NCBI GenBank assembly: GCA_965202665.1
Contig: OZ241841.1
Span: 960,001 to 1,024,000, forward strand
Origin: Candidatus Spongiisociaceae bacterium
GTDB taxonomy: Bacteria; Actinomycetota; Acidimicrobiia; Spongiisociales; Spongiisociaceae
Reading direction: 5' to 3'
Length of the DNA: 64,000 nt
Notes under the pieces: model-generated
What the model saw: only the letters and a program-made list of their open reading frames with translations
Database searches by the model: none
Told to the model about the DNA's origin: nothing
Made by a program: the position numbers and the translations under genes
In this document: piece by piece, positions 1 through 64,000 of the stretch
How positions within the stretch are numbered: the first letter of the stretch is position 1
Layout of the letters: each line of letters starts with the position of its first letter

Positions 1-2
1 AC

Positions 3-293
3 GGAATCGGGTTGCCGGTCCATTTGGGGTTGCCGGGGGTGGCGGAGCGGCTGAAACTGATCAGCATTTCCACCCGCATCGGGGTGGGGCAGTCGGTGCG
101 GTTCCTGTCCAAACATCGGGGCCTGGTCAGGCGGTTCCTGAAACCGAAGGGTTACACCCCGGATCCCTTGTTGGAGGGCTTGGCCCCGGTGTTGCTCGAC
201 CCGCAGACAATGGTGCAAGGGACGCACATTTACACTTTCAACCAGTGCGAAACCACCGAACGGTGGCGGACGGAGTACCTGGAATCCCTGTAA
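3..293 (+). CDS. Methylenetetrahydrofolate reductase-like protein, C-terminal part (5' end outside window)
   Basis: Frame is open from the window edge. GIGLPVHLGLPG...IGVGQSVRFL...GTHIYTFNQ resembles the C-terminus of MetF/MTHFR-family proteins. Lies next to folate gene pabB. Confidence 0.65.
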   Translation, partial: GIGLPVHLGLPGVAERLKLISISTRIGVGQSVRFLSKHRGLVRRFLKPKGYTPDPLLEGLAPVLLDPQTMVQGTHIYTFNQCETTERWRTEYLESL

Positions 294-314
294 CCGGGCG
301 GGTAGATTGAAACG

Positions 315-2069
315 ATGGAAGGCGTAACCGCCCGATTCGACGACCTGCGGAACGGCGGGCGGGGCGGCTTGGAGTTGCTGGACCCGCAACAGGTCCTGAC
401 CGCCTCTTCGTTGACGGAAGTGCGAGGGGCGGCGGCCGCGGCGCAGGCGGCGGCGGAGGCGGGCCGGTGGGTAGCCGGGTTCGTGTCCTACGAGGCGGCC
501 CCCGCTTTCGATGCGGCCCTGCCGGTGCGCCCTCCCCGGCCCGGCCTGCCTTTGGCCTGGTTTGCGGTTTTCGGATCGGCCCGCCCCGCCCCCCTCCCCC
601 CGGGCGGCCCCTGCCGCACGCCGGATTGGGAGCCGGAACTGGACTTCCCCGCCTACCGCGCCCGCATCGAAGCCATCGCCGACCGGATAGCGGCCGGCGA
701 CACCTACCAAACCAATTTCACGATGCGGTGGCGGGGGCGGGTGGAAGGCGACCTCCGTTCGTTCTACCGCCGCCTGGCCGCGGGGCAACGGGGCGGGTAC
801 AACGCTTTGCTGACCACCGGCCGGTGGGCGGTGGTTTCCGCCTCCCCGGAACTGTTTTTCCGCCGGGAGGGACGGCGGGTGGTGACCCGTCCCATGAAAG
901 GCACCATCCCCCGCGGCCGATGGGAGGGGGAGGACCGCAATCACCGGGAACGATTGCTGTCCTCCGGCAAGGACCGGGCGGAAAACGTGATGGTGGTGGA
1001 CCTGGTGCGCAACGACTTGGGGAGGGCGGCCCGGTTCGGAACGGTGGCGGTGGAGGAACTGTTCGGGATCGAACGTTTGGAAACGGTGTGGCAGATGACT
1101 TCCACGGTGGCCGCCGAAACCCGTCCCGGAACGGGTTTGGACGACCTGTTGGCGGCCATGTTTCCCTGCGCCTCGGTGACCGGGGCGCCCAAACGGGCCG
1201 CCATGGAACTCATCCGCTCCTTGGAAGTTTCCCCCCGGGGGGTGTACTGCGGGGCGGTCGGGCTGTTGCCGCCCCCCGGTTCGGGATGGCCCGCCGCCCG
1301 GTTTTCGGTGGCTATCCGCACCGCCTTGGTGGACCTGGCCGACCGGTCGGCCGAATACGGGGCGGGCGGGGGAATAGTGCACGAGTCCACCGCCGCCGGT
1401 GAATACGCCGAGGCGCTGGCCAAAACCCGGGTGCTGACCGCCCGCCGCCCGCCGGTGACCCTGCTGGAAACCATGCGCTGGGATCCGGGAACCGGGATCT
1501 GGCTGGGCGAACGTCATCTGAACCGAATGCGCTCCTCCGCCCGCTACTTCGGCTTCCCCCTGCCGGAAGCGGAAATCGCCGACCGGTTGCGGGAGTTGGA
1601 CGAGGCCGGTTCGGCGGTTCCGTTGCGGGTGCGGTTGCTGGCGGCGGAAGACGGGCGGACTTCGCTGGAATGGTCCCCCATCGTTCCCGGCCCGGCGGTG
1701 GTGGGCTTGGCGGTGGACGACCGGCCCATCGACCGCGCCGATCGCCTGCGCTATCACAAGACCTCCCGCAGGCGGGCCTACCAGGAGGCGGCCGCCCGTC
1801 ATCCGGCCGCCGACGACGTAATCCTGGTCAACGAACGGCGGGAAGCGGTGGAGACGACCGTCGCCAATCTGGCCGCCCGCGTGGAAGACGAATGGCTGAC
1901 CCCTCCTTTGGACGCCGGGTGCCTGCCCGGAACCTACCGGGAGGAACTGATCGACGGGGGGGCGTTGCGCGAACATCCCCTGTTCGTCGCCGACTTGGCC
2001 GACGCCGACGAGTTGGCGGTCGTTAATTCCGTGCACGGCTGGCGCCCCGCCAAGCTGACCTACGCCTGA
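315..2069 (+). CDS. pabB: Aminodeoxychorismate synthase component I fused to a class IV aminotransferase (PabC-like) domain
   Basis: Chorismate-binding motifs GDTYQTN, SPELFF, PMKGT, KDRAENVMVVDLVRNDL, SVTGAPK, YCGAVG, GAGGGI. C-terminal LLETMR...HLNRM...HKT...ETTVAN...GCLPG lyase domain. TAGATT -10 at 303-308 suggests a leaderless start. Confidence 0.9.
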   Translation: MEGVTARFDDLRNGGRGGLELLDPQQVLTASSLTEVRGAAAAAQAAAEAGRWVAGFVSYEAAPAFDAALPVRPPRPGLPLAWFAVFGSARPAPLPPGGPCRTPDWEPELDFPAYRARIEAIADRIAAGDTYQTNFTMRWRGRVEGDLRSFYRRLAAGQRGGYNALLTTGRWAVVSASPELFFRREGRRVVTRPMKGTIPRGRWEGEDRNHRERLLSSGKDRAENVMVVDLVRNDLGRAARFGTVAVEELFGIERLETVWQMTSTVAAETRPGTGLDDLLAAMFPCASVTGAPKRAAMELIRSLEVSPRGVYCGAVGLLPPPGSGWPAARFSVAIRTALVDLADRSAEYGAGGGIVHESTAAGEYAEALAKTRVLTARRPPVTLLETMRWDPGTGIWLGERHLNRMRSSARYFGFPLPEAEIADRLRELDEAGSAVPLRVRLLAAEDGRTSLEWSPIVPGPAVVGLAVDDRPIDRADRLRYHKTSRRRAYQEAAARHPAADDVILVNERREAVETTVANLAARVEDEWLTPPLDAGCLPGTYREELIDGGALREHPLFVADLADADELAVVNSVHGWRPAKLTYA

Positions 2070-3376
2070 CTTTCCAAAGGCAGGGCCGGTTGGTCCATTT
2101 CCGGCAAACCCGGCCCCCATAATCCGGCGATCGGGACGGCGTAAATGCCTTCATAGATCCGATATTGGTTGCGTCCGGCGTGAAACACCACCGCTCCGTC
2201 GAACCGCTCCCCCGCCACTTCGTCCCGAAACCAGAGCAAATGGCGGGCGTCGTCCCGGTCCGGTTCCCGTCCGGCCTTGAACTCAAAGGCGATCAGCTTC
2301 TGGCCGCGTTCGGCCACCATGTCTATCTCGCGTTCCCCATTGCGGACGCGGAGGTGGTAGAGGCTGACGGCGGCTTCGGAAACATCCGCTTCCACTCGCA
2401 ACTGGGCGGCTATGAACGTGTCGACAAAGCGACCGAGCAAATCGTCGTTGCCGTAGATGTCGTCCACGGTCAGCCCGACCGCGGCGGCCGCCAAACCGGG
2501 ATCGACGAAATACCGTTTCGCCTGTTCCGTCATCAGACGTCGCCCGAGACTGCCCGCCCAGGGGGGAACTTCGTCGACGATGCCCATGGCGGTAAGCACC
2601 TCCAAGTAACCGTTGGCGGTGCGCGTCCCCAGGCCGTCGATCGGCCTCATGATGGTCTGGTGCGGAACCACCCCGGCGGTGTTGAGGGCGTAGGACTTGA
2701 GATACTGGCCGAACCGCCGCGGTTCCCGATTACGGCCGCGCGGGGCGTCGTATAACGGAAGATCGCGGCTGACGATCATATCAACATACGATTTGAGCCG
2801 CCGCCTCCGTTGCCGTTCGTCGTCTATGGCGGCTACATCCGGCAAGCCGCCCGCCAAGGCAATCTGCAGATACTCCCGCAAGGTGGGGACCGGGTCGGGG
2901 AGGCTGAACCTGGCATCCTCGTCATCCCACCGGTCGAAGAGGGAGACCGCCGTCGCCGAACCGCAAACTTCGCGCCCTGTCAGTCCCCGCATACGAAGAT
3001 GGATCGCCCGGCCGGTGAGCGGCCATTGGTCGGTGAACAGGTCGTTGCGAGTTGAGCCGGTAATGATGTAGCGGCCCGCTCCCCGCTCCTCGTCTATTTT
3101 GCGCTTCACCGCCCAGAGAACCTCCGGTTGTATCTGCCACTCGTCGATGAGCAACGGCGGCGCGTTGGTCACGGCCCCGGTCGGATCGGTCTCAACCAGG
3201 GTGAGATCCCCCGGATCGTCGAGGAGGAGACGGGAATTTGCGTGCGCGGAACCGGTACTGGTCTTGCCCACTCCCCGCGGACCGGTGATAATCACCGCCG
3301 GATGCCATTTGAGAACATCGGTGAGAACATTGTCCAGTATGCGGGGAATGTACGCGGCATCGGCCATGTCATCCAT
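2060..3376 (-). CDS. AAA+ ATPase (AAA_14) with DUF4143 and C-terminal PD-(D/E)xK-like domain
   Basis: Walker A GPRGVGKT, Walker B LLIDEWQ, YIITGS, LTGR, GGLP, KRYFVDPGLA, EIDMVAE...AFEFK. Start is either 3376 or 3367. Confidence 0.85.
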   Translation of the reverse strand: MDDMADAAYIPRILDNVLTDVLKWHPAVIITGPRGVGKTSTGSAHANSRLLLDDPGDLTLVETDPTGAVTNAPPLLIDEWQIQPEVLWAVKRKIDEERGAGRYIITGSTRNDLFTDQWPLTGRAIHLRMRGLTGREVCGSATAVSLFDRWDDEDARFSLPDPVPTLREYLQIALAGGLPDVAAIDDERQRRRRLKSYVDMIVSRDLPLYDAPRGRNREPRRFGQYLKSYALNTAGVVPHQTIMRPIDGLGTRTANGYLEVLTAMGIVDEVPPWAGSLGRRLMTEQAKRYFVDPGLAAAAVGLTVDDIYGNDDLLGRFVDTFIAAQLRVEADVSEAAVSLYHLRVRNGEREIDMVAERGQKLIAFEFKAGREPDRDDARHLLWFRDEVAGERFDGAVVFHAGRNQYRIYEGIYAVPIAGLWGPGLPEMDQPALPLESQA

Positions 3377-3407
3377 CCTAAGGGCTCGCTTTTTAGGATA
3401 CTTGCCA

Positions 3408-3527
3408 CCCCATTATAACACCAAACGCAACCCCATTACAACACCAAACGCAACCCCATTACAACACCAAACGCAACCCCATTACAACACCAAATACAAC
3501 CCCATTACAACACCAAACGCAACCCCA
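3408..3527. repeat. Tandem repeat: 5 copies plus a partial copy of 23-bp CCCCATTACAACACCAAACGCAA
   Basis: Units start at 3408, 3431, 3454, 3477 and 3500. Copy 1 has one C>T change and copy 4 has CG>TA. No spacers. Confidence 0.95.
3412..3420 (-). promoter_or_regulatory. Extended -10 element TGTTATAAT for the AAA/DUF4143 gene
   Basis: Reverse complement of attataaca is TGnTATAAT, about 35 nt upstream of the start codon. Confidence 0.6.
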
Positions 3528-3549
3528 CCAGCGACCCGATGCCTAGGAG

Positions 3550-4209
3550 TCATCCAACTATGAGAACGGTCGCGGTTATCAGAAATAACGCAAACAGGAG
3601 GGATCCCAGACAACCGAGACGTTTGCGAGGGCGAGGGGCCTGGTCGGGTGCGGGAGCAACAGGCGGCGGCTGGTGCTCCCGCAGGACTTCACCGGTGATT
3701 TCGGTAAGTTCGCGCTGTTCGGCCCGGGCGGCCGCCGCCTGTTGCCTAAGCCGGTCCAGTTCCCGCCTCCCGGCTTCGTCCAACCAGCGGCGATCCACCT
3801 TGCCCAACTCAATCGCGGCCCGCGCCGGGTCCAACCGCCCCAAGGCGTCGCCCGCGGCCTGCATGCGCAGTTGCGCCGAACTCCGATTGCGTTCCCGACG
3901 AAGCCGCGCCCCGTCCAAGTGCACTCGCGCTCCCCGTTGCAGTTCGGGGGCGAGCAGTCGCAGCAACAGGTCGGTGGCCGGGTCGTCCGCCAACGCCAGC
4001 AACCCCTCGTAATGGTCGGCGCGGGCCAGCGACTGTATCCGCCCCGCCAACTGCCCGGCCTGTTGGGCGGCTTCCTCCCGGGCGATCTTGATTTTCGCCA
4101 GAAGTTGAGCGCGCACCGCCGGCTCGCACCCTTTGGCGTGGGCGAGGGCGCCTTCAAAATCAAGCCCTTCCAGGGCCTGTTCGAATTCTGGGCCGGCGGC
4201 ATCGGACAT
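3550..4209 (-). CDS. Hypothetical helical protein with a C-terminal transmembrane anchor
   Basis: 219-aa Ala/Arg/Leu-rich helical ORF with a Pro linker and hydrophobic C-terminus (LGCLGSLLFALFLITATVLIVG). Confidence 0.65.
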   Translation of the reverse strand: MSDAAGPEFEQALEGLDFEGALAHAKGCEPAVRAQLLAKIKIAREEAAQQAGQLAGRIQSLARADHYEGLLALADDPATDLLLRLLAPELQRGARVHLDGARLRRERNRSSAQLRMQAAGDALGRLDPARAAIELGKVDRRWLDEAGRRELDRLRQQAAAARAEQRELTEITGEVLREHQPPPVAPAPDQAPRPRKRLGCLGSLLFALFLITATVLIVG

Positions 4210-4310
4210 GACCCGCCCAGGTTACCCCCTTCCCTCCCCCGCTCTGTCCGCCGGAGCGGCTAGACTGCGGCGCGCATCGCTAATCGGATAGTTCATCTTG
4301 GGAGGAGCCC

Positions 4311-4808
4311 ATGAGTCAACCAGCCAGCCCCGCCGCCATGACCGGATGGGTTACTTTGGGCAACGGCGAACAAAAAGAGCTGGCCGGCATGGGAAGCAGG
4401 CTGGGCGCCCGGATCATCGATTGGATACTGGTGGTGGTCGCGTCGGTGATCGTGCTGATCGTCCTTTTCGGAGGGCTGGGACGTACCGAGAGGGGTTTTT
4501 TTGCGGCCCTTTTTCTAAGCCTGCTGGTAATAGCGGCCATAGTTCTGCTTTATGAGTGGACGATGATCGCCGTCTTGGGGCAGACTTTGGGCAAGAAGTG
4601 GACCGGGGTGAAAGTGGTCCGGGCGGACAACGGCGCCGTTCCGGGATGGGGCAAGTCGTTCGTTCGGTGGCTCATCCCCGGGCTGGTCAACATAATTCCA
4701 GTTGTCGGCAATATCGCCTTCCTCTTGGTCTACCTGTCCCCGGTGTTCTCCAAAACGCGCCAAGGTTGGCACGATATGGCCGCCGCCACCGTGGTGGTGA
4801 AATCCTGA
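4311..4808 (+). CDS. RDD family membrane protein
   Basis: RLGARIID, GQTLGKKWTGVKVV, RQGWHDMAAATVVV; RBS GGAGGAG. Confidence 0.9.
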   Translation: MSQPASPAAMTGWVTLGNGEQKELAGMGSRLGARIIDWILVVVASVIVLIVLFGGLGRTERGFFAALFLSLLVIAAIVLLYEWTMIAVLGQTLGKKWTGVKVVRADNGAVPGWGKSFVRWLIPGLVNIIPVVGNIAFLLVYLSPVFSKTRQGWHDMAAATVVVKS

Positions 4809-4844
4809 ACCGGGCAACTTCCGCTCTTTTCCCAGGGGGCCGCG

Positions 4845-6116
4845 TTGGCCGCTGAGGGTTCCCCTAATCCGATTATCCCGTCCGGCCTGACCGGCTGGAC
4901 CACTTTGGGCAACGGCGACCGCCGGCCTTTGGCCGGTTTTGACCGCCGGCTGGGGGCCAGGGCGGTTGACTGGGCGCTGGCGGGACTGGTCGCTTACCTG
5001 CTGTGGCGGGCTTTCGCCGCCGGGGACCGGGGGTGGTTCGCGGGCCTGTTTTTCCTGGCCCTTATTTTCTGGCTGGTCGGCATCTTGTACGAGGTTACGT
5101 TGACCGCCCTCAGCGGGCAGACGGTGGGCAAAATGCTGTTCGGGGCGAAAGTGGTGCGGGCCGACAACGGCCGGGCCCCGGGATGGTGGAAGTCCTTCGC
5201 CCGGCACCTGACCCTCAACGTTCTGAACCTCCTGCCGGCGCTGGGCAACTTGGCGACCCTGCTCATACACCTCTCCCCCGCTTTCTCCAACACCCTGCAA
5301 GGTTTGCACGACCGGACGGCGGCCACCGTGGTGATAAACACCCGGCCCAAAGGCGGGGAGGAACCCGACGGGGACCTTTTCGGGGCGGCTTCCCACGCTC
5401 CGGCTGCCATGACCGGCGCGGTGGTTTTAGGCAACCGCCAACAGCGTCGTCTAGCCGGACTGGGCCGTCGCTTGAGCGCCCGCGTCATTGACTTAGTACT
5501 GATGCTGTTGGTAGCCGCCCTGCTGTTGGTTTTGTGGTTCACCCGCTCCCTCAACAACATTCAGACGGTTATCCAAGACGCCCTCGACCAGCTGTCCAAC
5601 TCCCTGCAAAGCGCCGTCGATTCACTGGGCGACTTGGGCGACATCCGGGACGCCGATTCCGTCGGCGACACGCTCCGCGCCCTGTGGAATTCGGTTCAAC
5701 AAATGTGGAACCTGTTCGTGCAGAGCGTAAACGATGTTTTGTCCGCTTTCCTGACCGCGTTGCGCCAACTGCTGACCACCATCATCTGGATTATCATCAC
5801 CGCCGTCCTGTATCAGATAGTCATGATCGCCCTTTTGGGCTGGACGGTGGGCAAACTGGCGGTGGGCGTCAGGGTGGTGCGGGTGGACAACGGCCGCGCC
5901 CCCGGATTCGTCAAGTCCATCATCCGCTACCTGGTCATCAACCTTCCGTTCCTCTCCTGGCTGGTGCAACTGTCGCCCGTCTTCTACGATGGCCGCCAAG
6001 GATGGCACGACCGGGCCGCCTCCACTATCGTGGTAAGGCGCCTCAAACAGAAACCCAAAAACAAAAAAGACCAGCGGAACATTTCCGAATCCGAGGAAGG
6101 AAAAACAAATGACTGA
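4845..6116 (+). CDS. RDD family protein with two RDD domains
   Basis: Two copies of R..AR..D / G.T.GK...G..VVR.DNG / QG.HD..A.T.V. The second domain has an amphipathic helical insertion. TTG start is uncertain. Confidence 0.85.
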   Translation: MAAEGSPNPIIPSGLTGWTTLGNGDRRPLAGFDRRLGARAVDWALAGLVAYLLWRAFAAGDRGWFAGLFFLALIFWLVGILYEVTLTALSGQTVGKMLFGAKVVRADNGRAPGWWKSFARHLTLNVLNLLPALGNLATLLIHLSPAFSNTLQGLHDRTAATVVINTRPKGGEEPDGDLFGAASHAPAAMTGAVVLGNRQQRRLAGLGRRLSARVIDLVLMLLVAALLLVLWFTRSLNNIQTVIQDALDQLSNSLQSAVDSLGDLGDIRDADSVGDTLRALWNSVQQMWNLFVQSVNDVLSAFLTALRQLLTTIIWIIITAVLYQIVMIALLGWTVGKLAVGVRVVRVDNGRAPGFVKSIIRYLVINLPFLSWLVQLSPVFYDGRQGWHDRAASTIVVRRLKQKPKNKKDQRNISESEEGKTND

Positions 6117-6660
6117 CGCATCCGCCAGCCCGTCCCGACCCCAAGCCCAAGGCGGGATGGTTACCCTAGCCAACGGCCAAACCCGGCAACTGGCCGGCAT
6201 GTGGTTCCGCTTGTTGGCCCGTATCATCGACTGGATCATCGCCGGAGCGTTAGTGACGATCCTGTTTGCCATCGGCTTCCTCGGCGAGGCGGGAAACGAG
6301 GACTTCTGGAACGCGTTCGTCAACACGGAAAACGGGCAGACCTGGCGGGTAATACTGTTCGGACTGCTCTACGAAGTGTTGCTGATCGGCCTCCTGGGCC
6401 GTACCGTCGGAAAGATGGTTATGGGCATCAAAGTGGTGAAGGTCAGCAACGGCCATGTCCCTTGGCTGATCAAAGGATTCATCCGCTGGGCGATACTGGT
6501 CGGCATTCTGGCGATAGTCTCCCGCGCGGGCGGCGTTCTCGCTTCGCTGACCGGACTTGCCTACCTGCTGATTTACCTGTCGCCGTTGTTCAACAGGGCC
6601 CGCCAAGGCTGGCACGACATGCTGGCCTCCACCGTGGTAATCAAAACCCGCTCCGAATAG
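6109..6660 (+). CDS. RDD family membrane protein
   Basis: RLLARIID, GRTVGKMVMGIKVV, RQGWHDMLASTVVI; overlaps the upstream stop. Confidence 0.9.
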   Translation: MTDASASPSRPQAQGGMVTLANGQTRQLAGMWFRLLARIIDWIIAGALVTILFAIGFLGEAGNEDFWNAFVNTENGQTWRVILFGLLYEVLLIGLLGRTVGKMVMGIKVVKVSNGHVPWLIKGFIRWAILVGILAIVSRAGGVLASLTGLAYLLIYLSPLFNRARQGWHDMLASTVVIKTRSE

Positions 6661-6793
6661 CCAACCGCGAAACCCGGCGCCGGCGTCAGCCAGGCGGCCA
6701 GGCGCCTACCAAGTTTAAAACGGAGCACCGGTCCCGGCCGTAGCCGTATTCCCGATCGTTCTCAAAAGCGCGCGGCCGCGACCGCGGGTTTCG

Positions 6794-9700
6794 TCAGCTG
6801 CAGCCGGTGGTGTCGCCGCAGGTCAGGCAGACGAAGCAGGAGCCGTTGCGAATAGTCATATGGCCGCAGGTGGAACAAACGGGGGCGTCCCCCATCATGG
6901 TTCCGGTGTCCATCTGCCGGACAATCCGGGCCTCCGCCGCCCCGCCCGCCGCAAACCGGGATGCCGCAACCGGGACAACCTCCCCTTTCGCGTGTACGTG
7001 CGGGACAGATAGAGGGTTGTTTGCGCCGGGGTTTGGGCCGGCCGGGTTTTTAGCGCGGTAGGCCGCCTCCAACGGAGCGGGAGGAGGTTCTTCTTCGGCT
7101 CCGTCCGCAAAACGGGCGGCGACCGTCTGGGCGTCGATGTCCGACTCTTTGGCCGCCTCCGCCAGTTCCATCTGCGTGCCCGCCTCGGTCACCACCCCTT
7201 TCGGCAACCCGGGGAGTTCCTGTTGCCGGTCGGGGGGGACCTGCGCCAAATCATCCCAATGCAGATACTCCACCCCCAACGCCCGGAACACGTAATCAAT
7301 GATGGAACTGGCCATTTTGATGTTGGAATGGCCTTCCACGATTCCCCGCGGCTCGAACATCTGATGGGCGAAAGTGTTCACGAATTCTTCCAGCGGCACC
7401 CCGTACTGCAACCCTTTGCTGACCGCGATGGCGAAACAGCCCAGCACCCCCCGCAGGGTGGCCCCTTCTTTGGCCAAATCCAAAAACACCTCCCCCAGGG
7501 TTCCGTCCTCGTATTCCCCGGTGCGCAGATACACCTTGTACCCCCCGATGCGGGCCTCCTGCGTCCAACCGCCCCGGCGGGCGGGCAACAGGAACCGGGG
7601 ACGGGGATAACTGGTGTAGGCTTTGGTGGGGGAAACGCCCTCCGGAAACTGGCCCAGGAACATGGCCGCCTCCCCGGCCAAAACCTCCTCCGCTTCGTCC
7701 GGCAACTCTTCGGATTCCCCATCGCTGGAGGAGGCGGACAGCGGCTGGGAGGCTTTGGATCCGTCCCGGTAGAGGGCCATCGCCTTCACCCCCATGCGCC
7801 ACGACATCAGATAGGCTTCGGACACATCCTCGGGCGTCGCCTCGTGGGGCATGTTGATGGTTTTGGAGATGGCCCCGGAAATGAAAGGCTGGGCGGCGGC
7901 CATCATTTTGATGTGCCCGGTGTGGTGGATGAACCGGGTTCCGTAGCGTCCGTTGCGGTTGGCGCAGTCGAACACCGCCTGGTGCTCCTCCCGCAGATAG
8001 GGGGCCCCTTCCATGGTCTGATGCCCGCACACCCGGTCGTTGGCGGCCTTAATCTGCTCCCCGGTGAACCCCAGCGCCGACAGCAGATCGAACCCGGGAG
8101 CGGAATATTCGGCCTCGTCCAACCCCAGCCGTTCCATCGCCTCCGCCCCCAAAGTGAACGCGTTGCAGGCGTTGTCCAAGCCGAAGGCCCCCGGCAGGGC
8201 TTTCTCAATCCGCCCCAGGTCGTCGGCGGTCAAACCTTTGGCGGCCAAAGTCTCATGGTTGACGTAGGGGGCGCCCGCCAAAGTGGAAGAACCCACCACA
8301 TAGGTGAGTATCTCCCCGATTTGGGTTTCGTCGTAGCCGAGGCGGCGCAAAGCGGGGGAGATGGACTGGTTGGCTATCTTGAAATACCCTCCCCCGGCCA
8401 GTTTCTTGAATTTGACCAAGGCGAAGTCGGGTTCCACGCCGGTGGTGTCGCAGTCCATCACCAGCCCGATGGTGCCGGTGGGGGCCAGCACGGTGGCCTG
8501 GGCGTTGCGGTAGCCGTGGCGCTGCCCCAACTCCAAAGCCCGACCCCAGGCCCGCCGGGCCGCCTCCAGCAGATAAGACGGGCAAACCGCCGCGTCCAAC
8601 CCGGACACCTGCGCGGTCACCCCCTCGTAGTCGGAGGAGTCGTAGGCGGCCCGGCGGTGGTTGCGAATCACCCGCAACATCGCCTCCCGGTTCTCGGCGA
8701 ATTTGGAGAACGGCCCCCGCACCGCGGCCATCTCCGCCGAAGCGGCGTAGGCCTCGCCGGTGAGTATCGCCGTCAAAGCCCCGGCCGCGGCCCGCCCCTC
8801 GTCGGAGTCGTAGGCGATCCCGGAACGCATCAGCAGGCTCCCCAAGTTGGCGTAGCCCAGCCCCAAAGTCCGGTAATCGTAAGACCCCCGGGCGATGGGC
8901 GGGGACGGGAAATGGGCCATCGTCACCGAAATCTCCAGCACGATGGTCCACATTCGGATGGCGTGCCGGTAGGACTCCACATCGAACACCCCGGTCTCGG
9001 GGTCCCAGAAGGACACCAGGTTGATGCTGGCCAGGTTGCAGGCGGTGTCGTCCAAAAACATATACTCCGAACAGGGGTTGGAGGCCCGAATCTCCCCCCC
9101 GGCGGGGGCGGTGTTCCATTCGTTGATGGTGGTGTGGTACTGCATCCCCGGGTCGGCGCACGACCAAGCGGCCTCGGCGATCCGGTTCCACAAATCCCGG
9201 GCTTTCACCGTGCGACGCACCTTCCCATCCACCCGGTTGGTCAGCCGCCACTCCCCGTCTTCCTTCACCGCCTCCAGGAACTCGTCGGTGACTCGCACCG
9301 AATTGTTGGAGTTCTGGCCGGACACGGTGGCGTAGGCCTCCCCGTTGAAATCAGCCGGGAACCCGCCGTGTTCTATAAGCAACCGGGCCTTGTCTTCCTC
9401 ATCTTTCTTCCAGGCGATGAAAGCCTCAATGTCGGGATGGTCCACGTCCAAGATGACCATCTTGGCCGCCCGCCGGGTGGTGCCGCCCGATTTGATGGCC
9501 CCCGCCGCCCGATCGCCGATCTTCAGGAAGGACATCAACCCGGAGGAGCGTCCGCCGCCCGCCAGCGGCTCCCCTTCCGCCCGCAGGCTGGAAAAGTTGG
9601 AGCCGGTGCCGGAACCCATTTTGAACAGGCGGGCCTCCCGCACCCACAGGTCCATTATCCCCCCTTCGTTGACCAGATCGTCGGCCACCGACTGGATGAA

Positions 9701-10321
9701 GCAGGCATGGGGGGCGGGGCGGGTGTAGGCGTCCGGGGAGGAAACCAGTTCCCCGGTCTCCTCATCTACGAACCAGAAACCCTGCGGGGTGCCGGTGATC
9801 CCGTACTTGTGGCGCAGGCCGGTGTTGAACCACTGCGGGCTGTTGGGGGCGGCTATCTGCCGGGCCAGCATGTATTTGATTTCGTCGCAGAAGGCGTCGG
9901 CGTCGGCTTCGGTGTCGAAATACCCGTACTCGTTCCCCCAGTGGCGCCAGGTTTCGGCCAGCCGGTCGAACACCGCCCGGGCGGAACGTTCCGCCCCCAG
10001 CACCGGGGAGCCGTCCCGGTCGACCAGCGGGGAGCCGTCTTCGGCCACCTGGGGCACCCCCGCCTTGCGGAAATACTTGGAAACGATGATGTCGACGGCC
10101 ACTTGCGACCAGTCGGCGGGGACTTCGGCGTCGGTCATCTCGAACACCACCGACCCGTCCGGGTTGACGATCCGGGAGTCCCGCCGCGCCCACCGCACGG
10201 CCTGGTAGGGGTCGCGGCCCGCCTGCGTAAACCGCCGCTCGACGGCCAACCCGCCGCCGTCCCCCAACTGGGCCTTGTACGCCGCGTTCCCTTCCGTCGC
10301 CTGTCCCAGCATACGCCGCAT
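6794..10321 (-). CDS. nrdJ: Vitamin B12-dependent (class II) ribonucleotide reductase
   Basis: PNSPQWFNTG, HACFI, GSGTGSN, ASNPCSEY, TACNLAS, RNAQATVLAPTGTI, ISKTIN; C-terminal TSCPD-like domain and CxxC...CxxC. Start is 10321 or 10312; RBS AGGAGG. Confidence 0.95.
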   Translation of the reverse strand: MRRMLGQATEGNAAYKAQLGDGGGLAVERRFTQAGRDPYQAVRWARRDSRIVNPDGSVVFEMTDAEVPADWSQVAVDIIVSKYFRKAGVPQVAEDGSPLVDRDGSPVLGAERSARAVFDRLAETWRHWGNEYGYFDTEADADAFCDEIKYMLARQIAAPNSPQWFNTGLRHKYGITGTPQGFWFVDEETGELVSSPDAYTRPAPHACFIQSVADDLVNEGGIMDLWVREARLFKMGSGTGSNFSSLRAEGEPLAGGGRSSGLMSFLKIGDRAAGAIKSGGTTRRAAKMVILDVDHPDIEAFIAWKKDEEDKARLLIEHGGFPADFNGEAYATVSGQNSNNSVRVTDEFLEAVKEDGEWRLTNRVDGKVRRTVKARDLWNRIAEAAWSCADPGMQYHTTINEWNTAPAGGEIRASNPCSEYMFLDDTACNLASINLVSFWDPETGVFDVESYRHAIRMWTIVLEISVTMAHFPSPPIARGSYDYRTLGLGYANLGSLLMRSGIAYDSDEGRAAAGALTAILTGEAYAASAEMAAVRGPFSKFAENREAMLRVIRNHRRAAYDSSDYEGVTAQVSGLDAAVCPSYLLEAARRAWGRALELGQRHGYRNAQATVLAPTGTIGLVMDCDTTGVEPDFALVKFKKLAGGGYFKIANQSISPALRRLGYDETQIGEILTYVVGSSTLAGAPYVNHETLAAKGLTADDLGRIEKALPGAFGLDNACNAFTLGAEAMERLGLDEAEYSAPGFDLLSALGFTGEQIKAANDRVCGHQTMEGAPYLREEHQAVFDCANRNGRYGTRFIHHTGHIKMMAAAQPFISGAISKTINMPHEATPEDVSEAYLMSWRMGVKAMALYRDGSKASQPLSASSSDGESEELPDEAEEVLAGEAAMFLGQFPEGVSPTKAYTSYPRPRFLLPARRGGWTQEARIGGYKVYLRTGEYEDGTLGEVFLDLAKEGATLRGVLGCFAIAVSKGLQYGVPLEEFVNTFAHQMFEPRGIVEGHSNIKMASSIIDYVFRALGVEYLHWDDLAQVPPDRQQELPGLPKGVVTEAGTQMELAEAAKESDIDAQTVAARFADGAEEEPPPAPLEAAYRAKNPAGPNPGANNPLSVPHVHAKGEVVPVAASRFAAGGAAEARIVRQMDTGTMMGDAPVCSTCGHMTIRNGSCFVCLTCGDTTGCS

Positions 10322-10335
10322 CTCCCTCCTGATCG

Positions 10336-10357
10336 GAACTAATTGGCCAATTAGTTC
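10336..10357. promoter_or_regulatory. Perfect 22-bp palindrome GAACTAATTGGCCAATTAGTTC upstream of nrdJ (candidate operator)
   Basis: Read directly. It lies just upstream of the nrdJ RBS in an AT-rich intergenic region. Confidence 0.55.
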
Positions 10358-10717
10358 GCTAAATGGCCAAGCAATTTACTTGTATATTGTTTCAATACCA
10401 AGTTATTTGCTATTAATTGTCCCGCATGCGCCACACCCTCCCTTCCTGCTTGTATCTGCCCCCCAGGGGGGCAGGCTATCGTAATATCATTTATGTAATT
10501 TGTCAAATTACCGGCCTTGGGGGGACAGAGCCAGCACCGATCGTCCGAGGCGGAAGTACAAACGTCCAGGTAGCCCGCGGGCGATCGTTCGGGAAGTTGC
10601 GGGGAAGGGGGGCGCAACCGCCCCCGGGGATGGGATTACCATAGCCCGGCTTTTTCTGGGGCGTCCGCTCCAGGGCGGAATTTTTTTTCGGGCGGTAGAG
10701 GCGGTAGAATGGGGCGC

Positions 10718-11860
10718 ATGGACCTGTATGCGCGCGTAAACATCCTGAACGGCCAAGCGGTGCGTTTGCGTCGGGGGCTGGTCTCCGACGCCATGACCTT
10801 GGACGAAGACCCCATCAACCGGGTGCGGGGCTGGGTGGAGCAGGGAGCGGATCACATCTTGGTGGTGGATTTGGATGCGGCCGCCTTCGGCTCCTACCAG
10901 AACCGCCCCATCATCGACCGGATGCTGGAGGAGGTTCCGGTGCGGACGGTGGTGGCGGGCGGGGTGCGCTCCGACAAGGAAGCCGACCGCCTCATCAAGC
11001 AGGGGGCGTGGCGGGTGATGATGGGCACCGCCGCCATCGAACGGGACAACATGGTGTGGGATCTGTGCCGCGACCATCCGGGCAAAATCATGGTCTCCTT
11101 GGACGTGCTGGAAAACGAAGAGTTGGTAACCAGGGGCTGGACGCTCAACTCGGGGCGTTTTTTGGAGGAGGTGATGTTGTCCATGGCCTCCTGCGGCGTG
11201 ACCGCCTTTTTCGTGACCGACGCCCGCCGGGATGTGCTGTCGGAGGCCCCCAACACCGACATTCTGCGGGCGGCCATGGAATACGTGGACGAGCCGATCA
11301 TCGCCGCCGGGGGCACCCGCCATTTGGAGGATGTGGCGCTGTTGCGTTCCATCAAAGTCAACGGACGCGCCTTGGCCGGCTTGGTGGTGGGGCGGGAGGT
11401 GACCGAAGGCCGGTTCACCATCGAGGAGGCGCTGGCCGCCTTGCGGGAGCCGCCGGAGCCGACCTCCCCCGCTTTGGCCCAGATGCGGGTGGTGCTGCAG
11501 TGCCGGGATTTGCGCCGCAGCGCCGTTTTCTACGAGGAACTGCTGGGTTTCCGGGAGTTGGAAACCTGGGAGGGGGGGTTGCTTTTGGAAGCGGTGGACG
11601 GTTCCCTGGTGGAGTTGACGGCCACTTCCGGGGGCGGAACGGGCGGGGCTTCGCTGTCGCTCCTGACGGACAACCTGGACGCCTGGGCGGAACGGGTAAA
11701 AAACAGCAAAACCCCGCTGACCTGGGACAACGCCGATTCGGGACGGCGGTTGATCATAGAGGACCCGGACGCCCGCCCGATAATTCTGGCCGAAGGCAAA
11801 GCCGATTTCCACACCCCCACCGGCCACCTGGCCCGCCCCTACCGCACCTTCACCCCCTAA
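10718..11860 (+). CDS. HisA/HisF-type TIM-barrel protein fused to a C-terminal VOC (glyoxalase-like) domain
   Basis: GQAVRLRRG, VVDLDAA, AGGVRS, MGTAA, VSLD, RGW, TDARRD, AAGG; then CRDLRRSAVFYEELLGF...IIEDPD. TAGAAT -10 lies 7 nt before ATG 10718. Confidence 0.8.
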   Translation: MDLYARVNILNGQAVRLRRGLVSDAMTLDEDPINRVRGWVEQGADHILVVDLDAAAFGSYQNRPIIDRMLEEVPVRTVVAGGVRSDKEADRLIKQGAWRVMMGTAAIERDNMVWDLCRDHPGKIMVSLDVLENEELVTRGWTLNSGRFLEEVMLSMASCGVTAFFVTDARRDVLSEAPNTDILRAAMEYVDEPIIAAGGTRHLEDVALLRSIKVNGRALAGLVVGREVTEGRFTIEEALAALREPPEPTSPALAQMRVVLQCRDLRRSAVFYEELLGFRELETWEGGLLLEAVDGSLVELTATSGGGTGGASLSLLTDNLDAWAERVKNSKTPLTWDNADSGRRLIIEDPDARPIILAEGKADFHTPTGHLARPYRTFTP

Positions 11861-11939
11861 CCCCGCCCCGCCCGGACCACCCGCCACACCCCCGCTGGCA
11901 AACCGCGCCGCCGTTGCCCGGGCTTACGGCGTCCGGGTT

Positions 11940-13295
11940 TCAGGCGAGGGCGGCGTCTCCGGCTCGGCGGGCGGCTATGTGGATCAAATCCCACACTCCG
12001 GAAAACGGCGGGGCGTAGGCCAAATCCGCCCAGGCCAGGTCTTGGGCGGTCATCCCCGACCAGATGGCGGCGGCGAACACGTCGATGCGCTTGCCCGCCC
12101 CCGGCCCGCCCACCACTTGCGCCCCCAAGATGCGCCCGGTTCCCTTTTCGGCGGCTACCCGGATGGTCATCGGGGCGGCGGCCGGCCAATATCCGGCGGC
12201 GGTGGTTCCCTGCGCCTCCCCGACGACCGCCCGCATTCCGGCGGCGGCCGCGTCGGAAGCCCGCAGGCCGGTGGATGAAATTTCCAATTCGCAAATTTTG
12301 ACGATGGCGGTGCCCAGCGCCCCGGGGAAACGGGCCTCCCCACCGCCGATGTTGATTCCCGCCACCCGCCCCGCCTTGTTGGCGATGGTTCCCAGATGGT
12401 AGTTGACCGGAGCCCCTGTTATAAAATGCCGGGCTTCGGCGCAGTCGCCCGCCGACCACACCCCGTCCCGGTCGGTGCGTTGCCGGTCGTCCACCGCCAC
12501 CGCCCCGGTTTCCCCCACCCCCACCCCGGCTTGCCGGGCCAGTTCGGATTCCGGGCGGAACCCCAGGCCGAGCACCACCGCCTCCGCCGGATGGGTTTCG
12601 CCTTCGCATCCCACGCTTGACGCCCGTTCCCCCCCGTTGATGCATTCCACGCGGGTTCCGGTCACCACCCGGATGCCCATGTTTTCCATCGCCTCCACCA
12701 CCTGTCCGCCCAAGTCGGGGTCCAGGGTGCGTTCCAGCACCGCCTCCCCGGAGGTGAGAACGGTGGTTCGCCATCCCCGGGCGTGGAAGGCCTCCGCCGC
12801 CTCCAAACCCACGTAGCCTCCCCCCACCACCACCGCATTTCCCGGCCCTTGGTCGGCGGCGGCCCGCAACAGGGCGGCGTCGTCCAAAGTGTGCAACCCG
12901 TACACGCCGGGCAGGTCCGCCCCGTTGATGGGTGGCCGCAATGGACGGGCGCCGGTGGCGATCATCAACTGGTCGAAGCCGAAGCTGACCGATTCCCCGG
13001 CATCCAAGTCGGCGGCCTGCACGATGCGGCGGTCCAAGTCGATGGCGACCGCTTCGTGGCGGGTGCGCACTTCGATGTCCATGGCCGCGAAGGCTTCGGG
13101 GGTGCGGGCCACCAACCGTTCCAGCGGTTCCACGTAACCGGCTACGTAGTAGGGCTCGCCGCAGGCCGAGTAACTCACCCAGTTGGAACGTTCCAGGGCG
13201 ATGATTTCCAATTCGGCGGACGAACGGCGGCGGCGGGCCTGGGAGGCGGCGGACATCCCGGCCGCGTCCCCGCCGATGACGACCAGCCTTTCCAT
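11940..13295 (-). CDS. CoA-disulfide reductase / NADH oxidase family FAD-dependent oxidoreductase
   Basis: VIGGDAAGMSAA, SYSACG redox Cys, IATGARP, GGGYVGLE, AGDCAE, DLAYAPPFS. Confidence 0.9.
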   Translation of the reverse strand: MERLVVIGGDAAGMSAASQARRRRSSAELEIIALERSNWVSYSACGEPYYVAGYVEPLERLVARTPEAFAAMDIEVRTRHEAVAIDLDRRIVQAADLDAGESVSFGFDQLMIATGARPLRPPINGADLPGVYGLHTLDDAALLRAAADQGPGNAVVVGGGYVGLEAAEAFHARGWRTTVLTSGEAVLERTLDPDLGGQVVEAMENMGIRVVTGTRVECINGGERASSVGCEGETHPAEAVVLGLGFRPESELARQAGVGVGETGAVAVDDRQRTDRDGVWSAGDCAEARHFITGAPVNYHLGTIANKAGRVAGINIGGGEARFPGALGTAIVKICELEISSTGLRASDAAAAGMRAVVGEAQGTTAAGYWPAAAPMTIRVAAEKGTGRILGAQVVGGPGAGKRIDVFAAAIWSGMTAQDLAWADLAYAPPFSGVWDLIHIAARRAGDAALA

Positions 13296-13326
13296 GCCTC
13301 CTCCCTATCAGGAGGGGACGGGCCGG

Positions 13327-13695
13327 TCAGCGGCGTTTGCCGGCCTGCTTCTCCTTTTGCCGTTTGCGGCGGCGCAACCAGAAGGTGATGAATTCGTCGG
13401 CTACCACCGACAGCAGCACCACCAGCAGGATCAGCACCACCAACGGCATCCGCCAAGTCCAAAACAGGAAGTTGACTTCGGCGGAGGCGATGTTCTGGAC
13501 AGCGAAGATGGCGATCAGCACCACCGCCACCAGGCTCACCACCAGCCCCCAGCGTATGCCCGACCGCAAAGTTTCTTCCGGCGAGTCGGCGGACGAAGCG
13601 GTGTCTTTCTGTTTGGCCAGCGGGTCGGGGCGGCCCGGTTGGGGCGGGCCGGAGGGCCGCGGCTTGGGTTCGGGGGGAGTGTTGGTTCTATCCAT
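13327..13695 (-). CDS. LapA/DUF1049 family small membrane protein
   Basis: IFAVQN...VNFLFW...MPL, two transmembrane helices, basic tail. Confidence 0.75.
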   Translation of the reverse strand: MDRTNTPPEPKPRPSGPPQPGRPDPLAKQKDTASSADSPEETLRSGIRWGLVVSLVAVVLIAIFAVQNIASAEVNFLFWTWRMPLVVLILLVVLLSVVADEFITFWLRRRKRQKEKQAGKRR

Positions 13696-13773
13696 ATGGT
13701 TAGGTTACACTAAACAGACCGACTCCGCTAGCGGACGGCGGGAATTGTCCACCCGATGATAAGGAGACAGCCG

Positions 13774-14523
13774 ATGGCCAATGCGATACGGGAACGGGTG
13801 CGGGAGGAGTACGCGCAAACGGCCCGCGCCGCCCGTCATACGACCGGAGGCGATTCCTGTTGCAACGGGGAAGGATGTTGCGGCGGGGCGGGCGAGGCGG
13901 AAATCGCCCACCGGCATTACTCCGACGCCGAGTTGGGGGAGTTGCCAACGGCGGCCGCCGAAGCCTCCCGGGGTTGCGGCAATCCGATGGCGGTGGCCGA
14001 CCTGCGCCCGGGGGAGACGGTGCTGGATCTGGGTTCCGGCGGGGGGATCGACGTGTTGCTGTCCGCCCGGCGGGTGGGGCCGGACGGGTTCGCCTACGGG
14101 TTGGACATGACCGAGGAGATGCTGGAGCTGGCCCGGGCCAACGCCGTCCAAGCCGGGGTGGAAAACGTGGAGTTTCTAGCCGGGCTAATGGAGGAGATTC
14201 CCCTGCCGGACGACAGCGTGGACGTGGTCATTTCCAACTGCGTAATCAACCTGTCCACCGACAAGCAAGCCGTGTTCCGGGAAATAGCCCGCGTGCTCCG
14301 CCCCGGAGGCCGGTGCGGCATCTACGACATCGTGGCCGAAAACGGAATGAGCCAAAAGGAACGCCTGGATCGGGGCTCCTGGGTAGGTTGCATAGCCGGA
14401 GCCCTAACCTTCGAAGAATTCCAAGCTGGCCTAGAGAAGGCGGGCCTGACCAACATAGAGATAACCCCCCACCACCAAGAAACCGAACACATGCACTCCT
14501 GCATAATCCGAGCCACCCGATAA
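13774..14523 (+). CDS. arsM: Arsenite S-adenosylmethyltransferase
   Basis: VREEYA, Cys-rich N-terminus, [38 protein letters not shown]; RBS AAGGAG. Confidence 0.88.
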
Positions 14524-14571
14524 GTGTATAATAGACAACCAAGGAAATACGGCCTTACACAGGAGCCAACA

Positions 14572-15222
14572 ATGAGCGCGAACCTGCTAAAGGAGTTGGA
14601 GAAAGAGGGTTGGGCTACAATGCCCGCCGAATCCAAAGATACTGAGCATATCCAGAGTGCTTTAGTATCTATTGCAGCCGACTTGGGTCAGCCCATTTCG
14701 ACCAAAAACGGCGTCGTTGAAGAAGTATCGCCGTATCACATAGAAGATAGTAATCCTAACTCTCTGAGCGGAAAGTATGGTTTAGATAATTTTCCGCTAC
14801 ATTGCGATACAAGTCATTGGGTTGTGCCTTGCCGTTATGTACTGCTTTCCTGTAAGAAGGCCAGCGATATTCCTGTTTCAACAAAACTACTTGATACTCT
14901 AAATATGGATTTATCATTGTCGGACAAACAACTTGCCCTATCTTCCGTTTTTCTTATCAAAAATGGTAGAAAGTCATTCTATTCTAGCATTCTATCATCC
15001 AGTAGAGATTTTATCCGCCTAGACCCTGGTTACATGTATGCGTTGGATGACGATGGTAAAAAGGCGATGGAAGTTTATTCTTACGCCAAACAGAAGGCTA
15101 AGATTATAGAAATAAATTGGCAAATAGCCGATATATTAATAATTGATAATTGGAGAGTCCTCCATGGGCGAGGAGCAAGTCCAAAATTGGATCGCAAACT
15201 ACTAAGAGTTCGTGTAAAATGA
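14572..15222 (+). CDS. TauD/TfdA-like Fe(II)/2-oxoglutarate dioxygenase (AT-rich island)
   Basis: HxD motif FPLHCDTSHW, distal DNWRVLHGR and RKLLR. RBS AGGAG at 14561; TATAAT at 14527-14532. Confidence 0.8.
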   Translation: MSANLLKELEKEGWATMPAESKDTEHIQSALVSIAADLGQPISTKNGVVEEVSPYHIEDSNPNSLSGKYGLDNFPLHCDTSHWVVPCRYVLLSCKKASDIPVSTKLLDTLNMDLSLSDKQLALSSVFLIKNGRKSFYSSILSSSRDFIRLDPGYMYALDDDGKKAMEVYSYAKQKAKIIEINWQIADILIIDNWRVLHGRGASPKLDRKLLRVRVK

Positions 15223-16172
15223 AGATAGGACCATTGCAAACTGCCATAGATCCTGATGCCCTCATGGGTAAATCCAAAGTATATATACGAAGAGCTTTGA
15301 ATTGCAAGAATACAAACGATCACGACCAGTATCAACTCTGGGCTTCGCTAGCACTAGAGTTGCTCGCCAAGTCTTTTCTGGCAAAAATTCATCCCAGCCT
15401 AATTGTTAAACCCGACCATTTTCCATCTCTTTCCGCAGCCTCGGGTATCAACATAGAAACCGATATAATAACAATACCCGCTAAAACACTGTTTGATCGA
15501 CTTGAAAAATTGTTACCCGAATTCGATGAAAAAGTGAAGGAATTTTGTTACGCTATATCTAGAAGGAGAAACGCAGAGCTCCATTCAGGTGAAGTTCCTT
15601 TCCAAGATATGAGATTAGAAACATGGGAAGGCCCATATTGGTATACCGTGCAAATCCTCCTAAAGATGTCAGCATCTAATTTGGAGGAATGGCTAGGAGT
15701 AAATACTAAACCACCACCCGAAATTTTAGATTCGTTCTGGAAAGCTACAAAAAACATTGTGGAAACAAAAATTGAGCAAGCAAAAGAGGGGTTTAGCAAC
15801 CTCTCAAAAAGAGAGCACTCTAAATCGCTAGATAACATACCAGAAATAACAACGGACTGTTGCCGAGAATTCTTTGATCTAGCCGAGCCATATATTTGCT
15901 GGGAATCAGAATGTCCTGCTTGTCCTGGACCGGCGATAATGGCTGGTAAGCAGTATGGTGAAGACATATTTAACCGAGAAATAGACCAAGAGGATGACTA
16001 TACAATATGGGATAATGTGATCAAATATTATGGAGCGGAGGAATTTCATTGCCCTATTTGTAATCTACATCTTGATAGACAGTCAGAAATAGCAGTAACA
16101 AATATGACATCTGAATATGATGAAGTCGAAGATCGAGTATCCGAATATCAATTAGAGTACGAAAACGAATAA
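15219..16172 (+). CDS. HEPN-like protein with a C-terminal Zn ribbon (AT-rich island)
   Basis: ATGA overlap with the dioxygenase stop. SLALELLAK and RRNAELH (RxxxxH) motifs, CPAC...CPIC, acidic tail. Confidence 0.7.
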   Translation: MKIGPLQTAIDPDALMGKSKVYIRRALNCKNTNDHDQYQLWASLALELLAKSFLAKIHPSLIVKPDHFPSLSAASGINIETDIITIPAKTLFDRLEKLLPEFDEKVKEFCYAISRRRNAELHSGEVPFQDMRLETWEGPYWYTVQILLKMSASNLEEWLGVNTKPPPEILDSFWKATKNIVETKIEQAKEGFSNLSKREHSKSLDNIPEITTDCCREFFDLAEPYICWESECPACPGPAIMAGKQYGEDIFNREIDQEDDYTIWDNVIKYYGAEEFHCPICNLHLDRQSEIAVTNMTSEYDEVEDRVSEYQLEYENE

Positions 16173-16185
16173 TCTTAATATTTTG

Positions 16186-16908
16186 CTACTGGGTTGGGTT
16201 TTCTTGGTTTCGGTGTAGGGGGGAGGGTGGGGGATTGAGTCCTGTTTGGGCGGATAGCATTTTTTCTAGTTGTTCTCCTACTCCTAGGACGTGTTCGCTT
16301 ACCATTTTGCGTACTGTGGCGGTGTCGCGGGCTTCCATTGCTCGGATTATTTCTTCGTGCTCCTCTGCTCCTCGTATCGCCCAGTCGGGGGCTTCTTCTA
16401 CGAAATCGTCGGGGATGTAAGCCGAGATGGGGCGTAGCACGGCCAGCACCGGGGTGGAATGGGACATCCGGTTCAGTTGCCGGTGGAAGCTTCCGTTCAG
16501 GCGGGCGGCGGCTGCTATCTCCCCCCGGCGGGCCGCTTCGATCATCTGCCTATTGGTTTCCTTCAACCGGGCCAGCTCCGCCGCCGTGTACCGTTCGGCG
16601 GCCCGGGCGGCGGCCAGCGCATGCAAATGGGACTGCGCCTCGAAGGCGTCCCGGATGTCGGCGGGGGTGATGTCGGCCACTTCGGCGTCTTTGCCGTTGG
16701 GCCGGGTCACGAACCCTTCCATCTCCAAAATGTTGATGGCGTCCCGGGCCGGCATGCGGCTGGTGCCGAACCGCCGGCACACCTCGTCCTGCGGCAAAGG
16801 CGACCCGGCCGGCAAAGCGCCGAACAGAATCTCGTGGCGCAACCGCTCCGCTATCTGCTGACCGAGCGGGCGGCGATCCAAACCCGGTTCGCCTGCGGAC
16901 AACTTCAC
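16186..16908 (-). CDS. GntR family transcriptional regulator (FCD domain)
   Basis: IAERLRHEILFGALPAG...FGTSRMPARDA...LEMEGFV HTH; LNGSFH, EEHEEIIRAM, MVSEHV. Confidence 0.9.
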   Translation of the reverse strand: MKLSAGEPGLDRRPLGQQIAERLRHEILFGALPAGSPLPQDEVCRRFGTSRMPARDAINILEMEGFVTRPNGKDAEVADITPADIRDAFEAQSHLHALAAARAAERYTAAELARLKETNRQMIEAARRGEIAAAARLNGSFHRQLNRMSHSTPVLAVLRPISAYIPDDFVEEAPDWAIRGAEEHEEIIRAMEARDTATVRKMVSEHVLGVGEQLEKMLSAQTGLNPPPSPLHRNQENPTQ

Positions 16909-16913
16909 CCCGC

Positions 16914-18329
16914 TCAGCCGACCGCGCCCGCCGCCGCCATGTTCAACTCAATCAGGCGGTTCATCTCCACCGCGTATTCCATCGGCAATTCTTTGACGAT
17001 CGGCTCAATGAACCCGGCCACCACCATGGAAGTGGCCTCGTCCTCGGTCAGCCCCCGGCTCATCAGGTAAAACAACTGCTCCTCCCCCACTTTGGACACG
17101 GTGGCCTCATGCCCGATCTGGGTGTCGGCCTCCTCGATCTCCATATAAGGATAGGTGTCCGACCGGCTGTCGTCGTCCAAAATCAGCGCATCGCACCGCA
17201 CGAAGGATTTGGCATCCTCCGCTCCCGGCTCCACCCGCACCAGCCCCCGGTAACCGGACCGGCCGCCCCCTTTGCTGATCGACTTGGACAGAATCGTGGA
17301 AGTGGTGTTGGGGGCGACATGCACCATCTTCGCCCCCGTGTCCTGATGCTGCCCCTCCCCGGCGAAAGCGATGGACAGCACCTCGCCGTGCGCCCCCGGC
17401 TCCATCAGCCACACCGCCGGATACTTCATCGTCAACTTCGACCCCAGGTTGCCGTCCACCCATTCCATGGTGGCGTCCCGGTAGGCGGCCGCCCGCTTGG
17501 TCACCAGGTTGTAAACGTTGTTGGACCAGTTCTGGATGGTGGTGTAACGGCACCGCCCCCCCGCTTTTACCACGATCTCCACCACCGCCGAATGCAGCGA
17601 ATCGGTGGAGTAAACAGGGGCCGAACATCCTTCCACGTAATGGCAGAAAGCGCCCTCGTCCACGATAATCAAAGTGCGCTCGAACTGGCCCATATTCTCC
17701 GAGTTGATGCGGAAATAGGCCTGCAACGGCTGGTCCACATGCACCCCGGGCGGCACGTAGATGAACGACCCGCCGGACCACACCGACGAGTTGAGGGCGG
17801 CAAACTTGTTGTCGTTGGGCGGGATAACCGTCCCGAAATGCTCCCGCACCAGCTCCGGATGCTCCCGCACCGCCGAATCCATGTCCATGAACAGCACGCC
17901 CAGCGACTCCAGGTCCTCCCGGTTGCGGTGATACACCACCTCCGACTCGTACTGGGCGGTCACCCCCGCCAAAAATTTGCGCTCCGCCTCCGGAATGCCC
18001 AACTTCTCATAGGTGTCTTTGATGGATTCGGGCACCATATCCCAGTCTTTGGCCTGCTCCTCGGCCGGTTTGACGTAGTAATAGATGTCATCGAAGTCGA
18101 TTTCATCCAGTTTGCCCCCGCCCCCCCAGGTGGGCATCGGCCGGCGCAGGAAACGCTGATAGGCCCGCAGGCGGAAATCCAGCATCCACTGCGGTTCGCC
18201 TTTGATGCGGGACATCTCGCGGATGATGTCCTCGTTCAGGCCCTTCTCCGGCTTGAAAACGTAGTCGTCCTCCGGGTCGCTCCACCCCAACCGGTAAGCC
18301 CCCAAATCAATATCAACTGTGGTGGTCAT
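16914..18329 (-). CDS. sufB: Fe-S cluster assembly protein SufB
   Basis: [69 protein letters not shown]. Confidence 0.95.
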
Positions 18330-18402
18330 GTCCGCCGTCCCTCATTTTTTTCTCCTATTCCCTTACGGGCTTGCCCCCATCCTACCAACTCCCCGCCCAA
18401 TA

Positions 18403-18438
18403 TAAAACCCAGCCGCGATCCGGCCCGCGGCGGGGGCT
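18403..18438 (-). terminator. Probable intrinsic terminator after gltD
   Basis: The minus strand forms a CCC-GCCGCG...CGCGGC-GGG stem followed by TTTT. Confidence 0.5.
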
Positions 18439-19902
18439 TTACCGCATCGGCGCATCGGCCGGGGACACCGGGGAGGGCAGGAGGGTTTCCCCCATCAGAA
18501 ACTCATCCATCGCCGCGGCCGTGCTGCGCCCTTCGGCGATGGCCCACACGATCAGCGACTGCCCGCGCCCCATGTCCCCGGCGGCGAACACCCCCGGGAC
18601 GTTGGTCTCCCAGTTGTCGTTGCGGGCCACGTTGCCCCGCTCGTCCAACTCCACCCCCAGTTGCTCCAGCAACGGCGACCGTTCCGGACCGGTGAAGCCC
18701 ATGGCCAACAACACCAGGTCAGCCGGGTATTCCCGTTCGGTGCCCGGAATTTTCTCAAAACTCATCCGGCCGTTGTTGAAAACCTGCTCCACCCGGTGGG
18801 TGCGCAAAGAAGCCACCCGGCCCGACCCGTCGTCGGTGAACTGTTCGGTGTTGATGGCGTACTCCCGCACGCCGCCCTCCTCGTGCGCCGAAGAAGTGCG
18901 GTAAATGAGCGGCCAGGTGGGCCAGGGGGTGGAATCGGGCCGCTCCTCGGGCGGACGGGGCATAATCTCAAACTGATGGACGGAGGCCGCCCCCTGGCGG
19001 TGCACGGTGCCCAGGCAGTCGGCCCCGGTGTCGCCCCCGCCGATGATGACCACCCGCTTGCCGGCCGCCGAACGGGGATGTTCCTCAAAATCCCCAAACT
19101 GCACCCGGTTGGCGTCGGGCAGAAACTCCATCGCCTGATAGACCCCCCGCAGTTCCCGGCCGGGAATGGGCAGGTCCCGCCACTGCGTCGCCCCCCCGGC
19201 CAGCGCCACCGCGTCGAACTCTTCCCGCAGCTGCTCCCCGGTGGGGTCGGTTCCCGCCTCGGCGTTCACCCGAAATTCGGTTCCCTCCTCCTCCATCTGC
19301 CGCAGCCGCCGATCCAGAAACCGCTTCTCCATTTTGAATTCGGGTATTCCGTAGCGCAGCAAACCCCCCGCCCGGTCGTCCCGTTCGAAAACGGTCACCT
19401 GATGCCCGGCCCGCGTCAACTGCTGGGCGATAGCCAGCCCGGCCGGGCCCGACCCGACCACCGCCACCCGGCGGCCGGTGGCGGCCGGCGGGGGGAGGGG
19501 AACCACCCATCCCATCTCCCACGCCTTGTCGATGATTTCCACTTCCACCTGCTTGATGGTCACCGGGTCGGAGTTGATGCCCAGCACGCAGGCCGCCTCG
19601 CAGGGGGCGGGGCAGAGCCGTCCGGTGAATTCGGGGAAATTGTTGGTGGCGTGCAACCGGTCGATGGCCTCCCGCCACCGGTCGCGGAAAACCAGGTCGT
19701 TCCAGTCCGGTATCAAATTTCCCAACGGGCATCCCTCATTGCAAAAAGGAATCCCGCAGTCCATGCAACGGGCCGCCTGCTCCCGCAACGTCTCGTCCGG
19801 GAAATCCCGGTAGACCTCCCGCCAATCCCGCAACCGCACCGGCACCGGACGGCGTCCGGGCAGGCGGCGGTCGTGTTTCAGAAACCCCCGAACGTCACCC
19901 AT
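18439..19902 (-). CDS. gltD: Glutamate synthase small (beta) subunit
   Basis: [10 protein letters not shown]...[43 protein letters not shown]. Confidence 0.96.
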
Positions 19903-22900
19903 GGGCGGCCGCCATCACCGCTTCCAGCACCGGCTCCCCCCGCTCCTGCGCCCGGGCGGTGGCCTCCATCACCCGCTTGTAATCATCGGGCAGCACTTTC
20001 ACGAACCTGCCCAGCGCCGACTCCCAGTCCCCCAGCAACCGTTCCGCCACCGCCGAGCCGGTTTCCCGATAGTGCGCCTCCACCCGCTCCCGCAGAAACT
20101 CCCGGTCTTCTTCCTCCAGCGGGACGATGGACACCATCTCCCGGTTGAGCAAACTGGGAAAAGAACCGTCGGCGTCGTATACGTAGGCCGTTCCGCCCGA
20201 CATTCCGGCCGCGAAGTTGCGCCCGGCGCCGCCCAGGATCACCGCCCGCCCCCCGGTCATGTATTCGCAACCGTGGTCGCCCACCCCTTCCACCACCGCC
20301 GTCGCCCCCGAATTGCGCACGCAGAACCGCTCCCCCACCACCCCTCGGATAAAGGCCTCCCCGGAGGTGGCCCCGTACAGGACCACGTTGCCGGCGATGA
20401 TGTTTTCCTCGGCCACGATCGGGCAGTCCGGGGGCGGCACCACCGCGATCCGCCCCCCCGACAGGCCTTTGCCCACATAGTCGTTGGCGTCCCCGGTGAG
20501 GCGCAAAGTGACGCCCGCCGGCAGGAAAGCCCCGAAACTCATCCCGGCCGAACCGGTGAAGTTGATGTTGATGGAATCCGGGGGCAAACCCGCCCCCCCG
20601 TGCCGGCGGGTCAGATGATGGCCCAGCAACGTCCCCACCGAACGGTTCACGTTGCGGATGGGCAGATCCAGGGTGACCGGCGGCCCGCCCGCCAAAGCCC
20701 CTTCGCACAGCTGGATGAGGGTCTGGTCCAAGGCGTGTTCCAAGCCGTGATCCTGTTCCGCTACGCAGCTGCGGGGGGCGCCGGGGGGCAGTTCCGGCAC
20801 GAAAAACAGGGGGGACAGATCCAGCCCGTCCGCCTTCCAATGCTCCACCGCCTCCCGGCAGTCCAGCATCTCGGCCCGTCCGATGGCCTCCTCCAAGGTG
20901 CGGAAACCCAGTTCGGCCAGCAGTTCCCGCACTTCGGCGGCCACGAACTCCATGAAGTTGACCACGAACTCGGCTTTCCCGGCGAACCGCTCCCGCAGGG
21001 CCGGGTTCTGGGTGGCGATCCCCACCGGGCAGGTGTCCAGATGGCACACCCGCATCATTATGCAGCCCGACACCACCAGCGGGGCGGTGGCGAACCCGAA
21101 CTCGTCCGCCCCCAGCAGGGCGGCGATCACCACATCCCGTCCCGTTTTCAGCTGGCCGTCCACCTGCACCACGATCCGATCCCGCAACTCGTTCAGCAGC
21201 AAAGTCTGCTGGGTTTCGGCCAAGCCGATCTCCCACGGGCCGCCGGCGTGCTTGATGGAAGTGAGCGGCGAAGCCCCGGTGCCGCCGTCGTATCCGGAGA
21301 TGAGCACCACGTCCGACTTGGCTTTGGTGACGCCAGCCGCCACCGTCCCCACCCCCATCTGCGCCACCAGTTTCACGTGCACCCGGGCCGACGGGTTGGC
21401 GTTTTTCAAATCGTGGATGAGCTGCTTGATGTCTTCGATGGAATAAATGTCGTGGTGGGGCGGCGGGGAGATCAACCCCACCCCGGTGGTGGAATGGCGG
21501 GTGGCGGCGATCCACGGGTACACTTTGCCGCCGGGCAACTGCCCGCCCTCCCCCGGTTTGGCCCCCTGCGCCATTTTGATCTGCAGGTCGTCGGCGTTGG
21601 TCAAATACTCGGAGGTGACCCCGAACCGCCCGGAGGCCACCTGCTTGATGGCGCTGCGCCGCAAGTCGCCGTTCGGATCGGGAAGGTAGCGGTCGGCGTC
21701 CTCCCCTCCCTCCCCGGTGTTGGACTTGCCGCCCAGGCGGTTCATGGCGATGGCCAAAACCTCGTGCGACTCTTTGGAAATGGACCCGTAGGACATGGCC
21801 CCGGTGGAGAACCTTTTCACGATCTCCGAGACCGGCTCCACTTCTTCCAGTGGGACCGGCGGGCGGGCTCCGGTGCGAAACCGGAACAGGCCGCGCAGGG
21901 TGCCCAGGCGGCGCGACTGGTCGTCCACCAAACGGGAATACTCTTTGAAAATGTCGTAGCGTCCGGAGCGGGCGGAATGCTGCAGTTTGAACACCGTCTC
22001 CGGGTTGAACAGGTGGAACTCCCCTTCCCGCCGCCACTGGTAATCCCCGCCCCCGTCCAAGTCGCGGTGCGCCCGTTCCCCCGGATTGTCGGAGAAGGCC
22101 AGGCGGTGATGGCGGGCCCGTTCGGCGGCTATCACCTCCAAGCCCACCCCCCCGATGCGGCTGGCCACGCCGGTGAAATAGGGGTCGATTACCTCCGCGC
22201 CCAGCCCCACCGCTTCGAAAATCTGGGCCCCCATGTAGGAGGCTACGGTGGAAATGCCCATTTTGGACATCACTTTGAGGATTCCCTTGTGGGCGGCTTT
22301 GATGTAGTTGCGGCGGGCCTGCCCGGGGTCCATCCCGCCCAAGCCGTGCGCCCCCTGCTCGATCATCCGGTCGACGGCCTCCAAAGCCAGATAGGGGTTG
22401 ACGGCGGTGGCCCCGAAGCCCAGCAACAGGCTCAGGTGATGCACCTCCCGGGCTTCCCCGGTCTCCACCGCGATCCCCACCCGGGTGCGGCGGCGGGAAC
22501 GCACCAGATGGTGATGGACGGCGGCGGTGGCCAACAGGGCCGGAATCGGGGCCCGCTCCGGGCCCGCCCCCCGGTCGCTGAGGACTATGCACCAGGCGCC
22601 GTCGGCGATGCGCCGATCCACTTCCTTGAACACCCCTTCGATGGCTTCCCGCAGCGCCTCCCCGCCCCCGGCCGGGTCGAAATGGCATTCCACCACCGCC
22701 GCGTGCCCGTCGATCCGCTCCGACCGGTGCATGTCCAACAGGCGGGCCAACCCGTCGTTATCGATGATCGGCCCGTCCAGTTCCACCATATTGCAGGAAC
22801 GGGCGGACGGTTCAAACAGGTTGGATTCCGGCCCGATGACGGTGCGCAGCGAAGTCACCAACTCTTCGCGTATGGCGTCCAACGGGGGGTTGGTTACCTG

Positions 22901-24472
22901 GGCGAACAACTGCTTGAAATAGTCGTAGAGCAGACGGGGCCGCTCCGACAGGACCGCCAGCGGGGTGTCGGCGCCCATCGAACCCAGGGCCTCCGCCCCT
23001 TCCCGGGCCATGGGGGCCATCAGCATCTTCAACTCTTCGTGGGTGTAGCCGAACACCTGCATGCGCTGCACCGCCGGCAAAGAGTCGTCGCGCTCCGCGG
23101 AGGCGGGGGGCAGATCGTCCAGATGCGTCAACCCCCGTTGCAGCCATTCCCCGTAGGGGCGGGCGGCTGCCAACTCGGCCTTGATTTCCGGGTCGCGCAC
23201 GATGCGCCCTTTGGCCATGTCGATCAGGAACAGTTTGCCGGGCTGCAGGCGCCCTTTCTCCACGATGCGGCGCTGGGGAACATCCACCACCCCCACCTCG
23301 GAGGCCATCACCACCAGGTCGTCTTCGGTCACCCAGTAGCGGGAGGGGCGCAGGCCGTTGCGGTCCAGCACCGCCCCTATCACCCGCCCGTCGGTGAAGG
23401 CGATGGAAGCCGGCCCGTCCCAGGGTTCCATAAGGCAGGAATGGTAACGGTAGAAGTCCCGCACCTCGGGGGACATATGATGATGGTTCTCCCACGGCTC
23501 GGGGATCATCATCAACGCCGCTTGCGGCAAAGAATATCCGCCCATGTAGAGCAGTTCAAAGGCTTCGTCGAAGCCGGCGGTGTCCGAAGCCCCCGGCGTG
23601 CACACCGGGAACATCCGCTCCAAGTCGCCGGGGATCAGGTCGGTGGACAACAGGCTTTCCCGGGCCCGCATGAAGTTGCGGTTGCCGGCGATGGTGTTGA
23701 TCTCCCCGTTGTGGGCGATCATCCGGTAGGGATGGGCCAACGGCCAGGCGGGGAAAGTGTTGGTGGAGAAACGGGCGTGCACCAGGGCCAGGGCGCTTTC
23801 CAGCCGGTCGTCGTGCAAATCGGGGTAGAAGTCGGCCAACTGCGGGGTGGTCAGCATCCCCTTGTAGACCAGGGTGCGGCCCGACAAGCTGGCGAAGTAA
23901 ACCCCTTTGTGCATGGCCGACGCCCCCCCGATGGCCGCTTCGGGCAGGTCATCGTCCTCCTGCAATTCCACCTCGTGTTCGATCCTTTTGCGTATCACAT
24001 AGGCCCGCCGCTCCAGTTCCATGCCCCGGTGGGGACCGCCGTCTATGAAAACCTGGCGGACGGCGGGCATGGTGCGCCGGGAGTCCTTGCCCAAAATGGA
24101 CGGCTCCGTCGGAACTTCCCGCCATCCCAACGCGGCCAGCCCCTCTTCGCCGACTATTCGCTCCACCTCCCGCATGCCCGTCTCGCGCAGATCCTCCCGG
24201 CGGGGAAAGAAGGCGATGCCGGTGGCGTAACCGCCCTCCGCGGGGAGTTCGCAGGGCGCGGCCGTCCGCAGGAACCGGTCGGGAATTTGCAACAATATCC
24301 CCGCCCCGTCCCCGGTCTGCGGATCAACCCCGGTGGCCCCCCGGTGCTCCATATTGCACAGGGCGCTGATCCCCAAAGTCACGATCTGGTGGCTGCGCCT
24401 GCCTTTCAGGTCGGCCACGAAGTTGACCCCGCAGGAGTCGTGTTCAAATTGCGGTCGGTAAAGCCCGGTCAT
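19895..24472 (-). CDS. gltB: Glutamate synthase large (alpha) subunit
   Basis: EHDSCGV N-terminal Cys, [61 protein letters not shown]. Confidence 0.97.
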
Positions 24473-24560
24473 TTGTTCTCGGATTTTCTTGTTCGGCCTG
24501 AAACGGCAACCCCGCAGACCACCCCGTTAGCCTGGGGATGGTCATCAACCAGGAAAGGGC

Positions 24561-25037
24561 ATGCCCGTAATAGTAGTAGGCGCCGACGCCCCCGTGGGTG
24601 AATTGATTGTGGAGGCGGTGGCCCCGGCGGCGGCGGAGGTGAGGGCCTTCATCTCGGATGGGGAACGGGCGGACGAGTTCAAGCAACGGGGGGCCAAAGT
24701 GGCGGTGGGCGATGTTTCCGATTCTTCCCATGTGGAAGGGGCCTGCCTGCACTGTTTCTGCGCCATCCTGGTAATGGAGGCCGCCTCCGACTCCCGGGAG
24801 CGGTCCTTCGCCCCCCATGCGCGGGCGGTTTTCCAAGGATGGGGCCGGGCCATCGCCGCGGCCGGCGTCAGGCGTGCCATCTGGGTGGGGGCCCCGGCCG
24901 ACCTGGACGTTCTGCCCCAACCCGACCCGGGAAATATGGAAACCGCCCGGGTGTCCACCGACCCGGCCCACCATCCGCACCTCCGGTCCGCAGCCGGGGA
25001 GGTCGCCCGCTTGGAAGGGCTGCGCCGCCTGCCCTGA
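24561..25037 (+). CDS. Short NAD(P)-binding Rossmann-like (NmrA-like) protein
   Basis: VIVVGADAPVG...EVRAF...GAKVAVGDVSD; RBS AGGA; stop abuts the amt stop. Confidence 0.65.
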   Translation: MPVIVVGADAPVGELIVEAVAPAAAEVRAFISDGERADEFKQRGAKVAVGDVSDSSHVEGACLHCFCAILVMEAASDSRERSFAPHARAVFQGWGRAIAAAGVRRAIWVGAPADLDVLPQPDPGNMETARVSTDPAHHPHLRSAAGEVARLEGLRRLP

Positions 25038-26258
25038 CTACTGGTCGCTCTGCTCGGCGGTGATCGTCCCCCACACGTATCCGCGTTCTTCGTGCAGCGA
25101 AACGTCCAAACCGGCTACCTCATCCCCGGCAGACGCCCGCAACCCGATGGCCATGTCCACCGCCTTGGCGATCAACCAGGTGGCCGCGAAGCTGAAAACC
25201 ATCATCACCGCCGCGGCCGCGAACTGTTTCCACAGCAAGCCCGGGTTGCCGTAGAAGAGCCCCTCAACCCCGCTGGGGTGGATGGCCGGGTCGGCGAACA
25301 GGCCGAGGGCCAACGTGCCCAAAAGCCCGCCCACCAGATGCAGGCCGATCACATCCAACGCATCGTCCCAACCGAACCGGAATTTGAGATGCACCGCTTT
25401 GCAACAGACGTAACCGGCCGCCAACCCAAACAACGCCGCCGCCCCCGGTCCTACGTATCCGGCGGCGGGGGTGATGGCCACCATGCCCGCGATGGCCCCC
25501 GATACCGCCCCCAGCAAAGTCATCTGGGACGGGGTCCGCCGGTCCAGCAACTCCCCCAGCAGCCATCCCAGCAGTCCCGTAGCCCCCGCCACCTGGGTGG
25601 AAACCACCACGTTGACCGCCAGGTCGTTGGCGCCCCCCGCCGCCGCGCCGTTGAAGCCGAACCATCCGAACCAGAGTATTCCCGCCCCGATGGCGGTCAG
25701 CGGGAGAGAGTGGGGCCGGAAAGGGGTGCGGGGGAAGCCGATCCTGGGTCCCAGAACCAAAAGCGCCGCCAAGGCGGCCGCTCCCGCGTTGACATGCACC
25801 ACCAGTCCGCCCGCGAAGTCGATGGCCCCGAACTCTTCCAGCCACCCCGCCCACGACCAGCGGGCGGCCATCGGATAGACCAGAACCATCCACAAGGCGG
25901 TGAAAACCATCCATGCGGAAAACTTCATCCGCTCCGCCAAAGCCCCGGAGATAACCGGCGGGGTGATGACCACGAACATCATGTGCAGGAGCGGGTTGAG
26001 CAGTTCCTCCCCGGACAGCCCCCGCAACCCGAACCATTCCCAACCCCCGATAATTCCGCCCCCCGGTCCGAAAGCCAGGGAATGGCCGATAACCAGCCAC
26101 GCCACCGTCCCCACCGCGATCGACGAAAAACTCATCATCATGATGTTCAGCACGTTTTTGGCCCGCACCATTCCCCCGTAGAACAAAGCCAGTCCGGGGG
26201 TCATGAACAAGGCCATGGCGGTGCAGATCATCACCCAAACGACATCGCCGGTATCCAA
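25038..26258 (-). CDS. amt: Ammonium transporter (divergent paralogue)
   Basis: MTPGLALFYGG, DFAGGLVVH, LWFGWFGFN, DDALDVIGLH. TTG start with RBS GAGGAGG. Confidence 0.92.
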   Translation of the reverse strand: MDTGDVVWVMICTAMALFMTPGLALFYGGMVRAKNVLNIMMMSFSSIAVGTVAWLVIGHSLAFGPGGGIIGGWEWFGLRGLSGEELLNPLLHMMFVVITPPVISGALAERMKFSAWMVFTALWMVLVYPMAARWSWAGWLEEFGAIDFAGGLVVHVNAGAAALAALLVLGPRIGFPRTPFRPHSLPLTAIGAGILWFGWFGFNGAAAGGANDLAVNVVVSTQVAGATGLLGWLLGELLDRRTPSQMTLLGAVSGAIAGMVAITPAAGYVGPGAAALFGLAAGYVCCKAVHLKFRFGWDDALDVIGLHLVGGLLGTLALGLFADPAIHPSGVEGLFYGNPGLLWKQFAAAAVMMVFSFAATWLIAKAVDMAIGLRASAGDEVAGLDVSLHEERGYVWGTITAEQSDQ

Positions 26259-26279
26259 GACCGAACCTCCTCAGCCGTC

Positions 26280-26322
26280 AAAAAGGAGGCGGCCCGTCCC
26301 GGAGGACCGCGCCGCCTTCCTT
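26280..26322 (-). terminator. Intrinsic terminator between the PII gene and the second amt
   Basis: Minus-strand stem GGAAGGCGGC/GCCGCCTCC followed by TTTTT. Confidence 0.6.
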
Positions 26323-26358
26323 GTATTTTTCAACTCGCCGCCCGCTGGGCGGGAGGAG

Positions 26359-26745
26359 TCAGTCTCCCGACTCTTCGGACGACTCCGGCGCCGGAGCGGG
26401 CTTGGGCCGGACAACATCCATCCCGCGTTCGCCGGTGCGGATGCGCATCACATCATCCACCGGCAACACCATTATTTTGCCGTCCCCCACTTCGCCGGTG
26501 TAGGCGGAGGCGCGCAGGGCCTCCACGGTCCGTTCCAGTTCATCGTCCGAAACGAACACCTCGAACCGGTACATGGGCGTGGAGTCCGCCTCGAACTCGC
26601 GGCCCCGGTACACCTCCACCGGGCCGTGCCGCTGGCCGAACCCGCGCACCGGCGACACGCTCATGCCGGTCACGCCGCAGTCCAGCAGACCGGTCTCCAC
26701 GTCGGCGAACTTGTGGTTGCTGACATAGGCGACGATAAGTTTCAT
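26359..26745 (-). CDS. glnK: P-II family nitrogen regulator (GlnK-like, non-canonical)
   Basis: GVTGMSV, RGFG, EVYRG, TGEVGDGKI, RIRTGE; coupled to amt. Confidence 0.88.
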   Translation of the reverse strand: MKLIVAYVSNHKFADVETGLLDCGVTGMSVSPVRGFGQRHGPVEVYRGREFEADSTPMYRFEVFVSDDELERTVEALRASAYTGEVGDGKIMVLPVDDVMRIRTGERGMDVVRPKPAPAPESSEESGD

Positions 26746-27965
26746 TGGTCACCCCTCTCGGCAGTGATGGTGCCCCAAACATAGCCGCGCTCTTCGTGCA
26801 GCGACAAGTCGAGGCCTCTTGCTTCGTCGTTGGCGTCCACTCGCAGACCGACTGCGATGTCCACCACTTTGGCGATAATCCAGCTTACGACAAAGCTGAA
26901 TGCGCCAACCGCCAACACGGCCACGATCTGGTACCAGAGCAAAGCCGGGTTGCCGTAGAACATTCCGTCCTCCCCGTTGACGGAGCCGTCGGCGAACAGG
27001 CCCAGCAGGAGGGAACCGACCACTCCGCCCACCAAATGGATCCCGATCACATCCAGCGAGTCGTCCCAACCCAACTTGTATTTCAGGGCAACGCCGTGGT
27101 AGCAGACGTAACCGGCTACCAGGCCGAACACGATGGCCGCCCCCGGCCCCACGAAACCGGCCGCCGGGGTGATGGCCACCAAACCGGCCACCGCCCCCGA
27201 AGCGGCCCCCAGCATGGTCATGCGGCGCGGGGTCTGTTTGTCGTGCATCAATTCGGCGATGAACCAGCCCAGAATGCCGGTGCCCGCCCCCACCTGGGTG
27301 GAAATAAGGGCGTTGATGGCCACCCCGTCGGCGGCCAGGGCCGAACCGGCGTTGAATCCGAACCAGCCGAACCAGAGAATGCCGGTGCCGATGATCGTCA
27401 AAGGCAGCGAATGGGGGCGGAAGGGGGTTTTGGGAAAACCGATGCGCGGCCCCAGCACCATTACCACCGCCAGCGCCGCCACCCCGGCGTTGATGTGCAC
27501 CACCAAGCCGCCCGCGAAGTCGATGGCCCCCATGTCGCCGATCCAGCCCGCCCACGCCCAGTGGGTGACGAACGGGTAGACCAGGATGGACCACAGGGTG
27601 ATGAACAGCAACCAGGCTTTGAACTTCATCCGCCCGGCTACCGCGCCGGAGATGAGGGCGGGGGTGATGATGGCGAAGGTCAACTGGAACATGGCGGTTA
27701 GCAGGTCCGCTCCTTCCAGACCCCTCAACCCGAACCAGTCGAAGTCGCCGATAAACCCTCGACCGCCGTCTCCGAAGGCCAGCGTGTAACCGATGGCCAC
27801 CCAGATCACTGAAACCACGCCCATGGCTGAGAAGCTCATCATGAGCATATTCAGAACGTTTTTGGCACGTACCATCCCCCCGTAAAACAACGCCAAGCCC
27901 GGTGTCATGAACAACACCAAGGCGCTGGACGTTATTACCCAGGCAATCCCACCCGGATTATCCAT
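26742..27965 (-). CDS. amtB: Ammonium transporter AmtB
   Basis: MFQLTFAIITPALISGA, DFAGGLVVH, LWFGWFGFNAGS, DDSLDVIGIH; RBS AAGGAGG. Confidence 0.95.
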   Translation of the reverse strand: MDNPGGIAWVITSSALVLFMTPGLALFYGGMVRAKNVLNMLMMSFSAMGVVSVIWVAIGYTLAFGDGGRGFIGDFDWFGLRGLEGADLLTAMFQLTFAIITPALISGAVAGRMKFKAWLLFITLWSILVYPFVTHWAWAGWIGDMGAIDFAGGLVVHINAGVAALAVVMVLGPRIGFPKTPFRPHSLPLTIIGTGILWFGWFGFNAGSALAADGVAINALISTQVGAGTGILGWFIAELMHDKQTPRRMTMLGAASGAVAGLVAITPAAGFVGPGAAIVFGLVAGYVCYHGVALKYKLGWDDSLDVIGIHLVGGVVGSLLLGLFADGSVNGEDGMFYGNPALLWYQIVAVLAVGAFSFVVSWIIAKVVDIAVGLRVDANDEARGLDLSLHEERGYVWGTITAERGDQ

Positions 27966-28074
27966 AGCGCAACCTCCTTCAGTCGCCTAACCCCCCAAGC
28001 ATACAAAAACCGGCGGACATTCCAAAATTGAAGAAGGCGGCGGGCGACCCCCCGGCGCAGAGCCGGTTCCAAAC

Positions 28075-29226
28075 CTAGGGTTTGCGCCGCCGGATGCGCC
28101 ACCACCGGCGCCGCCCGGGGACGCGCAAGGCCTCCCCCAGGGCGGCCGGGGCGCCGGGATGGGTGGTGGCGTGGGGGGAAACCCGCAGGCAGCCGCCCCG
28201 TTCCGTAATCAAAAATCCGGCTTCGGCCAGCCGCCGGTGGGCGTCGGCCGCCGACTCCCCGGCCGGGCGGAAAGTGACTATCCCGCTGCGCTCCGCCGCC
28301 GACCGCGGCGCAACCAAAACTTCCCCCCCGGCCCGGCGCACCTGCTTGGCCACCGCCCGGGACCGTTCCAGGGCCGCCGCCTCGATGTCTTTGACGTCCG
28401 CCCCTTCCATCGCCTCCAAGGCCCCCGACAAGCCGGCGGCGGCGGTCAGGGGCGGGGTGCCCATCGCGAACCGGGCGGCGGAGGAAGCGGGGGGATGGGG
28501 GTAGGGCTCGGCGGTATCCAACGGATCTTCCACTCCCAGCCATCCGGTCAGGGTGGGTTGCAGCCGTTCCAAAGCCCGTTCGGAAACGGCCATTATCCCC
28601 ACCCCCATCCCGGCCCGCAGCCATTTGTGGCCGCCCGCCGCCACCACGTCCGCCGCCTCCCACGGCATGTCCAGGACGCCCAGGGCCTGCACCGCGTCCA
28701 CCACCACCAGCGCCTCCCCCGCCGCCTCCCGGATGCCGGCCAGGTCGCACCGGAACCCGGTGTGATAGTCCACGGCGCTGAAAGCCAGGGCGGAGACGCC
28801 GCCGTCCATGGCCTCCGCGAACAGGCCGGGCGTGATGCGGCCCTGCTGCGGGCTGATGAAACGGGTGCGGATGCGCCCCGCCTGCTCGGCCCGGGACCAG
28901 GGATAGAGGTTGCCGGGAAATTCGGCGGCGGGGACCAGAACCGTTCCCCCGGCCAAACCGAAAGCGACCGCGAACAGGCCGGCGGAGGTGTTGGCGGTCA
29001 GCGCCACCCGCTCCGGGGGGAAACCGAGCAGGGCCGCCGCCCGGCCTACGGCGGCGGACAGCATTTCCAGGGCCGCGGGCAGAAGGGGCCCATGCCGGCC
29101 CGACATGATCTCCCCCGCTTCTTCCATTCGGCGGCGGGCGGTGACCGACATGGCCCCGATGGAGGCGAAGTTCATAAAACCGAACGGCTCGTCGTATTGC
29201 TCCAAGAAGGCGGACGGCAAGTTCAT
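28075..29226 (-). CDS. PLP-dependent class V aminotransferase (cysteine desulfurase-like fold)
   Basis: MNFASIG, NTSAGL, EFPGNLYPW, VVDAVQALG, GGHKWL (PLP Lys), RSGIVTF, LRVSPH. TAGATT -10 lies 7 nt before ATG 29226. Confidence 0.85.
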   Translation of the reverse strand: MNLPSAFLEQYDEPFGFMNFASIGAMSVTARRRMEEAGEIMSGRHGPLLPAALEMLSAAVGRAAALLGFPPERVALTANTSAGLFAVAFGLAGGTVLVPAAEFPGNLYPWSRAEQAGRIRTRFISPQQGRITPGLFAEAMDGGVSALAFSAVDYHTGFRCDLAGIREAAGEALVVVDAVQALGVLDMPWEAADVVAAGGHKWLRAGMGVGIMAVSERALERLQPTLTGWLGVEDPLDTAEPYPHPPASSAARFAMGTPPLTAAAGLSGALEAMEGADVKDIEAAALERSRAVAKQVRRAGGEVLVAPRSAAERSGIVTFRPAGESAADAHRRLAEAGFLITERGGCLRVSPHATTHPGAPAALGEALRVPGRRRWWRIRRRKP

Positions 29227-29330
29227 GGCCGGAAATCTACTATCCGCGTTGTCCCGCCCGGCCTTTCCGTAGGCTGGTAGGGGCCCGCCGGGGAACATTC
29301 GCCGGGAAGCGTCTTACAGAAGGAACGGAA

Positions 29331-30437
29331 ATGGCCGAGCTGCCCGCCGGGGCGGAGATGGTGATCATCGGGGGCGGGGTGATGGGAACCTCCGCCGCCT
29401 ACCATCTGGCCGCGGCCGGGGCCAAGCCCCTGTTGCTGGAAAGGGAAACGGTGGGCTCCGGTTCCACCGGCAAGGCGGCGGGCGGGTTCCGATGCCAATT
29501 CTCCGATGATCTGAACATCCGCATGGCCTTGGAGAACATCCGCCGCCTGGCCAGATTCGACGAAGAGTTCGGCGTCGACATCGGCTTTCGGCAATACGGG
29601 TACCTGTTTCTGCTGGAGGAGGAGTCGGTGGAAACCTTCCGGGCGGCTACGGACCGGCAGAACCGGCTGGGCGCCCCTTCCCGGTTGCTGACGCCGCAGG
29701 AAGCGGAACGTATCGTCCCCGGCCTTAATGTCGCCGGCCTGGCCGCCGCCGCCTTCTGCCCGGAGGACGGCTATTGCACCCCGGAAGCGGTGGCCCAAGG
29801 CTATATGAGGCGGGCGTTGGAGTTGGGGGCCCGGTTGGCTTCCGGTTGCGAGGCGCGGCGCATTTTGGTACGGGAGGGGCGGATCGCCGGGGTGGAAACC
29901 GACTGGGGGACGGTCTCCTCCGGAGAGGTAATTTTGACCGCCGGGGCGTGGAGCCCGGCCCTGGCCGCCCCGCTGGGTTTGGACCTGCCGGTGCGGATGG
30001 AAAAACGCCATATCTGGCTGACGCGGGGCCGGGACGGTTTCCCCCGGCGCCTCCCGCTGGTCATAGATTTCGCCTCCGGTTTCTACTTTCACCGGGAAGG
30101 GGAAGGGTTGCTGCTGGGAGGGAGGGAATCGTCTTTGGAGGATCTGGCCCCGGCGGTGCAACGGCGGGCGCCGGGCGTCATGGACCTGCAGGTGCGCTAC
30201 GGGTGGTGGGGGTTTTACGGCGTCAGTCCCGACCGCAACGCCCTGATCGGGACCGCCCCCGGCCTGCGCCTGCGCTACGCCGCCGGTTTCAGCGGCCACG
30301 GATTCCAGCAGGGCCCGGTGGTGGGGGAGCATCTGGCCGACTTGGCGCTGGGCAGAGCCCCCGCCTTCGACCTGTCCCCTTTGGACGCCGGGCGGTTCGC
30401 CCGCAACAACGCCCAGCCGGAGGCGGCGGTGGTATGA
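29331..30437 (+). CDS. FAD-dependent oxidoreductase, DAO / sarcosine oxidase beta-like
   Basis: IIGGGVMG, GSTGKAAGG, DGYCTP, TAGAWS, SPDRNALIG, GFSGHGFQQGP. Confidence 0.88.
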   Translation: MAELPAGAEMVIIGGGVMGTSAAYHLAAAGAKPLLLERETVGSGSTGKAAGGFRCQFSDDLNIRMALENIRRLARFDEEFGVDIGFRQYGYLFLLEEESVETFRAATDRQNRLGAPSRLLTPQEAERIVPGLNVAGLAAAAFCPEDGYCTPEAVAQGYMRRALELGARLASGCEARRILVREGRIAGVETDWGTVSSGEVILTAGAWSPALAAPLGLDLPVRMEKRHIWLTRGRDGFPRRLPLVIDFASGFYFHREGEGLLLGGRESSLEDLAPAVQRRAPGVMDLQVRYGWWGFYGVSPDRNALIGTAPGLRLRYAAGFSGHGFQQGPVVGEHLADLALGRAPAFDLSPLDAGRFARNNAQPEAAVV

Positions 30438-31687
30438 GCGGCGGCCTGGAACTTTCCCCCCGGGATCGGGAAATGCTGGCGGGCGCTTGCGGCCCGGCCG
30501 CGTCCATGGCCATGCGCTTGCTGACCGGGCTGGCCCGGGCGGCCGGAGCCCGGCGACTGATCGACATCACCGGGGCCCATGTGGACAGCGCCCTGTGCCA
30601 AGGGCGGGCCTCCCTGGATTTCGCGGCGCGGCTGCGGGACCTGGGGGGGCGGGTGCGGGTTCCCACCACTCTCAACATAGGGGCGGTGGACCTGCTGCAC
30701 CCGGAGCTGGTGGGGGGGGACGAGGCGACCCGGCGGATGGGGCGGGAGGTCATGGGGGCCTTCGTCGATATGGGCTGCGTTCCCACTTGGACCTGCGCCC
30801 CTTACCAAACGGTGAACCGGCCCGCCTTGGGGGAATACGTGGCGTGGGGGGAGTCAAACGCGGTGGTGTTCGCCAACTCGGTTTTAGGGGCCCGCACCCC
30901 CCGCTTCGGGGACTTCGCGGACATCGCGGCCGCGGTCGCCGGCCGCGCGCCGGAGATGGGGCTGTACCTGGACCGCAACCGGCGGGCGGATGTCCGCTAT
31001 CACCTGTCCGGTTTCTCCGCCGAACATTTGGCGAGCGAAGAGTTGTTTGCGGTGCTCGGTTACCTGATCGGGCGGGACGCGGGAACGGGGGTGCCGGTCA
31101 TAACCGGCGTGGAACAGGCGACGGAGGACCAGCTGAAGGCGCTGGGGGCGGCGGCGGCGGCCTCCGGAACGGTGGGAATGTTCCATATGGCGGGTATAAC
31201 CCCCGAAGCCCCTTCATGGCAGGCGGCGGCGGGGGGGCGGAGCCTGCGCCTGGTGGAGGTGACCCCGTCCCGGCTGGCCGCCGCCCGCAGGGCCCTGTCC
31301 ACCGCCGACGGCGGAGCGGTGCAGGTGGTCAACCTGGGAACCCCCCACTATTCGGCCCGCCAGGTGGAACGGCTGCGCCGCCTGCTGGCCGGGAGGCCGG
31401 TCCATCCGCAGGTGGCCCTGTACGTGAACCTGGGGCGGGAGACGCTGGCCGGGCTGTCCTGCGCCGGGGAACTGGAAGAGTCGGGGGTGACGTTCGTGAC
31501 CGACACCTGCACCTATGTGACCTCCATTCTGGACGATCGGGCGCGGCTGGCGATGTGCGACTCGGCCAAATGGGCCTACTACGCCCCCGGCAACCTGGGA
31601 ATAGAGGTGGTGTTCGGTTCCGCGGAGGAATGCGTGGAGTCGGCGGTGGCGGGCCGGGTGATGCGGGAGGAGAACCCGTGGGGCTGA
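30434..31687 (+). CDS. Aconitase X catalytic (large) subunit, DUF521
   Basis: ATGA overlap; AHVDS, VPTTLN, TWTCAPY, AWGESNAVVFANSVLGART, LKALGAA, MFHMAGITPEA, LGTPH, TDTC, DSAKWAYY. Confidence 0.9.
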   Translation: MSGGLELSPRDREMLAGACGPAASMAMRLLTGLARAAGARRLIDITGAHVDSALCQGRASLDFAARLRDLGGRVRVPTTLNIGAVDLLHPELVGGDEATRRMGREVMGAFVDMGCVPTWTCAPYQTVNRPALGEYVAWGESNAVVFANSVLGARTPRFGDFADIAAAVAGRAPEMGLYLDRNRRADVRYHLSGFSAEHLASEELFAVLGYLIGRDAGTGVPVITGVEQATEDQLKALGAAAAASGTVGMFHMAGITPEAPSWQAAAGGRSLRLVEVTPSRLAAARRALSTADGGAVQVVNLGTPHYSARQVERLRRLLAGRPVHPQVALYVNLGRETLAGLSCAGELEESGVTFVTDTCTYVTSILDDRARLAMCDSAKWAYYAPGNLGIEVVFGSAEECVESAVAGRVMREENPWG

Positions 31688-32112
31688 CGCGGGCGGCGGG
31701 CGTTGCCCATCAGGCCGGTTCGGCCGAGGGGTTGAGCCTGCGGCTGACCGAGCCGATAAGTTTCTGGGGCGGGGTGGACCCGGCGAACGGGGTAATAATC
31801 GACCGCCGCCATCCCCAAGCGGGCCGGTCCGTTTCCGGCCGAATTTTGCTGATGCCCCACGGGCGGGGTTCCACCACCGGGGCGGGGTCTCTGGCGGAAT
31901 GCATCCGGGTAGGAACCGGCCCGGCGGGAATAATCCTGCAAACCCCAGACCACGTAATGACCGTGGGCGTGTTGGCCGCGGCCGAGTTATACCCGGATCG
32001 CATCTGCCCGCTAGTGGTAACCGCCCATCCCGACGATTACGAAAAACTGGCCGACGGGCTGCCCACCGCCATTCACCCCGATGGCTCCGTAACCCAGCGA
32101 CCTGTTGCATAA
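31678..32112 (+). CDS. Aconitase X swivel (small) subunit, DUF126
   Basis: GTG start with RBS GGAGG; PISFWGGVDPANGVIIDRRHP, GRILLMPHGRGST, GPAGII. Confidence 0.88.
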   Translation: MGLTRAAGVAHQAGSAEGLSLRLTEPISFWGGVDPANGVIIDRRHPQAGRSVSGRILLMPHGRGSTTGAGSLAECIRVGTGPAGIILQTPDHVMTVGVLAAAELYPDRICPLVVTAHPDDYEKLADGLPTAIHPDGSVTQRPVA

Positions 32113-32119
32113 TAAGCGA

Positions 32120-33265
32120 ATGCGCATCACCCATCTCCGACTGGCCAACTGGCGCAACTTCAAAAGCGCCGATGTGGACCTGCAGAACCGGGTGTTTATC
32201 GTCGGCCCCAACGCCTCCGGCAAATCCAATCTGTTGGACGCCCTCCGCTTCCTAAAGGAAACGGCCTCCGCCGGTTTTCAGCAGGCGGTAGGCAATCGGG
32301 GCGGGCTGGCGCGCGTCCGTTGCCTGGCCGCCAGCAACTTCAACCATAGCCATGTAACAATCAAAGCAACCATCGGCGATGATAATCAACCTGATATGTG
32401 GGAATACGAAATAACCTTTAAATCCGAGGGCAGAGGCCACCGTCGTCCGATACTGCATAAGGAACGCGTATCCCAAAACGGCAAAATCATCTTAGAACGT
32501 CCCAACAAGCGAGACTTGAAAGATTCGGAGTTGCTCACCCAAACCCACTTAGAACACGTAAACACCAACGCAAAATTCCGCTCCATGGCCAAATTTCTGA
32601 ATTCCGTCTCATACTTGCACCTAGTACCCCAGTTCGTTCGACATCCGGAACGAGTGGCGATAATGGACAACGATCCTTTTGGCACTGATCTTTTACGCCA
32701 AATGGCTAAAACAAAGCCAAGAACTCGTGAAAAACAGCTACGCAACATCAACCAAGCTCTGAAAATAGCCTTACCACAACTGGACAATATGGAGCTGAAA
32801 CAGGATGATATAGGTAAATGGCGCCTTCAAGAACGCTACGAGCACTGGCGCTCTCGTCCGGCGTTTCAGGATGAAAGGGATTTTTCAGACGGTACTCTCC
32901 GATTGATTGGACTGCTTTGGGCATTACAGGGACAAAAAGGTCCTGTGTTGTTCGAAGAGCCGGAGCTGTCCCTGCATTCAGAAGTGGTTCGCTGGCTTCC
33001 CTCCCTCTTTCACTTAGTTCAGAAGGCAAGCGAACCCCAAGTAATACTCACCACTCATTCCCCCAATATGTTGGAGGATGAAGGAGTAAATACAAGAGAA
33101 GTAGTTCTGCTCCGACCGGGGACTGAGGGAACAAACGCTGTCACCACTGATACATTAGATCAGGTCAAGGAGGTAATAAATATGGGGTTTCCAATAGGCG
33201 ACTCCGTTATACCGCTTTCCAAACCCGAAACCCCCCACCGAATAGCACTAGAGTTCGCGCCTTGA
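32120..33265 (+). CDS. ABC-type/AAA_21 ATPase (RecF/SMC-like N-terminus)
   Basis: MRITHLRLANWRNFK, GPNASGKSN, FSDGTLRL, LFEEPELSLH, ILTTHSP; lower GC than flanks. Confidence 0.85.
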   Translation: MRITHLRLANWRNFKSADVDLQNRVFIVGPNASGKSNLLDALRFLKETASAGFQQAVGNRGGLARVRCLAASNFNHSHVTIKATIGDDNQPDMWEYEITFKSEGRGHRRPILHKERVSQNGKIILERPNKRDLKDSELLTQTHLEHVNTNAKFRSMAKFLNSVSYLHLVPQFVRHPERVAIMDNDPFGTDLLRQMAKTKPRTREKQLRNINQALKIALPQLDNMELKQDDIGKWRLQERYEHWRSRPAFQDERDFSDGTLRLIGLLWALQGQKGPVLFEEPELSLHSEVVRWLPSLFHLVQKASEPQVILTTHSPNMLEDEGVNTREVVLLRPGTEGTNAVTTDTLDQVKEVINMGFPIGDSVIPLSKPETPHRIALEFAP

Positions 33266-33322
33266 CATACATCAGATACATCGTAGGGGCAGACGGGAAA
33301 CCGGACGGCGGATGGTAACCGG

Positions 33323-33470
33323 TTGAAACGGAAACGCCGGCGGCGGTCGTTCTACACGGATACCGAAAACCTGTTTCGTACCCGTCGGAACGAACATCCC
33401 AAAAAATTTGACCGCGACCCGGACGGATGGTTGCCCGACCGGAAACGGTGCGACTACATATCCGGTGGCC
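33323..33470 (+). pseudogene. Possible remnant of an HNH/DUF1524-type nuclease C-terminus
   Basis: RRRSFYTDTENL...KFDRDPDGWLP...RCDYI resembles F.ND..NL...K....P..WLP...C.Y of DUF1524-like nucleases. It has no N-terminus and degenerates afterwards. Confidence 0.35.
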
Positions 33471-33505
33471 GCTCGCTGGTTGCGGGGCGAACCTCCCGTT
33501 TCCCG

Positions 33506-34027
33506 CTAGGAGGCGGAGGGGGGATGGAGGATGCGGGGTCCGGGCCAGGCGGGGGTTTCCAAACGACGGAGTTCCTGGTCGGAGAGGGCGGGGAGCAGGT
33601 CGGCTATACGGGTCCCGTCCGGGTGGCGGGCCTCCGGCCAGGCTTCCGCTAGGGGCTCGATTACGAACCGGCGGAGCCGGTAGCGGGGGTGGGGCACGGT
33701 GAGCCATTCCAAATCCACCCTCTCCTCCCCGTACAGGATCAGATCCAGATCCAGGGTTCTCGGCCCCCACCGCCCGTCCCGCACCCGTCCGAAGCGATCC
33801 TCGATGCCGTGCAACGCCCCCAGCAGGAAAAACGGGTCATATTCGGTATCCAAAACCGCCGCCGCGTTATAGAAGTCGTCCTGCTCCACCCCGCCCCAGG
33901 GCGCCGTCTGGTAGAGGGACGACAACCCCGCCGTCTCCCCCATCCCCCCCAGCTCCCGCACCGCCCCGCTCAGGTTGGCCGTCCGGTCGCCCATATTCGA
34001 CCCCAAAGAAACAACGGCCAGCGGCAT
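33506..34027 (-). CDS. folK: 2-amino-4-hydroxy-6-hydroxymethyldihydropteridine diphosphokinase
   Basis: SLGSNMG, SSLYQTAPWG, QDDFYNA, RWGPRTLDLD, VPHP, RRFV. Confidence 0.93.
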   Translation of the reverse strand: MPLAVVSLGSNMGDRTANLSGAVRELGGMGETAGLSSLYQTAPWGGVEQDDFYNAAAVLDTEYDPFFLLGALHGIEDRFGRVRDGRWGPRTLDLDLILYGEERVDLEWLTVPHPRYRLRRFVIEPLAEAWPEARHPDGTRIADLLPALSDQELRRLETPAWPGPRILHPPSAS

Positions 34028-34407
34028 CAGGAAACGCCCGGCCGGGAGCGGGTTATGGAAACCGAGGCCTCGTCGAACGGCACAGGAATGGGGGCCTCCG
34101 GTTTGCGAACGGTCACCTCCACCCGCTCCGCCACCGGGTTTTCCAGCACCAGCTCCGCCACCCGTTGCGCCACCCGTTCGATGAGGTTCCAACGCTCCTC
34201 GGAAACCCGCTGATGAACGGCCAAAGCCAACCCCCCGTAATCCAGGGTGCGACTCAGATCATCGGCGGCCGCCGCCTGCGCCGTATCCAAGTGGACGGTT
34301 ACGTCGATCAGAAAATTTTGGCCCTGGGTTCGCTCCGACTCCAAAACCCCGTGATGGGCGAACACCCGCAGGCCGCGGATGGCGATCCTGTCCAAACCGC
34401 CTCTCAA
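34027..34407 (-). CDS. folB: Dihydroneopterin aldolase
   Basis: DRIAIRGL, HHGVLESER..GQ.F, DDL..TLDY, NLIE, KPEAPI. Confidence 0.93.
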   Translation of the reverse strand: MRGGLDRIAIRGLRVFAHHGVLESERTQGQNFLIDVTVHLDTAQAAAADDLSRTLDYGGLALAVHQRVSEERWNLIERVAQRVAELVLENPVAERVEVTVRKPEAPIPVPFDEASVSITRSRPGVS

Positions 34408-34880
34408 TCGTCGGGGGGGATCAGTTCCCGGGATTCGGGACCGAGCGGCCGGCCCAAGATCCCTTCGATGGCCCGGGCGGCGGCCATCTCATCCGGCACC
34501 AGCCCGGCGTATCTGATGTATCCGGCCAGCATCCCGGCCATGGTGCCGTCCACCGCCTCCTTGTGCACCAGCACCCGGGCTTCCGGTTCGGACAGGGCCT
34601 CGTGCAGGATGGGGAACACCCGCGCCACCGCCTCCTGATCGTATTCCAATTCCACCGGAGCGTGGTAAGCCAGCAACCCCGCCTCCCGGTACACCTCGAT
34701 GTTATGCACGCTGGGCAGCAACGACACCACCGACGTGAACCCTTTTTCCCGCAACCAGGCGATCTCCTCCCCCCGGCGCACCGGCCGGTGCTCGAAGCCG
34801 TGTCCGCCGATGCGGCTGGATACGGCCAGCCGCCCGGTTATCACCCACTTGAAATCACGCGGTTGCAGTCCTGTCGCCAT
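34404..34880 (-). CDS. Protein-tyrosine/dual-specificity phosphatase-fold protein lacking the catalytic Cys
   Basis: FKWVITGRLAVSSR, WLREKGFTSVVSLL, and VLVHKEAVDG in place of VLVHCxxGxxR. Confidence 0.6.
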   Translation of the reverse strand: MATGLQPRDFKWVITGRLAVSSRIGGHGFEHRPVRRGEEIAWLREKGFTSVVSLLPSVHNIEVYREAGLLAYHAPVELEYDQEAVARVFPILHEALSEPEARVLVHKEAVDGTMAGMLAGYIRYAGLVPDEMAAARAIEGILGRPLGPESRELIPPDD

Positions 34881-35745
34881 CTTCGTCCTCACCGCCGCGG
34901 GCCGTTTCGGATGCCCCTACCATAGCGCAGGCTACCGCGGCCGCGTCCGCCGCGTAGGCCGGATGGTGGGTGCGCACCACCGCCGCCCCGTTCATGACCG
35001 CCAAACCGGCCATCACCGCCGAGGCCGCGTCCCGCTCCCCCACCGCCCGTCCGGTGATTACGCCCAGAAACGACTTGCGGGAAACCCCCACTACCACCGG
35101 CGGCCCCACCGCGGCCAACTCCCCCAACCCGGCCAGCAACCGCAAGTTGTGGTCGGCGGTTTTCCCGAAACCGATCCCCGGGTCGATGGCCACCGCCCGG
35201 CGGTCCACCCCCGCCTCCACCGCCGCCTCGGTGCGGGCCCGTAGAAAATCCCGCACTTCGGCCACCACGTTCTTATAGCGGGGATTGCGTTGCATGGTGC
35301 GGGGGTCGCCTTGCATATGCATCAGCACCACCCCCGCCTCCGCTTCAGCGCACACCCGGGCCATGCCGTCCGCCCGCAGCGCCGTCACATCGTTCACCGC
35401 CGCCGCCCCCGCCTCCAGGCAAGCCTCCGCCACCCGCGGCCGGTAAGTGTCTATGGACACCACCGCCCCCGCCTGCGCCAACTCCCGCACCGCGTCCACC
35501 ACCCGTCGCAACTCTTCAGATTCGGGTATTTCAGCCGCCCCCGGACGGGTGGAAGCTCCGCCCACGTCGATCACATGGGCTCCTTCTTCCCGCAAGCGCA
35601 ACCCGTGGGCCACCGCCTGTTCGGTCTGGAAAAAACGCCCGCCGTCCGAAAAGGAGTCGGGGGTGATGTTGACCACTCCCATTATCAGAACCGGCGGTGC
35701 GGGTTGCGGAAGCCCGCCCCGCACCCGCCACGCCGGCCGGGTCAA
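34855..35745 (-). CDS. folP: Dihydropteroate synthase
   Basis: [57 protein letters not shown] start overlapping the folE stop is assumed. Confidence 0.93.
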
Positions 35746-36326
35746 ACGCGCCCTCCGGCGATCAGGGAGAAAGCCTCGGCCCGGGTGGCCGGGTTGGACT
35801 GGAACAGCCCCCGCACCGCCGAAGTCTGGGTGACCGCACCGGGCTTGCCCACCCCCCGCATTTCCATGCACAAATGCCGGGCCTCCACTACCACCAGCGC
35901 CCCGCGCGGCTGCAAGGTTTCCATCAACGCCTCCGCGGTCTGGGTGGTGAGCCGCTCCTGCATCTGCGGGCGGCGGGCGTAACCTTCCACCAGCCGGGCC
36001 AACTTGGACAGGCCGGTGACCGTCCCATCCGGCAAATAGGCGATGTGGGCCCGGCCGTAGAAGGGCAGAAAATGATGTTCGCACATTGAATAAAAGTTGA
36101 TGTCCCGCACCATGACCATCTCCTGATGGTCGTCTTCTATGAACACCCGGCGCAGATCCCGTCGGGGATCCCGGTCCAGTCCCTGGAAAATTTCGGCGTA
36201 CATCCGGGCCACCCGCTGCGGGGTTTCCGACAGGCCCTCCCGGTCGGGGTTTTCGCCGATGGCCCGCAGTATCAGGCGCATCGCCTCTTCGATGGCCGGC
36301 TGGTCGATAACCCGGGACGCCTCCAT
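35742..36326 (-). CDS. folE: GTP cyclohydrolase I
   Basis: [44 protein letters not shown]. Confidence 0.96.
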
Positions 36327-36354
36327 CCCGCCCGCCGTCCCGGAAACCGCCGCC

Positions 36355-38340
36355 CTAACCCGGAGCAGGGGCGGGAGACGGGGAGGGGCCGGGGGGTGAC
36401 GGGGACGGGGACGGGGAAGCGGCGGGGGCGGCGGTTTGGGAGGCCGCGGCCTGTTCGGAGGCGGGGGCGCTCACCGGCGGGGCCTGTATGCGCTCCTCGC
36501 CTTCTTCGCTCATCTCCCATTTGTCCACGTCGTGGAAGACTTCCCCGATTTCCTCCGCCTGCAAGGTTTCCGCTTCCAGCAACCGTTCCGCCAGCCGGTG
36601 CAGGGCGTGGATGTGGGTGGTGAGAATGCGGTTGGCCTCGTCGTGGGCCTGGTTGAGCAGGGCCCGCACTTCGTCGTCGATGGCGGCCGCCACCTCGTCG
36701 GAATAGTCCTGCTGGCTGGAATAATCCCGGCCCAGGAAAACCTCGCCGTGCCCTTTCCCGTATTTCATCGGACCCAGGTTGTCGCTCATCCCGTATTCCA
36801 TCACCATCCGGCGGGCCATCTCGGTGGCTTTTTCGATGTCGTTGGAGGCTCCGGTGGTCGGATCGGCGAATATCAGCTCCTCGGCCGCCCTCCCCCCCAA
36901 AAGCATGGCCAACTGGTCGGTCAATTCGGAGCGGCGCATGTAGTTGCGGTCTTCGGTGGGCAGGGACAAGGTGTATCCGCCCGCCCGGCCGCGGGGAATG
37001 ATGGTCACCTTGTGGATGGGGTCGGCGTTGGGGAGGGCGTAGCCGACCAGGGCGTGCCCGCCTTCGTGGTAGGCGGTTACTTTCCGTTCCTGTTCGGTCA
37101 TCACCCGGCTTTTGCGCTCCGGGCCGGCGATCACCCGGTCGATGGCCTCTTCCAGTTCGGAACGCCCGATGCGGGCCTTGCTCCGCCGGGCCGCCAGCAA
37201 CGCCCCCTCGTTTATCAGGTTGGCTAAGTCGGCGCCGGTGAAACCGGGTGTGGAGCGGGCGATAACCTCCAAATCCACTTCTTCGTCCAACGGCTTGCCT
37301 TTGGCGTGCACGGCCAGAATCGCCGCCCGCCCTTTCAAGTCGGGACGGTCCACCACCACCTGCCGGTCGAACCGTCCGGGGCGGAGCAAAGCCGGGTCCA
37401 GAATGTCCGGCCGGTTGGTGCCGGCGATCACGATCACCCCGCTGGAAACATCGAACCCGTCCAGTTCCACCAGCAACTGGTTGAGCGTCTGCTCCCGTTC
37501 GTCGTGGCCGCCCCCCAGGCCCGCCCCCCGGTGGCGTCCCACCGCGTCGATCTCGTCGATGAACACGATGGCCGGAGCGGCCGATTTGGCCTGCTCGAAC
37601 AAGTCCCGCACCCGGCTGGCCCCCACGCCGACGAACATTTCCACGAAATCCGAACCGGAGATGGAAAAGAAGGGCACCCCGGCTTCCCCGGCCACCGCCC
37701 GGGCCAGCAGGGTTTTGCCGGTGCCCGGCGAGCCGTACAGCAACACCCCTTTGGGTATCTTGGCCCCCATCTGCCGGAACTTGTCCGGCGACTCCAGGAA
37801 CTCCTTTATCTCCCCCAGCTCTTCTATGGCCTCCTCCAAGCCGGCCACGTCCTCGAAGGTGACTTTGGGCTGGTCTTTCTGCACCTGCTTGGCTTTGGCT
37901 TTGCCGAACTGCATGATGCGGCTGCCTCCCCCCTGCATCTGCATGAAGATGAAAATCATGAATCCGATGATCACCAGCCAGGGGAGGAAACTGAGGAAGA
38001 AATCCCAGAAAGTGGGCGGCTCGGCGTCGGTGGTCACCTCCACCCCGTTGTCCAACAGCAACCTGGTCAGCTCATCCCCGTATTCCGCCGGGTAGAGCAC
38101 GCGGAAGTTGGGGGCTATCCCCACCGGGGCTATCTCCCCTTCACGCAGGGACCCCTCCACCGCATGGGAACGTTCCAGCAGGGTGACTTCGGCCACCACC
38201 CCGCTCCGCACCGCTGTTTCGAACACGGTCAGATCGGTTTCCTCGAATTGGTTGGAGGAACCGAAGAAACGTTGACCCATCAGCACCAGTATCAAAATGG
38301 CCAAGCCGTAGATGATGATGGTGCGTGCCGTTCTTTTCAT
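36355..38340 (-). CDS. ftsH: ATP-dependent zinc metalloprotease FtsH
   Basis: Two transmembrane helices, [39 protein letters not shown]. Confidence 0.97.
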
Positions 38341-38475
38341 TTCTTCCTTTGCCTATTCTACCCGGATGCGCCGGCGCCCGTAGCCCATATGCTACGACCT
38401 GGTCGAATTTAACGCCCACCGCGCCGGGCCGCGTCGGGCCGCCGCCTCCCAGGTTACCACATCCCGCTACCTGCG

Positions 38476-38994
38476 CTACTCCTGCATCACCCCCACATAA
38501 GGGAGGTGGCGGTATTTCTGGGCGTAATCCAAGCCGTAGCCGATCACGAACTCGGGGGCGATGGTGAAGGCCAGGTAGCGCACGTCGATGGGCTGTTGCT
38601 GCATCCCCTCCTTAAGCAGGAAGGCCGCCAACTCCAACGAGGCCGGTTGGCGCACCCGTAGCATTTTCAGCAGATAACGCAGGGTAAGCCCGGTGTCCAC
38701 GATGTCCTCCACCAGCAGCACATGCCGTCCGGCGATTTCGGTATCCAAGTCTTTTAGGATGCGAACCACTCCCGAAGAGGTGGTTTCATCGCCGTATGAG
38801 GAGGTGGCTATGAAATCGAACTGCACCGGCAACCGGATGTTGCGGGCCAAATCGGCCATGGTGATGAACCCGCCTTTCAGAACCCCCACCATCAGCAACT
38901 CCTTGCCCTGGTAGTCGCGGGTTATCCGCCGGCCCATCTCCCGCAACCGGGAACGTATCTCCCGTTCGTTAATCAGTACGCGACCGACTTCCAC
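38476..38994 (-). CDS. hpt: Hypoxanthine phosphoribosyltransferase
   Basis: VGVLKGG, SSYG, VLLVEDIVDTGLTL, FVIGYGLDY; GTG start with RBS GGAGGA. Confidence 0.94.
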   Translation of the reverse strand: MEVGRVLINEREIRSRLREMGRRITRDYQGKELLMVGVLKGGFITMADLARNIRLPVQFDFIATSSYGDETTSSGVVRILKDLDTEIAGRHVLLVEDIVDTGLTLRYLLKMLRVRQPASLELAAFLLKEGMQQQPIDVRYLAFTIAPEFVIGYGLDYAQKYRHLPYVGVMQE

Positions 38995-40328
38995 TGTTCC
39001 TCCCGCACCGCCCGCACCTCCAAATACCCGTCGTCCCCTTCCCCCACCCAACCATAGTCGGCCCGCCGGGCGCCCGGAACCCACACCGCCCGCCCCCCCA
39101 CTTCCAGGACCGGCCACCGGCTCCGCAACGGGGCGGGGACGCCGGCCTCGGACAACGCCTGCCGGGCCGTCTTATGCCCGCCGCCGGCGGCGAGACGGTC
39201 GTCCGCCGCCGCCGCCCGAATGAGGGCCGGGCCGTCCGCCGGGCTGCGCAGGGAAAAAATCTGGCTCCAGGGGGACAGGGGGAAAACCCGCGCCGGCCCG
39301 CTCCACAGGCGCCCCCGCCAGGTCCACTCCCCCCACCGCGCCGTCCCTTCCCATTCCCAAACGGCGGGCGGCGGGACACGCTCCCCCGCCTCCCCCGGCG
39401 GGGAGATCGCCAAATAAACCCCCCGCCGCTCCGCCCGCCGCCCGCCGGTCAACTCCGCCGCCGGGCCGCCCCGGGCGGCGGCCAGGGCGGCCGCCGCGTC
39501 CCGCCGCGTCCCCGGGTAACCGCCGCCCGTTTCCCTCAACCCCCGGCGCACCGCGCGAACCGCCAGGGCCTCCGGGAGGGTGCGCAGAACCCCCAGCGGC
39601 ATCCGCACCGCCCGCCCGTCGCTTTCCACCGGCGCCGCCCCGGCCGCCTCCTCCAAAAAATCAATGTCGGGCCCGGCCGCTTCCGCCAGGTCGGCCAAGC
39701 GGTCGGTCAGGTTGGGCGACAGGGAACCCTCCCAGGCGGCCATGGCGGAGCGGATTCTCACCCGCCGGTAACGTTGTTCTTCGTTGGCCGGGTCATCGAC
39801 GAAAGGCAGCGACAGCAACTGGGCCAACTCCCGTATGCGGGAGCGGCTCATGTCCAACAGGGGCCGTACCAGCCACCCCCGCCGGCGCCGGATGCCGCGC
39901 AACCCGTCCAGTCCGGTTCCCCACATCAGATTGCCCAGCACGGTTTCGGCCTGGTCGGTGCGGGTGTGCCCGGTGGCCACCGCCTCCGCCGGGCGGCGCA
40001 TCTCCCCCAAGGCCCGATAGCGGTCGACGCGGGCCGACTCTTCCGGGGAACCGGGCCCCTCCGCCTCCACCCGGCGGATCTCCATCTCCAAACCCAGCCG
40101 GTCGGCCACCGCGGCCGCGGCCCGCTCCATTCGATCCGAGGCGGGCCACCCGTGATGAACGTGGGCCGCCCGGCAGTCCATCCCGGCCCGCAGCGCCGCC
40201 CAAGCCAAAACGGCGCTGTCCGCCCCCCCGCTCAACGCGGCCAGCACCGGTTGCGGGGGGCGCACCGTCCGTTCCACGCCGGCTACGGCCTCCCCGGCCA
40301 GGCTTCTCAGGCGACGCGAGCCAGCCAT
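38973..40328 (-). CDS. tilS: tRNA(Ile)-lysidine synthase
   Basis: LSGGADS, HVHHG, EESAR..RY, TGHT.TDQAETVL, RPLL, DPAN; tilS-hpt-ftsH synteny. Confidence 0.9.
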   Translation of the reverse strand: MAGSRRLRSLAGEAVAGVERTVRPPQPVLAALSGGADSAVLAWAALRAGMDCRAAHVHHGWPASDRMERAAAAVADRLGLEMEIRRVEAEGPGSPEESARVDRYRALGEMRRPAEAVATGHTRTDQAETVLGNLMWGTGLDGLRGIRRRRGWLVRPLLDMSRSRIRELAQLLSLPFVDDPANEEQRYRRVRIRSAMAAWEGSLSPNLTDRLADLAEAAGPDIDFLEEAAGAAPVESDGRAVRMPLGVLRTLPEALAVRAVRRGLRETGGGYPGTRRDAAAALAAARGGPAAELTGGRRAERRGVYLAISPPGEAGERVPPPAVWEWEGTARWGEWTWRGRLWSGPARVFPLSPWSQIFSLRSPADGPALIRAAAADDRLAAGGGHKTARQALSEAGVPAPLRSRWPVLEVGGRAVWVPGARRADYGWVGEGDDGYLEVRAVREEQWKSVAY

Positions 40329-41386
40329 CGGTCGGGGTCCTCTATTTCCTCCAAGGTGGGCAGGGTCTGCGCCGACTCCCACGCCCGGCCCACCGCATCC
40401 CACCCGGCCCGCCGCTCGATGTGGGAGATGAAAGCGGCCCCGGTCTCATACTGTTTGAGTTTCATCTCCAAGCCGGCCAAACGCAACAGCAGGCCCAGCC
40501 GTTGCTCCCGCCGCCGGTTGGACAAAAGGCGGGACATCCGTTCGCTGCTCACCAGGCAACGGGCCCCGATCCGGTCCATAACGGCGTGGCCGTGCCCCTC
40601 CAACAGGGACATCAGGGCTTGTATCCGGTTCAGTACTTCCCGTTGCCGGGGGCCGGCCAGCAGGCCGGGCAGCCCCGCTTCGTCCAGAACGGGACGTCCC
40701 TCGGCCAAGGCCCTCCGTATTCCGGAAACCAAATTGAGCAACTGCGACTCGTCCGCCAGAAACAGGGAGGAGGCCTCTTGCACCATCCCTATGAAGTAGG
40801 ACCGCAGCCAGGGGACGCCGGTGAACTGCAGCCGGTGGGCGGACTCGTGCAGGCAGACCCAAAATCGGAACTCGTCGGGGCGGAACTGACGGCGCCGTTC
40901 CATTTCCAAAATGTTGGGGGCCACCAGGCAGATGGAGTCGCCGTCGCCGGAGGGGAGCACCAGTTCGTACTGTCCCAACACCCGCCGGGACAGCAAACCC
41001 AGCACCGCCCCCGTCTCCAACATCATCAGCCGTTTGGCTATCGAACCCGACGCCCCGTACCCGTCCAGACGGCTTTCCGCTTCTTTATACAGGGGGGAAA
41101 GCAAACGGGAGTAATGGGCCAGGCTGCGCTCCACCCATCCCGCGCGATCCACCACCGCCGCCCGCAAACCGTCGGCGGCGGGCAACCCGGTTTCCTCCGC
41201 CGCCATCCGGTGGGCCCGCTCCATCATCTGCGACGCATCCCGCTCCAAAACCGCCCGATGATAGGAGTCCCCCCAACGGCCGGCGGCGGCCGCCCCGCTG
41301 GTGCGCGCCGCGGTCCGGGCGGCCAGCTCCCAGTCCCAACTCTCGAACGTCGTCCCGGCGTCCGGCCCGTCCGGCGGCGGGGTCAC
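40307..41386 (-). CDS. Zinc-dependent metalloprotease (Zincin_2/DUF2342, 'F420-associated' family)
   Basis: VVDRAGW, RVLGQYE, LVAPNI, WVCLHESAH..QF, MSLLEGH, KLKQYE.G..F, LPTLEEI.DP..W. Confidence 0.88.
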   Translation of the reverse strand: MTPPPDGPDAGTTFESWDWELAARTAARTSGAAAAGRWGDSYHRAVLERDASQMMERAHRMAAEETGLPAADGLRAAVVDRAGWVERSLAHYSRLLSPLYKEAESRLDGYGASGSIAKRLMMLETGAVLGLLSRRVLGQYELVLPSGDGDSICLVAPNILEMERRRQFRPDEFRFWVCLHESAHRLQFTGVPWLRSYFIGMVQEASSLFLADESQLLNLVSGIRRALAEGRPVLDEAGLPGLLAGPRQREVLNRIQALMSLLEGHGHAVMDRIGARCLVSSERMSRLLSNRRREQRLGLLLRLAGLEMKLKQYETGAAFISHIERRAGWDAVGRAWESAQTLPTLEEIEDPDRWLARVA

Positions 41387-41691
41387 TTGATGACCCGGTA
41401 ACGGTTCCTCGTCACCCGGACAAAGTACATGATGATGGCCCCCACCACCGCCGCCGTGCCCAATACGACCGTGGCCGGCACCAGGAACCGGTAGGACCAT
41501 TCCGGATCAGGCTGGCTGGGGGCGTCGTCCGGGACGGGGATGGCCGGTTCGGGGACCGACGGCACGGTCGTTTCAGCGGCCGCCCCTCCCCCCTCCTCGG
41601 CCTCCTGTCCCAAGGCCGCCCCGGCGACCAGGGCCGTCGCCAAAAGCAACATCAACCCGGCGAGCAAAGAGCGGGCGGTAATAACATGCAT
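41383..41691 (-). CDS. Small exported/membrane protein
   Basis: Signal-like N-terminus, Pro-rich linker, transmembrane helix and basic tail. TGTTATAAT at 41699-41707 suggests a leaderless start. Confidence 0.65.
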   Translation of the reverse strand: MHVITARSLLAGLMLLLATALVAGAALGQEAEEGGGAAAETTVPSVPEPAIPVPDDAPSQPDPEWSYRFLVPATVVLGTAAVVGAIIMYFVRVTRNRYRVIK

Positions 41692-41779
41692 GTCCCGAAT
41701 TATAACAACTCTCTCCCCGGGGCGGCGACCCGGAGAACGAAGGGGGCGGTCGCCCGCACCGTAAATTCGGCTTTTGGTC

Positions 41780-41808
41780 TTGACAGGGGGGCGGGGCGTC
41801 TCTAAAGT
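41780..41808 (+). promoter_or_regulatory. Housekeeping sigma promoter of the inositol ABC operon
   Basis: TTGACA (41780-85), 17-nt spacer, TAAAGT (41803-08). Confidence 0.7.
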
Positions 41809-41895
41809 GGTGGTTTCATCCCAAGGCGAGGCGGAGTTCTTGGAGGTTTCCGGCGCGCGTCTCAGCTTGGGAAAAGAGGCGAGCAAAGGAGAACC

Positions 41896-42939
41896 ATGAA
41901 ACAACTACGCCTGCTGTCCCTAGTGGCGGTAATGGCCCTGGTATTCGCGGCGTGCGGAGGCGACTCCGCCGACGACACTACTACCACGGCGGCCGCCGCC
42001 GCACCCGAAACGACGGCCCAGGCCACCACCGAGGCTACCGAGGCCCCCACCACCGTCGACCCCGTGCAAGGGGACATGGACCTGACCTTCCATATGGTCA
42101 CCCATGCCGACGACGGCGTGTTCTGGTCGGTGGTGAAGCGGGGCGCCGAAGCGGCGGCCCAAGCGTTGGGCGTGGAGATGATTTGGAACCCGTCCAACAA
42201 CGATCCGGAGCGCCAGGTGCAGGATGTGGCGGCGGCGGTGTCCGCCCAGTCGGACGGCATCGGCGTTTCGCTGGCCAACCCGACGGCCCTGGGTCCGGCG
42301 GTGAAAGCCGCCACCGACGCCGGCATTCCGGCCATCACCCTCAACTCGGGCGCCAACGATTACCAAGAGCTGGGAGCCATCACCCACGTCGGCCAGACCG
42401 AAGTGGTTGCCGGCAATGGCGCGGGCCTGCGCTTTAACGAGCTCGGAGCCACCAAGGTCATGTGCGCCCAGCAGGAGCAGGGCAATGTGGGCTTGGAAGA
42501 GCGTTGCCAGGGCCTAGAAGCCACCTTCAACGGCGAAGTGGTGAGCCAGTTCGTGGGCTTGGACTCCAGCCCGGAGGAGCAGATCAACAACATCTCCGCC
42601 GTTTTGCAAGCCGACTCCGAAATCGACGGCGTGCTCGGCGTCGGCCCCAACGTCGCGGTGCGGGCGGTGGAAGCCGGAACGCAGGCGGGACGCGAACTCT
42701 ACATCGGCGGGTTCGACATCTCCTCGGACCTGATCGCCGAGATCGAGCAAGGGAACATTCACTTCACGGTGGACCAGCAGCAGTACCTGCAGGGTTACCT
42801 GACCATCGTGTTCCTCTACCTGAACGCCACCAACCTGAACACCGTGGGCGGCGGCTTGCCGGTCCTTACCGGACCCGGTTTTGTCACCACCGACAACGTG
42901 GCCGATGTGAAGCGGCTGGTGGATGAGGGAACCCGCTAA
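41896..42939 (+). CDS. Sugar (probably inositol) ABC transporter substrate-binding lipoprotein
   Basis: Lipobox FAAC, Thr/Ala linker, VTH...FWSVVKRGA, HVGQTE..AG, DQQQYLQGY; adjacent to iol genes. Confidence 0.88.
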   Translation: MKQLRLLSLVAVMALVFAACGGDSADDTTTTAAAAAPETTAQATTEATEAPTTVDPVQGDMDLTFHMVTHADDGVFWSVVKRGAEAAAQALGVEMIWNPSNNDPERQVQDVAAAVSAQSDGIGVSLANPTALGPAVKAATDAGIPAITLNSGANDYQELGAITHVGQTEVVAGNGAGLRFNELGATKVMCAQQEQGNVGLEERCQGLEATFNGEVVSQFVGLDSSPEEQINNISAVLQADSEIDGVLGVGPNVAVRAVEAGTQAGRELYIGGFDISSDLIAEIEQGNIHFTVDQQQYLQGYLTIVFLYLNATNLNTVGGGLPVLTGPGFVTTDNVADVKRLVDEGTR

Positions 42940-42961
42940 ACCCATCCGCTCCAGACGAACC

Positions 42962-42997
42962 AAAGACGGGGCCGCTCCGGCGGCCCCGTCTTTTTTT
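42962..42997 (+). terminator. Intrinsic terminator after the substrate-binding gene
   Basis: AAAGACGGGGCCGC-TCCG-GCGGCCCCGTC followed by a T run. Confidence 0.85.
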
Positions 42998-43130
42998 AAG
43001 GCGGGGGCAAATATTTTCCCAAATTTCCCCCATCGCCGTTTAGATGGTTATTATGCTTTCCGATATTCGTAAGCGGTAAGGAGGCAGAAGTGAACCGGAC
43101 GGCTGTTCTTCTGTTCACAGGAGCGGGGCT

Positions 43131-45080
43131 ATGGCGGATGTAACCAACGGAGAAGAGTTGACCGAGACGGCCAAGGAGGAAGAAGCGGCCGCCCCGGCCG
43201 CCCCCGCCGACTCGGGCGGCGACGAACGCCTCGCCTACCGCGGCCCCATCCAACGGTTGCTAACCCGCCCCGAAATAGGGGCCCTGATCGGCACCGGCGC
43301 CATCTGGATGGTTTTCTGGGCGGTGAGCGACGTGTTCGGCACCACCCCCGGCACCAACTCTTTCCTGGACGTTTCCACTTCTCTGGGAATAATGGCGGTG
43401 GCGGTGGCCCTGCTGATGATCGGCGGCGAGTTCGACCTTTCCTCGGGGGCCATGACCGGGGCCACCGGAATGTTGGTGGTGCTGCTGGTCAAAGACACCG
43501 GGGAACTGGGGGGGTTGGGCCTGCCCCTGTTCGTGGCCATTCCCGTCACGTTCCTGTTCGCCATGGGCATCGGATGGGTGAACGGCACCTTGGTGGAAAA
43601 AACCGGACTGCCCAGCTTCATCGTCACCTTGGGCACGTTCTTCACCCTGCGGGGGGCCAAACTGGGGTTCTCCAAACTGTTCACCGACAAGGTGATCGTG
43701 GAAGGTTTGGACGACGCCCCCGATTACGAATTCTGGTCCAACATCTTCGGAGGGGTGTGGGTGCGCAACGACCATCTGTGGGAAAACTTCCTGGGAGGCC
43801 GGGACATGGTTTTCGCCATCTTGGCGGTGCTGGGGGCGGCCGCCCTCATCCTGGCGGTCCTGGAGCAAAGCCTCACCCGCAACGCGGAACTCAAAAAGGC
43901 CAGTTTCGCCACCGCCGGTGTGGGAACGGTCGCCGCGTTGCTGGGCCTGATCATGCTCACCCAGACCGACGGAACCGGGGCCAACTGGACATGGTCCCTG
44001 GTGATGGGCGCGGGCCTGTTGCTGGGAATAATGGGGTACGCCCGGTTGCGGTTTGAAATCTCCCTGCCCGACAGGGGTTCCCTGACGTTGGGCGGCCCGG
44101 TTGGCATCCGGGTGCTGATCGGCTTGGGCTTGGTGGCGGCGGGCGTCATTTTCGGCACATGGTTAAGTTCGGATTCCGAATACGTAATCGGAATCCTGCT
44201 CACCACGCAAGGCCTGCGGGCCATTCTGTTCAGCGGCCTGGTGATCCTGGGGGTGATCATGATGCTGATCGCGGCCCGCAAAGCCGACGAGTCGCCGTTC
44301 ACCCGCTTTTTGATAACCGTCCTCACCGCGGGGGTGATCGCGGTGGTCGGTTTCATCATCCAGTCAGAAGCGGACTCCCGCAAGTTCCGGGCCGAGTTTT
44401 TCGCCTGGATCATGCTGGCCTCCCTGGTGTTGCTGATCGCAGCCGTCATCCGCTTGTTGTTCGAACAGCGCCGCCGCACCGACCCGGCCGCTGACAAGCT
44501 GGGCCGCATTTTGGCCGCGGTTTCCATGGTGCTGTTCGCGGCGGCCATCGCCCTCAAGCTTTTGTGGTCCACCGCGGCGGAAAACGAAGGGGCCGGAATC
44601 ACCACCTACCGGGTTTCCATCCTCTACTTCTTCCTGTTCGCCATCTTCGCCACCTGGCTGCTGATGCGCACCAAGTTCGGCAGCTGGACCTTTGCGGTGG
44701 GCGGCAACAAAAGCGCCGCCCGGCAGGTGGGCGTCCCGGCCGCCCGCACCAAAACCCAGTTGTTCATGATGGTGTCGGGAGCGGCCTGGCTGGTCGGAAT
44801 GCTGATCGCCTTCCGGCTCAATTCGGTGCAGGCCAACGTCGGCGACGGCAACGAGTTCCTTTACATCATCGCGGCGGTGGTGGGCGGCAACCTGCTCACC
44901 GGCGGTTACGGTTCGGCGGCCGGGGCGGCCATCGGCGCCCTGATCATGGCCATGTCCTTCCAGGGCATCCCCTTCGCGGGCTGGAACTCCGACTGGCGGT
45001 GGCTGTTCGTAGGCGTGATCCTGCTGTTGGCGGTGATGGTCAACAACTACGTCCGTGGAAAGGCGGAGGCATCAAAATGA
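43131..45080 (+). CDS. Sugar ABC transporter permease (RbsC family, enlarged)
   Basis: [53 protein letters not shown]. Confidence 0.9.
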
Positions 45081-45877
45081 GCAACGAAACACTTCTGGAG
45101 ATCCGCGACATCTCCAAGTTCTACGGCAACATCATCGCCCTGCGCGACATCACCACCTCGGTGCAGGCCGGGGCGGTGACCTGCGTGCTGGGCGACAACG
45201 GGGCCGGCAAGTCCACCTTTATCAAGATCCTGGCCGGCGCCCACCAGCAGAGCGAAGGCAGGTTGTTCGTGGAAGGCGAGGAGGTGATGTTCAATTCGCC
45301 CCGCGAAGCCTTGGCCCGCGGCATCGCCACCGTCTACCAGGATTTGGCGGTGGTGCCGCTGATGTCGGTGTGGCGAAACTTTTTCCTGGGTTCGGAGCCC
45401 ACCAAGCTGGGTTTCCTGAACGTGGTGGACCGGGAGAAAGCCTCCGGCATCGCCAAAGGGGAGCTGGCCAAAATGGGGATCGACATCCGGGACACCGAAC
45501 AGCCGGTGGGCACCCTGTCCGGGGGGGAGCGCCAGTCGGTGGCCATCGCCCGGGCCGCCTACTTCGGAGCCAAGGTGCTGATCTTGGACGAGCCCACTTC
45601 CGCGTTGGGCGTGAAACAGTCGGGGGTGGTGCTCCGCTACATCGTGGAAGCCCGCAACCGGGGTTTGGGGGTGATTTTCATCACCCACAACCCGCATCAC
45701 GCTTGGCCGGTCGGGGACCGCTTCATGATCCTCAACCGGGGGCAATCCTTGGGCGACTTCGCCAAAGAGGAACTGACCAAGGAAGAGTTGACGCAGCTGA
45801 TGGCGGGCGGCACCGAATTGGCCGACCTGCAACACGAACTGGCGCAGGCCACGGCGGGCGGAGGCGGGGCCTCCTAA
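45077..45877 (+). CDS. Sugar ABC transporter ATP-binding protein
   Basis: [32 protein letters not shown]; ATGA overlap. Confidence 0.93.
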
Positions 45878-45887
45878 CCCGGGGCCT

Positions 45888-46901
45888 TTGCCAACGACGC
45901 AACCGGCTGAGACGGGCGGCGTGGGCCGGTCTCCGGAGCTGATCACCATCGGGCGGGTCAGCGTGGACCTGTACGCCGAGCAGTTGCATGCGCCGGTGCG
46001 GGCGGTCCAAACTTTCCGCAAGTCCATCGGCGGCACCTCCACCAACGTGGCGGTGGCGGCCGCCCGGCTGGGAAGGCGGGCGGCGACCGTCACCAAAGTG
46101 GGCGATGACCCGTTCGGCGACTACGTACGGCACGCCCTGGCGGAAACTTTCGGGGTGGACGCCCGGTGGGTAGGAACCGACCCCGTTTTGCCCACCCCGC
46201 TGGCCTTCGCGGTGCTGAATCCGCCGGAGGATCCGCTGATCGTCTTCTACCGGCAACCGCGGGCCCCCGACATGAACCTGCGTTTGGAGGACGTGGATCT
46301 GGAGGCGACCAGCCGGGTTCCCATCCTGTGGATTCCCGCCTCCCGGATGTCGGACGAGCCGAGCCGCTCCACGGTGCGGGCGGTTTTGGAAGCCCGGGGG
46401 CGCCGTCCGGAAACGATTCTGGATTTGGACTGGCGCCCCTCCTTCTGGGAGTCGGAGGAACGGGCGGGCCGGGAAATAAGTTCCGTTTTGGAACATGCGA
46501 CGATGGCGGTCGGCAACCGGGAGGAATGCCGGATCGCGGTGGGAACCGCCCATCCCGAACAGGCGGCCGACCGCTTGCTGGAGGCGGGGTTGCGGGCGGC
46601 TTTCATCAAACTGGGCGGAGACGGCGTTCTGGTGGCGGAGGCGGGCGGGGAACGGAAGCTCATCCCCCCCTACCCGGTGCGGGCGGTTTGCGGACTGGGG
46701 GCGGGCGACGCTTTCGGAGGGGCGTTGTGCCACGGGTTGCTGTCCGGATGGAGCCCGCCCGAATGCGCCCGCTACGGCAACGCGGCCGGGGCGCTGGTCG
46801 CCTCCCGGCTGATGTGCGCCGACGACATGCCTACCCTGGGGGAAATTGAGGATTTCCTCGCCCGCCGAACAGAAAGCCCGACCGAAAGGGACGAACCATG
46901 A
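45888..46901 (+). CDS. iolC: 5-dehydro-2-deoxygluconokinase (PfkB family)
   Basis: IGRVSVDLY, GGTSTNVAVAAARLG, FYRQPRAPD, DLDWRP, GLGAGDAFGG. Confidence 0.88.
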   Translation: MPTTQPAETGGVGRSPELITIGRVSVDLYAEQLHAPVRAVQTFRKSIGGTSTNVAVAAARLGRRAATVTKVGDDPFGDYVRHALAETFGVDARWVGTDPVLPTPLAFAVLNPPEDPLIVFYRQPRAPDMNLRLEDVDLEATSRVPILWIPASRMSDEPSRSTVRAVLEARGRRPETILDLDWRPSFWESEERAGREISSVLEHATMAVGNREECRIAVGTAHPEQAADRLLEAGLRAAFIKLGGDGVLVAEAGGERKLIPPYPVRAVCGLGAGDAFGGALCHGLLSGWSPPECARYGNAAGALVASRLMCADDMPTLGEIEDFLARRTESPTERDEP

Positions 46902-47914
46902 AACCCATCAGCCTGGCCATTCTCGGAGCGGGCCGCATCGGCCGGTTGCACGCCGAACTGATCACCCACCAGATAGACGAAATGCGGGTGGCCGGAATCT
47001 ACGACATCGTCCCTGAACTGGCCGAAAAAGCGGGGACCCGGCTGGGAATTCCGGTCGCCTCCTCCATGGAAGAATTGATAACCGGCAAAGGCGTAGACGC
47101 GGTGGCCGTCTGTTCCAGCACCGACTCCCATATGGAGCACATGACGGCCGCCGCCGCCGCGGGCAAAGCCGTCTTCTGCGAGAAGCCGCTTTCCCTCAAC
47201 TTGGAGGAGGTGGACCGGGGCTTGGCGGCGGTGGAAGCGGCCGGCGTTCCGTTGCAGGTGGGGTTCAACCGGCGCTTCGACCCTTCCCACCGGGCGGTGG
47301 CCGAGGCGGTGCGCAACGGGGAGGTGGGCGAGGTGCATCTGGTACGCATCACTTCCCGCGACCCGGAACCCCCGCCCATCCCCTACATCGAGGTTTCGGG
47401 CGGCATTTTTCTGGACATGACCATCCACGACTTCGACATGGCCCGGTTCGTAACCGGATCCGAAGTGACCGAAGTGTTCGCCAAAGGGGACGTGCTGTCC
47501 GACCGGGCCATCGGGGCGGCGGGCGACTTGGACACCGCGGCCATCATGCTCTCCCACGAAAACGGGGCTTTGACCATGATCGACAACAGCCGGCGGGCGG
47601 CCTACGGGTACGACCAGCGGTTGGAGGCTTTCGGTTCGGCGGGGATGGCCTCCTCCGACAACCCCACGGTCACCACTTCCGTCACCCGCACCGCCCAAGG
47701 GGGCCGGACCTCCGTCCTCCCCTATTTTTTCGAGGACCGTTACATCCCCAGTTACCTGGCGGAATGGCGGGCCTTCGCCGAGATGCTGCGTAGCGGCGGG
47801 CCGTCGCCGGTCACCGGACGCGACGGACGGGAGCCGCTGATCATGGGATTGGCCGCTTGGCGGTCGGTGCGGGAATGGCGCCCGGTGACCACCGCCGAGA
47901 TCCGGGGCGAATGA
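46898..47914 (+). CDS. iolG: Inositol 2-dehydrogenase
   Basis: GAGRIG, CEKP, GFNRRFDP, ITSRDP, DMTIHDFD, YGYDQRLE. Confidence 0.9.
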   Translation: MKPISLAILGAGRIGRLHAELITHQIDEMRVAGIYDIVPELAEKAGTRLGIPVASSMEELITGKGVDAVAVCSSTDSHMEHMTAAAAAGKAVFCEKPLSLNLEEVDRGLAAVEAAGVPLQVGFNRRFDPSHRAVAEAVRNGEVGEVHLVRITSRDPEPPPIPYIEVSGGIFLDMTIHDFDMARFVTGSEVTEVFAKGDVLSDRAIGAAGDLDTAAIMLSHENGALTMIDNSRRAAYGYDQRLEAFGSAGMASSDNPTVTTSVTRTAQGGRTSVLPYFFEDRYIPSYLAEWRAFAEMLRSGGPSPVTGRDGREPLIMGLAAWRSVREWRPVTTAEIRGE

Positions 47915-48849
47915 TGCGGGTGTGGGTTACCGGGGGAACCGGGTTCGTGGGCAGCAACATCGTCCACCAAGCCCTGCGGGCCGGACATCAAGCGGCCAGC
48001 ACCTACGGCTCCTACCAACCCGCCGGAGACGAGCCCTACCAGTTGCACGCCATCGACATGCTGGACCGGGCGGGTATGGCGGCGGGCGTTAAGGAGTTCG
48101 GGGCCGACCTGGTGGTGCATTGCGCCATTTTGAACAACCACCGGGCGATGTACGAGAACCGCCGGGCCGGATGGGACGCCTACGTGGAGGCCACCCGCGC
48201 CGCCTGGGAGGCGGCCGATGCGGCCGGGGCCGGTTTCGTGCTGGTCTCCACCGACTGGGTGTTCGACGGAACCCAGGCCGGAGCGGACGAAGAAACCCCG
48301 CCCAACCCGATCAACATCTACGGGGTGCTGAAAATGGCCAGCGAGTTGGTGGTTTTGGAAAGGGGCGGGGCGGTGGCCCGCGTGTCGGGGGTGAACGGGA
48401 CGCACCGGGCCCGCCCCTCCGCCCCCCGCGCCCAGGACCCCGGTTTCGGCTATTTCGTCTCCTCCATCGTGGATGCGTTGCGCCGGGGGGAACGTTTCAC
48501 GGTGTGGGAGTCGGACGACATCAACATGGCGGCCACCCCTTCTTTGGCCAGCGAATGCGGCGACCTGATCCTGGAAATCGGAGCCCGCCGCTTGGAAGGC
48601 GTTTTCCACTGTTGCGGAGCGGAGCGGGCGGAGCGGATGGAGCTGGCCCGCCTGGCCTGCGACGTGTTCGACTTGGACCCGGGCCTGCTGGATTCCGGCC
48701 CGCCCGACCCCCGGTTCATGCCGCCCGGCCCGGTTCCCTACGACACCGCCATCGCCTGTCCCCGCACTTCGGAACTGCTGGAGCGGCGGCCCACCCCCCT
48801 CCGTTCCTTGTTGGAGCAGTTTCGCGGGGAATACGAAGCCTCCTCGTGA
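47911..48849 (+). CDS. Extended SDR, RmlD-like NAD(P)-dependent reductase/epimerase
   Basis: VTGGTGFVG, VHCA, VSTDWVFDG, PINIYGVLK. Confidence 0.85.
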   Translation: MMRVWVTGGTGFVGSNIVHQALRAGHQAASTYGSYQPAGDEPYQLHAIDMLDRAGMAAGVKEFGADLVVHCAILNNHRAMYENRRAGWDAYVEATRAAWEAADAAGAGFVLVSTDWVFDGTQAGADEETPPNPINIYGVLKMASELVVLERGGAVARVSGVNGTHRARPSAPRAQDPGFGYFVSSIVDALRRGERFTVWESDDINMAATPSLASECGDLILEIGARRLEGVFHCCGAERAERMELARLACDVFDLDPGLLDSGPPDPRFMPPGPVPYDTAIACPRTSELLERRPTPLRSLLEQFRGEYEASS

Positions 48850-49538
48850 CCGCCCGCCCGTTGCGGGTGGCGTTGCTCCCCTGGGCGCTGGCGATTCTCC
48901 TGCCGGCGACGGTGATGTGGAGCGGGGAACGGGCCGACCCCTACCGTTCGGTGGCCCAAGTGATCGGTTGGAAATGCGGCCGCAACCTGCTGGCTTCGGC
49001 GGCGGCGGCGGCCCCCGGGTTGCTGGTCACCGCCGCCCACAACGTGGCCGGCTCGCAAGGGGGCCTTTCCATCCGGTTCGAAGACGGGGTGGAACGGCCC
49101 GCGGAGGTGGCGGCCGTGGACTTCGACCGGGATCTGGCTTTGCTGTCCTCCTCCGGCTGGAACCGCCCCGCCTTGGGGTTCGCGCCGCCGCAACCGGGCG
49201 AAGCGGGGCGCATCATCCGGTTGCGGGCGCAGGCGGAACGGGCGGAAATCCCTTTCACCGACGCCGAGGTGGTGCGGGCGGTGGGACGGGACATCTACAA
49301 CCGCCGCAACGACGTCCCCTGGTTCAACGTCCGGGTGCGGGTGGACTCGGGCGGGGCCGGTTATTCAGGGGCCCCGGCTTTGAACGAGCGGGGCGCGATC
49401 ATCGGCTTGGTGTACGCCAAAGCCCGGTTCCAGGATCATATGTACGCGGCGGCCGCCTCCGAAGTGGAGGCCTTCGTCGCCCGGGCCGCGGCCCGTCCCC
49501 CCGGCGCCCCGGTGGACACCGGGGAATGCCCCCCCTGA
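48846..49538 (+). CDS. Trypsin-like serine protease with N-terminal hydrophobic segment
   Basis: Catalytic triad motifs VTAAHNV, DLALL, GYSGAP; GTGA overlap. Confidence 0.75.
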   Translation: MTARPLRVALLPWALAILLPATVMWSGERADPYRSVAQVIGWKCGRNLLASAAAAAPGLLVTAAHNVAGSQGGLSIRFEDGVERPAEVAAVDFDRDLALLSSSGWNRPALGFAPPQPGEAGRIIRLRAQAERAEIPFTDAEVVRAVGRDIYNRRNDVPWFNVRVRVDSGGAGYSGAPALNERGAIIGLVYAKARFQDHMYAAAASEVEAFVARAAARPPGAPVDTGECPP

Positions 49539-49545
49539 CGGACTG

Positions 49546-50436
49546 CTATATTCGCAGGCCGGACAGGTAGTCCATGCTGGCCCGGGCGGCGTCGATGGGA
49601 CCCTCCCCCGGCGGGGGGGGTCCGTCCAAGGCGATATCCTGCTCCAACACGTACCAACCTTGGTAGCCGCCGGATTCCAGATATTCCACCAGCCCGGCGA
49701 TGTCCGCAAAGCCTTCCCCCAAAGGCCGGAACAACCCCCGTTTCACCCCTTCCCGGAAGGTGAGTTCCCCGGCCCGCACCCGTTCGGCCAGCCTTTCGTC
49801 CACATCTTTAAGATGGACGTGCGCCACCCGGTCGCCCGACATGCGGGCCACTTGCAGGGGGTCGCCGCCCGCCAGGGAAATGTGGCCGGTGTCGATGCAC
49901 ATGTCCACCGTGCTCTCCTCCAGCACCCGCTCCACCTGATGGGGGGCGTCCACCGCGTACCCCCAATGGGAGTGCAGGGCGGCGACCAGCCCCCGGTCTT
50001 CGCATATTTCCCGCACGCGGCGCAGGCCGTCGTCGAACACCTCCCAGTCGGCCGGGGACAGTTCCACCCGCTGGTCGTATCCGTCGTACACCGAAGCCGG
50101 GCCCAGCACGAAAGTTTCAGCCCCCCGGTCGGCCAGGGTGGCGGCGGCCCGTTTGGCGTAGGACAATTCGGCTTCCAGAAGCGACCGCCGGTAGAGGCGC
50201 ACCGGAACAAACCCCCCTACCAGCCGCAGGCCCCGGCCGCCCAGCATCCGCTCCAAGCCCTCCGGGTCATCGGCCAAATATCCGTCCGGGCCCAGTTCGG
50301 TGGCGTTGAGGCCCACCTCCCGCATCTCGTCCAACACCCGGTCCGGTTCTATCTGGTACCCCCAACCGGGGGACTCGTCCACCCCCCAGGTTATGGGAGC
50401 CCCGGCGATCCGTTCAAGAAAAGGCACGGCGGTCAT
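49546..50436 (-). CDS. iolE: Inosose dehydratase IolE-like (xylose isomerase-like TIM barrel)
   Basis: AGAPITWGV, TELGP, LHSHWG, DTGH, HVHLKDV, FRPLGEG, GWYVLEQD. Confidence 0.75.
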   Translation of the reverse strand: MTAVPFLERIAGAPITWGVDESPGWGYQIEPDRVLDEMREVGLNATELGPDGYLADDPEGLERMLGGRGLRLVGGFVPVRLYRRSLLEAELSYAKRAAATLADRGAETFVLGPASVYDGYDQRVELSPADWEVFDDGLRRVREICEDRGLVAALHSHWGYAVDAPHQVERVLEESTVDMCIDTGHISLAGGDPLQVARMSGDRVAHVHLKDVDERLAERVRAGELTFREGVKRGLFRPLGEGFADIAGLVEYLESGGYQGWYVLEQDIALDGPPPPGEGPIDAARASMDYLSGLRI

Positions 50437-50610
50437 AGCCGGTAAGAATACCCGACTGCGCGGACGGGGAGCCGCCGGGGGCATTCGCCGCCCCGGGTAA
50501 TGCCCGGCCCCCGGCCCCGGCCCCTCTACCATCAGAAGCAACGGCCCCGTTCGCCGCGCCCGACGGGAAGGACCCGCCCCGATGACCAGTCACATCCGAC
50601 GCGAGGACCG

Positions 50611-51732
50611 ATGAGCAGGCCCACTTTCGCCGAAGTGGATTTGGACCGGCTGACCGGCAACTACCGGGCGATTGAGCGGGCGGTGGGCGGGGCGGGGATG
50701 CTGCCCATCCTGAAAGCCAACGCCTACGGGCACGGCCTAGTGGAAGCGGCCCGCCATCTGGAACAGCTGGACCCGGCCGGTTTGGGGGTTGCTTTCCTGG
50801 AGGAGGGGGCGCAGTTGCGGGCGGCGGGGGTGACATGCCCCATCCTGGTGATGGGGGGCATCGACGCCGGCCAAATCCCCGACTTCCTGGAAAACGACCT
50901 GACCCTGACCGCCTCCTCCGACTCCAAACTGCGGGAAATCAACCGGGTGGCCGGACAGCGGGGGGTGCGGGCCAAAGTGCATTTGAAAGTGGACACCGGG
51001 ATGGGCCGCATCGGGATGCGCCCGGAGACGGCGGTGAAAATGTTTGAAACCGGGTTGCGGTCGGAGAACGTGCAAGTGGAGGCGGTGTACAGCCATCTGG
51101 CCTGCGCCGACGAAGCCGACCGGGTTTTCACCCGGCGCCAAATCCAGCGATTCCGGCAAGCGGTTTCCTTTTACGCCCAACGGGGCCTGCCCTCCCCCCT
51201 TTTCCATCTGGCCAACTCGGCCGGGGCGCTGATGTATCCGGAGTCGCACTTGGATTTGGTGCGGCCGGGGATTCTGCTCTACGGCGTGTATCCGTCCCGG
51301 CAGGCGGAGCGCACCATCCCGGTGCGTCCCGTCCTGTCTTGGAAGTCGCGGGTGGTGTTTTTCAAAGTGCAGCCGGCGGGGAATCCGGTCAGCTACGGGG
51401 CGGCCTGGCGGCCGGAGGCGGACACCCGGGTCATCACGGTGCCGGTCGGCTACGGAGACGGCTATTTCCGTTCCCTGTCCGGCCGGGCGCAGGTGATCGT
51501 AGGCGGGGAACTGAAGCCGGTGGTGGGGCGGGTGTGCATGGACCAGCTGATGGTGGACATCGGCCCGGGCGGCTCCGCCTTCAACGGGGACGAGGTGGTC
51601 CTGCTCGGCGAACAGGGCCCCAGCTCCATCGGGGCCATGGAACTGGCGGAACAGGCGGGCACCATCCCCCACGAGTTGCTGTCCAACATCAACGTCCGGG
51701 TGTCCCGCCGCTACACCGGGTCCGCAACCTAA
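50611..51732 (+). CDS. alr: Alanine racemase
   Basis: LKANAYGHG, HLKVDTGMGRIG, YSHLA, HLANS, VRPGI, VSYG, GYGDG, GRVCMDQ. Confidence 0.95.
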   Translation: MSRPTFAEVDLDRLTGNYRAIERAVGGAGMLPILKANAYGHGLVEAARHLEQLDPAGLGVAFLEEGAQLRAAGVTCPILVMGGIDAGQIPDFLENDLTLTASSDSKLREINRVAGQRGVRAKVHLKVDTGMGRIGMRPETAVKMFETGLRSENVQVEAVYSHLACADEADRVFTRRQIQRFRQAVSFYAQRGLPSPLFHLANSAGALMYPESHLDLVRPGILLYGVYPSRQAERTIPVRPVLSWKSRVVFFKVQPAGNPVSYGAAWRPEADTRVITVPVGYGDGYFRSLSGRAQVIVGGELKPVVGRVCMDQLMVDIGPGGSAFNGDEVVLLGEQGPSSIGAMELAEQAGTIPHELLSNINVRVSRRYTGSAT

Positions 51733-51763
51733 ACCCCCGGAGGGAGACGGCCGCCGGGGCGCA

Positions 51764-52639
51764 TTAGGAGCCGGGGAGCCAACGGCGGGGGCGGCGGGCC
51801 AAGTTGGGGAAACCGAGCCGGCGGCAGAGGTCGGTGAACTCCCGGCGGCGGGCCCCCCGCCATTCCAGTTCCGGCAAAGTTTCGGCCAGGGGGACGTCGC
51901 GGCGCAGGCGGGTGAGGCTCCGGTAAAGCAGGGCCCGCTCCCGGCCTTCCTCCAGGTTGGCCGACAAGCGGGCCGCCCCCCGCACCGTCGCCTCCCAATC
52001 CTCGGCTGACCGCGGGATGCGTTCCAGTTTGCCGTAGCGGGCCAGCACCGCCGCGGTCGATTTGGCCCCCCACCCGGCGATGCCCGGCACCCCGTCCGCG
52101 CTGTCCCCCACCAAAGCCAGATAGTCGGGAATGGACACCGGCGGCACCCCGAACTTTTCCATCACCCCCTCCTCATCGTAGGTTTTCTTCTCCCGCCGGT
52201 TGTGGGACACCACCCGATCGCCCACCACGCACTGCATCAGATCCTTGTCCGGACTGAGAATAACCACCTGCTCCGCCTCCCCCGACCAGCGCAGGGCGGC
52301 GGTGGCGATGGCGTCGTCCGCTTCAAACTCCCGCATCGCCCACACCGTCACCCCCAGGGCGGCCAGCGCCTCTTCGGCCAAAGGGAACTGGGCCAGCAAC
52401 TCCGGCTCCACGCCCTCCCCGGTCTTGTAGCCGTCGAACATCCGGTTGCGGAACGATTCGATCACTTGGTCGGTGGCGGCCGCCAAATGGGTTACGTCCT
52501 TCTGTCCGAGTAGTCTCATGGTGGTATCTAAAATGCCGTATACGGCGCCCACTTCGCCGCCGTCGGGAGCGCGGCGGCCCGGGAAACCGAAGTAGGCTCG
52601 GAACAACTCGTAGGTAGCGTCTAGCAGATGGAGTTTCAC
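51764..52639 (-). CDS. 5'-3' exonuclease / flap endonuclease
   Basis: LLDATYELFRAY, FRN...YK, EADD, SPDKDL.Q, DYLALVGDSADG.PGI.GWG.K. Confidence 0.9.
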   Translation of the reverse strand: MKLHLLDATYELFRAYFGFPGRRAPDGGEVGAVYGILDTTMRLLGQKDVTHLAAATDQVIESFRNRMFDGYKTGEGVEPELLAQFPLAEEALAALGVTVWAMREFEADDAIATAALRWSGEAEQVVILSPDKDLMQCVVGDRVVSHNRREKKTYDEEGVMEKFGVPPVSIPDYLALVGDSADGVPGIAGWGAKSTAAVLARYGKLERIPRSAEDWEATVRGAARLSANLEEGRERALLYRSLTRLRRDVPLAETLPELEWRGARRREFTDLCRRLGFPNLARRPRRWLPGS

Positions 52640-52640
52640 A

Positions 52641-53837
52641 ATGGAAGATGTTAGAGGGGAAGACGGGGCCGAACCCACTTGGCGGGAGGTCAACGACAAA
52701 TTTTCCGACTTGGGGGCCCGGCTGGGATCTCATTTCACCGGCGGCGAGGACGAAGAAACCGGCGAGGTCAAAGACGCCTGGGACGAGTTCAAATCCGCCT
52801 CCCGGCACTTGGGCAAAGCCCTGAGCATGACGGTGCGCGACCCGCAAGTGCGGGCCGGAGCGGGGGAAGCCTTCGGTTCGCTGGCCGGGGCCGCCGGGTC
52901 GGCGGTGAAAACGGCCGCCAAAACCACCGCCGACGCCACCCGCCGATTGGCGCAACGGGTGGGGGGCGGCCCGGCGGAGCAACCGATCGTCTCCTGCGAA
53001 TGGCTGGCCTCCCGGCTGACCGACTCCGCGGTGCGAATCGTTGACACCCGCTGGTACCTGGCCGACGTGGAACAGGGCAAACGGGAATACGAAGAGTCCC
53101 ACCTGCCGGGGGCGGTCTTCTTGGACGTGGAGGAGCATCTGTCGGCTTCGGAAGGGGCCGGCCGCCATCCGCTCCCCGACCGGGCTGAGTTCGCCGCCCT
53201 GCTCGGCTCCCGCGGCATCGGACCCGGTCACCACGTGGTGGTCTACGACCAGGGGCCGGGGGCGATCGCCGCCCGGCTGTGGTGGATGTTGCGCCACCTG
53301 GGACACCAACAGGTGAGCGTGCTGGACGGAGGGTTCGCCCGCTGGCGGGAAGGCGGCTACATAACCACCGCAACGGTCCCCGTCCCGGAACCGGCGGTCT
53401 ACCAACCGGAGAGCGGACCCACCGCCGTCATGGACCGCGACGAACTGCTCTCCCGACTGGGCGCGGTGCAAGTAATCGACGCCCGCGAGGCGGAACGTTA
53501 CCGGGGGGAGGAGGAAACGGTGGACGCCGCAGCCGGGCACATCCCCACCGCTCTCTCCGCCCCCTTCCACGGCAACCTGACCGAAGAGGGAACTTTTCTA
53601 AGCCCCGACGATTTGGCCGCCCGGTTCGCCGCCCTGGGTCTGGATCCGGAGCAACCCATCATCAGTTCCTGCGGCAGCGGGGTTACCGCCTGTCACAACA
53701 TCCTGGCCCTGCGGATGGCCGGCTTCCCGGAACCGATCCTTTACCCCGGGTCGTGGTCGGACTGGTCGGCTTCGTCCCTGCCGGCGGCCACCGGCCCCGA
53801 ACCCGGCTCCCCGCCCGCGGACGACCCCGGCGACTGA
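52641..53837 (+). CDS. Two-domain rhodanese (SseA-type sulfurtransferase) with an extra N-terminal helical domain
   Basis: HLPGAVF, GRHPLP, AARLWWML, VLDGG, DAR..RY.G, GHIP, CGSGVTAC, LYPGSWSDW. Confidence 0.88.
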   Translation: MEDVRGEDGAEPTWREVNDKFSDLGARLGSHFTGGEDEETGEVKDAWDEFKSASRHLGKALSMTVRDPQVRAGAGEAFGSLAGAAGSAVKTAAKTTADATRRLAQRVGGGPAEQPIVSCEWLASRLTDSAVRIVDTRWYLADVEQGKREYEESHLPGAVFLDVEEHLSASEGAGRHPLPDRAEFAALLGSRGIGPGHHVVVYDQGPGAIAARLWWMLRHLGHQQVSVLDGGFARWREGGYITTATVPVPEPAVYQPESGPTAVMDRDELLSRLGAVQVIDAREAERYRGEEETVDAAAGHIPTALSAPFHGNLTEEGTFLSPDDLAARFAALGLDPEQPIISSCGSGVTACHNILALRMAGFPEPILYPGSWSDWSASSLPAATGPEPGSPPADDPGD

Positions 53838-53916
53838 CCCGCAACAGGTTTTGGGGGCAACCGATCACCCAACCCGCTACCCCGCCGCCGGAGACCCCCG
53901 ACGCGGAGTTTTTGAC

Positions 53917-53943
53917 TTGACAAATTGGGGGGGGGGGTAGCGT
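53917..53943 (+). promoter_or_regulatory. Promoter with a poly-G (G11) spacer, candidate phase-variable
   Basis: TTGACA-AATT-G11-TAGCGT (15-nt spacer) upstream of giant adhesin gene 1. Confidence 0.75.
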
Positions 53944-54011
53944 TTTGCATATGCCGCCGGTTCGCGGCTCCGGTTGGCGAAACTGATATGCGGAGGAAGG
54001 GAGGTTGGGTG

Positions 54012-57000
54012 ATGCGGCGGTTGGCGGTGTTGGCGTTGGCGGCGGGGTTGGTCTGGTCGGTGTTGCCGGTTGCGCCGGCGGCGGTGGGGGCGCAGACGGT
54101 GATTACGCTCAGCGTGGTCGATGAGTCGAATACCAATACCGTGGTGACTTCGTTGGGGGAGGACGATGCTGTCGGGGGTAAGTTTTTTCATTTGAAGGCA
54201 ACGGCGGCTTCGGCGTCTAGTTCTCCTGTGACGGTGACGGTTACTCGGGGAGGCAACGCTACTGTGAGTGATCTGACATTGATCCCACTGGGTTTTGGTT
54301 TTAGGGCTGAGTGCCGCAGTGGTGATGCGTGTATGAGCTCTACCGTCTTTCTTAATGTTACCATTCCAGCGAACCAGACAAGCGGTACAACTATTTTTAG
54401 TTGGCCTGTTTATACTCGGTCAGATACGATTACGGAGGATCATGAGACCATCACCTTTTCCGGTACCGCTTCTGGGTATACGGTGAATGGGACTACTTTG
54501 ACTATCACCGATCAGGACCGGGCGATTAAGGTGGATATTCCATCGGATTTTTTAGTAATGCCGGAGAGAGGAGAAGGTGAATCTGTGAATCGAAACGGTC
54601 GTCATGTCTATTGGCCTAATTCAAGGAAGGCTGTTTTGGGTGGGGTTACGAATGGTGTGTTCACTGCTTCTACTTCTTCTACGTACAGCCAAAATTTGTC
54701 GGGTATGCGATTGAAGGTGGTAAGTGGGACGGCTACGCAATCTGAAATTTTGAGTACTAATATCGATGTCTTTCACGAGCATAATTCTGATAGTAATACT
54801 CCTTTGCAAGCTACGATAACCGCCGGATCTCTTTCCGGAGATTTTATTGGTATATATAATACCAATTCTACTTTGTCTTTGGGAATTGTAAGTGATAGGA
54901 GGGTGGAGCCGGATGAGACTTTTTATCTTAGGGTGGACCGTCCGGCGGGTTGGACCTGGTTTCAGACCCCGATAACTGTTAAGGATGCGAATCGTCGGGT
55001 GAGATTGACGGTGGATACCGATAGTGAGGCTATGGGGAATCAGGATGTGTTAACGGAAGGGGATTCCGGTTCGGGGGTGTCGGTGTCGGCTAATTTTTGG
55101 AACGCGACGTCTTCGGTGTTGCCTTCGGCGACGGCGGTGACGTTGTCGGCGGCGGCGGAGACTCCGGCGGGGGCGGGTAAGGCGACGGCGGCTGATTTCA
55201 CGTATGCTCCGTCCACGGCGAATACGATTTCTTTCCCGGCTCAGAGTGTCACTGCTTCGGGTTCGGCGACGTTGGCTGGTTTGACGATTACTGATGATTC
55301 GGTTGTGGAAGGCCCGGAAACTTTTCTGGTGAACGGGTCGTCGGTGCTGGGAACCGCTACTAAGGCGGACACGTTGACTATATATGACAATGACGCTGAT
55401 ATTGAGTTGGAGGTGTCCCCGTCATCGGTGGAGGAGCAGGCGGGGGCGCAACAGGTTACGGTGACCGCCCGGTTTAAGGGTTCATCGTCGATTTTGACAT
55501 CGGCTACTGATGTGGCGGTGACGGTAGCGGGGGCGGGCGGGGCGACTTTGTCGTCGTGTCCGGTGTCTGGCGGGAATGATGCTTGTACCAGTTTGACGGG
55601 TAATGCGACCACGATTTCCATTCCGGCGGGCGGGACGTCGGAGAGCGCAACTTTTACGGTGACGGTTCCTGATGATAGTACGAGCGAGTCGGGGGAGAAG
55701 TTGACGCTGTCGGGGACGGCGTCGGTGGGCGGGACAGCGGTGTCGGTGGACTCGGCGGATCTACCAATTATCGACGCGGGAACGCGGGTGGATTTGTCTT
55801 TGCATGAGGCGGTTAGCGGGGAAGCGGCGCTGTCCGGGATAGCGGAGGATGGAGGGGCGCGGACGGTGCGGGTGAAAGCCACCGCTGCGACGGCGGTGCC
55901 TTCGCAGACCACCATCAGCGTAAACGTGGGTGCTATGGGGGGGACGGCGACGGTGGGGATGTGCACGGGGAGCGGCCAGTCCCGGTCTTGTTCGAGCGGC
56001 GACTACGACCGGGGGTCGGCGACGGTGGACGTGACGATCCCATCGGGCGGTACGTCGGCAACCTCGGACGTGACCATTACTCCCCTTTCGGACACAACCG
56101 CGGAGGGGGAGGAAACCATCCGGTTCGCCGGTTCCGCTACCGGGTTTACGGTGTTTCCCGCGGATTTGAAGATCACGGAAACGATAGAGTTGACAGTTAG
56201 CCAAACTTCGGTGAGTGAGGGAGCGGCCAACGCCGGTGCGGCGTCGGTGACGGCTTCTTATGCGGGGGCGTCTACTTCGACGCTGACTACGGCGACGGTT
56301 GTTACGTTGTCGTTCGGGGCGGGCGAGGGAGCGGAGGCGGCGGATTTCACCGCTCCCGGAGCGGGTAGTGAGATCACGGTGAGCATCCCGGGTTCTACCA
56401 CTTCTAGTTCGGCGGTTGCTTTGACTGGTTTGCTAGTTGTAGGGGATAGGATCGCGGAGGGGGAGGAGAAGATTGATGTCGGGGGGACGGCGGATGGGTT
56501 TGTGGTGAGCGGTACGGAGCTGACGATAGCCGATGATGATCTGGGGGTGACTTTAACGGCGGACACCGATAGCGGCACGAACGGGGAGCAGCAGACTTTA
56601 CCGGAGGGTGAGGCGGCGGCGGTGCGGGTGCGGGCCCGGTTCACTTCCGCTACCACCAACGATTTGGCCGCTGTTTATGAGATTCAGGTTACCGCCGGGG
56701 AGGGTTCTCCGGTGTCGGCGACCGGCGGAGGTGTTGATTTCACCGCCCCGGGCGCGGCGGCGACGGTTACCATACCCGCCGGAACCGCCCTGCAAAGCGG
56801 TTGGGTGAATCTAACCGGCCTGTCGGTGGCGGATGACACGATAGCGGAAGGATCGGAAACTTTTCTCATCACCGGTACCGCTACAGGCGGGACGGTGGTT
56901 GCGGAGACGGTAACCATCGTCGATGACGATGTGGATGTGTCTTTGTCGGCGTCTCCGGCGGAGGTGGTGGAACAGGCGACGGCGCATCAGATAACGGTAA

Positions 57001-60000
57001 CCGCCCGTTTTCAGGGGGCCACGTCGGTGTTGTCGGCGGCTACTCCGGTGACGGTAACGGTCGGGTCGGCGGACACCAGCGGCGCGACGGTGCATACCGC
57101 GGTATGTCCTATGATGATGACAATTACAGCGGATGTGTGCACCAACCAGACGAACAATCAGTTCACGGTCAGTATCCCCGCCGGGGGTGTCAGTGGTTCG
57201 GGTTCTTTTCAGCTGCGGGCCCGCGTCGATGGGGACGACGCCGAGGGTATCGAGTATTTGAAACTGACCGGTTCTACTTCTATAGGTCAGGTGGCGTCCG
57301 CTCAGATGGGCGTTTTCGATCCGGGCCGGGCGTTTACCTTGTCTTTCCATGAGCCGACCAGCGGCGACCCGGCCCTGTCGGGGATAACCGAGGACGGGGG
57401 GGCGCAGACGGTGCGGGTGAAAGCCACCCTCGGCGCACCCGCTTCATCGTCCGCCACAGTGACCGTAAACGTAGGAACCGCAGGCGGAACCGCCACTTTG
57501 GGACCAATCGGGGATTACACCCGCGGGAGCGCTACGGCGACTATCACCATCAACAGCGGCGAAACCAGCGGAACGGCCGATGTTGTGCTCACTCCCCGCA
57601 ATGAGGGAACGGTGGAGGGGGCGGAAACCATCCGTTTCACCGCTTCCGCCACCGGCGGGTATCTGCCCGCGGTGGCTGATTTGTCGATTCTGGAAACGAT
57701 CACTTTGGCTCTCAGCCAGTCCACGGTGGATGAAAGAGACGCCAACGCGGGAGCGGTAACCGTTACCGCCTCTTTCGCGGGGGCGTCCAGTTCCTCCCTC
57801 ACCCAAGCTACGGATGTAACTTTGTCGTTTGGGGCGGGTGAGAACGCGGAGGCGGCGGATTTCACCGCCCCCGGCGCGGCGGTGACGGTGACCATTCCCG
57901 CTGGTTCTACTAGTAGTTCGGCGGTTGCGTTGAGCGGTTTGCTGATTACCGGGGATACTATCGCGGAGGACGCGGAGAGTATCAACATCGACGGTACCGC
58001 CGGGGGGTTCGCGGTTAGCGGAACGACGCTGGTCATCACCGACGACGACCTAGACGTAACCCTGACGGCGGACACTGACAGCGGAGAAAACGGGAATCAG
58101 AAAACCCTGTCGGAGGGCGGGACGGTTGCGGTGCGGGTACAAGCCGCGTTCGCCACCGCCACCAGCAACGACATTGGGTCTGCTTTGCAAGTACGCGTAA
58201 CCGCGGAGGCTTTATCACCGGCGTCGGCCGAGGCGGGGGGAATCGATTTCACCCCTCCCGCCACCCCGGTTACGGTATCCATCCCCGCCGGGCAAACCCA
58301 GAGTGCCTGGACGAACCTGACCGGACTGGCGGTAACGGACGATGCGGTAACCGAGCTGGCGGAAACGTTCAGAATCGCGGGGACGTCGGTGAACAGCGGC
58401 GTGGGGATTACCCCGGATACGTTGACTATCGGAGCCAGCGACACCGCTTTGGAGGTAACCGCCTCGCCGGGGTCGGTGACGGAAAGCACCAGCGCCCACA
58501 ACATAACGGTCACCGCCGGGTTCGCCGGAGCCACCTCCTCCGTACTAGCAACCAACACCGACGTAACGGTAACGGTAGCGGCCGGGGACACCAACGGGGC
58601 CACGGTGGCGACAGCATGCTCTCAGTCGATGACCGAAGATGTGTGCACCGACCAGACGGGCAACTCGTTCACTATCCGCATCCCGGCTGGTCAGCACTAT
58701 CACACGGGCTCGTTTCAGCTGACAGCCCGAGTAGACACAGACCCGGAAACTACTGCGGAAACGGTGAAAATCAGCGGCTCGGCCACTGTCGCCGGAACAG
58801 CCGCCTCCGACACCGCCACCATCAACATAGCCGACAGCGGCATCACCCTCGCCCTAACCAACGCCTCCGATAGCAGCGCCCTGTCCGCGTTGGATGAAAA
58901 CAGCGGAACAACCACCATACGGGTTACCGCCACCCTGCCGGTGGCAGCCCCCGCCGGGGGTGCGGTAGTGGGCCTGGAGATAGACGAGGACAGCACCGCC
59001 ACCGTAGATTCCAACCGCGTCTGGACCAACCGGGAAGACTACCGGGTGGTTTGGCCCGCCAAACCGAGCGGAACCCCCTCCGGATACGCCACCGGCATCG
59101 CCGTCCCCGCCGGCTCCACCACCGGCCACGCCGACATCCAAATCACCATCAACGACGACAACGTCGACGAGCCGGCGAGGAGGATAGAAATCAACGGCAG
59201 CCATGTAAACATCAACAGCGTGGATTATCACACGGTAGCCGCCGCTTTGACTCTGAACGACAACGACGACCCCCCCACCGCTATCACCCTCACCCTGCAC
59301 AGCACCCGCGCCGACAGCAGCGGGGAACACCTCACCCAAGCCCACGAAAACCAAGAAACCCGGGTACGGGTAATAGCCGCCTTCCAAGGAACCGCCACCC
59401 GCTCCGCCGCCACCTTCGTACCCATCGTAGTCGGCAAAACCGCTACCGGGGAAGCCACGCCGGGAACCGACTATCAAACAGTAAACACCTTCAACGTGCG
59501 AATCTCCGGCTACCAAACCCTAGGAGCCGACACCTTCCTCCTCAAAACCGACGGAACATACAACGACAACGCCTTCGAAGGACCGGAAACGCTAACCGTC
59601 GCCGGCGGAACCCTCGCCAATTTCACCATCGCGCAAGACACCCTCACCATCATCGACGACGACCTAACCGTCGCCCTCACCCTCACCCCCAACCAAGCAA
59701 CCGAAGGAACCACCAACACGTCCGTAACCTTGCGGGCCGCCTATCCGACCGGGGAGACCCTCCCCAACCCCCACACCATAACCCTGGGCCGCGGGGGAAC
59801 CGCCGCCGCCGCCGACTACACCGCCCCCGCCCTCACCCCCCTAACCATTCCCGCTAACCAAAACAGCGCCACCCGAACCCTCAGCCTGCCTATCACCGAC
59901 GACAGCATCGATGAACCAGACGAAACCATACAAATAACCGGAACCTCCGCCGGAATCGCCATCGAACCCGCCGTCTTCACCATCGAAGACAACGACGACC

Positions 60001-61118
60001 CACCCACCGGCATCACCCTCACCGTCAACCCCGCCAGCCTGCCCGAAGGACAAACCAACCGTCAGATCACCATCACCGCCCGGCTAGACGGCTCCACCAC
60101 CCGATCTGAAGCCACCCAAGTGGCTATAACCATCCCCGGCCCCGACAGCACCGCCACCCCCGCCGACTACCGAATCACCAACCAGCCCACCACCATAACC
60201 ATCCGCCCCGAAACACAATCCGGCTCCGGAACCTTTAACATAACCATCCCCAACACCGACGGCCCCGAACCAAACGAAACCCTCCAAATAACCGGCGCCG
60301 CCGTCGGGTTCACCACCATCACCCCCGCCGTCCTCACCATCCGCAACAGCGCACCTCCGTCGCCCCCAACCACCACACCAAACCCACCCACCGGAGGAGG
60401 TGGAGGAGGAGGGGGGGGCGGCGGTGGAGGCGCGCCTCCTCCGGCCGCGCCGCCCCCCGCGGGCGGAGGAGGTGGTGGCGGAGGAGGGGCCCCACCCCCC
60501 GCCGCGCCCGCACCGCCGACCGCGCCGGTGGTCTGCCAGGGTCGGTTCTGCGACGACGACGGCAGCGTCCACGAAGACAACATCGAGTTGATGGCCATAT
60601 GGGGAATAACCATCGGATGCGACGCCAACGACTCCACCAAATACTGCCCCAGCGCCCAAATCACCCGCAGGCAAATGGCCACCTTCATCTACCGCGCCGT
60701 CAACCCCCGCTGGCCCATCCAGTTCCCCACCGGCATAGAAATAGCCGACGTCCCCGCCGACGCCAGCTACCGCCCCTACGCCAACTGGCTAGTCAGCATC
60801 GGGGCGTTCCAACTAGACGACGGGAACTTCAACCCCCGGGGCATAGTAACCCGAGCCGACATGGCGGTCATGATGGTAGCCGCTTTCCCCCACATCCAAG
60901 CCGTATCCGAATCCCAAAACCTGTTCGCCGACACCGCCAACCTGGACGCGGCCGTGGTGCGGGCCATCGAAGGCATCGCCGAAAGCGAAGTGACCAGAGG
61001 ATGCACCACCACGCCCCCCCTCAGATACTGTCCCAACAACCCGGTAACCCGCGCCCAGATGGCATCCTTCTTCGTAAGAGTAATCAACCAAGCCCCCACC
61101 ACCACCGACGAATCATAA
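54012..61118 (+). CDS. Giant secreted surface protein: signal peptide, Calx-beta/Ig-like repeats, Pro/Gly linker, three C-terminal SLH domains
   Basis: MRRLAVLALAAGLV signal with RBS GGAGG; repeated A....D(Y/F)...TIPAG...DD...E..ET...LTI.D.D modules; FCDDDGSVHE..I...GIT.GC...YCP...TR.QMA SLH motifs. Confidence 0.88.
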   Translation: MRRLAVLALAAGLVWSVLPVAPAAVGAQTVITLSVVDESNTNTVVTSLGEDDAVGGKFFHLKATAASASSSPVTVTVTRGGNATVSDLTLIPLGFGFRAECRSGDACMSSTVFLNVTIPANQTSGTTIFSWPVYTRSDTITEDHETITFSGTASGYTVNGTTLTITDQDRAIKVDIPSDFLVMPERGEGESVNRNGRHVYWPNSRKAVLGGVTNGVFTASTSSTYSQNLSGMRLKVVSGTATQSEILSTNIDVFHEHNSDSNTPLQATITAGSLSGDFIGIYNTNSTLSLGIVSDRRVEPDETFYLRVDRPAGWTWFQTPITVKDANRRVRLTVDTDSEAMGNQDVLTEGDSGSGVSVSANFWNATSSVLPSATAVTLSAAAETPAGAGKATAADFTYAPSTANTISFPAQSVTASGSATLAGLTITDDSVVEGPETFLVNGSSVLGTATKADTLTIYDNDADIELEVSPSSVEEQAGAQQVTVTARFKGSSSILTSATDVAVTVAGAGGATLSSCPVSGGNDACTSLTGNATTISIPAGGTSESATFTVTVPDDSTSESGEKLTLSGTASVGGTAVSVDSADLPIIDAGTRVDLSLHEAVSGEAALSGIAEDGGARTVRVKATAATAVPSQTTISVNVGAMGGTATVGMCTGSGQSRSCSSGDYDRGSATVDVTIPSGGTSATSDVTITPLSDTTAEGEETIRFAGSATGFTVFPADLKITETIELTVSQTSVSEGAANAGAASVTASYAGASTSTLTTATVVTLSFGAGEGAEAADFTAPGAGSEITVSIPGSTTSSSAVALTGLLVVGDRIAEGEEKIDVGGTADGFVVSGTELTIADDDLGVTLTADTDSGTNGEQQTLPEGEAAAVRVRARFTSATTNDLAAVYEIQVTAGEGSPVSATGGGVDFTAPGAAATVTIPAGTALQSGWVNLTGLSVADDTIAEGSETFLITGTATGGTVVAETVTIVDDDVDVSLSASPAEVVEQATAHQITVTARFQGATSVLSAATPVTVTVGSADTSGATVHTAVCPMMMTITADVCTNQTNNQFTVSIPAGGVSGSGSFQLRARVDGDDAEGIEYLKLTGSTSIGQVASAQMGVFDPGRAFTLSFHEPTSGDPALSGITEDGGAQTVRVKATLGAPASSSATVTVNVGTAGGTATLGPIGDYTRGSATATITINSGETSGTADVVLTPRNEGTVEGAETIRFTASATGGYLPAVADLSILETITLALSQSTVDERDANAGAVTVTASFAGASSSSLTQATDVTLSFGAGENAEAADFTAPGAAVTVTIPAGSTSSSAVALSGLLITGDTIAEDAESINIDGTAGGFAVSGTTLVITDDDLDVTLTADTDSGENGNQKTLSEGGTVAVRVQAAFATATSNDIGSALQVRVTAEALSPASAEAGGIDFTPPATPVTVSIPAGQTQSAWTNLTGLAVTDDAVTELAETFRIAGTSVNSGVGITPDTLTIGASDTALEVTASPGSVTESTSAHNITVTAGFAGATSSVLATNTDVTVTVAAGDTNGATVATACSQSMTEDVCTDQTGNSFTIRIPAGQHYHTGSFQLTARVDTDPETTAETVKISGSATVAGTAASDTATINIADSGITLALTNASDSSALSALDENSGTTTIRVTATLPVAAPAGGAVVGLEIDEDSTATVDSNRVWTNREDYRVVWPAKPSGTPSGYATGIAVPAGSTTGHADIQITINDDNVDEPARRIEINGSHVNINSVDYHTVAAALTLNDNDDPPTAITLTLHSTRADSSGEHLTQAHENQETRVRVIAAFQGTATRSAATFVPIVVGKTATGEATPGTDYQTVNTFNVRISGYQTLGADTFLLKTDGTYNDNAFEGPETLTVAGGTLANFTIAQDTLTIIDDDLTVALTLTPNQATEGTTNTSVTLRAAYPTGETLPNPHTITLGRGGTAAAADYTAPALTPLTIPANQNSATRTLSLPITDDSIDEPDETIQITGTSAGIAIEPAVFTIEDNDDPPTGITLTVNPASLPEGQTNRQITITARLDGSTTRSEATQVAITIPGPDSTATPADYRITNQPTTITIRPETQSGSGTFNITIPNTDGPEPNETLQITGAAVGFTTITPAVLTIRNSAPPSPPTTTPNPPTGGGGGGGGGGGGGAPPPAAPPPAGGGGGGGGGAPPPAAPAPPTAPVVCQGRFCDDDGSVHEDNIELMAIWGITIGCDANDSTKYCPSAQITRRQMATFIYRAVNPRWPIQFPTGIEIADVPADASYRPYANWLVSIGAFQLDDGNFNPRGIVTRADMAVMMVAAFPHIQAVSESQNLFADTANLDAAVVRAIEGIAESEVTRGCTTTPPLRYCPNNPVTRAQMASFFVRVINQAPTTTDES
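54983..55498 (+). repeat. Near-identical direct repeat, copy 1 (partner at 62398-62913)
   Basis: Direct comparison by eye at offset 7415 shows only scattered substitutions. Weaker similarity continues to about 56590 (paired with 64000). Confidence 0.9.
55794..58847 (+). repeat. Two internal ~1.5-kb super-repeats in adhesin gene 1
   Basis: LSLHE...ALSGIAEDGGARTVRVKAT (55794) and LSFHE...ALSGITEDGGAQTVRVKAT (57339); a more diverged third start at 58848. Confidence 0.8.
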
Positions 61119-61199
61119 CCCATCCCCCGCCCTCAGGTTTCCCCACCCCCCCCCCCCGGTTAAGGAATCCCCTCCGCTGGGTTATCACCTTCCCTGCGT

Positions 61200-61235
61200 C
61201 AGAGGGTTGCCGAATCCCCGGTCGGTGACCCTTTG
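61200..61235 (+). terminator. Stem-loop downstream of adhesin gene 1 (possible terminator)
   Basis: CAGAGGGTTGCCGA pairs with TCGGTGACCCTTTG, including G-U pairs. Confidence 0.4.
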
Positions 61236-61324
61236 GCATAGCTGTTGAGTATTGCTTCATCGGCTCTCCGCGCAGCCGAATTGGGCAAACGGCGGTTCAA
61301 CACCTCCGCTGACGCGGGGGCAAT

Positions 61325-61351
61325 TTGACAAATTGGGGGGGGGGGTAGCGT
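61325..61351 (+). promoter_or_regulatory. Promoter with a poly-G (G11) spacer, candidate phase-variable
   Basis: 29 bp identical to 53917-53945 (TTGACAAATT-G11-TAGCGTTT). Confidence 0.75.
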
Positions 61352-61408
61352 TTATCGCAATTGGCCCTGATAAGGGCTGGGCCGGAAGCGAAAGATGGAG
61401 GTTGGGCG

Positions 61409-64000
61409 ATGCGACGGCTTGGGCTGTTGGCGTTGGCGGCGGGTTTGGTCCTGTCGCTGTTGCCAGCCGTGCCTGCGGTGATGGGGGCGACGGCGATTAC
61501 GTTCAGTTTGGTTGATCCTTCGGGCAACGCGGTGACCTCGGTGGGGGAGGACAGCGGTTCGAAGGTTGTGCGGTTGAGGGCGTCGGTGGCTTCGGCGCCG
61601 TCCTCCAATTTGCAGATTAGCATCAGTCGGTTGTCCGGTACTGCCACTCAAGGAACGCGTATAGATTTGAATAGGTTTGATCCGGGTCGTCCTCCGAGGC
61701 TTGTTTGCAATTCTGGTGATTACTGTGCTAATGAGCCTTGGAATTTAACTATTCATAGGAATCAAACAAGTGTTACGTCTACTAATTTTACGATTGAACT
61801 GCGGTCGGATAGGATTACGGAGGAGCATGAGACCATCATTTTTTCCGGTTCCGCTTCTGGGCATACGGTGACTCCGGCTACTTTGACGATTACCGATCAG
61901 GACCGGGCGATTAAGGTGAACATATCGCAGGATACGTTACGGGAGAGGGGAGAAGGCGAATCTATGAGTGGACTCTATAGTCATTTGTTTGAACCCACGA
62001 TAACGGTTGTGGTGGGTGGGGTGACGAATGGCGTGTTCACTGCTTCTACTTCTTCAACATACAGCCAAGCTTTAGCGTACAGTGAATCAAATACGACAAA
62101 TATGAGAATACTGACACAGGCGGGAACCGCTGGGGTGATAGACACGGTCAATCAGAATGCCTATTATAATACGGATGTCATTGTAGACCATAATAGTGAT
62201 GGTAATGATCCTATAGGTGTGAAGATAGCCGCCAATTCGGTTTCCGGGACTACCCATTTTGTGTCTGGCGGCGGTAGCATAACCTACCAACTACGAATTA
62301 TAAGGGATGGGGTGGTGGAGCCGGATGAGGTTGTTTATGTTAGGTTGAACACCGTCCCGTCGGGTTGGACGGTGTTTAGGACCCCGATAACTATTCAGGA
62401 TGCGAATCGTCGGGTGAGCTTGACGGTGGATACCGATAGTGAGGCTATGGGGAATCAGGATGTGTTAACGGAAGGGGATTCCGGTTCGGGGGTGTCGGTG
62501 TCGGCTAATTTTTGGAACGCGACGTCTTCGGTGTTGCCTTCGGCGACGGCGGTGACGTTGTCGGCGGCGGCGGAGACTCCGGCGGGGGCGGGTAAGGCGA
62601 CGGCGGCTGATTTCACGTATGCTCCGTCCACGGCGAATACGATTACTTTCCCGGCTCGGAATATCACTGCTTCGGGTTCGGCTACGTTGGCTGGTTTGAC
62701 GATTACTGATGATTCGGTTGTGGAAGGCCCGGAAACTTTTCTGGTGAACGGGTCGTCGGTGCTGGGAACCGCTACTAACGCGGACACGTTGACGATATAT
62801 GACAATGACGCTGATATTGAGTTGGAGGTGTCTCCGTCGTCGGTGGATGAGCAGGCGGGGTCGCAACCGGTTACGGTGACCGCCCGGTTTAAGGGTTCGT
62901 CGTCGATTCTGACGACTGCTACAAATGTGACGGTGTCGGTGGCGGGGTCGGGTGGGGCTTCTTTGGGTTCGTCGTGTCCGACTACTAGCGGGCAGGATGC
63001 TTGCACTAATTTGACTAATAATCAGATGACGGTGTCTATTCCGGCGGGTGCGACGTCGGGGACCGGAACGTTTATGGTGACGGTTCCTGATGATAGTACG
63101 AGCGAGTCGGGGGAGAAGCTGACGCTGTCGGGTTCGGCGTCAGTGGGCGGGACGGCGGTGACGGTGGAGTCGGTGGATTTGCCGATTGTGGATGTGGGGA
63201 CGCGGGTGGATCTGTCGTTACATGAAGCGACGGCGGGCGAGGCGGCGCTGGCGGGGATAGCGGAGGGTGGGGGGGCGGAGACGGTGCGGGTGAAAGCTAC
63301 GGCGGGAGCGGCGGTGACCTCGGATACGACGATTAGCGTGAATGTGGGGGCGGCGGGGGGTACGGCGACGTTGGGGACATGCACGGGTAGCGGACAGTCC
63401 CGGTCTTGCACAAGCGGCGACTACGACCGGGAGGCGGCGACGGTGGATGTGACGATCGCGTCGGGTGAGACTTCCGGGACGGCGGATGTGACGATCACTC
63501 CCCTGTCGGATACGGTGGCGGAGGGGGAGGAAACGGTTCAGTTCACCGGTTCCGCCGCCGGGTTTGCCGTGTTCCCCGCGGATTTGAAAATCACCGAAGA
63601 GATTACGTTGACCCTCAGCCAGCCGTCAATAGGCGAGAGCGCGACGAACGCGGGGGCGGCCACGGTGACGGCCGCGTTCGCGGGGGCGTCTACTTCGGAG
63701 TTGACGGGGGCGACGGTTGTGACGTTGTCGTTCGGGGCGGGCGAGAACGCGGAGACGTTGGATTTCACCGCTCCCGGCACCGCGATCACGGTGAGCATTC
63801 CGGCTTCTTCCACCTCCAGTTCCGCTACCGCTCTGACCGGTTTGCTGATTACCGGGGATTCGATCGCGGAGGGGGAGGAGAAAATCGATGTTGGGGGGAC
63901 GGCGGATGGGTTTGTGGTGAGCGGAACGGAGCTGACCATAAACGACGATGATCTGGGGGTTACCTTAACGGCGGACACCGACAGCGCCACCGGGCAGCAG
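61409..64000 (+). CDS. Second giant surface protein, paralogue of 54012-61118 (runs off the window; absent from the ORF track)
   Basis: RBS GGAGG and ATG at 61409; MRRLGLLALAAGLVLSLLP signal. Colinear with gene 1 and still in frame at the window end (DDDLGVTLTADTDS). Confidence 0.88.
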   Translation, partial: MRRLGLLALAAGLVLSLLPAVPAVMGATAITFSLVDPSGNAVTSVGEDSGSKVVRLRASVASAPSSNLQISISRLSGTATQGTRIDLNRFDPGRPPRLVCNSGDYCANEPWNLTIHRNQTSVTSTNFTIELRSDRITEEHETIIFSGSASGHTVTPATLTITDQDRAIKVNISQDTLRERGEGESMSGLYSHLFEPTITVVVGGVTNGVFTASTSSTYSQALAYSESNTTNMRILTQAGTAGVIDTVNQNAYYNTDVIVDHNSDGNDPIGVKIAANSVSGTTHFVSGGGSITYQLRIIRDGVVEPDEVVYVRLNTVPSGWTVFRTPITIQDANRRVSLTVDTDSEAMGNQDVLTEGDSGSGVSVSANFWNATSSVLPSATAVTLSAAAETPAGAGKATAADFTYAPSTANTITFPARNITASGSATLAGLTITDDSVVEGPETFLVNGSSVLGTATNADTLTIYDNDADIELEVSPSSVDEQAGSQPVTVTARFKGSSSILTTATNVTVSVAGSGGASLGSSCPTTSGQDACTNLTNNQMTVSIPAGATSGTGTFMVTVPDDSTSESGEKLTLSGSASVGGTAVTVESVDLPIVDVGTRVDLSLHEATAGEAALAGIAEGGGAETVRVKATAGAAVTSDTTISVNVGAAGGTATLGTCTGSGQSRSCTSGDYDREAATVDVTIASGETSGTADVTITPLSDTVAEGEETVQFTGSAAGFAVFPADLKITEEITLTLSQPSIGESATNAGAATVTAAFAGASTSELTGATVVTLSFGAGENAETLDFTAPGTAITVSIPASSTSSSATALTGLLITGDSIAEGEEKIDVGGTADGFVVSGTELTINDDDLGVTLTADTDSATGQQ
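62398..62913 (+). repeat. Near-identical direct repeat, copy 2 (partner at 54983-55498)
   Basis: Direct sequence comparison. Confidence 0.9.

Follow-up and report, generated by a model that had tools for sequence, protein, structure and literature searches.

Within the 64,000-nucleotide stretch of contig OZ241841.1 from Candidatus Spongiisociaceae bacterium analyzed here (the window), two very large surface-protein genes are each preceded by a TTGACA box and a TAGCGT box enclosing a run of eleven guanines, raising the question of whether such runs could act as promoter-spacer switches for the genes that follow them.

Two identical promoter-like sites precede paralogous genes

The element, TTGACAAATT-G11-TAGCGTTT, occurs as letter-perfect copies at 53917-53945 and 61325-61353, as originally noted, and the box coordinates confirm at both sites the 15-nt spacer proposed for them, as well as the 17-nt spacer of the TTGACA-17-TAAAGT promoter at 41780 that had been cited alongside (Table 1). 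With up to three mismatches allowed in its first 18 letters, the element has two matches in the window against 0.21 expected, both of them exact, and two matches were reached in 4 of 100 shuffles. The sequence surrounding the two copies had been described as diverged, which holds locally, but the ribosome-binding site and the signal-peptide codons realign about 50 nt downstream, indicating that the two sites are homologous promoters of paralogous genes and not independent inventions. Neither site was called by a promoter scan covering spacers of 16-18 nt only, or by a terminator scan. A coding switch, in the frame running from TTG 53925 through the G run, was considered and rejected, as the ribosome-binding site and signal peptide put the start of gene 1 at ATG 54012; an open frame across the G run is absent in most copies of the element.

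Table 1. Coordinates of promoter-like sites, genes and intergenic elements in the window.
Feature	Position	Strand	Basis or remark
Reference promoter TTGACA-17 nt-TAAAGT, before ABC substrate-binding gene	41780..41808	+	
Rhodanese-family gene	52641..53837	+	Promoter 1 follows 80 nt after its end; possible read-through
-35-like box TTGACA, promoter 1	53917..53922	+	Sequence; same in 24/24 genome copies
G11 run, promoter 1 spacer (15 nt)	53927..53937	+	G11/G12/G13 Logan contigs, locus-unique flank
-10-like box TAGCGT, promoter 1	53938..53943	+	T1, A2, T6 kept, 75/76 sites, four genomes
GGAGG ribosome-binding site, gene 1	54000..54004	+	Sequence
Gene 1, 2368 aa	54012..61118	+	
SLH domain, gene 1 residues 2245-2285	60744..60866	+	Pfam PF00395, E 1.1e-7, above curated cut-off
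C12 run, intergenic, directly after gene 1 stop	61146..61157	+	Sequence
14-pair GC-rich hairpin without U tail	61200..61235	+	RNA fold z -2.6 and -3.2
-35-like box TTGACA, promoter 2	61325..61330	+	Sequence
G11 run, promoter 2 spacer (15 nt)	61335..61345	+	Sequence
-10-like box TAGCGT, promoter 2	61346..61351	+	Sequence
GGAGG ribosome-binding site, gene 2	61397..61401	+	Sequence
Gene 2, gene 1 paralog	61409..64000, leaves window	+	2385 aa in genome, C-terminal SLH

The downstream genes encode SLH-anchored surface proteins

The gene 1 product consists of a signal peptide, a variable N-terminal region of ~300 aa, a Calx-beta/Ig-like stalk, a Gly/Pro linker and a C-terminal SLH domain, thereby presenting the signal peptide, tandem Ig-like/Calx-beta domains and surface anchor of a Calx-beta/Ig-repeat surface protein. 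No cysteine is present in the signal-peptide region of either window protein, and NCBIfam provides no name for either. SLH was found in all eight family proteins scanned, and Calx-beta scored above cut-off in one of the eight and below it in two; atlas look-alikes are Calx-beta clusters at 0.92. A structure model of gene 1 residues 1-335 (pLDDT 84) matched CALX-CBD1 (Z 8.8, rmsd 3.1, 105 aligned), with other Ig-like domains scoring equally, and NCX1 CBD12 (E 1e-6 to 8e-8). Variability within the family peaks in the first ~300 residues, with 25-52% identity versus mostly 60-99% beyond, and these residues are predicted to form Ig-like sandwiches in which no particular lectin or adhesin tip is prominent. 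The Calx-beta/Ig-like stalks and SLH anchors are consistent with the adhesin label that these proteins had been given, although no ligand-binding domain was identified in them, and we refer to the family as putative adhesins.

In the gap from the rhodanese gene to promoter 1, neither the terminator scan nor RNA folding detected a terminator-like site or stable hairpin. Behind gene 1, the hairpin at 61200..61235, missed by the terminator scan, is a possible terminator insulating promoter 2. Runs of the C12 type were absent within 170 nt behind 20 other family genes.

The cassette recurs across the genome and in relatives

A genome search for further family members had been suggested in the original prediction, and in the genome of the window (G000) it expanded the two sites of the window to 24 sites of the form TTGACA-N4/5-G11-13-(T)-TAnnnT. 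Twenty-three of these lie before secreted SLH proteins of 1200-4500 aa belonging to two families, and one at a restriction-modification (R-M) locus; a third site falls 4.6 kb past the window end. The 14 loci with a C-terminal SLH at least 69% identical to that of gene 1 are precisely the 14 cassette-bearing family-A genes, in a comparison that leaves 29 weaker hits outside. The genome of a member of the same genus (G001) contains 36 sites, and TTGACA is perfect in all 60 sites of the two genomes, whereas two genomes of the sister genus (G004 and G009) present variant forms. In G000, TAnnnT is located right behind the G run at 24 of 24 TTGACA-associated sites, versus 1 of 51 other long runs; over the four genomes, with G004 and G009 represented by a subset of their sites, it follows the run at 75 of 76 sites, and the 12 forms taken by the hexamer all keep T1, A2 and T6. 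This is the pattern that a real -10 box would display, with the proviso that the copies are paralogs and that these counts, and the Fisher tests on them, therefore overstate independence. Both boxes are presumably used by a sigma-70/SigA RNA polymerase.

In G009, a gene 1-like gene carries TTGATT-AATC-G11-TAGCAT with the same geometry, and among G000 proteins it matches gene 1 best, with 65% over 283 aa, only just ahead of paralog 492430. The G009 pairs contain a second G run where the signal-peptide codons end; nine genes have it at G11, which preserves the frame, and three at G12, which breaks it. This second, coding run is also present in G004. No TTGACA plus G-run pattern was detected in 37 of 40 relatives (a count that includes the unpublished G039) or in five further genomes reached via named loci, many of these genomes being incomplete or fragmented. 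G013, from the same genus as G004 and G009, has 44 long runs yet no TTGAYW-type site. Eighteen metagenome motif hits without the TAGCGT box were discarded as apparently unrelated.

Such recurrence could also arise if the boxes were a relic copied with the gene 5' end, with transcription of the genes reading through from upstream. Some tandem arrays place only ~25 nt between a stop codon and the -35 box that follows it, which gives a terminator scant room; read-through could thus blur the independent control of each gene. The failure to detect a terminator ahead of promoter 1 and the silence of the consensus scan (16-18 nt spacers only) point in the same direction. The boxes, however, are conserved together with the AATT/AATC linker while their flanks decay, variation in the -10 hexamer is confined to tolerant positions, and the cassette also precedes isolated genes, second-family genes and R-M genes, making a relic origin very improbable.

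Spacer lengths straddle the genomic optimum

TTGACA...TAnnnT pairs without a G run in G000 have spacers of 17 (n = 22), 18 (n = 22), 16 (n = 6) and 15 nt (n = 2). The G-run promoters of the same genome have spacers of 15 (n = 8), 16 (n = 11) and 17 nt (n = 5, the copies at 7146, 1466357, 1579484, 1587569 and 2454366), and those of G001 range from 15 to 23, with 15-16 accounting for 32 of 36, 18 for one and 17 for none. Run lengths across copies extend from 11 to 19, and lengths among copies and at the promoter 1 locus (locus 1) straddle the 17-18 optimum of the genome (G000 15-17, G001 15-23, locus 1 G11-G13). Because other TTGACA promoters peak at spacers of 17-18, a G11 run (15 nt) is predicted to be off or weak, G12 partial and G13-G14 on. 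The original assignment of G11 as a weak or OFF state is preserved in this scheme, but that of G12-G13 as ON is displaced, with G12 only partial and full expression at G13-G14.

According to the proposed mechanism, the G run would likely gain and lose bases by replication slippage, moving the -35/-10 spacer among lengths predicted to be off or weak (15), partial (16) and full (17-18), and such shifts would randomly switch the surface-protein gene that follows each run. Run length would then set transcript level, switching would be reversible within a clone, and the extra fixed spacer base seen in 9 of 24 copies would cut the ON run length from 13 to 12. With most copies below the optimum, a cell would show a small, changing subset of ~23 large wall-anchored proteins. 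In G001, where nearly all copies have 15-16 nt, almost all would be off in the consensus, a distribution that also fits 16 as the working spacing.

Many actinobacterial promoters are driven mainly by the -10 box. A real promoter operating at 15-16 nt through its -10 box and the preceding guanines, with graded tuning at low to medium expression and no switch, would account for the 15-16 nt spacers of 19/24 G000 and 32/36 G001 copies. It would also agree with the scarcity of runs of at least G13 in promoters (1 of 24, versus 22 of 51 elsewhere), as if long runs were selected against, although a costly ON state would equally select against them. The invariably perfect TTGACA of G000 and G001 argues that the -35 box matters, and ordinary TTGACA promoters seldom have 15 or 16 nt (n = 2 and n = 6, versus 44 at 17-18); we consider a promoter working at these lengths unlikely.

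Long G/C runs are concentrated in surface and R-M genes

The distribution of G/C run lengths in G000 is bimodal, with 96 runs of length 8, one of length 9, none of length 10 (likewise absent in G001) and 75 of at least 11, against 0.15-2 predicted from the decay over lengths 6-8. Besides the 24 in cassette spacers, these 75 long runs map to R-M/methylase ORFs (27), defence-like ORFs (3) and other surface genes (3), with 18 lacking an assignment; in seven R-M/defence-like cases the ORF is split and the run lies inside the overlap. NucS was found in five of five genomes and MutS_I in none of the five. The Mycobacterium smegmatis NucS leaves 1-2 bp indels unrepaired, according to the available part of PMC11551767.

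Run-length variants in metagenomes

Four metagenome runs (X2, X4, X7 and X10) were searched as Logan contigs. Lengths at locus 1 are taken from the narrow contig layout only, the first layout (>10 kb) having merged paralogs. In variant records with 9-18 letters a side, against a bridging standard of 31, and flanks checked for uniqueness in G000 alone, X10 displayed G11 (depth 16), G12 (26.9) and G13 (8.5), X7 displayed G11 (34.5) and G12 (39.5), and X4 displayed G12 and G13 at depth <5. In all three, the long left contig breaks off with the final G of the run, in the manner of a branch point, and G10 was absent among the contigs listed; X7 contains two haplotypes. PCR stutter mostly shortens runs. 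X2 is identical to G000 over 52500-53941 (depth ~115) and its contigs carry G11 across locus 1, where the matches listed (8 of 24 records) include no length variant specific to that locus; a paralogous promoter type with two copies in G000 appears in X2 in three lengths (G10, G11 and G12, at depths 39, 79 and 70). At promoter 2, contigs with an additional G were present in all four runs, in sequence where paralogs are not separable.

These data bear on whether length is instead fixed in each strain, the run being kept as a DNA-shape element or shared-regulator site and the variation reflecting strain polymorphism plus sequencing and assembly error. The exclusive G11 at locus 1 of X2, among the matches listed, the conserved linker and the error-prone nature of homopolymer lengths (available part of PMC9187656) would accord with a fixed length. 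The same part of that paper cautions about in-vitro slippage and length error at G tracts, and strain mixtures or in-vitro polymerase slippage could explain part of the length signal. Against a fixed length stand the 11-19 range across copies, which is unlike a binding site, the presence of same-class runs that set the frame inside R-M and signal-peptide coding sequences, the three lengths of the paralogous promoter type in X2 and the predominance of expansions among the variants seen, and we regard it as improbable. The cassettes are, instead, probably promoter-like, slippage-driven random switches of surface-protein genes: the hexamer pattern, the 17-18 optimum, the locus 1 variants of some samples and the clustering of long runs at surface and R-M genes partly support the slipped-strand, spacer-length reading first proposed, with its ON lengths shifted.

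Logan contigs fragment at G runs and along paralogous genes, so that the feature is easily missed in draft genomes.

Relation to known phase-variation systems

Phase variation is a well-established mechanism, described chiefly for vertebrate pathogens and commensals. Campylobacter, Helicobacter and Neisseria harbor poly-G/C phasomes and phase-variable R-M methylases, and the vlp family of Mycoplasma hyorhinis has about seven members. The published systems are compared here as described in the available portions of the papers cited. Treponema pallidum tp0126 is best transcribed when its poly-G tract brings the spacer to 17, and Neisseria meningitidis porA is shut down upon spacer shrinkage (PMC7864442). 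The cassette shares with both a G homopolymer in a sigma-70-type spacer, one-base steps around a 17-nt optimum and a surface-protein target, but they are single genes of human pathogens with a measured effect on transcription (PMC7864442), whereas the cassette, identified by sequence, precedes as one design 23 surface genes of two families plus an R-M locus of an uncultured, sponge-associated actinobacterium, G001 having 36 sites. As in M. hyorhinis vlp, every family member carries a promoter homopolymer, making combinatorial ON/OFF states possible; vlp, however, involves poly-A and small lipoproteins (PMC10502178), in contrast with poly-G, SLH-anchored proteins of 1200-4500 aa, more members and two protein architectures here.

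The sortase-pilus switch of Bifidobacterium breve UCC2003 similarly involves an actinobacterial host-associated commensal, G-run slippage and surface structures, but the switch studied acts within genes, by frameshift at two loci, and resembles the coding run of G009 and G004, not the promoter run; additional G tracts in promoter spacers are mentioned there without study (PMC9187656). The Campylobacter, Helicobacter and Neisseria phasomes likewise comprise dozens of long G/C runs, for which surface and R-M genes are the main sites (PMC5953494). They differ in that one-third of the runs here are predicted promoter-spacer switches of a single design, in the run-length floor of 11 and in the NucS, as opposed to MutS, lineage. 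The proposed mechanism is thus like that of porA, tp0126 and vlp, and what appears to be new is the host, the scale and, in the sister genus, the additional run that shifts the frame. In the literature covered, with subscription journals and supplements largely outside its scope and a mention in genome papers or tables possible, nothing was found on homopolymer phase variation in sponge symbionts or Acidimicrobiia.

On a genome-wide scale, we tentatively suggest that a portable cassette controlling giant surface genes (23-36) together with some of the R-M genes may constitute a combinatorial switchboard. Its mutational floor at G11 would make OFF the default, one extra fixed spacer base would set the odds of ON for each gene, ~27 further runs would vary methylases and restriction enzymes, and the second frameshifting run of the sister genus would impose two switches that must both be ON. 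If so, each cell would present an individual, small selection of surface proteins to an antibody-less host, and phages, innate recognition or the fit between host and strain would be the candidate selective forces. Variation of whole surface families and R-M genes suggests that stochastic surface variation may also serve long-term symbionts, in hosts without adaptive immunity. Calx-beta proteins are enriched in sponge Actinobacteriota (PMC11706023); the available main text of that source contains neither 'phase varia' nor 'homopolymer', and the cassette may offer a lead to the function of these proteins.

Homologous putative poly-G promoters precede neighboring surface-protein genes

The feature is real: the 29-mer TTGACAAATT-G11-TAGCGTTT occurs with the same letters at both predicted sites, and its 18 leading letters, allowing up to three mismatches, match twice in the window, against 0.21 expected. 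The surroundings had been described as diverged. This holds for the adjacent letters, but alignment resumes about 50 nt downstream, at the ribosome-binding site and the codons for the signal peptide, so that promoters 1 and 2 are homologous promoters of paralogs. The 17-nt spacer of the reference promoter was found as predicted. The genome (G000) is a single contig of 2.77 Mb with 64% G+C, in which the window spans C1:960001-1024000.

Coordinates of features in the window and elsewhere in G000
Feature	Window position	Position on G000:C1	Description
Reference promoter	41780		17-nt spacer
Promoter 1 29-mer	53917-53945		before gene 1
Locus 1 flanks	53909-53926 (left), 53938-53955 (right)		each single-copy in G000
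Gene 1	54012..61118
C12 run	61146-61157		right after gene 1 stop; none seen behind the 20 other family genes inspected
Hairpin	61200-61235		14 pairs, z about -3, no U tail
Promoter 2 29-mer	61325-61353		before gene 2
G33 run		640404-640436	run at end of 607-codon frame
AAAC-linker cassette (L176)		846179-846205	linked to restriction-modification
Direct repeats		1035803-1036000	short, AAGTCACCGACC-like, behind third gene of array
Stretch matched in G001		1036368-1037810	read by eye as rplA
Tandem Type ISP-like genes (L063)		1214500-1233500	three genes, 11 long G runs in total
4450-aa genes		2217490, 2454366	directly behind apparent tRNA 3' end (by eye)

A putative promoter cassette shared by two surface-protein families

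A genome search for further copies, proposed with the original prediction, revealed a family rather than a pair, with the cassette TTGACA-N4/5-G11-13-(T)-TAnnnT present at 24 sites in G000. Fourteen of these precede family A genes (1841-4473 aa, C-terminal SLH, Calx-beta-like stalk), and the 14 loci with an SLH region at least 69% identical to that of gene 1 are exactly these genes. Nine sites precede N-terminal-SLH proteins of 1180-1402 aa with Big and FG-GAP matches (seven clustered, one apart and one more found through a G/C-run survey of ORFs), and the last is followed by a short ORF remnant and then by a DNA methylase-HNH gene. The same-genus genome G001 presented 36 matches to this first pattern, with runs of G11-G19 and one match ahead of a 900-aa N6-methylase. 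Five matches were found in G004 and three in G009, both from the sister genus, where a relaxed -35 pattern gave additional sites; the first pattern was not found in 37 other relatives searched.

The cassette linked to restriction-modification (R-M) carries the linker AAAC in G000 and G001 (L038/L088); in G001 it lies ahead of the intact 900-aa methylase, and in G000 ahead of a short remnant with an N-terminus similar to that methylase, followed by the methylase-HNH gene. The three-gene array (~22 kb) is present here in G000 and not in G001, since in G001 the rhodanese gene directly adjoins the rplA-like stretch. Of the three 4450-aa genes, two follow apparent tRNA 3' ends, a position where integrated elements often sit. 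Seven AT-rich, unrelated metagenome contigs (L191, L192, L196, L198, L199, L203 and L205; 25-33% G+C) carry TTGACAAATT-G10/11 with TATACT or TATAAT within the next 1-2 nt, and their poly-G spacer promoters are apparently convergent.

The gene 1 protein combines a signal peptide with Ig-like repeats, a Gly/Pro linker and SLH. Identity to seven paralogs is 25-52% over the first 300 residues and mostly 60-99% over the remainder. The structure model of residues 29-363 (pLDDT 84, 27 sequences) has an all-beta fold resembling Calx-beta and further Ig-like domains, with CALX-CBD1 (Z 8.8, rmsd 3.1, 105 aligned) level with BT_3987 (Z 9.0); Atlas look-alikes are Calx-beta clusters (0.92). Variability at the tip of a conserved stalk anchored in the wall is consistent with the putative adhesin role originally assigned, but no ligand-binding domain was identified.

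Spacer length and predicted promoter activity

To assess the -10 box, sites with a -35 box and a G run were taken without requiring one, and TAnnnT was sought 0-2 nt past the run. It was present at all 24 sites in G000, all 36 in G001, 6/6 fetched in G004 and 9/10 fetched in G009; among the remaining 51 long runs of G000, only one had it. The 12 distinct hexamers (TAGCGT, TAGTAT, TAGGGT, TAAAGT, TAGCAT and others) all retain T1, A2 and T6, the positions that matter in the sigma-70/SigA -10 box, and the -35 box reads TTGACA or TTGATT.

Other TTGACA...TAnnnT pairs in G000 peak at spacers of 17 and 18 nt (22 each), with six at 16, two at 15 and 1-10 at each remaining distance within 10-25; the G-run promoters have spacers of 15 (n = 8), 16 (n = 11) and 17 nt (n = 5). 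This peak predicts an off or weak state for G11, an intermediate one for G12 and full activity for G13-14, which retains the weak G11 state originally proposed but shifts full activity slightly from the G12-G13 then suggested. Nine G000 copies have five fixed spacer bases instead of four; combined with G12, this extra base accounts for four of the five copies at spacer 17. Runs of at least 13 are rarer in promoters (1/24) than among other G000 runs (22/51), at a nominal P of 0.0004 that is overstated, the copies not being independent.

The cassette would resemble in its working porA and tp0126, where poly-G lies between -35 and -10 with an optimum of 17 (PMC7864442). In organization it resembles M. 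hyorhinis vlp, every member of which has a promoter homopolymer (PMC10502178). For G-run slippage in an actinobacterium, B. breve is a precedent, and PMC9187656 also mentions G tracts in promoter spacers. No literature on such promoters in sponge symbionts or Acidimicrobiia was found in the limited collection of main texts searched. Transcriptional phase variation through spacer length is the reading we favor with considerable confidence. The mechanism is already known; what is new is the host group, the larger scale and a single cassette common to two surface-protein families and R-M genes.

Run-length variation in metagenome contigs

Several lengths were observed at locus 1 in assembled Logan contigs of sequencing runs that carry one of the two single-copy flanks. 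X10 contained G11, G12 and G13 at depths of 16, 26.9 and 8.5 (flanking depths 38.5 and 44.4), X7 contained G11 (34.5) and G12 (39.5), and X4 contained G12 (3.8) and G13 (2.6), possibly errors; each of these runs has a long left contig that stops at the final G of the tract. X2 equals G000 over 52500-53941 at a depth of ~115 and crosses the run as G11, with no locus 1-specific length variant among 8 of 24 records listed, while a paralogous promoter type with two copies in G000 occurs there as G10, G11 and G12. Locus 2 contigs were inseparable from paralogs. At locus 1, mixed lengths are thus apparent in X10 and X7, and at low depth in X4, but not in the X2 records listed. Because the variant records are short and limited to the eight listed per run, X7 contains two haplotypes and polymerases are known to slip on G runs in vitro (PMC9187656), this variation is suggestive of within-clone switching, without proving it.

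A second run in the sister genus

In G009, 12 of 13 fetched run pairs (L177-L188) combine a promoter-region run with a second run at the end of the signal-peptide codons, and the genes belong to the two surface-protein families described above. The second run is G11 and in frame in nine cases and G12 and out of frame in three; the sole fetched G004 pair (L190) has a similar arrangement, with G13 out of frame. This arrangement would constitute a double switch, also new. One double-run gene best matches gene 1 (65% over 283 aa, the paralog at 492430 being almost equal) and shares the G11, 15-nt geometry of promoter 1. Four G009 genes of the second family (L177, L178, L181 and L187) have TATAAT or TATAGT 9-10 nt past the promoter run, a differing geometry in which ON may correspond to a shorter run.

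Long G/C runs, repair and genomic context

G/C runs in G000 number 96 at length 8 and one at 9; none has length 10, and 75 reach 11 or more, against 0.15-2 predicted by the decay from lengths 6-8. G001 also lacks runs of exactly 10 and harbors 81 long ones, and G004, G009 and the further sister-genus genome G013 harbor 74, 76 and 44; counts of long runs range over 0-45 in the 21 remaining family members and over 0-15 in the 16 genomes from other families. The floor at 11 is sharp in G000 and G001, and runs of 10 do occur in sister genera. In 56 of the 75 G000 runs, G lies on the G-rich, likely leading, strand.

Of these 75 runs, 24 are promoter spacers, 27 fall within ORFs for R-M or DNA methylases (Type ISP-like, N6/N4 methylases, DUF1156, HsdM/HsdS and Eco57I-like), three within defence-like ORFs and three at other surface genes, with 18 unassigned; seven of the R-M or defence-like runs sit in the overlap between the two parts of a split ORF. 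In the tandem Type ISP-like set, a run close to the C-terminal specificity domain splits two of the three ORFs. The G33 run may be an assembly artefact, and its open frame had no Pfam or NCBIfam match. NucS was found in all five genomes and MutS_I in none (completeness 91-96%); the NucS of M. smegmatis leaves 1-2 bp indels unrepaired (PMC11551767).

The hairpin behind gene 1 may insulate promoter 2 from that gene. No comparable hairpin or terminator was found ahead of promoter 1, and some arrays have a -35 box as little as ~25 nt behind the preceding stop codon, so read-through may couple neighboring genes. Half or more of the sequence words were present in 15 of 23 listed runs, including sponge and marine metagenome labels, and a contig from the sponge run X4 has seven differences in 1438 letters; we infer that the organism is a sponge-associated member of the Acidimicrobiia.
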